A stretch of 62,759 nucleotides of DNA, the filler included, from Collodictyon triciliatum (lineage: Eukaryota), in NCBI GenBank assembly GCA_043381765.1. It is 10 parts of 10 records of this genome, joined end to end, with 100 filler letters (N's around TTAATTAATTAA, not from the genome) between each part and the next. Parts side by side here need not be neighbours in the genome. Positions count along the whole stretch, not along the records: positions 27,195 to 33,886 come from JBHJMP010004306.1; 9 more parts are not named here. The stretch is one strand, 5' to 3'. Numbering within the stretch: position 1 is the first letter of the stretch; every line of letters starts with the position of its first letter. The notes under the pieces are model-generated. The model saw nothing but the letters and a program-made list of their open reading frames with translations. It did not search any database and was not told the DNA's origin. Below, piece by piece: positions 1 to 62,759 of the stretch. The position numbers and the translations under genes are program-made.

Positions 1-2193
1 GTTTTTTGTTTTTTGTTTTTTGTTTTTTGTTTTTTGTTTTTTGTTTTTTGTTTTGTTTTTTGTTTTTTGTTTTTTTTGTTTTTTTTGTTTTTTTGTTTTT
101 TTGTTTTTTTGTTTTTTAGTTTATTTTCCACCGACGACTTGGCAATGTGATGTCGTTATTTGGTTATGCTAAGTCATATCAATTACTCTCAGCACAAATA
201 ATTGATATTATTTTGTACAATTACAATAAATGAAAATTTAACGAAGAAAATTGCGTTTTATATTTATTTTCCGCATTTAGAAAAATCATGTCCTTCCCTT
301 ACAAAGTATGTTGGCGCTGGGCACTGTCACCAGGTGATGCAGTTATATGGGTACGGAGTTATTTGCCTCGAAGGAAGAAGTATGAAATAATTCCACCGCT
401 ATCACTGGGCTCCAGTCCCCCAGAGTTGTTTGCAATAAACATGACATTCCAGTCGCTGGACGAGTACTATGACTTTTTGCGTTTGACAAACTCACTCAAA
501 ACCTACTCATCGTTGAGACTGTAAAATTTTTCCTTTTTACATATGTTCGTTCATTGTGATTCTGGCGAATAAGGAAATGTATTCCACATCGATGCAGAAC
601 ATTGAGGAGCCATTACTGAGACTGTTCCTTTATTTTTATTTAGTTTTTTTTTTTTGAAATTTCTTTCCTCGAGTCATAATTAGTTAAAAACGTATATCCT
701 TCTTTAGGTTTCGATTTTGGTTTTGTTCTTGTTTCAGATGAAAGTCAGCTGAAGCGAAAGAAATTTATCTTGAATGAATCAGCCTGAATTTCATGTCATC
801 AAAAAATTTTGGGGATGAAGTATTACCCACTTTTTTTCTCGTTGCACTCTTTCAAGCTACTGTTTTTTGCGCTACAACGAAGATGAACCACTAGTTTTCT
901 TCATCACTTACGGCTTTATGATGTTGTAGTCCAACTTTGAATCGAATAAAGGGAAAAAAATGATATTGTAGTCCAATTAATTGCACATGTTTTATCAGGT
1001 CGATAAGCTGCCATTTAAATCAGTTTCTTCCGTGTTGAGTTTGCTATATTTGTTTTGCATAGGAAGTACCCGATTCCAGAACACCCCTGGATAACTGTAG
1101 CACCAACACTGACCCCTCCTATTCATATCTTAAATTGAGTATATTCACATCCAAAAATTGAAAAATCTTGCATGTTTTCAAACAGTGCATTTTTTTTCTC
1201 AGCTTGGTCGCTGTTTTTGCATGCGTTTTGATTCCCAGAGCAGTGTGAGACAAGGTAATGGCAGACTTTTTCTGGGTGAAAATGCCGATTCCACAAAGAA
1301 TCAGAGTGCGAAATATGTTGGATATATGGATATAGGAAATTCAACGAGCGTACTGATGAAGTGGACTTTAGAGGCGAAAAGAGGATGTTGAGTTGAACGA
1401 GGGGAAAATAGGTGTACATTTTGTGTATCTTTTACGAAACGCGCCGAAACATGCCAAATGTACTCATATTAAAGATGCCATATGGGATCAATTTTACTGA
1501 ATTATTAGAGGACTTTTCTGATTCTTACTCCACATTTGTATATATGATTGTTTTGTTCGCTGATCGCCCGATGCGGCCGCCTTTTTGTCAATCTGTTTTT
1601 CCTCGTCTGCCTGCCTTCTGGCGCAACTTCCTGCGCGCCTTGAAACATATTAACGGGCATTTTGTGGGAGCTAACAAGGAGACCTTCTTCCTCTTTCTCT
1701 CAATATCAATACCTCTTTTCTCTTTTCTTGAATTTCATGTTTTATTTTTAATATTTATTCTTCTTTTCTTCTTTTCTTCTTTTCTTCTTTTCTTTTTCTA
1801 TTTCTTTTTCTATTTCTTTTTCTATTTCTTTTTCTGTTTATTTTTATTTTTTATTTTTTATTTTTCTTATTTTTCTTTCTTATTTTTCCTTTCCTGTTTC
1901 CTTTTGGACAAACTGGATTACTTCCCACCTTGATAAGGAGCAATTGCCGGACTGACTCCCACTTTTTTCACCTCCCTTTCGTCCGCTTCGTCACTTATTA
2001 CGCCGATCAAGAGTTGGATCGTCAATAGAGCACGAATTCTAAAGATTCTTCTGGAGAGAAAAGAGCCTCCCATCTTTCGTTGGAAACTCACCCGTTGATT
2101 GTAGTGCTCTCAACGATTACCACCCAACCACCGACAAGCTATTCGACTAATTATTGTGTCCCTATAGTACAATCCAGAGAACTCCATACATAG

Positions 2194-4749
2194 ATGAATG
2201 AGGCCCAAGAGGAGGCCCGAAAAGCCTTGGGTTTGGCGCAAAAAGCAGTCTTGAATGGTGATTTTGACAAGGCCATTTCACTTGGACAGAAAGCTTTTCG
2301 AATCGATCCCTCTGTCGAAAACGAATACGAAATGATGAACTCTGTCGCTCGGGTTCTAAAGCTCTCAAAGTAATATTTGTTATCGCGCTTGATTCCAGAC
2401 GCGCTATCTGCAGTTCTCATAAGACATTTCTGTTCTATACTAATATGGCTCATATAGTTTTTTCTATCTTATCATTTGATTAATTAAATATTGAAAAAAT
2501 GACGAAGCAGAAACAGAAATGTTAGTCCATCATGTTCAGCCAGATTTTTCAAAGCACCAATAATAATTCATGTCGCCCAATTAGAACCGAACCGCCCAAC
2601 TACTATGCCATGCTGGATGTCGCACCGAGTGCAACTGCAGAGGCAATAAAGAAAGCATTTCGACAGAAAGCATTAGGTTTGCATCCAGACAAGAATCGAA
2701 GTCCTAGGGCAAACGAGGCCTTCGCCATAATTAAACAGGGCCATACCATACTTACCGATGAGGCAGAAAGGAGAACATACGACCTCAGCCTTTGTTTATC
2801 ATCCAGGTGTGTATTTTATTTAAAAAAATAAGCAGGATTTTATGTTTTTTTTTAAGAAGATGTACACACATACACACAAATGACAATTGACAAAGAAAGA
2901 AGAAGCTACAATCGCTCACTATATCTATTGGCCAGCCAATAAGAGAAAGCCACCTATCCAGACAATATCCTCACAACAACTGCACACATATACCTTGTCT
3001 ATCCAAATGGCCCTCCACAGATCCAACCAGTTTATATGGAAGCCATCATCGTACCAAGCAGCGGCCACCGCACCCACTCCGCAGACATTCACCCCGCGCC
3101 AGACTTACACGCCGTCCTACTCCTACACTCCATTCCCGACCCAGGCGCAGTACCAACCGTCGTTCACACCACAGCCCACTCCCCGCACCCACACCTTCCA
3201 CTTCACCACATTCTACAACCCCCATGCGCAGCAGGCCCAATCGCCCGGCCCAACAAGCTCCCCACATTGCCCGCCCCACTCAGCAGCGCCCAGCACAGAG
3301 CCTCCGCAGGCAAGACCAAAAGCGCCAGACTCATCCCCACCAAAGAAGCGGCAAAACACCCGCCAGAAAGCTCCGAAACCCTCCACCGAGTCGGCCACAT
3401 TGCCGGCCAAACCGCCTGTCGATGAGCAACACTACGCACCCGCGCAGCCTCCACCGGCAAAGAGCTACAATTTTCAAAGCCATTTTGCCACCAGCACCAA
3501 GAAGCCAACCCCACAACCAAGCAGAAAGAAACTCGGCCGAAAGGCGCAGACGAAGGCTCTCCCGACAAAGCTAACCCCTGATGTCCCAATCCCACAGAAA
3601 ATGCGGCAGCAGTCGCCCTACGACCTGGCCTCGACATCAGATTCTACTGGAGATGTGGAGGATGTGCGCCAAGCAGAAACCAAAGAGCAGTCCAAACACG
3701 AGCCCGCGGCTGCCACAAAAGACCAGACAAATGCACAAGATACTTGCGCCACAGACTCTGAGAACAGCTTCGAATTCTTTTTCGAAAACACCACGCGAGC
3801 AAATCACCCGGTGAAGAAGGCAACTTTACCTGCCGAGCCTGTAAGGCTTCCCGAACCTTCGCGGCAGGTCGACCCGCTGCCAGATGATGAGGCCAAGGGT
3901 TCTCCCGAGAAGGAGCGGAGCGACTCGTCCTTCTGCGAGGTTCTTGAGGTCGCAGAGAGCATCTATGCTGATGAAGACATCGAGTTGCCCCACGAATCGG
4001 CAACGAGCAAAAACAAACTAGCTGTGGATTCGGCTGCAGAACGCGCAGACTGCCAAAGCGAGCAGAGTCAGAAGGTGGACCAGGAGAAGGAAACAATGAC
4101 GCGCATGAATGCACAGCACGAATCTGCAGAGGACTTTGGTTCAATAACAACTAGCAAGAATACCCACAAAGTGCCGCAGATTGATCCGGAGCCAACAACA
4201 CCCACAAACCCCAGCGAAGACGCACTCGTCCGCGCCAAAGCTACTTCGACTCCTCCTTCAACCGCAACTCCAATCAAACTCACACGAATCCACGAGTATT
4301 TCAACAGCAAGGGTGCAAGTACAAATGCAAATGCAAATGCAAAACCCATCACAAGCACAAGTAAAACTGTGCAAGGAAAGCAGGACTGGGTTGACCGGGG
4401 GCAAAAGCCGGATTGGATGGGCAAAAGCACAGCAAAGCTGCAGAAAGAGGAGAAAAGCTTCCTGCCGAAAAAGAACGCTGCCCGCAAGACTGGGTGCACA
4501 TTCTTTGGGGAAGGTGCGCCTGGAACGCGGGCAGGGCGGCCGGGCAAAGGAGACGATGTCTTTGAGTCTGCGTCGCTGTCTTCGCTGTCGTCGTTTTCGT
4601 CGGGCGAGTCGGACGTAGAGTTTCTCGGGCCGGGTCCAGAATCCAGCGCTCCGGTCTCGCGCAAGGTTGTCCGGTCAGTTGTGCAGGGAACCACGGTCAT
4701 TGAGATTTATGACGACAATGACGAGCTGGCTTATGTGGATCTCACGTGA
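2194..4749 (+). CDS. DnaJ/Hsp40-family protein: N-terminal helical/TPR-like segment, J-domain, long low-complexity tail (3 exons)
   Basis: Exon 1 from ATG 2194 reads MNEAQEEARKALGLAQKAVLNGDFDKAISLGQKAF. A GT-AG intron at ~2370-2584 leads to a J-domain exon NYYAMLDV...LGLHPDKNRSPRANEAF with the HPD motif, followed by ORF 2887-4749. The second donor position is approximate. Confidence 0.8.
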
Positions 4750-5143
4750 TTGTGCAACCGATTCTTGTAGCGTTCTTTGCTTTTTTTCTTTCTTTTTTTT
4801 CTTTTCTTCATTTCTCATTCGCCATTCTTGCTCGACTGTTCTCTCTATCAAACTCTGTGAGTCATTCTTGTTTATTCCGTTTTATTTTTATTTCGTGCCC
4901 AGTAATCACCAATCGATACGTGGGGAACTCGTTGATGCGGCTCTCTTTTCAGTTTGCTGTCGATGCGATGATATAATGGACATAAAGCAACAACCAAATT
5001 ATAATTGTGGGAGGAGATATAAAAAATATTATTGAAAAAAATCACAGTGGGTCACAAGAACAGGCGAAAAAGGCGGCATTGGGTCTTGAAGTGGTGTGCT
5101 CATTCCAATATGATGAGAGGTGTGATTGTGAAAGTGATTGTAA

Positions 5144-6520
5144 TTAAGAAGAGCCGTCTCTTATGAGAACCCATCCAACAAGCCCAACCACGCCCAGCAT
5201 CACGAAGATGGGCGAGAAAATCTCTGTGAACTTAGCGTCCAAGGCATCGCTAAGTTTGGAGCAGAGGAGCAGGGCGTAGATTGCAAACGGCAGAAGGAGG
5301 ACGGCATGGGTGTTTACGATCAGCATCGCCCGGCTGCCCGACTGCTTGGCCCGCTGTTTGGTGTGAAGGTTTTGTTTGAGCTTGTTTCTCGGTGATTGAT
5401 GCTTGGAGCAGTGTTGGCTCGGCAACTTTTTTTTTTCATAGCTTTGTTTCTTTGTTTCTTTGTTTCTTTGTTTCTTTGTTTCTTTGTTTCTTTGTTTCTT
5501 TGTTTGACCCTTACAAGGCGCAAGGCGATCATTGCGCAGAGGTAGCCCAGAAGTAAAAACATGACCCACAGCGGAGCAAACGTCTGCGTCGTCATGTTGT
5601 ATAAGAAAACTTGCGAGTACGAGAAAAAAACAAAAACAAAAACAAAAACAAAAACAAAAACAAAAACAAAAACAAAAACAAAAACAAAAACAAAAACAAA
5701 AACAAAAACAAAAACAAAAACAAAAACAAAAACAAAAGCAAAAGAAAAGAACGAAAAGAGGCAAGGCTAAACCCCTCGACTCATTCTGCTTTGTGTTCTT
5801 CATCGTCCAGAGGGAAGAAAAACTTGCCTGCCACCAGCTCCAGCCGGGGAGTTTGCCGTCGAGCTTCTGTCCAAGAAGGAGGAAGAAGGCGAAGAAGCCG
5901 AGACTCAGCAGGAGGAGATGAGCACGCATTTGTTGCGACTGGTTTGTTTCGGAGTGTTCTGCTGCGCTGTTGTCTTGCCTTGGGCTGCTGCTTTGCTGCC
6001 GAAAGTGTGCTCCTTTGTGTTGTTGGATCAAACGCGATTCTTGGCAAAAACATAACATAGAATCTGCAGGCTTTGATTCTTTGTTTCTTTGTTTCTTTGT
6101 TTCTTTGTTTCTTTGTCATAAGCGCACCATAAAAATTTCCAAGGTTGATTTATTCTATACCTCACAATTGAATAAATGTATTTATCGCGCTGAGAGATGT
6201 AGTTGAGAGGAACCAAAAAAAAAATAATAATGAATAAGAAAAGTTTCTGTTGCTGAGAAACAAGCACACTGGTAGAGACAAAGGGCACATTCCCCAGAAA
6301 ATAATATTATTGCACTGGCGTTCTTTCCTTCTTCTTCCAACCCGACACGAAGCCGAATAAAACAAAAAGCAAGGAAGCAAGCGATCAGAAAGAGGGACCC
6401 TGAGAAGGACAAGACCGCCACAGCCCTGCGCCAATGAACGCCAACTGATCATACGCAAACCGGGAAGGCCGACGCAGCCAACGCAGAGAGCGAAAAAGTC
6501 ACTTGACCACAGCCCTTGCA
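5144..6520 (-). CDS. TMEM185/TMEM60/TMEM203-like multipass membrane protein (spliced, 5' end uncertain)
   Basis: Repeated family-like motifs in separate exons: LLLGQKLDGKLPGWSWWQ|TFAPLWVMF and LLLCSKLSDALDAKFTEIFSPIFVM. The introns carry microsatellites. Confidence 0.55.
5629..5737. repeat. (AAAAAC)n microsatellite, representative of many simple repeats: (AAT)n ~6624-6704, (CA)n 20401-20465, (TATG)n ~23400-23510, (AAAC)n ~25478-25572, (AGTAAT)n ~26341-26430, (TTCTC)n ~33992-34085, (TTTG)n ~37941-38036, (CATA)n 53241-53345
   Basis: Directly visible. They lie mostly in introns or at contig ends. Confidence 0.95.
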
Positions 6521-6623
6521 ACACAGGTTATGCACCGAGACACACCGACGATCAAGACGCCAGCTGCCACCGACCCGTGAGTACAACAACCTACTAATAG
6601 GACGGAGCGAGCTCTTTGAAACA

Positions 6624-6704
<81 letters not shown>

Positions 6705-6804
6705 NNNNNNNNNNNNNNNNNNNNNNNNNNNNNNNNNNNNNNNNNNNNTTAATTAATTAANNNNNNNNNNNNNNNNNNNNNNNNNNNNNNNNNNNNNNNN
6801 NNNN
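6705..6804. other. Artificial contig linker N44-TTAATTAATTAA-N44 (also 13505-13604, 20301-20400, 27095-27194, 33887-33986, 39563-39662, 46356-46455, 53141-53240, 59924-60023)
   Basis: An identical 100-nt spacer with stops in all six frames recurs about every 6.7 kb, usually next to simple repeats where short-read contigs break. Confidence 0.97.
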
Positions 6805-7199
6805 TTCTTTTTCTTTTTCTTTTTCTTTTTCTTTTTCTTTTTCTTTTTCTTTTTCTTTTTCTTTTTCTTTTTCTTTTTGGTGACTCTCTACCCGGAGGCA
6901 GACGGGCACAGGCTCGTGTTTGCCTTGCGTTTGTGCGCGTGAATATGATGAAGACAGACAACATCAAATAAATTCGACACTCCAAAAGGGCATAGGCGCG
7001 CCCAAAAGCAGTTGTCATGTTGATGGGGCTAGAGAGGGTGGTGGTGGGCAGAGCTGTCAGGCTTTATTCTCAAGGTGCGCTGCTATCTTCTTGGTACTTG
7101 ACAGGATGGCATTCCATAGGTATCTTTTTTTTTTTTTTCATTTTCTTTTTCACTCTTGCGTTATGCAGATGTATTTTCCGGCGCTACTACAGTCGGGCA

Positions 7200-8774
7200 T
7201 CATGAGTAGAGCCTGATGTTCAGATGCATGGAAAAGACACAAAAGAAAAGCCACACGGAGCAGATCGGTCGGTGCAGCGGCCTCCATTTCTCGACATCCT
7301 CCGCTCGGATACTTCCATGCTGTATTTCGTGGCTCAGAGATGCTATATCACCAACCATTTCGAATCCGAGCTGGACCAATGTTTGATACAAGTATTCTTG
7401 AATGGAAGAGATGGGCTGGAATGCTTCGCTTGAAGACTCGATCAACGGATGAATAAAGTACATCAGAAGCGGGGCTAGAAATAATGCACTTATCTCCGAT
7501 GATATTTCATCAAAAATGTATGTCGCCTGATGGACTACAGATTCTGCAACAAAACGGTCTTCAGCCTCGGCCCGACTTCCATCGCCACGTACCTCGTCTG
7601 GCTCGTCTCCTGTGCTGCGTATGTCATGCAGTCCGTCCAAAGGTGAAACTCGTGTGTTTATCTTTCGCCTCAAGGGTAAGAGGGTTGATGGAAAGAAAGA
7701 TTTCCATGTGCGTAGGAATCGGAACGACCATCTCATCCTTCGTCGGAATGTGAGTGCAGACAATATCTCCAAGGAAGCACTGGCCATGTTAACTAGAACA
7801 AACCTGAAGGATATTGCATCGTTTGTCGAAAGGCTTGAGATTAAGATGCGCCCAATAAATTGTATGTACAGATTGTTAATCTTGTTCTGGGCTGATCTTT
7901 GTGTCATGTGCTCTGGTGATAGATTGATTATCACTCTGTATTGGTACCAGTCGGAGACCGAGAAACACATCGGGAACACGATGAAGCGAAAAAATAGCTG
8001 GGTATAGAATGCAGACTTCATATATACGGATAAAATGTTGAAAAATATGAAATTCACAAAGATATTGTACCCCAACAGCCCTTTGAACAGAGCCAAAGGC
8101 GATCCATCCTTTGTCAACTCGAATCGCTTTTCTTGCAACTCACTGATGTTATTTGGCTTTTTGCATTTTACTATTGCTACGAGACCGATCGCGAGGAATA
8201 TTATGCTGAGCGCGTATCTTACATTAACCATGCTTGGGTCGGCTTTGAAATCTGGCAAGTAATAGTACAGAACATCGAAGATGAGCATCGGGAAAACAGC
8301 AAAAGCCAGTGCATTTTTCGCGAATTGGAAGCTGAAAATGTAGATAGTGGTCATCGATAAGGAGAGCCAGAATGTTATCAACCTCAAAAGAATCAGGGTG
8401 TCTTGGTAAAGTATCTTCTCCACAGCACCCAGCAAAACAGGACTGAGAACCAGAGCAGGCAGATAGTAAATCCATAAGACGGCCATGTTCGCAGCCAAAG
8501 TCGCAGCAATCTTCGAAACCAAAGTAAGCCAAACAAACGTGGCTTCCTTTCCTGCGCTATGGAAACTCCTTTTCAAGTGCGTGGTGGTATTCTGGGATAT
8601 GTTGTACGGCACATGATTGCCACACACCGACTGCTGCGATTTGTGATTATGCTCATCGGCCTCTCCTGCGGATGCTGGTTCACTCATGGCGGCCCGCTCT
8701 TTTCCTGCAAATGTTTTCCTGCAAATGTTTTCCTGCAAATGTTTTCCTGCGATCAGTACGCGAGTCATGGACAT
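7200..8774 (-). CDS. Uncharacterised intronless multipass membrane protein (true start may be 8687, MSEPAS)
   Basis: Uninterrupted 524-aa ORF with many hydrophobic segments. No family recognised. Confidence 0.7.
   Translation of the reverse strand: MSMTRVLIAGKHLQENICRKTFAGKERAAMSEPASAGEADEHNHKSQQSVCGNHVPYNISQNTTTHLKRSFHSAGKEATFVWLTLVSKIAATLAANMAVLWIYYLPALVLSPVLLGAVEKILYQDTLILLRLITFWLSLSMTTIYIFSFQFAKNALAFAVFPMLIFDVLYYYLPDFKADPSMVNVRYALSIIFLAIGLVAIVKCKKPNNISELQEKRFELTKDGSPLALFKGLLGYNIFVNFIFFNILSVYMKSAFYTQLFFRFIVFPMCFSVSDWYQYRVIINLSPEHMTQRSAQNKINNLYIQFIGRILISSLSTNDAISFRFVLVNMASASLEILSALTFRRRMRWSFRFLRTWKSFFPSTLLPLRRKINTRVSPLDGLHDIRSTGDEPDEVRGDGSRAEAEDRFVAESVVHQATYIFDEISSEISALFLAPLLMYFIHPLIESSSEAFQPISSIQEYLYQTLVQLGFEMVGDIASLSHEIQHGSIRAEDVEKWRPLHRPICSVWLFFCVFSMHLNIRLYS
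8701..8750. repeat. 15-bp tandem repeat (TTTCCTGCAAATGTT) x~3.3
   Basis: Directly visible at 8701-8750. Confidence 0.85.
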
Positions 8775-9512
8775 ACCATCTTTAGTCCTGCGCTATGCAA
8801 GGTGTTTCTTGGCCAGGAACAGAGTGACAACCCCCGACGAGCCACACCAAATCAGAATTTCAATATTTCTGGAAATTACAACAGAAGTTATATGTGCATG
8901 TGTGAACCTTCCAAGCGAGACTTGCGCAAGCCCCAAATTTCGCTGTTTCGTGAATTCGAAATGAAAATAGAGAGCATGATTTTCGGTGATTGAAACCTCA
9001 TAATTCCGAATATGGCGTACGTATTGAATAGATGTCACTTTCAACAATTTACACATTAGGCAGGTGCACACATGTTTTGGGTTATCCACTAATTACCGCA
9101 ACAACCAATTTGACTCAAGGATATTATTTAAATCAGCACACACAGTGTTAAGATAAAAAAACCGATATTAAAATATATTCCACATATGTGCCAATCATAC
9201 AATTCATATCCATAACCATATATAGAAAAGGGCAGAGCGAACAGCCTTTGATGCCTTTGTTGATCAACCGATACCAACAAACGCTAGAACACTCCATCCT
9301 CCTGGATCGCGAGTCAAGACACAAGCCAGTCCTTCTGCAAACACGCACGAACTTGTCAGCAGGTCTTCGCTTTGCTGCGTTGCGCTGTGCAGTCTTGCGC
9401 TGTGTCTACAGACAGACAGTGGCAGTTGCGACCTGTTGCGCGATAAATGCCAATCAATCAAACAGATGATTCTTAGTTGAACACCGTTTGTAGCCTTCTC
9501 TGACGCGCCGCA

Positions 9513-12136
9513 ATGTCGATCGACATCCGCCTGAAGCGCCCCGACAGGACATACTACCCTGGGGTAACACTTTCTTTTTCTTCCCTCATTTCCTCTCCTC
9601 CTCTTTTCCTCCATCATCTCCTCTTTTCCTCCATCATCTCCTCTTTTCCTCCATTATCTCCTCTTTTCCTCTCTTTTCCTCTCTTTTCCTCTCTTTTCCT
9701 CTCTTTTCCTCTCTTTTCCTCTCTTTTCCTCTCTTTTCCTCTCTTTTCCTCTCTGTTTCTCTCTGTTTCTCTCTGTTTCTCTCTGTTTCTCTCTGTTTCT
9801 CTAACGCGTCCCTTTGATCCACGGCCCTTGTGGAAACAGGAGGTTGTCTACGGATTTGTCGTGATTGCAACCAAAGGCCCGATGCAGCACAGTGGAATCA
9901 CCCTGGCTCTGGATGCGAGCGTCACGATGCAGCTGAGTGCAAAGAGCGTCGGGTTGTTTGAGGCTTTCTACAACTCACTCAAACCTGTCCAGCTCATGCA
10001 GTTCAATACCGAAGTGGCCTCCTCTGGCAAATTATACCAGTCTACCCCACACAACCACATTTAATCACATAAGAGCATTTAGACACACACAGATATATGT
10101 ACACAAAAAAATGAAGCAGAAGGGCGAATGCCAAATATTATTTACCAATATTTTGAATCCCATGACAAATTTTATTGTATTTCTTTGTTTGTTCTCTCGT
10201 ATTTTTATTTTATTAAACAAATTGGTTAAATGACGAGAGTCTCNNNNNNNNNNNNNNNNNNNNNNNNNNNNNNNNNNNNNNNNNNNNNNNNNNNNNNNNN
10301 NNNNNNNNNNNNNNNNNNNNNNNNNNNNNNNNNNNNNNNNNNNNNNNNNNNNNNNNNNNNNNNNNNNNNNNNNNNNNNNNNNNNNNNNNNNNNNNNNNNN
10401 NNNNNNNNNNNNNNNNNNNNNNNNNNNNNNNNNNNNNNNNNNNNNNNNNNNNNNNNNNNNNNNNNNNNNNNNNNNNNNNNNNNNNNNNNNNNNNNNNNNN
10501 NNNNNNNNNNNNNNNNNNNNNNNNNNNNNNNNNNNNNNNNNNNNNNNNNNNNNNNNNNNNNNNNNNNNNNNNNNNNNNNNNNNNNNNNNNNNNNNNNNNN
10601 NNNNNNNNNNNNNNNNNNNNNNNNNNNNNNNNNNNNNNNNNNNNNNNNNNNNNNNNNNNNNNNNNNNNNNNNNNNNNNNNNNNNNNNNNNNNNNNNNNNN
10701 NNNNNNNNNNNNNNNNNNNNNNNNNNNNNNNNNNNNNNNNNNNNNNNNNNNNNNNNNNNNNNNNNNNNNNNNNNNNNNNNNNNNNNNNNNNNNNNNNNNN
10801 NNNNNNNNNNNNNNNNNNNNNNNNNNNNNNNNNNNNNNNNNNNNNNNNNNNNNNNNNNNNNNNNNNNNNNNNNNNNNNNNNNNNNNNNNNNNNNNNNNNN
10901 NNNNNNNNNNNNNNNNNNNNNNNNNNNNNNNNNNNNNNNNNNNNNNNNNNNNNNNNNNNNNNNNNNNNNNNNNNNNNNNNNNNNNNNNNNGGCGTGTCTC
11001 TTTTGCTTCAAAGTTGCACCATTTATTATCTATACATGCTAGGAATTCGTAAACCATATATTGTTCGGCATAAATTCCATTCTTTTTTATACGTACATAA
11101 TTTCTTCCTGTGAGACAGAATATACGCACTATATTATGTCCATTTTATAAAATTGTTTTAAATCTTTATCAGCAACACGATTTGAGATTAACCATCGAGC
11201 TCACGTCATTTCACTGTTGCAGTCGTCTGTAGATTCTATCCCACAATTTAAAATCTCGGGCCGACTTGCCACAGCTTCATGCTCCATCGAAGACCCGTTT
11301 GTTGGCGAAATCACAATTGAGACCAGTTCCACACCCATCAAGTCCATCGAAATTCAGCTTGTGCGCGTGGAAACATGTGGTACGAAAATCTCTCTTTCTT
11401 TTGCTACTTTGTCCTTAAAGCCAATAAATATGTTAAGCTCAGACGCACGCTCAACGGGTTTTCTATATCCTTTTTCTTTTCTTCTCACTGTTCATGGACG
11501 TTTTTATCATGTCAATCTACATTCCTTTTTTCTCTCTCCATTTTCCCTTCCCGCATCTCACAACTCTCACCTAATTGGCTGGTACACAACTCGTTTTTGT
11601 TTGTATACTTTTATTTTCATCACAGGCTCCGCAGACGGGTTTGCCAAGGAAGGTAAGGTTTCGATATCAAGCAGTCACTCCCCTTTCTCCATTGCAAATG
11701 TCGAAGTATTGATACATCACCATCACCATCACCATCACCATCACCATCACCATCACCATCACCATCACCATCACCATCACCATCACCATCACCATCGTGT
11801 TGATGGCTTTGCAGTCCTATCCACAGCCCCCTAACCTCCTTTCCTCCCACACTCCTCTCTCAACTTCTGCCCGGTTCACGCGCAAGCACAGCCACCGAAA
11901 TCCAAAACATCCAGGTGGGTGATGGTGACGTGTGCCAGGGGCTCACAATCCCGCTCCACATGCTCTTCCCGCGGCTCTTCACATGCCCAACCCTGGCCAC
12001 CCGCAACTTCAAAATCGAGTTTGAGGTCAACGTGATAGTGCTCCTTGTGACTGGCCACCTCATCACAGAAAACTTCCCCATCAAGCTTTTCCGCAGACAG
12101 CGCGGACCGCCTCCGAGTGCCGGCAAGGTCAAGTAG
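9513..12136 (+). CDS. VPS26C: VPS26C/DSCR3 retriever complex subunit (spliced; middle exons lost in N gap 10244-10990)
   Basis: MSIDIRLKRPDRTYYPG|EVVYGFVV...QLSAKSVGLFEAFYNSLKPVQL; IKSIEIQLVRVETCG|SADGFAKE|ATEIQNIQVGDGDVC...FPRLFTCPTLATRNFKIEFEVN...LITENFPIKLFR. These are diagnostic DSCR3 motifs. Confidence 0.93.
11716..11796. repeat. (CATCAC)n intronic microsatellite
   Basis: Visible hexamer run inside a VPS26C intron. It produces the spurious poly-His ORF. Confidence 0.9.
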
Positions 12137-12551
12137 AACGACTGCAGAAGCTGTGGTGCTCTGACGCAAGCCATGAAAGGAGATAACCACCGCGGCAAAA
12201 GCAACGATCGGACATCAACCAATCACAGGCACACCACAAATAACAGCAAAGACATGCCTTGGGCGTTGGCTTGATTCCGGGTCTCTTTTGTGCCTTCACC
12301 AGATTAGCCAGTAAAGCTAAGCAAACAGAAACAGAAACAGAAACAAAAAAAACTATACTTTTTCCTCTCCTTTACCTTTGCACCTGCAACACCATAAACC
12401 ACACTCTTTACTTTGCCAGCTAGCAGTGTTTCGTGCTTTATTCTCTAGGAAAATATCAGAAAACAAGAAGCCGCGAAAGGAGTAGTATTTTGGACGTGAT
12501 GCACGCTTGGTAGCTGCAAAGGTGGATATTAGCAGATATTTCCTTGTGTAA

Positions 12552-13346
12552 TCATCTTTGTTTGGGAGTGGTGCGCAGCTGGGATTCCTTCTTCTTCACT
12601 GCAGACTCTGCAGAATCGATGCATTTGGAACGGGCAGCGTGAGTTTAAACTATCACGTGTTTGGAACGTCGCCTGCTTGGTGCAGACTCTGGCAGTTCGT
12701 AAATAAAAGGAAAAGAACGAAGGAGCCAGAGAGAATAATATAAAGGTAAACCTGCTGCTGGCTTTCGAATCTTGGAGTCCTGCAAACCCTTAGTTTCGAC
12801 ACTGCCTGTTAAAGTATCAGCAGATGCCTATATTTTAGTAGGTGCGCCCATCGTGCGAGGGTTTGTGTCGAGAAACATGAAAGCAATCGAGTCGGAAAGA
12901 AACCGTCGGCTGGTGCGTCTTTTGGTGGTGCTTGTGTGTTGTGGCGAACGAAACGACTCGCAGCTTGGGCGTCCACACGCATAGCCGGCTTTGCAACTAC
13001 ATATTCGATTAAATCGTGGTTCATGTCATCTGCAGATTCAGGAGAAGATTAAACATGCTTTTTCCCCTCGCCTTCTGGGATAACACAGAAACAATTTGTC
13101 TTTTGCAATCCGAACCTGACTCAAACTCCTTGAGCTTCGTCATGTACGACTTGACACGGTCCTGGAATAGAGCCAGGTAATCAGGTTTAAACATGCACAC
13201 AGCAGGCACACACAGATAGACGCAACACACAGATATTTACAATTGGATGTGGTTATATAGAGGCATGATGTATTCTGGATGAATCCTCACGAGTTCTGCC
13301 TTCACGGGATGCTCTTTGGGTTGGATTCCCTGGGTATTTAGATACA
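12552..13346 (-). CDS. C1D: C1D/Rrp47 nuclear exosome cofactor, 3' part (5' exons beyond contig end)
   Basis: Spliced reading YLNTQGIQPKEHPVKAEL|DRVKSYMTKLKEFES|VAKPAMRVDAQAASRFVRHN matches the C1D/Sas10-domain motifs. Confidence 0.82.
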
Positions 13347-13604
13347 CTGGAGAGTAAGGCTGATTAGTGGGGATACAAATGGCATGCTTATGGCCTTGAG
13401 AAAACAAAAAAGAAAAAAGAAAAGAAAAAAGAAAAGAAAAAAGAAAAGAAAAAAGAAAAGAAAAAAGAAAAGAAAAAAGAAAAGAAAAAAGAAAAGAAAA
13501 AAGANNNNNNNNNNNNNNNNNNNNNNNNNNNNNNNNNNNNNNNNNNNNTTAATTAATTAANNNNNNNNNNNNNNNNNNNNNNNNNNNNNNNNNNNNNNNN
13601 NNNN

Positions 13605-13644
<40 letters not shown>

Positions 13645-13834
13645 CCTTTTTTTCTCTCACCATTTCTACCCCCGGCACACCCCTTTCTATCACAACCGAC
13701 AACCGCGAATATGCGTTCTACCAGCAGAAAGGAACAGATGCAGTGTAAAAAAACCCAAACGCTGACATACAGAGAGGCTTCTTCACACCAAACGGCTCAC
13801 TAACCAGCAAGCCGGCCGCTCAAGCATCAGCCCC

Positions 13835-16800
13835 ATGTCACTCGCCTCAGAGCACAACACCACCTCGGAAAGTCTATCCGGTTTAGATTCGGCCTCCGTC
13901 TCGTCCGATCCCATCGATTTCCTTTCCTCGAAAATGTCTTCCAGCCAACTCAGCAGCCACGAGTCCGCCTCAAATACCCCAACTGTTGTGAGGCCTGCGC
14001 ACAAGAAGCCTGCATCAAGTAGTGAGAAATCGTCCGCCAGAACGAAGGCAAAGAGCAAAGAAAAGCCGTCGACAGAGTCTCTTGTTGCAGCACTTCGCCA
14101 AGACGACTTCGAGGCCATCCTTGACTGGATGAATCAGGCGATTTCTACCAGCACAGTCAAGGATCTGCGCGGCATTCTGAGTGAGCACATGTTCATGGGC
14201 AATGGAGATCGCCTCGTCTTCTGGATAGAGCTTGCCGTGTACTTGAAGCGCGTCTCTGCAAGATATGTATTCTCAAGAACACTTGTCGACGTGTTGCAGG
14301 ATAATCACGCATACCTGGAAACTATGTTGTCACGTACCCCGTTGCATGGTTTGGTTTCTTTTATAAAACATGATATAATTCACTTTGACTTGTGGGCCTC
14401 ATTTGAAGGTTTTGTCATCGTTTAGATGAAAATGGTGATGCTTACTTGGCTCCGTTTCAGAAGGTAGATGATCATACATTACGTGCCTCAGAAAGGCGAC
14501 CGAAGATATCTCTTATAGTCTTTTTGCTGAAAAAAAAATCCCTTTTTCATTTCTTTTGTTCCAAATTTTTACTTATTTGATCTTCCTAATATTTACAACA
14601 TTTAAGGTATAGTTGTATCTCTTTTTTTTATTTTTATCCTGTTTTAGTTTGTAATTTGTTTGATATATGACCTTCTCTTCTTATTTGGAATGGTTATATA
14701 GGATATATAAAAGTTAATTGAATAGGCCTATATCATTTGCCTTTCATAGGTGGCCATCGAATCTTTAAGTGAAATGGAAACTGATGTCGTCAATTACGTC
14801 TTGAATGAATTCGATTTATCGAGACGAATGACGAGTGACCAAACTGTTAAATACGCTAAAGGCCTAGTTGAGACAAAAAGGATAAAGGTTTTGAAGCATA
14901 TGTTGTTACTTTATGTCATCTTCAATTGGTTTACCAGCTACAAGTGCTTGTGTTTCATTTAAAAATGAAAGTTTACTTTATGATAATCCAGCCTTGTAAT
15001 ATACTGTAAGTAATCACGCTATCCTAACACTGCCCCAGGAAGCAGCAGCCATAGTTGGGTTCTTTAAGATACATGACCATTTTTCTGTTGAAGAAATTCT
15101 ACAGCCTCTCATATCTGCTCGCAGGTTTGATGCAGCAGAGAAATACGTATTAAATAAAGCAAATTTGCAAAGAGAAATGGTGAGACTGGTGAACATCCAA
15201 CCTGAAGGGGGATACAAAGTAATTTTCTTATTGTCTATCCTGTTATTGATACTTATGTCTCTGCTTTTCTTTGATTTCCACCAACAAAGGATAAATGACC
15301 TATGCATTATGTAGGCTGCTGGAAAATTGATAAGGAAGTTTGGTTTGGATATAAATGAGTATCCGGATATTCAGCACCGAATGGTTCTTGGTAACATACG
15401 CTGGATTATATCCGGTGAGAAAGAAGATATTTTGGATCACTTCTTAAAGGAGAATTTGGATTACCTCGGTGAAGCTATCAAGGAATTAATCCTTAGGTTG
15501 ATATTTGATTGTCTCACTTTATATATATTAACACTTATTCCTGCACAAGAACATATATTTGCTTGATTAGATAGCATTGTGAATCAAAATTGTACAGAAA
15601 GCACTATTCTTGGGCTCTGTCCGTCGTGAAGAACTTTAATATTAACGGACAGTACGGACCAGAGAGATTGACCTTCAAGGAATTGGAAAAGTTTGCCCAG
15701 GAAGACCAAAGCCCCTTGGGCAAAGATACACTCTCGGATATAGGGAAGGTCTACATTTTTACTCGTATATGTGTATAAGTTATGTGTTTGTATTTAGATT
15801 TTTTTTCATTTTTTTCGTCTTTTATTTATCATACATTAGTTATCAAAAATCAGTTATGTGGAATCTTGAAATATTCAAGGATGGTATCTATTCCATGCAT
15901 TCATATTCAGAAAATATTAGGATGAATATCTGCAATTGGATGAGTCACAAGTTGAAGTTGTGATAGTTGATAATGAAAATGCACTGGCTTTAGCAGAGGA
16001 AAATCTATTGCAGGAGGGTGCCATCGTGGGCCTAGATGCAGGTAAACATAGCGCAGTATATAAATGCAACTTTATAAAACAAGTGAAAACTAACCCCTCT
16101 AATTACTTTATATAGAATGGAAGGCGTCATTTTACGATCATGAGGAGCATAAGGCCGCTCTTTTACAAGCATCTTTGGAAAATATCGCATTTCTATTTGA
16201 CCTTACTTATTATGCAACTCCTTCAATTCCTTTGATATCGAGGTTACTTGCTGATGAAAAGATACTCAAACTTGGTAAATATAATAAAGCCGAAGCTTTT
16301 TTTAAAAAGATACTTATGGAAATTTTACATATTTTTTTTACCCTTTATTCGGTCCAAATAAAGATATGTGCGATTGTTGTAGAATATCCATTTTTTTTAA
16401 TAAATAAATAAATAAATAAATAAAAGTAGTCGTTAATTGAAAGTAACTGTATAGGCTTTGCTTTCTCACATGATATGACCCAATTGAGACGCTCCTTTCC
16501 TAGCTCGACATTCCTTCAAGATTTAAACAACTACATCGACATCTCTGAAATGTACTACTGCACAAAGTATAGAAATAAGCCAATCGGAAAGCAGAGCCTT
16601 ATAGTAATTTTTCTTTGCATACATGTATCTGGATGAATATACTTACTTGTGCATCATACAAGACTTATTGTGATCGAATAAAGGAAAAAAAATACAAGAC
16701 TTATTGTGAAAACCACCAAACGCTCACCCCTTTCAAACCCTAGGGTATTTCACTTTCCAGTGTTGTCAGAGATGTTCTCAATATTAACCTGAGCAAAAAG

Positions 16801-17909
16801 CAACAGTGCTCCAATTGGGAAAGACGCCCTCTAACGAAAGATCAAATCCATTATGCATCCCTTGATGCTCATTGTCTAATCGATTGCTATCACGAACTTC
16901 ATAAGCGCTCTATTGTAGATACAGGGGATTTGCCGAGCAGTTCTGTGATTACAAGGTCCCCGAATCCGGATAGGTCCATGAAAAAAGATATCTCGCCTCT
17001 CAATAACGAAGAAATTGCAAAGGAAGTTTTGGCCTTGCTTGAGTCGAAAGGTGGCCGGGAAGTTCGCTTCCTCGTGGACTCCAGTATGGGTAGGCTAATG
17101 AGGCAGCTGCGTGTGTTGGGAATCGACACAGAGTCGAGTCGCACGGCTGTTCCGGGAAAGAGTCCCTTCATTCCAGAGAGGCAATACGAGCGAGAGCTTG
17201 TCATGATGGCTGCTAAGGAAGAGCGCGTGATATTAACTCGCAACCAGAAACTTGGGGAATCAAGGCATTTATACACTCACGGCTTCAATGAGGGGCTCTT
17301 TGTGCGGGGTCGTGTTCCATGTGTCATTCTTCATTTCAACTCTTCTCAAGAGCAGCTTAAGTATGTCATCGAGCTTTTTCGGATCAAGATCAACAGGGAG
17401 AAGCTCTTGTCTCGTTGCTCTAAGTGCAATGGCGACCAGTTTTTGGAGCTGGATAAGATACAAGTCACCGACCGCGTGCCAGAAAACATCCTTCTGCTTG
17501 TCGATGAATTCTGGGAGTGCGGCAAATGTCGCCAGGTTTTTTTTTTTTCTACTTTTTTTTTTTTCAGTTCTTTATGGTTAAATTTGAAGTATAAACATAT
17601 TGGAATAGTATTGTACGTCATATCACGAAAGAATCCGCGTTACGTGTGTCATCGGAGACGATGCCTGTAATGTTTTTGCTCCCTCATAATGTCGTCTAGA
17701 TATACTGGGTTGGGCCCCAATACAGTAATACCATGGATTGGTGGGGCTCGATGGCGACTTATATTGGGGATGCCACATCGGAACCTGCTGAAGAGACTCC
17801 TACACAAACGGTGACCGAGGAAGCCGGAGTGTCGACCTACTACCACCAAAAAATACACTTTACAGAGGCCGGCGAAGAAGTTGAAGTCCGTGAAACCCAT
17901 TCTGCCTAA
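13835..17909 (+). CDS. EXD3: EXD3/Mut-7/Nibbler-like 3'-5' exonuclease with C-terminal Mut7-C domain (multi-exon; start approximate)
   Basis: DEDDy motifs IVGLDA|EWK, FSHDMTQL and QCSNWERRPLTKDQIHYASLDAHCL. Mut7-C motifs RFLVDSSMGRLMRQLRVLGIDT, ERVILTRN, SRCSKCNG and FWECGKCRQ|IYWVGPQY. Stop TAA at 17907-17909. Confidence 0.88.
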
Positions 17910-18401
17910 TTGACGGCGACGGCACTACGTGACTCGCCAACCAGCAAAATGCTATGTTATAAAAGAAAGTCTTCTCTGGCTATATCTTGTGCCAACCAAG
18001 GAAGTCAACCGCGCCCGTCTAGCCCTGCTTTTTTATTCGCTCTGTGGCGATGGGAGCATAATAAGCGAGAAAGAGAGACTCACTTAACAGGCTCGACTAT
18101 CTATTCTCCTGTTACATATCACATTAAAATTAAAAATCATATGACTATTAATAGATGTGAATGGTCAGCAGTTTTACATTCGTAAGGTGTAAATCAATAT
18201 ACTATATTTTCCAGAATCATCTTATTTGTGGCCGTCTGATTCATCTGTTTTCTGGCGAAATCGAAAGCTCAGGATCAGGCTGGGATGGCAAAGAAGGAAC
18301 ACGCTCAACACAACCATTTCATGCAGCCCATTGCAAACTTATTACCCGCGTATATGTTGGACTTTAGAGCCGAACGCTACAAACACACCAGAAGGTAAGG
18401 A

Positions 18402-19013
18402 ATGGGCAAAAGCGTTCGAAGCAAGATCGTAAAAAGGAACCAGGCAGCACAGCGCGACCGCTACATTCACCTCGTTCACGAGAGGACGCGCAAGCTTGCA
18501 GATAAGCTGAAGGAGCAGATCGCTAGTGACTTGAAGATGGAAACAGAGAAAGAAGCCAAAGAGACTAAGCCGAAAGAACAGGGCGGAACCCAGGGAGTGG
18601 CGACAGAAATGCTGGGTAAGTTTGATTAGTGGGGTTATATATGCATCATACTCAAACTGTTTCCATCTCTGTTACCTAACAGTATTAAAACCATGGTTCT
18701 ATAAGATGGGACTTAGAGACATATCAACTGTGATGTTTGCTTTTTGTTAATAATGAGAGTATACTGATATGTTTTTTCTTTATTTTCCCGTCTTCTTTTC
18801 CTTGGAGCAGTCTCCAAAAAATCAAAGAAAGGTGGCTGCGTGTCTTATTCACAAAATATCCATTTCGTAATGCATCAATAGCATTTGTATCCACGGCTTG
18901 ATATTAAAATTCTAATCCTAACCATTCTCTTGGATTTAGCTCCCAAGAAACTTCGGTCAAAGAAACTACTTGAAATAGCATTCAAAAAGCCGAATCATAG
19001 GTGGAAGGATTAG
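18402..19013 (+). CDS. LLPH/DUF2423-like small basic nucleolar protein (3 exons, including a 21-nt exon at ~18811-18831)
   Basis: N-terminus MGKSVRSK... resembles the LLPH MAKSLRSK motif. Phase-1 splicing gives a Lys-rich tail ending KKPNHRWKD*. Confidence 0.6.
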
Positions 19014-19449
19014 AGCGCGCTGGCTTTTCTGTTGTTGTTGTTTTTTTTTTTTTTTTTTCCAACAAACATACGCCACTCGCCATTCTTTTCAGTTTTCTTT
19101 AATAGCATCTCTGCCGCCGCAATGTAAGAAGGAACATATGGCTGTATGAGAGAAATAAATGACCTTGTTTTCCCGACCATGAAATAACTAATTTTTTTAT
19201 AAGCAAATCGATAAATAAAAGAAAAACAAAATAATACTTGTTTCCTGGTATATCACTTGGATGCAAATTTGATATATCACGATTCGGGTATTTCTTGTGT
19301 TGTGAAACAGATGTAATTGGAATTATCCTCACAACCCCCTTTCATGTTGTCTTTCACCTGGTTTATGATTAAGGAAACATCACTGTGTCGTTAGACCTTG
19401 CACTGTTTGAGTAGTCATTAACTATGTATATGTATTTCCTTTATTCGAT

Positions 19450-19620
19450 TTGAAGTGCTGCAAGGTTATGCCATACAAGGGGCGGGTTAGGTGCGCATGG
19501 TAGAGAGCAAACGCTAGTAGAAGACGTTATTGTGGAGATATTTATACTGGAAAGAAATCTGTGATAGTGGGTTGGTCAGGTGGGTGGCTTAAGTAGTTGA
19601 TTGGCTGTGTGGGTGACAGT
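19450..19620 (+). repeat. Dispersed ~170-bp repeat, copy 1 (homologous to the reverse complement of 40500-40670)
   Basis: Shared blocks CATACAAGGG, TGGTAGAGAGCAAACGCTAG, AGAAGACGTTATTGTGGAGA, AAAGAAATC and TGGTCAGGTGGG occur in the same order. Confidence 0.85.
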
Positions 19621-20400
19621 GGTTGGATATGTTGTGGGAGGTATAAGGCAAATCAGGGTCTATGAACTTCAGCATTATAAAGACCCTGTTCATCCAGGTT
19701 CCCAAGCCCCTGTTGTCTTTTTATGCATAATTCACATGCGCTCATGTTATTGTAACATAACACAACCCTTCGTACCTTCAAAATAAAAAGTAACCACGCG
19801 TTGTTCGAACCCACTAGCCACGCGGTGTGTAATCATAATTAGATAAACTCAATACTCGTCCACGTGTCTCATAAAAAAAAAATATCAAAGGAAATGAATA
19901 TGGAAATAAAATCTGAACGCAGTGATTTTTTCAGATTTACTCAAGTAATCCAATTAATATCGTTTGAGTTCTTTTAGAATGAAAAATCAAGTGACCAAAC
20001 AAGAAAAATGTGTCAGGCATCGAGTAGATTCTTTTTTTTCTCCCTTGAAAGAGTCTTCCGACCTTTCCTGACACTTTATAGCATACCCTATTTTGCTTCC
20101 TGAGAAAAATAATATAAAAACGACAATAAAAAAAAACAGTATGTTTATTTTTGTTTTGTTTTTTGTTTTTATTTTTGTTTTTATTTTTGTTTTTATTTTT
20201 ATTTTTATCTTTATTTTTATCTTTATTTTTATCTTTATTTTTATCTTTATTTTTATCTTTATTTTTATCTTTATTTTTATCTTTATTTTTATCTTTATTT
20301 NNNNNNNNNNNNNNNNNNNNNNNNNNNNNNNNNNNNNNNNNNNNTTAATTAATTAANNNNNNNNNNNNNNNNNNNNNNNNNNNNNNNNNNNNNNNNNNNN

Positions 20401-20467
<67 letters not shown>

Positions 20468-20685
20468 TCCATTCAGTATCCTTCTCGTGCTTTGAATCGA
20501 ATAAAGAAAAAAATGTCTCCTTCTTGTGCCGATGCTAAGGAACGGAGCTGAAAAAGGCGATTTTCGATGCGCCAAAACATATGAAGGGATATTGTTTTAC
20601 TAATATGGTATGTATTTTCTAAAATCAGAGGCAGGAACTTAGTGGGTTGGGGCGGGCGCACGTCTTTGGGTTCTCTGCTGTCTCT

Positions 20686-23600
20686 TTATGAGTCCGCATC
20701 GATATTTGTATTCTCGAGGGAGGATATCTCTGTGTTGCAGAAGAAGCATCGGTTTGAAGTGACCATGTGTCTGGAGATGCATCGGCGGCAGGAACGGTGC
20801 TGGGTCGGGAGGGTGCATGAATGAGTGGAAAGAATAACAAAGATTGGTTTTAATAAAGGGAAAAAAAAAAGATTGGCTTTGTTTACGAAATAAGCATTTG
20901 AACTAATTAAAAATAATAAAAGTAAAGAAATAATGATAAATATGGAAGGGGTGAGTGTAATTTATATGTGCAAAATGCTTGAGCTGGGGGTGGATAGGAG
21001 TGCAATTCGAATTGAAAATAAGATACCTCATAAGTAGAAGTAGAAAAGTAGTAGTAAAAGTAGATGCATTTGGAAGAATGCAGATAACATAAATTCTTAC
21101 TTTACATGGGAGAAAAACCGTATCCAAGCATCCAGTATAGCATATGGGACATGTTTCCTATATGATGATATGATGTATTATGAATAAAGAGGGGGAAATG
21201 ATATAGTGCATTTTCAAATTGTAACTAGCTTCTCGCTTTGATTTATCTTACGTTTGGGGGGTGTTGTGATAATCAATTGTAGTCTTTGTCTTTATCAGAC
21301 TAAAGAAGGAATGGAGATGCTCTTTATGAAAGAAGCCAACATACGGCTCGGTTATTTGAAGATGATAATTTATATATGTCCTTTCTAATGCAACTTGCCT
21401 TATTCTCAGGATTCTCATTCTGACTGGACTGGGTTTGAGAACCTGGACGCTCCACTAAATTTTGCAACACTTGCACAAAGTTGGCAAAGTTTAGGATGGA
21501 ATCAGCTGTATCTGGGTCTAATGATGAATAGTGAAAATAGCATTTAATGAGGATTTTCCTACAATTTTTCTATTTTTTATATTGTTTGTTTGAGTTGTTC
21601 ATATAGGTTTGATGCCGATCTATATATTAGGGTGGTCATTATACAAACCATCCATGTTGTTCCAGGGAAATGATAAAAGACTTATAAACGGCCCGATGGA
21701 AAATGATGGGTCTTGTGTTAATGATGACCATAAGGTGTGAGTTTGACGCACAGATCCCATGTGCTCACTAGGCTTGTGAAGTTGAGATATAATTCCAATG
21801 ATAGGTGCCAATATATCAGTTGTAGAGAGTATTTCCAGATCTGTTGGTAAGGCATTCAAGAGATTAGTATTTTCATGGATAAATGATATGCAATAAAAAA
21901 AATTTTAAAAAAAAATACATTAAAGTATCAGCATGAAAATAAATACCGCTATTCAGAGGCCTGGCGATTTCTAGTAAAGCTCCTTCTCTCCCAATTACGA
22001 CGCGATTGATCGTGGAGACGACAAGTTCACAGAGACGTGTCAGATTCATTTCCTATTCCAAGTTTTAAGCATGGTAAAAAGCAGGACGATAAAATGCGAT
22101 TCAAGACAAATTTCATCATAGTAAAATGGTTAAAAATTGACATAAGATACATATTGATAAAATATCAGTTCTAGTATACTTGGCCGTGCAGAAATGACTG
22201 AGGTACAGAAAAGGATATGAACTCGAGCAACTAAAAAAGCAGATTTTATCAGATCTCACTCTGGATTCCTTTTATTTAGATTTTGAATGAAATTTACGGC
22301 ATTTAATATTAAATCATGCGACACTGTGTATACAGTAAAAAAAAAAAAAAAATGCACCGAGAAAGTAGATATTTTTAACAAACCCGCAATAAATGAACTG
22401 AGTATTCGAATAAAACAGAGCACCGCTTTATCAATTGCTGGAAAGGTGCTCCCTGTCGGTTTTGAACTGTAGATATCTATATTCACATACATTAAATATA
22501 CAATAAACGAAGCGACTGAATAGACCTAAAAAAAAATTTTTATTTATTCGATTCAAAGGAATAGACCTAAAAATAATCAAAATGAATATAAAATAAAGTA
22601 AAATTTAATGATAGGAAATATTCAAGGTCGAACCTCACGGATTACTACGCCAAATTCTGTTAGGCACATATTCAAGTTGTTGAAGACCCGATTAAGGAAG
22701 GAATCTACCGATTCCTGCGATGTTTGACATGCAACGACGAAAAGGTCACTGAAGGAAGACATCTCATTTACAGTTTTTTTTTCGCAGAACCCGCGGCCCT
22801 GCACCAAAGAAATATTACAAAAGCCATCCTAGAATACTGAAGTTCAAAGAAAAAGTGGATACTGGCATGCCCATAAAAATAAATGCAACGAGACCTTCCA
22901 GAAGAGCAGCATAATATTAGTAATACTGAGCCAGTTATGCTGGTCGTATGCGAGAAGGAGGGATCTATTAATATGAATTGGCAGGACATTACTGATAAGT
23001 TGATATTCATAGTAGATCATTTCTTACTTCATCAAAGATTCCTTAACAACTCTGCATTCAGAGAATATGATTGCGTAATGGGGATACTGGAGGAGGATGA
23101 AAATTGACTGAAGCATCAAATCCTTCATATCTAATATAAATTATAATCATCACAAGGTGTTGGTATCGGCTTGCAGAAAAATAAAGCATGCATTGTGAGC
23201 GTGATTCGAAAATAACGTCCTGATAGAGTGCGCATTTGATGGTCACTTGCTTACCAACACTTGAAATCCTGTCATCACGGAAATGCAGGACAAAAAACTC
23301 GACAAATTCTAACAAACAATCCGCTACAAAAATGTATCTCGTAAAAAAGAAAAATAGAATTATACAGGAGAGTGGTCAAAATTGTTTTATTTATTTAGCA
23401 TGTATGTATGTATGTATGTATGTATGTATGTATGTATGTATGTATGTATNNNNNNNNNNNNNNATGTATGTATGTATGTATGTATGTATGTATGTATGTA
23501 TGTATGTATGTATTATTAATGTTGTTATTGTTACTATCATTATATACATACGGTGAGTAACTAAATAGACAGGGTCAATACGACGAAGTGTGTGAAAGGC

Positions 23601-26600
23601 ATCCAACATTCCTTCCATGTACATCTCAGGAATAAAGCGAAAGATTAACCCGTCCCGAGAGGCTCTTAAAATCACTTGGTTGAGAAATGAAACAGACTGC
23701 ATCATTATTTGAATCTTTTCCTGTTAAAAATACATAAAGTGTTACAAGGACAAGAATGGTAGCATTAGGATTTGAAATCGTATATCATTTCCTTTATATC
23801 ATTAATGGCCAAATGATTATTTTTATCAAAGATACCAGCCGTAGTAATAATCTGAAAACTCACGTGATTGTGATAGATGATACAATTCCAACAAACGTGA
23901 CGAACAATTTCTATTACATCATTTCTAAACGTGCGATATGTTTCTAATATCTCTTGATGATTTCCAATCTTTCAAAGAAAAGAAGAAAAGCGAGCAAATG
24001 ATTTCAGTCTCTCTCTCTCTTTTTATTTCTTTTTCGGCATTTATTTTGATTTTGGGATATAGTATATTCGTTTTTTGTATTGTAATAATGTATATATTAT
24101 TTGCGATTTCATTTGTTATATTGGGTGAATTGTTACTGTGTCAGCCATCTCATTTATCCTCGACTCAGCTTCTTCTAACTGGATAAGCGTCTGTCCTTGG
24201 TTTTGTATCATGGTCAGAAGATTTTTAGATCTCAGTGACACGCAAGCTTGGTAAATGAAAAGAGCGATGGAGAACAATTCGTATTCGTATCCTATATGCG
24301 AATCTACATTCAAATTAGTTTTTATTATTTTTGGGAAAATAAAGGTATTAAATTGGTTGCATGTACTTGAAAAAGAAAAAGGCCAAAGTCTTGAACTACC
24401 ATATTAAAATTCGTATTTTCTTTTCTTTTCTTAACGTTACTATCATTCGAAAGTATTAGGGAGTAAATATAAGCCAAAAAGGTCGCATTTATAAACTAGG
24501 AGATTTATAAATACCTATTTTAATTTTTTTCCCCTTTATTTGATTCAAGGGCATAAAACAATTTAAAATTAAAACCTGCACTGAGCATCTGAGTTACTTG
24601 TTCCTCGTGAGCTATGGCCAGGCTAATAAATTGTCCACTTAGTCTCGACATATCCATGTCATACCGGGGAGCTAACCTTTTTTTTTTAAAAAAAAAAAAA
24701 AATCAAGCGATTTTATGACAAGGAATTGTCTATTTGTTCGTAGCTATGTAGATGATTGGATATATATATATGGGTGTATATATGGGTGTGTAAAATGTGA
24801 ACAAAATTTGGTGTATACCACATGCTAAATGGGAATATTTCTGTTTTTCCTTCAGCAAAGAATCCTTGTTCAGAAAGAAACTTTAGGATCATAAAGTATA
24901 TCGAAGATAAGGTAATCGGTGTCGATAAATTCGAATTGTGAGGCTGCAGAAAGGTAATTGATTAGAATTCTATAACTTTGAGCCAATCAAAACATTTCTG
25001 TTCATCACCAATAATCAAAAAAAAATATCTCAGCAGTTTGACATCGAATTCATACTAACTTGTCGATTGTAATTTCTATTTCTCCTGCGCAGGTAGCGCA
25101 ACCACATCATCACTGCCTCTCTTGGCGTTTTTGATATTGAGCTGGAATTTATTCTCTAGTGGATATATGAGTTTTGTGCTTGAAATTCGAATGCCACGGA
25201 AAATGACTGGTGAATGAAGACCGCCTATCTTCTCCACCCATTTCATCTCGCATTGATGGAAAGGACGAGAAAGAAAGAAAAAGCATGTTCATGAAACTGG
25301 AGAATGTGCTTTCTGATACAAAATTTACTCTAGAAAGTTTTTCGTCATCCTTGATTAGTCTTTCAAACATGGCGAGCTGGAAGAATTCGACTCTGTTTAT
25401 TAAGTACTTGGTTAAGTCAAGTTAAAAGTTTCTGTTTTATGTTTCTGTTTGATAAACTGGTATATAACCTAATCATTAACAAACAAACAAACAAACAAAC
25501 AAACAAACAAACAAACAAACAAACAAACAAACAAACAAACAAACAAACAAACAAACAAACAAACAAACAAACAATTTGTGCGTCCAAAATTAAATCAAGA
25601 ATAAAATGAATCATTCGTCTATTTTATAAAAGAAATCCTACGATGTGACTGCAGTGAATAAACGACTTCTGCTCGCATCCATCTGTTTCTCATTTTCGTA
25701 TTTCTAACATAGAATATTTTTGTAACTATTGTGAAATATTTATACCGAATATTTTATTTTTCCCTTCATTTGACTCAAAAATAACCATTTCGTTATATAT
25801 ATTGATTCTGACAAACATTGGGGGTGCTGCACGTTACAACTGGGATGGCTATTTCTAAGTCATACGAATTAGGTTGCTTTAGGGAGAAGAAGCCTTCCAA
25901 ATCCTCACAGAAACTAAATCCCGAAGAGAATTTGTTGTTTGACGCTCGTGAAATAATAAAAACAAAAAGTAGAATGAAATGGTAATAAATTGTTCATCGA
26001 ACGATAAGGCATCGGTAATTTAATAGGAATAAGGCGATTTGAGAAACCAGACTAAATAATGTTTTACTTTTCAGAGTGAATCCATGAACTTAAAGCACTT
26101 CGGCAGTAGAAAATCTCAATGGCAAGTACGATAAATGCCTGTACCGTAAAGTGTTTATTGAATGAAATTTGAAAATACTGTGCCATGGAAAAAAAAACAT
26201 TTGTCAAGCAACGAAATTGTAAGGATGTATTTAATTTGCATACTTTAGGTCCTTGGTATGATTCACGTATCGCAAAAGCGGCTCGAGTCTGAAGTGATAG
26301 TGATGAAGATGGTGAAGATGGTGAAGATGGTGATTGTAGTAGTAATAGTAATAGTAATAGTAATAGTAATAGTAATAGTAATAGTAATAGTAATAGTAAT
26401 AGTAATAGTAATAGTAATAGTAATAGTAATAGTAGTAGTAGTAGTAGTAGTANNNNNNNTAATAGTAATAGTAAACAGATAATCAAATAATAATAAAGAA
26501 GTAATAAAAATACTGAATTGCAAAGGAACGCATATCTATAATGGATAAAATATGTGGATGTGACCGGTGTATCATACTTTCATATTTTCAACTTCATATT

Positions 26601-26985
26601 TTCAATACCTTAGAGGATAGATACGTCATGATTGTCGATATACAAAAATCAAATGTTGCTTCCTAAATGAAAAGCACAATATCGTAATGAATCGTTTTAA
26701 ACATTAAGTATTCTATTCAATAAATAAGAGCTCAAATACCTCGAAATGTTCGTGTAAATCCATGAGAAAATCATCGCAGTAATGATGAATTTCTTTTTGA
26801 TTCTCAGTTTTTGCAGATAATTTGTGACGAGTAAGCATCAATTCGTACATGTAAGGAATCAAATAATTGATAATTGTGCACTTCTATGTTAATGAATGTT
26901 CTTTTTAAAAAAAAAACCAATCAAACTACAGAAAGGCCTAGTATTGAATAAATAGTAATCAAGTCGATCCTGGTCCCATAACTCT
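20686..26985 (-). CDS. RNF123: RNF123/KPC1-type E3 ubiquitin ligase (many exons; 5' end truncated by contig end)
   Basis: C-terminal RING ETCPICYTGCLDTVFLPCK|HRSCRRCISRHMVTSNRCFFCNTEI. Internal motifs FIPEMYMEGMLDAFHTLRR and SFLNRVFNNLNMCLTEFGVVIREV. The 5' boundary is approximate. Confidence 0.85.
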
Positions 26986-27028
26986 AATTATTGTTGTTTT
27001 TTGTTTTGTTTTGTTTTGTTTTGTTTTG

Positions 27029-27059
<31 letters not shown>

Positions 27060-27436
27060 TTGTTTTTTTTGTTTTTTTTGTTTTTTTGTTTTTTNNNNNN
27101 NNNNNNNNNNNNNNNNNNNNNNNNNNNNNNNNNNNNNNTTAATTAATTAANNNNNNNNNNNNNNNNNNNNNNNNNNNNNNNNNNNNNNNNNNNNAAAAAC
27201 AAAAAACAAAAAACAAAAAACAAAAAACAAAAAACAAAAAACAAAAAACAAAAAACAAAAAACAAAAAACAAAAAACAAAAAACAAAAAAAAACCTTTCG
27301 TTTCCACTACTTAGCCTTTTTATTCAGTATCACAACTCAGGCAAGAAATCCTTTCTTTTCCAAATATTTTTTCGAAACTAACATTCATTTTCACCATTTG
27401 ATGCAAGCCTCACAACGAAAACAGCCTAGCTGAGCA

Positions 27437-30400
27437 ATGGAAATCGAGTGCAACTGTCCCGGTTGTGGGGAAACCTTTGCCGATCCGCGCATTCTTCCCT
27501 GTAAGCACGTTTATTGCGTTAACTGCATCCAAAAGATGAGCAAAACGCCAGTCGATCTGCTCGACGCAAGCAAAGGGACAAAGTTGTGCTGCTTCATTTG
27601 TGAGGCTGTGTTTACACTCACGAATGGAAAACCAGATAGTCTGCCGCAGGCTGAGGAATATTTAGGCCATGTTGAGACATATAAAAATGCGGCAACGTTT
27701 GTGAGCTTCAAATGCGAAGAGCATGCAGAAAAAGAGGCAGTCAAGAGATGCCTGAGCGGATGCGGCCACATTTGCCAGGATTGTGTCTCTGCTCATGGAA
27801 CCTTGAGAATATTAAAAAGTCACCAACTTGAGTACGTCATTATCCATTTTACTTTCAATTTGCCAAATTAAAATAGGAAAAACATACCTGCAATCTGCAT
27901 GTAATTTGAATATTACATCTTTTCATTTACCTTTTCCATCTGTAAAGGGATATCGACAAAACAAGGCCTATGATTTTTGAGAGTGTCTGTTCGAAGCACG
28001 CACGACCTTTTAAAGATGTTTGTGGCAAGCTCACAGAAAACCCCTTCATGTGTGATACGTGCACTGGGAGTCACTTCAAAGAACTAGGCATTCACGAACA
28101 TGACAGCTATGAAGCTGGCACAAAGAAATTCTGTGACTCTCTCCAAGAAAACAAGATCAAAATCGTAAAAACCGGTGACTTGATCAAAGAAAGTGAAAAA
28201 AGCGTCGGGGAAAAGCGCAAAGAGGTATCCATCACAAATAATATTCGTACTTTTACAATGCAAACATGAAACCTCATTGTCTCTTTGGTAATAAATCAGA
28301 TTGAAAATTATATCTCGGAACTGAAGAAAGAAGCGTCGAGCGAGTTCGAAAAAGCAAAGAAGGCTCTTGCCGAAGAGGAAAGGCGATTCATGGAGAAGGT
28401 TCATATTTTTAAGACTGTCGATTTTATCTTTGAAATACTAGAGTGTTCCGTAATTCATTTATATAAGATTTTCCACCCTTTCTGTCTCATTTAGATTGAC
28501 CGATTTAAAAAATCCATTCTGGGGCCATATGTTGCACTCGGGGATTTCTTGGAAACGTTCAAAGTGCATCTGGCGTATTCATCAAAGTTTATTGACGAGT
28601 CTATGGTTGTGTTCACAAAAGATAAGTCACCTCTTAAGCTACCAGCTGCAAAGCGCATTTCAGACTGTGTATTGCAGAAAAGAATAGTGCAAATTCCTAA
28701 AGAAACCCAAGTTTTCTCCGAGAAAATCCCAACGTTGGTTCTTTTTCCAAAAGAATCTTCTGAAGTCGAGTCTGTGCCAATACCTCAACAACTAGGCACC
28801 TTAACTGTACACAGACCGACTGAAAAGACTCTCAATCCAAGCGCACCAGCACAGTCCATCCAACCAGCCAAATCAACACCAGTGGCCGTTCCAGTCAAAG
28901 AAACTCCAAAAGAATCTGTAACAACCGAAATGAACCGAGTGATTGACCAGATTGGAGGGTCAACAGCTGCAATCAACCAAAAGAAATCAACGGGATGCCC
29001 AGAGTATAGCGCATTGGGACAGCAGATGGACGAGCTACAAACTTTAATGCAACAGACCGAATTCAAAGAAGCGCCAAAGAAAGAGATCGGCGGCATTTTC
29101 GACAAAGTTTTCGAAGTAATCAAAAAGGTATGGTTCAATTCAAATGAATAGCTCTCCAAAATGAATGTTATGCTTTTTTTCTTACACCCTCAATTTCTTA
29201 TCAAGGACGTAAGTTTGGCATCTTTCTAAAATATTATGTGAATCAGCCCATATTTTCTAATCTTGTCAAATTATATTAGTTGGTGAGTATATTTAATACG
29301 TTAAATGCATTAAAAGAAATAAATAGTGTGACTGAATCTATATAATTTTTCTTTAAACCTTTCAGTTCTGATAACATTTTTGTTTGTATCGATTTCAGGT
29401 GACGTTTATTTTCAATTCATCGTTATTATGATTTATTTGAATTAAAAATTGAAATATAAGTACCAAATTTTCTTCGCTAAAAATTATTTATTATCGTAGA
29501 AAGTAAGTTTTTTTTTTTTACTTGAAAGAATAATTACACTTAAATCATAAGGAAAATATATATTGTTTATGTAAATTATGAATATGAGTATGAAATATGG
29601 CTTTTGAGTATTTTAACTGGCAGATAAGAAAACATCAAAATTTAACATATCGCTTAATGTTACTTATTTGTGTTTTAAATAATAGTATGTAATTTTATAT
29701 CGTTCTTGAATGATACTCTTGTATGAAAAAGACAAAAAAAAATACACTTTTTATGTTTATATATTATGGCCATGATAAAAGGATACGTGTGTTCAACAGA
29801 CACCCACAAATTCGCAATAATAAAACAGTATTTATATGATTTCTATGAATTATTTGTGTATAATGATAGGATGTAAGTTTTTATTATTTATCAATGATAC
29901 TGAATTATTAAAATGAGAAGAAGTGTACATTTGTTTATGTAACTATATGATGGATATGATTAAAGGAAATAGTTGTTCAACAGACACATACGAATTCGCC
30001 ATTATAAAACAATATTTATATGATTTCTGTTACTTATTTGTGTAAAATCATAGTCTGTAAGTTTTCTTGTTCTCGAATGACACTCTATTATGAGAATGAC
30101 AAAAAAGAAGCATACATTTGTTTTTATTAATATGTGATGGATATGATAAAAGGAAATGTGTGTCCAACAGACACATACGAATTCACAATAACACAATATT
30201 TATATGATTTCTGTGACTTGTTTGTGTAAAATCATAGTATGTAAGTTTTTATTGTTCTTGAATGATAATCTATTCTGAAAATGACAAGAAATAAGCATGC
30301 ATTTGTTAATGTATATATGTGATGACTATGATAAAAAAAATTATATCGGTGTTCAACAGACACACGCGAATTCACAATAACACAATATTTATATGATTTA

Positions 30401-33400
30401 TGTTACTTATTTATGTAAAATCATAGGCTGTAAGTTCTTTTAATTCTTGAATGATACTATAATCTGAAAATGACAAGAAATAAGCATGCATTTGTGTTTA
30501 TTCATATGTAATGGCTATGATTAAAGGAAATGTGTGTTCAACAGACGTACACGAATTCGCAATAACACAATATTTATATGATTTATGTTACTTATTTATG
30601 TAAAATCATAGGTGGTAAGTTTTTATTATTCATGAATGATACTATATTATGAGAAAAAGACAAAAAATACACTTTTTATGTAAATATATGATGACTTTGA
30701 TAAAAAAAATTATATCGGTGTTCAACAGACACACGCGAATTCACAACAAATCAATATTTGTATAACTTCTGTGACTTATTTGTGTATGAATAATAGTTCG
30801 TAATTTTTTATTATTCTTGAATGATAATCTATTATGAAAATGACAAGAAAGAAGCATATATTTGTTTATGTAAATATGGAATGAATATGATAAAAGGAAA
30901 TGTGTGTCCAACAGACATACACTTATTCGCAATAATACAATATTTATATGATTTCTGTTACTTATTTGTGTAAAATCATAGCGAGTAAGTTCTAATTACA
31001 TAGGAATGATAATCTATTGAGAATGACAAAGAAATAAGCATACATTTGTTTATGTAAATATGTGATGGCTATCATTAAAGGATATGTGCGTTCAACAGAC
31101 ACATACGAATTCACAATAACACAATATTTATATGATTTCTGTGACTTATTTGTGTAAAATCATAGTATGTAAGTTCTTATTATTCTTGAATGACAATCTA
31201 TTATGAAAATGACTAGAAATAAGCATACATTTGTTTATGTAAATATGTGATGGCTATGATTAAAGGAAATGTGTGTTCAATAGACACAAACGAATTCACA
31301 AAAAACAATATTTATATGATTTATTTGACTTATTTGTGTAAAATCATAGTCTGTAAGTTCTTATTGTTCTTGAATGATTATCTATTGTGAAAATGACAAG
31401 AAGAAAGCATATATTTGTTTATGTATATACGTAATGGATACGATAAAAGGATATGTGCGTTCAACAGACACATACGAATTAACAATAATACAATATTTAT
31501 ATGATTTCTGCTACTCATTTGGGTATAATCATAGGGAGTAAGTTTTTATTGTTCTTGAATGATAATCTATTCTGAAAATGACAAAGAAATAAGCATACAT
31601 TTGTTAATGTAAATATATGATGACTTTGATAAAAAAAAATTATATCGGTGTTCAACAGACACACGCGAATTCACAACAAATCAATATTTGTATAACTTCT
31701 GTGACTTATTTGTGTATAATCATAGGCTGTAAGTTCTTTTAATTCTTGAATGATACTATTTTCTAAAAATGACAAGAAATAAGCATACATTTGTTTATGT
31801 ATACATGTGATGACTATGATAAAAGGAAATGTGTGTTCAATAGACACAAACGAATTCACAAAAAACAATATTTATATGATTTATTTGACTTATTTGTGTA
31901 AAATCATAGCCTGTAAGTTTTTACTATTCTTGAATGACAATCTATTATGAGAATGACAAGAAATAAGCATACAATTGTTTATGTAAATATGTGATGACCA
32001 TGATAAAAGGATATGTGTGTTCAACAGACACATACGAATTAACAATAATACAATATTCATATGATTTTTTTACTTATTTGTGTGTAATCATAGAGAGTGA
32101 GCTTTTACTGTTCTTGAATGATACTGTATTCTGAGAGTGACAAGAAATAAGCATGCATTTGTTTATGTAAATATGTGATGGATATGATAAAAGGAAATGT
32201 GTCTTCAACAGACACACACGAATTCACAATAACACAATATTTATATGATTTCTGTTACTTATTTGTGTAAAATCATAGTCTGTAAGTTTTTATTGTTCTT
32301 GAATCATACTGTATTATGAAAATTACAAGAAATAAGCATATATTTGTTTTTATAAATTTGTGGTGGCTATGATAAAAGGATATGTGTGTTCAACAGACAC
32401 ACGAATTCGCAATGATACAATATTCATATGATTTCTGTTACTTATATGTGTAAAATCATAGTCTGTAAGTTTTTATTGTTCTTGAATCATACTGTATTAT
32501 GAAAATTACAAGAAATAAGCATATATTTGTTCATGTAAATATGTGATGGCTATGATTAAAGGAAATGTGTTCAACAGACACATACGAATTCACAATAACA
32601 CAATATTTATATGATTTCTGTTACTTCTTTGTGTATAATCATAGGGAGTGAGTTTTTACTATGTTTGAAGGTTACATGGTGTGGTATATTTTTTCAAGGA
32701 ATTGGAGCTCACCAGTTATGAATTGAAACCGCGAATATCTGGTTGATTTATATGATAGTTAAAATACGATTATATTTTTATTCCAATCTCAATCCAAGTT
32801 TGTAAGTTTTTTCTGCAAATGTCACAATCATACAATTTCATGCATTTTAATTTCGTTCAAGAGCTGATATTAATTTTTGTTTAATCTTATCCTGGATGGC
32901 TATTTCAGAGTGTGAGTTTGAAGTCAATATAGATTTCATAAACACAATAGTTAGAAGTATGTTTAATTCTCAACCAATTAAGAAAATTAAAAATTCAAAC
33001 ATCATTTACGCAGAAACCAGCGGATGTAATTTGGCAATATAAATTTGGAAGACGTATATTGATATTATATTATTCACCTTACTAAACACATATTCATACT
33101 TAGCTGGTAACTAAAAGAGAAATGATTTTTATCATTCATAATTTTCAAACTATATCAGCTGAATTATGTTAAATTAATTATAGGATATGGTAAGTCAGAT
33201 TCTATATCGTTTGTTTACCCCAAAAGAACAAATCGTATTTTAAATTAATTTTCATTTTCAATCTTCGATAAAATTTTAGAATATCGTGAGTTTTCAACAC
33301 TGATTGTATTTAATATTATCTCTAAAAAACAAGTTTTGATTGTTTATTTACAAATTTCACGTATGATTATGATTTTTTAATCAGAATGTAAAAATTCAAT

Positions 33401-33847
33401 TTTATTAGAATCTTATTTCAAAACATCAGTAACCATATTCTTAATTCTAATTTTAATCACTAAATTATAAAGGAAGTATGATTGTTCAATAATTTGATTC
33501 ATAATTGAAAATACCTGTTTGCTTAATCAACCATTTGTGAAAAGGGAGTAATTCTTTTGATATTTTGAATATTATTCAATAAAATGAAAAATAATATTAT
33601 ATGCATTTTATTTATCTTAAAATCAGGATGTAAGATAACAGAATCGAAAAGAATATTTATTTTGTAGAACTGTTTATATTAACATTAAATAATTCACCAA
33701 CAGAAAGTAATTTGTCAATAGATAGAAAATTGATAGAAATTCTTTCTACTCACACATTTTTGTAAGCTGGCTGTAAGAATGATGGATTGAAATCAAACAC
33801 AAATAAAAATCCATAATATTAAGCACTTCTTTCTCTAGCTTCAGCTG
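27437..33847 (+). CDS. TRIM-like E3 ligase: C3HC4 RING, B-box(es), coiled coil, linker, then a C-terminal domain encoded by ~33 micro-exons (3' end truncated at contig end)
   Basis: RING CPGC...LPCKHVYCVNC...CFIC; B-box CEEHAEKEAVKRCLSGCGHICQDCVSAH; second B-box-like CSKH...CDTC; coiled coil. Ordinary introns at 27832-27947, ~28225-28299 and ~28399-28494. The phase-0 donor AAG|GTATGG at 29127/29128 leads into the micro-exon chain. Confidence 0.85.
29206..33847 (+). CDS. Chain of ~33 micro-exons (mostly 3 nt = one codon)
   Basis: Each is AG|exon|GT. Start positions: 29206 GAC, 29280 TTG, 29500 AAA, 29686 TAT, 29870 GAT, 30054 TCT, 30238 TAT, 30427 GCT, 30612 GTG, 30797 TTC, 30982 CGA, 31166 TAT, 31350 TCT, 31535 GGA, 31726 GCT, 31910 CCT, 32094 AGA, 32279 TCT, 32462 TCT, 32645 GGA, 32799 TTT, 32909 AGT, 33014 AAACCAGCGGAT, 33104 CTG, 33184 GATATG, 33280 AATATC, 33385 AAT, 33473 GAA, 33545 GGA, 33627 GAT, 33704 AAA, 33767 CTGGCT, 33845 CTG (or 33839 CTTCAGCTG). 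All lengths are multiples of 3 and none contains a stop. Confidence 0.82.
29503..32647 (+). repeat. Tandem array of 17 homologous 180-188-nt introns (unit ~184 bp including the 3-nt exon)
   Basis: Recurring unit GTAAGTT...TTCTTGAATGA...GTTCAACAGACAC...GAATTC...TATATGATTT...ACTTATTTGTGTAAAATCATAG. The first copy (29503-29685) is the most diverged. Confidence 0.95.
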
Positions 33848-34249
33848 GTAAAATGGATAATAATAAAATCAAAAATTTCAGTACAGNNNNNNNNNNNNNN
33901 NNNNNNNNNNNNNNNNNNNNNNNNNNNNNNTTAATTAATTAANNNNNNNNNNNNNNNNNNNNNNNNNNNNNNNNNNNNNNNNNNNNTCTCTTTTCTTCTC
34001 TTCTCTTCTCTTCTCTTCTCTTCTCTTCTCTTCTCTTCTCTTCTCTTCTCTTCTCTTCTCTTCTCTTCTCTTCTCTTCTCTTCTCCTGCTTTTTTTTTAA
34101 ATAAATTCTATCGCTCTTTTATTAGCAGTCTTTTTGAGTGAGGCTGGAGGGTTGTCTCGCATCGTCTTTTTAATCGAAAAGTGGATGTGATAAGCTAGAG
34201 GCTGAACTAGACTCCTTAATTTTGAATTCTATCCCGTTGTATCTCATAG

Positions 34250-35851
34250 GAAAGTTGAATGGGCCAGAGAGCGGGCGAAACAACATGGATACAAAGCATA
34301 CATCGACATCTTTGAGTTTGTGCTATGCGGAAAGACCGCATTCCCCTCATATGTCTATTACCGTGATGCATACATTTACATATGCATAATATCTTTCGTC
34401 ATTAAAATAAAAAAGCGGTGTTGTCTTTTAGGAAATACTTTATCCCACCTGACCCAAATAAAAGGTCTGCAACTCCGAACACATCCTTTCTTGGTAATTT
34501 ATTGAAAGATACTGTAAGTTATAATAGATATCAGATGGAGAAACAAAATGAGGAGGCAGAGAGAACAGAACGGTTCGATGTTTTTCATCATCAATATGCC
34601 AGATTATGCTTTATTTTTTTTTTGTTAAAATTGATAGAAACAAAAAAAATTACTACAGGGAATGTTTTCGAAAACTTAAGCAGCTTGAAGATATGATGAG
34701 GTTTTTTCTTTTTTGAGAATAAAAAAGATAGAGAGAGAAATTCGAAACACATAGTTTAAAATCTTTGGCGATATATTCAGTTTTTTTACCGTGTTTTAAT
34801 TTTCTTCGTATCCTTAACATTATCTGTTTTTATTGGTTTTATATCTCTCTTTAAAAAAATTGATTTATATCCCTTTCTTTTTACGCAAATTTTCTCCTTT
34901 ATTCGATTCTTTTTACGTGTATTCACCACTTCTTACTCTTCTATTCACATTCACAACCCATATTATTATTCTCCCTAATCGTCCAACTACATCACGAAAC
35001 CATTAACATACAGAATGAACCGCCGTTTAATGAATCCGACTCCTCAGCATCGCCATGAATACAGGAGTGAAGGAGCGTCAAATGCACCATCTAGATGGGA
35101 ACTTAAGCGCAGCCCATCTCCCAGCAGCCAAAAAAAAGTGGACAAGGCCACACTCAAGAAAAAAGTTAGCGCATCTCCACCAAGAAAAGCAAGGGAAGTA
35201 TTCAAGTCAAGACCGCAGGACAAGTCAGATACCCATTCGCATTCCACAAACAGCTCATCAGATGGCGCAAGCACACCATCCTCAGATTCCTGCTCTGATT
35301 CTGCTGATAGTGATTTTGGGCGAGGAGATTTTATCGGCCCGAGCGCACCTACACAACACAACGAGATGGGCACGATTCAACAGAGGGTGATTGGACCCGA
35401 ATGCAAACCAGGCGAGATGCAATCAAGGCAGAGAGGTGAATCAAAGAAAGAATTTACTAGACCCGTCATCGCAAAGGTAGTCAAAGGCCGCGGGATGGTT
35501 GGCAGGTCTCGGATGGATGGGTACTTTGAAGATTTGGACGAGGTTATGGACGAAAATCACCCCCGACGAATTGAAATGGGTCGCAAACTACTGCTTGCCT
35601 ACCAGACGCCAAAGAAAGAGCGCCAAGACAGAAAGGAAGAAGAACAAGTCCACAAGAAAAAGAAAAATGGCTCCAGCGAAGAGGGCGAATGCCCGTCAGA
35701 GGACTCAGAGGAAAGGAGAAAGCGGCGTAAGAAAAGGAAGGAAGAAAAGAAGCTTAAGAAAAAGATAAAGAAAGAGCACAAAAGGGAGAAGCGCAGACTC
35801 AAAAAACTGAAGGAGAAAGAGTCCAAGGAAGACGGAATTAGTTCGGAGTAA
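34250..35851 (+). CDS. Conserved uncharacterised eukaryotic protein with basic/acidic C-terminus (spliced; 5' end uncertain)
   Basis: Exons read KVEWARERAKQHGYKAYIDIF, KYFIPPDPNKRSATPNTSFLGNLLKDTVSYN and ORF 35015-35851 with KGRGMVGRSRMDGYF and a Lys-rich tail. They resemble PNxRFL and RGRGxxGSRMD motifs I recall from uncharacterised plant/fungal proteins (not verified). Confidence 0.55.
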
Positions 35852-35931
35852 CCCAGTTTTCAGTGGGAGGGCAGAAATATGGTTACCAGCAAAAGCGACT
35901 CTCTTCTTTTCATCTTTACTAAAAAAAGCTT

Positions 35932-36015
<84 letters not shown>

Positions 36016-37111
36016 TCAAGAAAAATAAGGAAAGAGCGGAATATGTTATTGTTTGGAAATAAAGTTATTAGAAAATCACCAAAACACAATATTAAATAAT
36101 TTATTATTATTAGTATTATAAGTATTATTATTATTATTATTATTTTATTATTATTTTATTATTATTTTATTATTATTTTATTATTATTTTATTATTATTT
36201 TATTATTATTTTATTATTATTTTATTATTATTTTGTTATTATTTTATTATTATTTTATTATTATTTTATTATTATTTTATTATTATTATTCCTACTAGTG
36301 GATTCCTCATCGAAAACAAAAGTCTTTGTTTAATATTATGGGAAATACCGACCGGTTATTATACTTTAATTGTATTAAACCAATTCGTAGCGATATAATG
36401 AATATTTTTGTATCATGCGGCATAGGCCTCATTACAGTGCTACATTGTCGTATAGTAATATTATGAGAAACAAGTGTGGGGCGATAGCAGTATAAAACAT
36501 ATGCCAAATAAGCCTTGGAAATGGAGTTTTTCAGCAATCATATACCGCTACCAAAAAAATCTTTCAAAGTTTGCTCGATTAATACGAGAAAAAGTAGGAA
36601 AAAAGGGGAAAAAAAGGAGAAAGAACCAGGTGTGATAACGCGGGGTGACTGGAGAATGGCAATCAACCCCACGCAATCAAAGCGGGCCTAACCGTACAAG
36701 TGCAAAAAACACACAATGTACAATACATATAATTACTATTTTTCAAAGTTCTTTTCTATATACAAGCAGAATACCTTCAACAAAATACCGATATCCGCTT
36801 AACAAAACTATTTTAATTGTGGCGGGGGCTATGAAAAGTTATTTCATTCTCTCTCACATATAGTCATGTTAAACCTATGAAGATACTTAAATTCATACGA
36901 TACTCTGTCACATTAATTTTTTCATAGCAGCGATTAATTTATTCAAAAACCAAAGTTCTCAGCACTCCTGTAAAAATGAAAGTGAAAAAAAAAAGCGAGA
37001 CCATTTTTCTTTCATGAGAGAAAAACAGAATACATCTTTTTCTCCATAATATGGCAGGATAGTCCACAAAATAAAGAAATGGCGTAAGAGTGATGAAAGA
37101 GCTTAGGAAAG

Positions 37112-38203
37112 TTATGGACTTTGATTTGGGAATATCATTTTCTTCAGCTCCCCATAGGCTTCATCCAAGACATCGTTAACAATCACTTTGTCAAACAAAC
37201 CGGGCTCCTTGGATTGCTCAATCTCGCTAAAGGCATTTTTCAATCGACGCTGAATGGCATCTTCTTTTTCAGTCCCTCGTCCTCTAAGTCTCTCTTCAAG
37301 TACTTGAATGCTCGGTGGTTCGATGAACAGCAATAATTTCTCAAAGTTTGTGTCTCTCTTCACTTGTCGACAGCCTTTCACGTCAATATCCAAGATGCAA
37401 TCCCTTCCGGAGCTCTTTGATTATTATTATTTTTTTTAAAAAAAACCCATTACATAGAAATATTTGAATAAAATTAAAATTGATATAGGATACACAATGA
37501 TGATGTAAAAAGGCAGAGAGAGAAGCGAAATCATTGTGGGGCAAAAAAAAAAAAAAGTAAACAATGAGTCTCAAAACATATCAGTGTTCTTCGGACAACC
37601 AACATGAACTTTTTGAACTGCAGCTCTGCTTGTTCCGTACAGGTTGCCATGTACTTCAGCGTGCTCGACAAAAAGTCCCATCCCAATCTCTCGCTGACAA
37701 TTTATATTTTAAATTGATGATTATTTTTTTTAAAAAAAAAAAGAAGCAATTACAGCATTTGACTGTATCCCTATTCAAGCATCTTATTCGATATCTACAT
37801 ATTCCAATAAATGAACCAATTGTTCGTTGGTCACCTCAATATCTGTCTTATTTGAAAAGTTATAATCGATTCCATGTTGTTCTCCTTCACGTGGTTCTCG
37901 TGTTGTATGGCTCACCTTTGAATAATTTTTTTAAAAAGTGTTTGTTTGTTTGTTTGTTTGTTTGTTTGTTTGTTTGTTTGTTTGTTTGTTTGTTTGTTTG
38001 TTTGTTTGTTTGTTTGTTTGTTTGTTTGTTTGTTTGTTGTTGTTTTTTTTTGGTGAAAAACATGCATATTTCAAACTGAAAAGAAAAAACACCGAGAAAC
38101 CGAATGAATTCGGAAATTCAGCTTTCAATTTTTTGATTAAAACACTCTTTCCAACACCCGATGGCCCAGCAAGGATAATCAGTCTGGGTTTCCTCTCTAC
38201 CAT
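37112..38203 (-). CDS. GUK1: Guanylate kinase (4 exons)
   Basis: P-loop [101 protein letters not shown]. Confidence 0.95.

Positions 38204-62759: not shown

What the first reader, a model, noticed from the sequence alone, without database searches (positions are those of the whole stretch)
29128..33847. A protein domain written one codon per exon: ~33 micro-exons (mostly 3 nt) continue a TRIM-like E3 gene
Seen in sequence: after the phase-0 donor at 29127/8, the motif AG|NNN|GT recurs 22 times in a row (29206-32911). Eleven more exons of 3, 6 or 12 nt follow up to the contig end. All lengths are multiples of 3. The concatenate has no stop in the TRIM frame, while the other two frames hit TGA. 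Triplets often start with G and mostly end in T/A, as real codons in an AT-rich gene would. Most of these donors are strong (GTAAGT, GTGAGT, GTAATT), unlike the degenerate donors of ordinary genes in this window. The spliced product is ...VFEVIKK-DLKYDSYAVFRYSGAPRSSGFSKPADLDMNINEGDKLAL. Established knowledge: isolated 3-nt micro-exons and Schistosoma micro-exon genes are known, but I know of no gene with dozens of consecutive single-codon exons. Inference: these exons are spliced, and skipping any subset keeps the frame, which would allow combinatorial single-residue variants.
Basis: partly seen in the sequence, partly recalled or inferred. Interest (0 to 1): 0.96.

Follow-up and report, generated by a model that had tools for sequence, protein, structure and literature searches.

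The report
Gene tail written in single-codon exons
Downstream of an ordinary RING-finger gene lie 33 tiny exon-like pieces, most only one codon long and each framed by splice signals; if RNA confirms that they are joined, this would be the most extreme micro-exon gene described.

Summary
After the phase-0 donor at 29127/8 there are 33 AG-(3n)-GT pieces up to the contig end at 33886. Of these, 29 are 3 nt, and together they give 39 codons with no stop.

The pattern is still not a repeat artefact:
- Within the repeat, the triplet is the most variable spot (0.66 against 0.19 differences per site), set between invariant splice motifs.
- In the 1.6 kb outside the repeat, AG-N3-GTR occurs 11 times against 1.3 expected.
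- All 21 GTRAGT donors have an AG 3 or 6 nt upstream.
- The triplets look like this gene's codons.

One RNA-derived contig of a related organism leaves the genome exactly at 29127/8. It carries 84 letters that fit nowhere on the laid stretch, then runs into repeat-intron sequence. I could not read those letters, so splicing is supported but not shown.

Best reading (about 0.68): a real array of single-codon exons, spliced sequentially. Combinatorial skipping is untested. Four literature searches found no description of such an array.

The parts
27437..27831 (+). Exon 1 of the host gene: start codon, RING finger, B-box-like stretch
   Evidence: Pfam gives zf-RING_UBOX at 3.1e-07 and zf-C3HC4 at 6.2e-07, both above their cut-offs. 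zf-B_box scores 0.005, below its cut-off. The 8 PDB sequence hits are all TRIM RINGs, E 0.0014-0.0082. The exon end comes from the joint 27829->27948 in X1 and X2 and from the loose end of X3 at 27948.
27948..28224 (+). Exon 2 (92 in-frame codons, Cys/His-rich)
   Evidence: Joint 28222->28298 with GT..AG (cut +2) in X1, X2 and X3. Translated. No Pfam hit.
28300..28398 (+). Exon 3 (33 codons)
   Evidence: Joints 28222->28298 and 28396->28493 with GT..AG in X2 and X3.
28495..29127 (+). Exon 4 (211 codons); it ends in a phase-0 donor, AAG|GTATGG
   Evidence: The four exons sum to 1404 nt, which is 468 codons without a stop. X2 record 14 lies on 28946-29128 and then leaves the genome.
29128..29205 (+). 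First intron of the series; if retained, the frame stops at TAG 29149-29151
   Evidence: The retained-intron tail is 7 codons long. An X2 contig joins across this intron (table 5).
29206..29502 (+). Three single-codon exons before the main repeat: 29206-29208, 29280-29282, 29500-29502
   Evidence: Each is AG-NNN-GTRAGT, with pyrimidine-rich stretches upstream.
29503..32644 (+). 17 homologous introns of 180-188 nt, one after another, each running exactly from GT to AG (184-bp tandem repeat)
   Evidence: TRF reports 29658-32669, period 184, 16.3 copies. blastn with one intron gives 17 matches, each spanning query positions 1 to 181/182, and no comparable match elsewhere in the window. There is no Rfam match, no conserved fold and no terminal inverted repeat.
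29686..32647 (+). 17 single-codon exons inside the repeat, starting at 29686, 29870, 30054, 30238, 30427, 30612, 30797, 30982, 31166, 31350, 31535, 31726, 31910, 32094, 32279, 32462 and 32645
   Evidence: Pairwise difference at the triplet is 0.659 per site against 0.192 in the flanks. The triplet is the top 3-column window of 177, permutation p 1.5e-5. Parsimony steps are 7, 9 and 5 against a mean of 1.58 in 184 other columns.
32799..33285 (+). Six micro-exons after the repeat in non-homologous introns: 32799-32801, 32909-32911, 33014-33025 (12 nt), 33104-33106, 33184-33189, 33280-33285
   Evidence: All have AG/GT flanks. Four of the six have GTRAGT donors. Introns are 77-151 nt.
33385..33847 (+). 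Seven further candidates with weaker donors: 33385-33387, 33473-33475, 33545-33547, 33627-33629, 33704-33706, 33767-33772, 33845-33847
   Evidence: In 33287-33887, AG-N3-GTR occurs 6 times on the + strand. Every spacing from 0 to 14 that is not a multiple of 3 occurs 0 times. The candidates lie 63-88 nt apart.
33887..33986 (.). End of the contig (N44, a 12-base linker, N44); the gene's 3' end is not in the data
   Evidence: List of N runs; sequence.

Best explanation
The contig 27195-33886 carries the 5' part of a RING/B-box (TRIM-like) gene with four ordinary exons (468 codons). Its reading frame is still open at a phase-0 donor at 29127. From there to the contig end the coding sequence continues as a chain of at least 33 micro-exons, 29 of them a single codon, separated by introns of 60-217 nt.

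The exons are too short to be recognised as exons, so each intron must be recognised as a unit (intron definition). The introns are probably removed one after another, from 5' to 3'. Once an intron is out, the growing exon plus the new codon sits in front of the next strong GTAAGT donor, as at a recursive-splicing ratchet point, except that one codon stays behind at each step. The near-consensus intron side of these donors makes up for the arbitrary exon side.

Seventeen units (intron plus codon) arose by tandem duplication. Their introns stayed alike while the codons became or remained different, which points to selection on the encoded residues. The product is a C-terminal extension of at least 39 residues with no known fold.

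Shown: the anatomy, the statistics, the splicing of the three upstream introns, and use of the 29127/8 boundary in one RNA-derived contig. Inferred: inclusion of the individual codons, the order of splicing, and translation.
For: (1) All 33 of 33 pieces have AG/GT flanks and lengths that are multiples of 3. They give 39 codons with no stop in frame, where P(no stop) is 0.024 under intron composition.
(2) All 21 GTRAGT sites on the + strand of 29128-33887 have an AG 3 or 6 nt upstream. The nearest AG is at 3 nt in 18 and at 6 nt in 2; one site has an AG at both 1 and 3 nt. Elsewhere in the window only 5 of 47 sites do. The - strand of the region has a single GTRAGT.
(3) Outside the repeat, AG-N3-GTR occurs 11 times against 1.34 expected, and 0 of 5000 simulations reach 11.
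(4) Inside the repeat the homology stops exactly at GT and AG. The triplet is the most variable 3-column window of 177: 0.659 against 0.192 differences per site, p 1.5e-5. It needs 4.4 times the parsimony steps of other columns. The flanking ATAG and GT.AG are invariant or nearly so.
(5) The triplets resemble this gene's codons. G+C is 46 of 117 letters (39%), against 44% in the CDS and 25% in the introns. The codon-usage log-likelihood is +9.8 bits against -33.5 +/- 11.4 for random intron triplets, reached by 0 of 5000. For the 21 non-repeat codons alone it is +7.4 against -18.1 +/- 8.5, reached by a fraction of 0.0002.
(6) Intron sizes of 60-217 nt match the gene's confirmed introns, which skip 75-118 nt.
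(7) Donors compensate. Ordinary exons end in GAG or AAG (three of four) before weak GTATCC, GTTCAT and GTATGG. Micro-exons have arbitrary last letters before GTRAGT in 21 of 33.
(8) RNA. In run X2, which shows GT..AG joints at the upstream introns, record 14 (581 nt, depth 25) lies on 28946-29128. It then has 84 letters that fit nowhere on 27400-30250, and then lies on 30070-30250, the intron part of a repeat unit (tables 5 and 8). My inference is that the match ends one base into the intron, so the next letter is not the T of an unspliced GT. The first micro-exon starts with G, as that requires. The 85 letters after 29127, minus the 13 intron letters before 30070, leave 72 letters, or 24 codons.
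Against: The 84 letters were not shown, so no spliced micro-exon has been read. Only one contig, from one run of a related organism (about 95% identical in the exons), crosses 29127. That run's label as RNA is the tool's guess, although its spliced joints support it. The same contig sets contain unspliced repeat units, including a micro-exon with both neighbouring introns, at word depths of 31-71. That is as high as the exons at 16-53, so much of this RNA is unspliced, retained or from DNA. The placement at 30070 is at about 87% identity in a repeat and is arbitrary among the units. The stop codon and poly(A) site are not in the contig. The 39 residues have no homologue or family, and exon 4 has only one weak homologue. 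The last seven donors are weak, for example GTAAAA and GTATGA. My four literature searches found no case of consecutive 3-nt exons being spliced.
Confidence: 0.68

Rival explanations
1. The splice sites are used, but the codons are incidental. The chain would be a stepwise (recursive-type) way of removing or processing a long 3' region in an organism that handles only short introns. Alternatively it is a regulated, largely unproductive splicing path. Any retained intron stops translation within a few codons, which would give truncated proteins or transcripts that are degraded.
For: Each site is an acceptor placed next to a strong donor, as at ratchet points (abstracts of 10.1101/006163 and PMC8605326). 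Unspliced units are as deep as the exons in the RNA-derived contigs, and record 14 is spliced upstream but unspliced downstream. Retaining any one of 14 repeat introns ends the frame after 6 codons with very similar tails.
Against: A non-coding ratchet would have no reason to keep every spacer at a multiple of 3, to avoid stops in 39 codons, or to show codon-like composition. It also would not explain why the triplets change 4.4 times faster than the intron columns. Ratchet points leave no nucleotides behind; these would leave 3.
Confidence: 0.15
2. Nothing is spliced here. The gene ends by read-through at TAG 29149-29151. What follows is a non-coding AT-rich minisatellite and spacer whose splice-like motifs are copies of one accidental motif.
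For: 17 of the sites are tandem copies of one unit. Unspliced units are present in the contig sets. The only homologue of exon 4 (P0002, 159 aa) also ends 9 codons after the position matching 29127.
Against: The pattern holds in the 1.6 kb of non-repeat sequence, with 11 sites against 1.34 expected. All 7 GTRAGT donors outside the well-conserved repeat copies have an AG 3 or 6 nt upstream. A neutral satellite would not have its most variable 3 columns exactly between its most conserved motifs. The X2 contig leaves the genome at 29127/8 instead of reading on. The tail of P0002 begins with V, as a GTN donor read through would.
Confidence: 0.1
3. The repeat units are alternatives rather than a chain. 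Only one or a few of the 17 codons would be chosen per transcript, as in arrays of mutually exclusive exons, so that one position of the protein can take different residues.
For: The splice signals of the units are nearly identical, so any donor could pair with any later acceptor. The triplets are diversified: 10 different triplets among the 17 units.
Against: 84 letters, not 3-15, separate the exon end from the next unspliced intron in the X2 contig. No docking or selector pairing or conserved structure was found in the introns. The flanking non-repeat micro-exons do not fit a choice model.
Confidence: 0.04

Closest known systems
Schistosoma micro-exon genes (MEGs)
   Same: Both have runs of very short exons whose lengths are multiples of 3, so that skipping keeps the frame. 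In MEGs alternative splicing is reported to create protein variants. The abstracts of 10.1101/2023.06.21.545858 and PMC10526429 give exon sizes of 3-81 bp (passages and abstract seen).
   Different: MEG introns are long (0.2-5 kb), the exons span a wide size range, and the products are small secreted proteins. Here 29 of 33 exons are exactly one codon and the introns are 60-217 nt. Also, 17 introns are tandem copies of one sequence, and the chain is appended to a 468-codon RING/B-box gene built of ordinary exons. No sequence relation to MEGs was found or tested.
Recursive splicing at ratchet points (Drosophila long introns)
   Same: An acceptor sits directly beside a strong donor, and removal is stepwise, with a 5' splice site used again after each step (abstracts of 10.1101/006163 and PMC8605326).
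   Different: Ratchet points are zero-nucleotide exons in very long introns and leave nothing in the mRNA. Here 3, 6 or 12 nt lie between AG and GT and would stay in the mRNA, and each step removes only 60-217 nt.
Isolated 3-nt micro-exons (for example in RPS24 and cytohesin-1)
   Same: They show that a single-codon exon can be spliced in and can change a protein (abstract of PMC12207440; listing of PMC6314551).
   Different: Those exons are single and flanked by normal exons, not 22 in a row.
Introners / introner-like elements (recalled, not read here)
   Same: Many near-identical introns that begin and end at the splice sites.
   Different: Introners are dispersed over many genes by transposition. 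Here the copies are head to tail in one gene. They have no terminal inverted repeats, no matching flanking triplets that would mark target duplications, and no further copy in the window's other ~56 kb.
TRIM / RBCC E3 ligases
   Same: An N-terminal RING whose best structural-database relatives are TRIM RINGs, followed by Cys/His-rich B-box-like stretches.
   Different: The B-box scores below Pfam's cut-off, the coiled coil was not tested, and no SPRY, NHL or other usual C-terminal domain is present in the contig.

Membership tests
Micro-exon gene architecture (Schistosoma MEG type) | Consecutive very short exons, all with lengths that are multiples of 3 | tested here: met
   33 of 33 pieces are multiples of 3, and 29 are 3 nt. 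That they are exons is inferred, not shown.
Micro-exon gene architecture (Schistosoma MEG type) | Micro-exons make up most of the coding sequence of a small secreted protein | tested here: not met
   1404 nt of ordinary exons precede 117 nt of micro-exons. The N-terminus is a RING finger, not a signal peptide. The 3' end of the gene is missing.
Micro-exon gene architecture (Schistosoma MEG type) | Transcript variants made by skipping micro-exons | not testable with these tools
   Only assembled contigs of four runs could be laid, and only once.
Recursive-splicing ratchet point | Acceptor AG directly abutting donor GT (zero-nucleotide exon) | tested here: not met
   3, 6 or 12 nt lie between AG and GT at all 33 sites.
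Recursive-splicing ratchet point | Stepwise 5'-to-3' removal, seen as intermediates that are spliced upstream and unspliced downstream | tested here: inconclusive
   X2 record 14 has this shape, but its middle 84 letters were not shown.
Introner / mobile intron family | Near-identical introns dispersed in many genes | tested here: inconclusive
   There are 17 copies, all in this one array, and none in the rest of the 62.8-kb window. No whole genome is held.
Introner / mobile intron family | Transposon marks: terminal inverted repeats or target-site duplications | tested here: not met
   The inverted repeats found are not at the intron ends. The triplets flanking each intron mostly differ.
TRIM / RBCC | N-terminal RING finger | tested here: met
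   zf-RING_UBOX scores 30.7 bits (cut-off 25.2) and zf-C3HC4 scores 29.6 bits (cut-off 21). The PDB hits are all TRIM RINGs.
TRIM / RBCC | B-box zinc finger after the RING | tested here: inconclusive
   zf-B_box scores E 0.005 and 17.4 bits, below the cut-off of 24.1. Exon 2 is Cys/His-rich but has no Pfam hit.
TRIM / RBCC | Coiled coil and a C-terminal substrate-binding domain | not tested
   No coiled-coil prediction was run. Exons 3 and 4 have no Pfam hit. The C-terminus lies beyond the contig.

The most novel reading that the evidence does not exclude
The chain is a device for making and evolving protein variety one residue at a time. A TRIM-like ligase, from a class often used in innate immunity, would get its C-terminal recognition tail assembled codon by codon. 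Every exon is frame-neutral and the repeat units share the same splice signals, so stochastic skipping could give a very large set of tails from one gene. Unequal crossing-over would add or drop single residues, and the triplets would be under diversifying selection while the introns are kept uniform.
Probability: 0.15. Interest if true: 0.97.

Novelty: new variant of a known kind. Interest (0 to 1): 0.85.

Why it matters
If the codons are joined as predicted, this is the limiting case of exon size and number: 22 single-codon exons in a row and at least 33 micro-exons in one gene. It would show that a spliceosome working by intron definition can build coding sequence three bases at a time. It would provide a natural substrate for studying sequential splicing and the balance between the exon and intron sides of the donor. 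It would also show a way for a protein to grow by one residue per tandem duplication. In practice, gene finders and read aligners cannot see such exons and would end this gene at the TAG in the first intron, so similar genes may be truncated in many annotations. If skipping occurs, it would be a new route to combinatorial protein diversity.

Tried and rejected
A genome-wide scan for similar arrays was therefore impossible.
- Protein searches with the end of exon 4 (100 aa, near lengths) and with all of exon 4 (longer lengths) found nothing. The exhaustive search found one weak homologue, P0002 (E 4.5e-6, from an 864-nt contig). Its ORF ends 9 codons past the position matching 29127. That fits either an intron at the same place or a natural end, so it decides nothing.
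- Two scans of the metagenome contigs found no relative. One used peptide patterns of the exon end. The other used a pattern centred on the repeat's micro-exon.
- No contig of X1, X3 or X4 covers 29129-29700. I do not count this as evidence against read-through, because intron sequence of relatives may fall under the 90% likeness limit, and because coverage in X3 and X4 is thin.
- Depths of contigs were not used to rank expression.
- I looked for an RNA gene in the introns. There is no Rfam match at E <= 1. The consensus fold is only -5.3 kcal/mol with 1 compensated pair of 19. A single intron folds no better than shuffles, z +1.49.
- I looked for a transposon and found no terminal inverted repeats.
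- I looked for a conventional ORF on either strand of 29200-33887. The longest is 84 aa and lies inside the repeat.
- A loose motif (AG-N3/6-GTR) is too common in the G+C-richer parts of the window to find other clusters.
- The protein atlas call on a mitochondrial-carrier ORF gave no useful hint of the organism.
- One search had two micro-exons placed one base off. This was corrected.
Full report
**What is there.** The window is not one stretch of genome. It is about ten contigs of roughly 6.6 kb, joined by N44-linker-N44 spacers (N runs listed). The finding lies on the contig 27195-33886, so the 'neighbours' beyond those limits need not be neighbours in the genome.

The contig starts with a gene of four ordinary exons: 27437-27831, 27948-28224, 28300-28398 and 28495-29127. 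Together they make 1404 nt, or 468 codons, with no stop. Exon 1 has a RING finger above Pfam's cut-offs and a B-box match below the cut-off. Its 8 hits among solved structures are all TRIM RINGs at E 0.0014-0.0082.

Contigs of public runs confirm the three introns:
- The joint 28222->28298 (GT..AG) appears in X1, X2 and X3.
- The joint 28396->28493 appears in X2 and X3.
- The joint 27829->27948 appears in X1 and X2, with a matching loose end in X3.

X3 and X4 are freshwater metatranscriptomes with pieces 95-100% identical to the window. X1 and X2 are related organisms at about 90-99% identity (table 1).

**The observation.** All are flanked by AG and GT. Of them, 29 are 3 nt, three are 6 nt and one is 12 nt. 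Together they give 39 codons with no stop in frame, against 2 and 6 stops in the other frames. Two pieces needed a one-base correction of my own first coordinates. The introns between them are 60-217 nt. AGNNNGTRAGT occurs 22 times in the window against 2.15 expected, and 19 of the 22 are in 29204-32917 on the + strand.

The stretch 29658-32669 is a 184-bp tandem repeat of 16.3 copies at 81% matches. A blastn search with one intron (31169-31350) finds 17 copies between 29503 and 32644. Every match runs from the G of GT to the G of AG, leaving the triplets out. Nothing comparable occurs elsewhere in the window; the best other match is 51 nt at 73% identity, E 0.01. So 17 of the '22 in a row' are copies of one intron-plus-codon unit, and the raw motif count overstates their independence.

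**Why it is still not an artefact of the repeat.**
- Within the repeat. In an alignment of the 17 units centred on the triplet, the three triplet columns rank 3rd, 1st and 7th of 187 for pairwise difference. They form the most variable 3-column window of 177, at 0.659 against 0.192 differences per site in the flanks. A random choice of three columns reaches this in a fraction of 1.5e-5 of 200,000 draws.
- The eight columns before the triplet and the seven after it are invariant or nearly so.
- On a tree built from the flanks, the triplet columns need 7, 9 and 5 changes, against a mean of 1.58 in the 184 other columns. Only 4 of those 184 need 6 or more.
- The most similar unit pairs do share their triplet: two pairs at 6.6% and 7.6% flank divergence. 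So the unit, codon included, is what duplicates. Other pairs at about 8% divergence differ at 2-3 of the 3 positions.
- A neutral satellite gives no reason for this pattern. Selection on what the triplets encode does.
- Outside the repeat. In the 1611 bases of non-repeat sequence (29128-29499 and 32648-33886), AG-N3-GTR occurs 11 times on the + strand and AG-N6-GTR 4 times. Spacings of 0, 1, 2, 4, 5, 7, 8, 10 and 11 occur 1, 3, 2, 0, 1, 1, 2, 1 and 1 times. First-order Markov simulations give 1.34 +/- 1.17, with a maximum of 7 in 5000.
- In the last 600 bases alone, spacing 3 occurs 6 times and every spacing from 0 to 14 that is not a multiple of 3 occurs 0 times. The sites lie 63-88 nt apart.
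- All 21 GTRAGT on the + strand of the region have an AG 3 or 6 nt upstream, against 5 of 47 in the rest of the window on both strands. The region's - strand has a single GTRAGT.

**Coding character.**
- The triplets have 46 G+C of 117 letters, or 39%. The gene's ordinary exons have 44% and the introns between the micro-exons 25%.
- Scored with the codon usage of the 468 upstream codons against intron composition, the 39 codons reach +9.8 bits. Random intron triplets give -33.5 +/- 11.4, and 0 of 5000 reach the observed value.
- The 21 codons outside the repeat alone reach +7.4 against -18.1 +/- 8.5, a fraction of 0.0002.
- The chance of no stop in 39 such triplets is 0.024. This null does not condition on the AG/GT flanks, so I treat it as supportive, not decisive.

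**Splice signals.**
- Donors are GTAAGT in 17 pieces, GTGAGT in 4 and GTAATT in 5, with seven weaker ones mostly near the contig end. Acceptors are TAG in 22, CAG in 6 and AAG in 5.
- The gene's four ordinary donors are TGA|GTACGT, GAG|GTATCC, AAG|GTTCAT and AAG|GTATGG.
- Ordinary exons therefore offer the usual exon-side letters in front of a weak intron side. The micro-exons offer arbitrary exon letters in front of a near-consensus intron side. This is what one expects if U1 pairing has to be supplied by the intron side alone (established knowledge of 5' splice-site pairing; an inference here).

**RNA evidence at the key boundary.** In run X2, record 14 (581 nt, word depth 25) lies on 28946-29128. 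It then has 84 letters that lie nowhere on the laid stretch 27400-30250. It then lies on 30070-30250 with 23 mismatches and 2 gaps, which is the intron part of a repeat unit, and goes on into further unit sequence (tables 5 and 8).

The contig therefore leaves the genome at the predicted donor and does not read on towards the TAG at 29149. The rest is my inference. The match ends one base into the intron, so the following letter is not the T of an unspliced GT. The first micro-exon begins with G, which explains that one extra matched base. The 85 letters after 29127, minus the 13 intron letters that precede 30070, leave 72 letters, or 24 codons.

The tool did not print the 84 letters and its cap was one call, so the spliced chain itself remains unseen. 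The contig also shows that at least one micro-exon further down is unspliced on both sides. This fits an intermediate that is spliced upstream and not yet downstream, or intron retention.

**What speaks against or limits the reading.**
- Unspliced repeat units occur in X1 and X2 at word depths of 31-71, as high as the exons at 16-53. Part of this may be repeat k-mers adding up, but it means much of this RNA is not fully spliced, or that some DNA is present.
- Only one contig from one related organism crosses the boundary, and its landing place within the repeat is arbitrary.
- The gene's end is beyond the contig.
- The 39 residues and exon 4 have no informative relatives.
- The one weak homologue, P0002, ends 9 codons after the position matching 29127, with a tail that starts with V. 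This fits a read-through of an intron at the same place or a natural end.
- The last seven candidate exons have weak donors and rest mainly on the spacing statistics.

**Other readings checked.** The introns are not a known RNA family and have no conserved or unusually stable fold. They have no terminal inverted repeats. Neither strand has a conventional ORF; the longest is 84 aa. If retained, each intron stops the frame quickly. Fourteen of the repeat introns stop it after 6 codons with very similar tails, so partial splicing would give a ladder of truncated proteins.

**Mechanism proposed.** The spliceosome recognises introns, not exons, in this gene; all confirmed and proposed introns are 60-217 nt. 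Removal is sequential, probably 5' to 3'. Each step joins the growing exon to one more codon, which then stands before the next strong donor. This works like a ratchet point in recursive splicing but is not one, because 3-12 nt remain in the mRNA (membership feature tested and not met). The repeat grew by duplication of intron-plus-codon units. The introns stayed uniform while the codons diverged about four times faster, which I read as selection on the residues. Whether codons are skipped in some transcripts is open.

**Comparison and novelty.** The closest known kind is the micro-exon gene of schistosomes. It has exons of 3-81 bp, symmetric, with long introns, encoding secreted proteins diversified by splicing (abstracts of 10.1101/2023.06.21.545858 and PMC10526429, and passages of the former). 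This case differs in four ways:
- It is almost purely single-codon.
- It has short introns.
- It includes a tandem array of one intron.
- It sits at the end of an ordinary RING/B-box gene.

Isolated 3-nt exons are known (PMC12207440 abstract; PMC6314551 listing). Four full-text searches found no description of runs of single-codon exons. They covered 3-nt or single-codon exons, consecutive, tandem or clustered micro-exons, and introners together with micro-exons. The library lacks most subscription journals, and supplements were not consulted. I rate it a new variant of a known kind and of high interest, with splicing supported but not yet demonstrated.

Noticed in passing
window 6705-6804, 13505-13604, 20301-20400, 27095-27194, 33887-33986, 39563-39662, 46356-46455, 53141-53240, 59924-60023: The window is a chain of about ten contigs of ~6.6 kb, joined by N44 plus a 12-base all-frame stop linker plus N44. 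Features on either side of a linker need not be genomic neighbours.
   Followed up: partly
window 26990-27094, 27195-27280, 33987-34085: Contigs end in microsatellites: (TTTTG)n before one linker, (AAAAAC)n after it, and (TCTCT)n at 97% matches after the next. This probably explains why the assembly broke there.
   Followed up: no
window 27955-28087 and 28954-29123: Runs X1 and X2 each hold two different contigs on the same exon stretches, for example with 13 and 6 differences over 170 nt. These organisms therefore carry two diverged copies or alleles of the gene (table 8).
   Followed up: no
window 28201-28298: X2 has a second joint, 28201->28298, with 21 other letters between. This is a variant end of exon 2 in one copy of the gene (tables 5 and 5c).
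   Followed up: no
P0002 against window 28495-29151: The only homologue of exon 4 in 1.84 billion representatives is a 159-aa protein from an 864-nt NCBI contig. It is 26% identical over 191 columns, and its ORF also stops 9 codons after the position matching the donor at 29127.
   Followed up: partly
window 30225 (loose ends of X1 and X2): The related organisms hold an unspliced repeat unit whose triplet equals that of the window's unit at 31910-31912, while about 3 of the 27 neighbouring letters differ. This is a single hint that triplets are conserved between species (table 7).
   Followed up: no
window 29503-32644: Retention of any one of 14 repeat introns would end the protein after 6 further codons, with nearly the same short tail each time.
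   Followed up: no
window 57731-58639 and 7200-8792: Other contigs carry long intron-free ORFs: a 302-aa mitochondrial carrier and a 530-aa membrane-like protein on the - strand. Their G+C is about 42-46%, against 25-30% in non-coding DNA.
   Followed up: no
window 34206-34700 and 34979-35851: The next contig holds a small multi-exon gene and a 290-aa Lys/Arg/Glu/Ser-rich ORF on the + strand. Neither can be linked to the micro-exon gene, because a contig break lies between them.
   Followed up: no

Follow-up and report, generated by a model that had tools for sequence, protein, structure and literature searches.

A tandem repeat whose most variable columns are three letters enclosed by conserved splice signals raises the question of whether it is a satellite or a row of introns separated by single codons. 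Such a repeat is located at 29686-32647 of a 62,759 nt stretch of DNA from the freshwater eukaryote Collodictyon triciliatum (assembly GCA_043381765.1), composed of ten parts of ten records and called the window below. The part in question is JBHJMP010004306.1 (27195-33886). All positions refer to the window and all features described lie on the plus strand. The initial annotation took the apparent satellite for a series of homogenised introns with a hypervariable three-nucleotide exon between each pair, and the conserved splice sites around the triplet agree with this interpretation. According to our analysis, the array probably consists of 17 real one-codon exons that multiplied when a unit of exon plus intron was duplicated in tandem. 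Since the window consists of separate contigs of about 6.7 kb from a fragmented assembly, the number, order and mosaic structure of the units are those given by a short-read-type assembly of a repeat.

The host gene

The array follows four ordinary exons with an open reading frame of 468 codons. Exon 1 (27437-27831) contains the start codon, and the N-terminus of the protein leads straight into a RING finger (residues 7-57), as in TRIM/RBCC proteins, with two Pfam RING models above their cut-offs (zf-RING_UBOX, E 3.7e-07; zf-C3HC4, E 8.1e-07). The same exon has a weak B-box-like stretch, for which zf-B_box scored 17.4 bits, below the cut-off of 24.1. Exons 2 (27948-28224) and 3 (28300-28398) are delimited by joints in contigs of related organisms, designated X1, X2 and X3. 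Contigs of X1 and X2 carry GT..AG joints and are presumed to be RNA. The joints are 27829>27948 (X1, X2), 28222>28298 (GT..AG; X1, X2 and X3) and 28396>28493, each cut of the latter two being shifted two places to the right. Exon 4 (28495-29127; 211 codons) was defined by its reading frame and ends in phase 0 at a GT donor. Exons 2, 3 and 4 gave no family match in the Pfam search, and the sole relative of exon 4 was one weak match, P0121 (E 4.5e-06). The X1 sequence could be a paralogue.

Structure of the repeat array

Tandem Repeats Finder has found one array at 29658-32669 (period 184, 16.3 copies, 81% matches), with a higher-order period of 369 inside it. The regular expression ATAG-NNN-GT gives exactly 17 sites from 29686 to 32645, the same number of exons as in the initial annotation. 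Together with the unit alignment they define a core array (29686-32647) of 17 three-base exons and 16 introns of 180-188 nt. The exons start at 29686, 29870, 30054, 30238, 30427, 30612, 30797, 30982, 31166, 31350, 31535, 31726, 31910, 32094, 32279, 32462 and 32645. We also recovered the reported donors, GTAAGT (13), GTAATT (2) and GTGAGY (2), as well as the ten values of the triplet, which is 3 nt long at every site. Read in order, the codons are Tyr, Asp, Ser, Tyr, Ala, Val, Phe, Arg, Tyr, Ser, Gly, Ala, Pro, Arg, Ser, Ser and Gly. Immediately upstream lies another, diverged copy of the repeat intron (29503-29685), the 17th, which resembles intron 9 at 71% of positions (130/183 matches; z = 7.3 against shuffles).

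If the triplet is a hypervariable exon, variability should peak at its columns while AG and GT stay invariant, as the initial annotation predicted. The alignment of units 2-16 bears this out. Pairwise differences at the three exon columns (0.695, 0.733 and 0.543) average 0.657 against 0.184 in the other columns, and the triplet is the top three-column window out of 195. The ATAG before it and the GT after it are invariant; with 68 of 197 columns invariant overall, the chance that these six all are is about 0.002, provided that columns are independent. It is not the third codon position that varies most (0.543 vs. 0.695 and 0.733). No stop codon occurs among the 17 array triplets and the five unique one-codon sites described below (0/22).

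Micro-exons flanking the array

The array lies within a longer chain of candidate exons of 3-12 bases, which extends from the donor of exon 4 to the end of the contig. On the upstream side, one-codon exons in unique sequence are predicted at 29206-29208 (Asp; AG-NNN-GTAAGT site) and 29280-29282 (Leu; AG-NNN-GTGAGT), and another at 29500-29502 (Lys; AG-NNN-GTAAGT), directly ahead of the diverged first repeat intron. On the downstream side, a one-codon exon in unique sequence is predicted at 32799-32801 (Phe; AG-NNN-GTAAGT), and its flanking introns are unspliced in X1 and X2 contigs. It is followed by a 3-nt exon at 32909-32911 (Ser) whose donor is used in the relatives' RNA: matches of X1 and X2 end at 32911, and beyond it the X1 contig continues into joined downstream micro-exons.

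The first of these is a 12-nt exon (33014-33025), which shares 11 of 12 letters with the X1 loose end behind 32911. The next, a 3-nt exon (33104-33106; CTG, Leu; 3/3 letters), is joined on both sides, lying between the 12-nt and a 6-nt exon in two overlapping X1 loose ends. Two 6-nt exons, 33184-33189 (5/6 letters) and 33280-33285 (4/6 letters), are also joined in the relative's RNA. The 3-nt exons 33385-33387 (1/3 letters) and 33473-33475 (2/3 letters) are placed by order only; they are the only two AG-NNN-GT sites within 33286-33544, and an unspliced X2 contig shows an intron end, three letters and then the intron starting at 33388. The remaining segment, 33545-33886, is either the last exon, with a stop after eight codons, or a 3-nt exon (33545-33547) followed by more candidates at 33627-33629, 33704-33706, 33767-33772 and 33839-33847. 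In X1 record 6 the spliced chain is joined to 33545, runs unspliced to 33884 and goes on for 214 letters more.

In the gene tail, the unique sequence on either side of the array (1797 nt) contains 11 AG-NNN-GTRA sites on the plus strand and one on the minus strand, while the rate over the remaining 56 kb of the window would lead one to expect 0.64 (Poisson 1e-10). This strand-specific excess supports the reading of the satellite as a row of introns. All 17 array sites and all flanking candidates have U2-type AG/GT bounds. Apart from the diverged copy, the six flanking introns tested are unrelated to the repeat intron (z 0.5 to 2.7).

After exon 4 the frame would pass through three unique one-codon exons, the 17 array codons, two more one-codon exons and exons of 12, 3, 6, 6, 3 and 3 nt. 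This chain of spliceosomal micro-exons would encode the region downstream of a putative coiled middle part of a RING/B-box-like protein, a predicted tail with no recognisable domain and no relative. Because every micro-exon length is divisible by three, a unit gained, lost or skipped would alter the protein by whole residues.

Splicing in related organisms

The six micro-exons just downstream of the array are spliced together in RNA contigs of two related organisms. X1 contigs link 32911 to 33545 via 33 letters in the predicted order of 12, 3, 6, 6, 3 and 3 nt. The window has the same letter at 26 of these 33 positions and at 19 of the first 21, which cross three genomic pieces including the 33104 exon. 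The joining of neighbouring micro-exons, one of them 3 nt long, also supports the row-of-introns reading.

Further evidence, indirect as regards the array itself, comes from the upstream end of the chain. X1 record 4 matches exon 4 to 29128 (the G at 29128 is ambiguous), continues with 70 letters matching nothing and resumes at exactly 31169, which is the first base of a repeat intron and not a position inside the preceding intron or exon. The contig thus breaks at the exon 4 donor and restarts at an intron boundary. A partly spliced RNA with about 23 joined codons would look like this. However, neither 70 nor 71 (with the ambiguous G added) is a multiple of three, unlike the length expected of a pure chain of codon exons.

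X1 RNA contigs also carry unspliced multi-unit pieces of the array, one of which (736 nt) covers about four units; these contigs independently confirm the tandem units. The segment 32588-32911, comprising two predicted introns, is likewise unspliced in the relatives' contigs, where it is joined to correctly spliced downstream micro-exons. Array introns are therefore often retained, at the least, and mature mRNA with all 17 array codons was not seen among the relatives' RNA contigs. These contigs could also be expected from a transcribed and mostly unspliced minisatellite, in which amplified codon-plus-intron copies now sit either in an intron that is retained or in the 3' untranslated region and the protein ends soon after the last used codon exon. 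Reading from any triplet into the intron does reach a stop after six codons. Splice sites no longer in use would be expected to decay like the rest of the unit; AG and GT nevertheless show no variation at 17/17 sites, right beside the most variable columns. The lack of stops among the triplets and the approximately 70 letters between exon 4 and the repeat intron in X1, far more than three unique codon exons can yield, also disagree with a minisatellite, and we regard it as unlikely.

If the 17 triplets are exons, as we prefer, their codons would be present in the mature mRNA and translated as part of the tail. Each intron appears to be equipped with a strong donor of its own (GTRAGT), an ATAG acceptor and, about 20 nt ahead of the latter, a conserved ACTTAT stretch that may contain the branch site; it would therefore be recognised by intron definition. 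With only 3 nt from one 3' splice site to the next 5' splice site, neighbouring introns would presumably be removed sequentially, which would explain why partly spliced RNAs are readily found.

Exchange between units and codon diversity

The array shows head-to-tail copies, a diverged edge copy and exchange between units, as expected of a tandem repeat under concerted evolution. It probably arose by tandem duplication of one codon together with its 181-nt intron, and unequal crossing-over and gene conversion would keep the introns alike while the edge copy drifted.

The initial annotation suspected mosaic units, as diagnostic variants seemed to be shared by non-adjacent ones. All seven strings it quoted are located exactly where reported. 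The four-gamete test is failed by 312 of 780 site pairs, and a PHI-like test detects a spatial signal (p = 0.0004). In this assembly, the two halves of an intron can also differ in their nearest neighbours: introns 9 and 12 have identical 3' halves but 5' halves nearest to other units, while the 5' half of intron 11 is nearest to intron 4 and its 3' half to intron 6. Recombination between units is thus supported, though short-read misassembly could also produce such a signal.

Codon diversity is not confined to the array. When the window is aligned with X1, 7 of 33 letters differ in the six unique micro-exons, against 54 of 1447 in the rest of the alignment (Fisher p = 0.00026). Six codons are changed, and every change alters the amino acid. 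The codon changes faster than the sequence around it, both between units and, in the unique micro-exons, between related organisms, which may reflect selection on the codons. One may imagine a cassette array with one residue per exon, in which single-codon exons make up the recognition end of a RING E3-ligase-like protein and are under diversifying selection. The tail would then vary in steps of one amino acid between lineages, and possibly between transcripts, through unequal exchange between homogenised introns, through combinatorial exon skipping or through both. We hold this to be doubtful; if true, it would be the micro-exon-gene strategy taken to its physical limit in a free-living protist.

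The initial annotation proposed that recombination among identical introns would add, delete or swap single amino acids in frame and act as a DNA-level diversity generator. Taken as a function, this would make the array a selected device that varies the tail between individuals or cells. Mosaic units with their spatial signal would fit, and so would different codons between near-identical flanks: among the eight exon pairs with both flanks at least 90% identical, the codons differ in six, in one of them at all three letters. The excess of codon differences between relatives points the same way. On the other hand, such mosaics occur in every tandem repeat without function, and identical stretches of about 90 nt invite chimeric paths in short-read assembly. 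Codon sharing shows no association with flank similarity (p = 0.28), and ten codon values require point changes rather than shuffling. From these sequence data, a selected device appears quite improbable.

Origin of the array

An Introner-like element had been suggested as an alternative source of the units: an originally uninterrupted exon would have taken up the same mobile intron 17 times, each time between two neighbouring codons. The units are alike and every one is a complete intron with its own splice sites, as this would require. But the other 56 kb of the window contain no copy (the best outside match is 38 nt at 79%), and the unit has no terminal inverted repeats pairing its two ends. 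Nor is there a target-site duplication, as the unit has different triplets at its two ends. The codon-per-exon pattern extends to both sides of the array with unrelated introns. Both the decayed edge copy and the two periods, head-to-tail and higher-order, are typical of tandem duplication. Metagenome contigs yielded no copy either, the six loci found there all being chance matches (6/6). Within the sequences covered, insertion of a mobile intron is highly improbable.

Well-kept tandem introns with tiny exons resemble arrays of snoRNA-bearing introns, but a snoRNA or microRNA host gene with filler exons is an extremely remote prospect, as 29100-33886 has no Rfam family on either strand at E up to 1, the fold of an intron (-22.9 kcal/mol) is no better than the shuffle mean (-27.8 kcal/mol; z +1.49), and the stop-avoiding variable triplet and the exon lengths in multiples of three would be left unexplained.

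Comparison with known systems

Tandem exon duplication with concerted evolution is known to produce head-to-tail units, a higher-order period, mosaic units and a decayed edge copy, and cases with a minisatellite-like repeat share these four features with our array. Here, however, the duplicated exon is a single codon, and within the unit it is conserved least, not best. Introner-like elements of algae and fungi form families of introns that are nearly identical and, as here, carry splice sites of their own, but they are dispersed over many unrelated genes, while the copies described here follow one another within a single gene. At MHC class I loci, introns are homogenised by recombination and exons are kept different by selection. 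The array resembles them in having similar introns beside diversified exons, but MHC class I involves alleles or paralogous genes with long exons and here the copies are repeat units of one gene.

No comparable array was found in the literature searched. In Drosophila homothorax, micro-Ex8 is an isolated 3-nt spliceosomal micro-exon (PMC7392893), and human RPS24 has a 3-bp micro-exon (PMC12207440). As here, these are in-frame three-base exons between a normal acceptor AG and donor GT. Such exons are single, often alternative and placed between long unrelated introns, whereas the present locus has about 22 in succession, 17 of them in a tandem repeat of their own intron.

Micro-exon genes (MEGs) of schistosomes have exons of up to 36 bp, and a duplicated micro-exon of 9 bp was described (PMC8293314, citing DeMarco et al., 2010). 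The same review describes MEGs as restricted to schistosomes and coding for secreted proteins with a signal peptide, mostly from micro-exons. The likeness is in the run of very short symmetric exons, each of which can be lost without a frame break, in the signs of fast protein evolution and in micro-exon duplication. By contrast, our gene has a RING finger N-terminus, 468 codons in ordinary exons, one-codon exons with homogenised introns and no sequence relation to MEGs. Only its tail consists of micro-exons, and judging from the direct RING start the product would lack a signal peptide and be neither secreted nor surface-exposed.

To our knowledge, three-base exons occur solely as rare single cases. 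If our reading is true, the locus strings together about 22 such exons, 17 of them copies of a single codon-plus-intron module, and no coding sequence described so far would be as fragmented. The spliceosome would have to handle splice sites 3 nt apart repeatedly within a single transcript, and the abundance of partly spliced RNAs suggests that this is an ordered, slow process, one that is open to study. The protein could grow or change by one residue per recombination event, and the locus would provide a clean natural case of homogenised introns in which the exon between them outpaces all other sites in divergence. A tail of this kind would escape every gene finder, and comparable genes may therefore hide in other poorly sampled eukaryotes. 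In the present gene, the three ordinary introns lack near-consensus donors; the micro-exon introns have them.

Structure of the array

The tandem array occupies 29658-32669 with a period of 184 nt (16.3 copies, 81% matches) and also shows a higher-order period of 369. A regular expression for ATAG, three bases and GT returns exactly 17 sites, from 29686 to 32645, as in the initial annotation, which had described this satellite as 17 homogenised introns separated by 3-nt exons; its list of donors and its ten triplet values match exactly, and the seven diagnostic strings it had cited are all where it had placed them. The triplet was expected to be the peak of variability and the adjoining AG and GT to be invariant. 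In an alignment of units 2-16, the triplet ranks top among all 3-column windows (pairwise differences 0.695, 0.733 and 0.543, against a mean of 0.184 in the remaining columns). The four columns preceding it and the two following it are constant, with 68 of the 197 columns being invariant in this alignment. Ahead of the first triplet, the intron 29503-29685 is a degenerate repeat copy (71% matches, z 7.3); no such kinship to the repeat intron was found in the six other flanking introns tested.

The initial observation is confirmed, and its interpretation as a whole is partly supported. Most likely, the one-codon exons of the array are genuine, and a unit of codon and intron multiplied by tandem duplication; we regard it as fairly probable that the triplets of the array act as real exons.

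A longer chain of micro-exons

The array is flanked on both sides by further putative micro-exons and forms the centre of their chain. Exactly three AG-NNN-GT sites, every one with a GTRAGT donor, lie between the donor of exon 4 of the host gene and the array. On the 3' side two one-codon sites are followed by candidates of 12, 3, 6, 6, 3 and 3 nt and by more until the contig end. Unique tail sequence (1797 nt) contains AG-NNN-GTRA 11 times on the plus strand and once on the minus strand, 0.64 being predicted from the rest of the window (Poisson 1e-10). There are no stop codons among the 22 one-codon sites, and every length among the six downstream micro-exons keeps the frame. The donors of the micro-exon introns are near consensus, whereas those of the three ordinary introns of the host gene are weak (GTACGT for 27832-27947, GTATCC for 28225-28299 and GTTCAT for 28399-28494).

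Micro-exon-like sites of 3, 3, 6 and 9 nt at 33545-33886 reach the very end of the contig. The host gene may continue on another contig; alternatively, the final exon begins at 33545 and reaches a stop after 8 codons. The contig terminates just past an acceptor-like TTTCAG. Within the predicted 217-nt intron 29283-29499, an acceptor abuts a donor-like GTGACG (TTTCAG, then GT, at 29390-29402), and this putative element resembles a zero-length ratchet site.

Splicing of the micro-exons in related organisms

Only three public runs share words with 27400-35900, each 5-8%, and the contig sets (X1, X2 and X3) were aligned to 27195-33886. RNA data for the tail come from relatives of the window organism, whose own runs are without tail cover. 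X1 and X2 match the window at about 96% identity; their RNA status is guessed, and they carry GT..AG joints. Cover is missing at 29211-30106 in both X1 and X2, at 33019-33466 in X1 and everywhere behind 29210 in X3, but such gaps prove nothing. No joint leading directly from exon 4 to the region behind the array is present among the 13 joints and the 21 of 55 pieces listed, in contigs that drop rare forms.

Contigs of X1 and X2 cease matching at 32911, the final base of a predicted 3-nt exon. The X1 letters after this point overlap those preceding 33545 in another contig, giving a combined length of 33, and follow the predicted 12, 3, 6, 6, 3 and 3-nt exons in order (26 of 33 identical). The first 21 of these, 19 of them identical, derive from three genomic pieces that lie apart, one of them the 3-nt exon 33104-33106. 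Since the joined X1 letters run through this exon, three-base exons are really spliced in the host gene.

For the array itself, record 4 of X1 matches exon 4 to 29128, continues with 70 letters placed nowhere and matches again from 31169, precisely where a repeat intron begins; from there the match covers this intron, a triplet and a portion of the following intron. This record is unlikely to be simply unspliced, because a match past 29128 would then be expected, as other non-coding parts match at 96%, and because unspliced RNA should re-enter the repeat away from an exon-intron border. An RNA in which some introns are gone and about 23 codons are joined would fit this record, although neither 70 nor 71 letters make a multiple of three.

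Several repeat units in a row, as well as 32588-32911, are found unspliced in contigs, and so the array introns are often retained; the contigs show no mature mRNA with all 17 codons. The unspliced units would also suit the main rival reading, in which the array is an amplified relic that mostly stays unspliced. This we consider unlikely: AG and GT are untouched in the units, and the 70 letters in record 4 of X1 argue against it. For genuine one-codon exons, splice sites 3 nt apart would prevent adjoining introns from being processed at once, and removal of the introns step by step would account for the many splicing intermediates seen.

Probable exchange between units, and codon change

The mosaic units proposed in the initial annotation were recovered, as the nearest relatives differ between the halves of several introns; for instance, introns 9 and 12 are identical in their 3' halves and not in their 5' halves. 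Among 780 informative site pairs, 312 fail the four-gamete test, and compatibility between adjacent sites exceeds that under permutation (p = 0.0004), in agreement with the proposed recombination. Unit-to-unit exchange would keep the introns alike. The initial annotation went further and saw in this exchange a DNA-level generator of diversity. As a selected function this seems improbable. The mosaics may also stem from the assembly, by chimeric paths where stretches of about 90 nt are identical.

Among the eight exon pairs with flanks at least 90% identical on both sides the codons differ in six, in one of them at all three letters, and codon sharing shows no association with similarity of the flanks (p = 0.28). 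In the unique micro-exons, 7 of 33 letters differ between the window and X1, compared with 54 of 1447 elsewhere (p = 0.00026), and each of the six codon changes is non-synonymous. At the one-codon exon 33385-33387, placed by order only, the window, spliced X1 and unspliced X2 seemingly carry three different codons. Both diversifying selection on the codons and conservation of the residue at each position, with conversion homogenising only the introns, fit these data. The comparison with X1, which may be a paralogue, would favour fast codon change. Tyr, Ser, Gly and Arg make up 11 of the 17 predicted residues, from which we infer a possible resemblance to disordered low-complexity segments.

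Comparison with known systems

Single 3-nt exons are already documented, and no tandem array of them was found described in open-access papers and bioRxiv. The array combines known kinds of organisation, micro-exons and tandem exon duplication, and belongs to neither the MEG (micro-exon gene) nor the Introner family. According to PMC8293314, the micro-exon genes of schistosomes share with the host gene short symmetric exons and fast evolution; unlike it, they have a signal peptide and micro-exons through most of the gene. The same review describes their micro-exons as up to 36 bp, and those genes are unrelated to the host gene.

An Introner origin of the repeat introns, the other proposal of the initial annotation, is very improbable and found no support in the evidence gathered: the unit has no other copy elsewhere in the window, lacks terminal inverted repeats and shows no target duplication, and the codon-per-exon pattern runs on with unrelated introns on both sides. 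When metagenome contigs were scanned for the pattern of the unit's exon site, six loci came up with one match each, relatedness extending over at most 24-39 nt. That the introns host a small RNA (snoRNA or microRNA) has still less to recommend it, with neither an Rfam match nor a stable fold found. A Dscam-like mode, in which one codon would be chosen to the exclusion of the others, was set aside, the 70 letters of record 4 of X1 arguing against it. Recursive splicing does not fit, since it would leave the three bases in the RNA.

Host gene and contig context

The contigs in the window are about 6.7 kb long, apart from one of 5.6 kb, and are separated by spacers in which a 12-letter linker with stops in all frames has 44 N on either side (6705-6804, 13505-13604, 20301-20400, 27095-27194, 33887-33986, 39563-39662, 46356-46455, 53141-53240 and 59924-60023). 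Genes on different contigs are not shown to be neighbours, and therefore only 27195-33886 is trustworthy as the neighbourhood of the array. Microsatellites are located at many contig ends.

The first exon of the host gene codes for a RING finger, for which two Pfam models score above cut-off, and for a stretch weakly resembling a B-box. Exons 1-4 form an open frame of 468 codons ending in phase 0 at the GT at 29128, and their three introns are confirmed by spliced contigs from three public runs, one of which, a freshwater metatranscriptome, carries the host gene at about 99% identity. No relative of exon 4 was found among longer proteins (788 candidates), nor of its last 111 residues (8 candidates); 277 pattern matches in metagenome contigs included no confirmed one, and no Atlas score exceeded 0.76. 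The 1.84 billion representatives yielded one weak match, the 159-aa frame P0121. The terminal part of this frame aligns with that of exon 4 (28495-29127) and then seemingly reads into an intron; the exon 4 boundary may be shared by this distant relative.

Genes on other contigs include one for a Mut7-C/3'-5' exonuclease and, lacking introns, one for a mitochondrial carrier (16744-17670 and 57731-58639). The best protein match of the conserved carrier is only 53% identical, so that the window organism, taken to be a poorly sampled freshwater eukaryote, appears to be without a close sequenced relative in the protein collection; the named matches are spread across green algae, Amoebozoa and animals.
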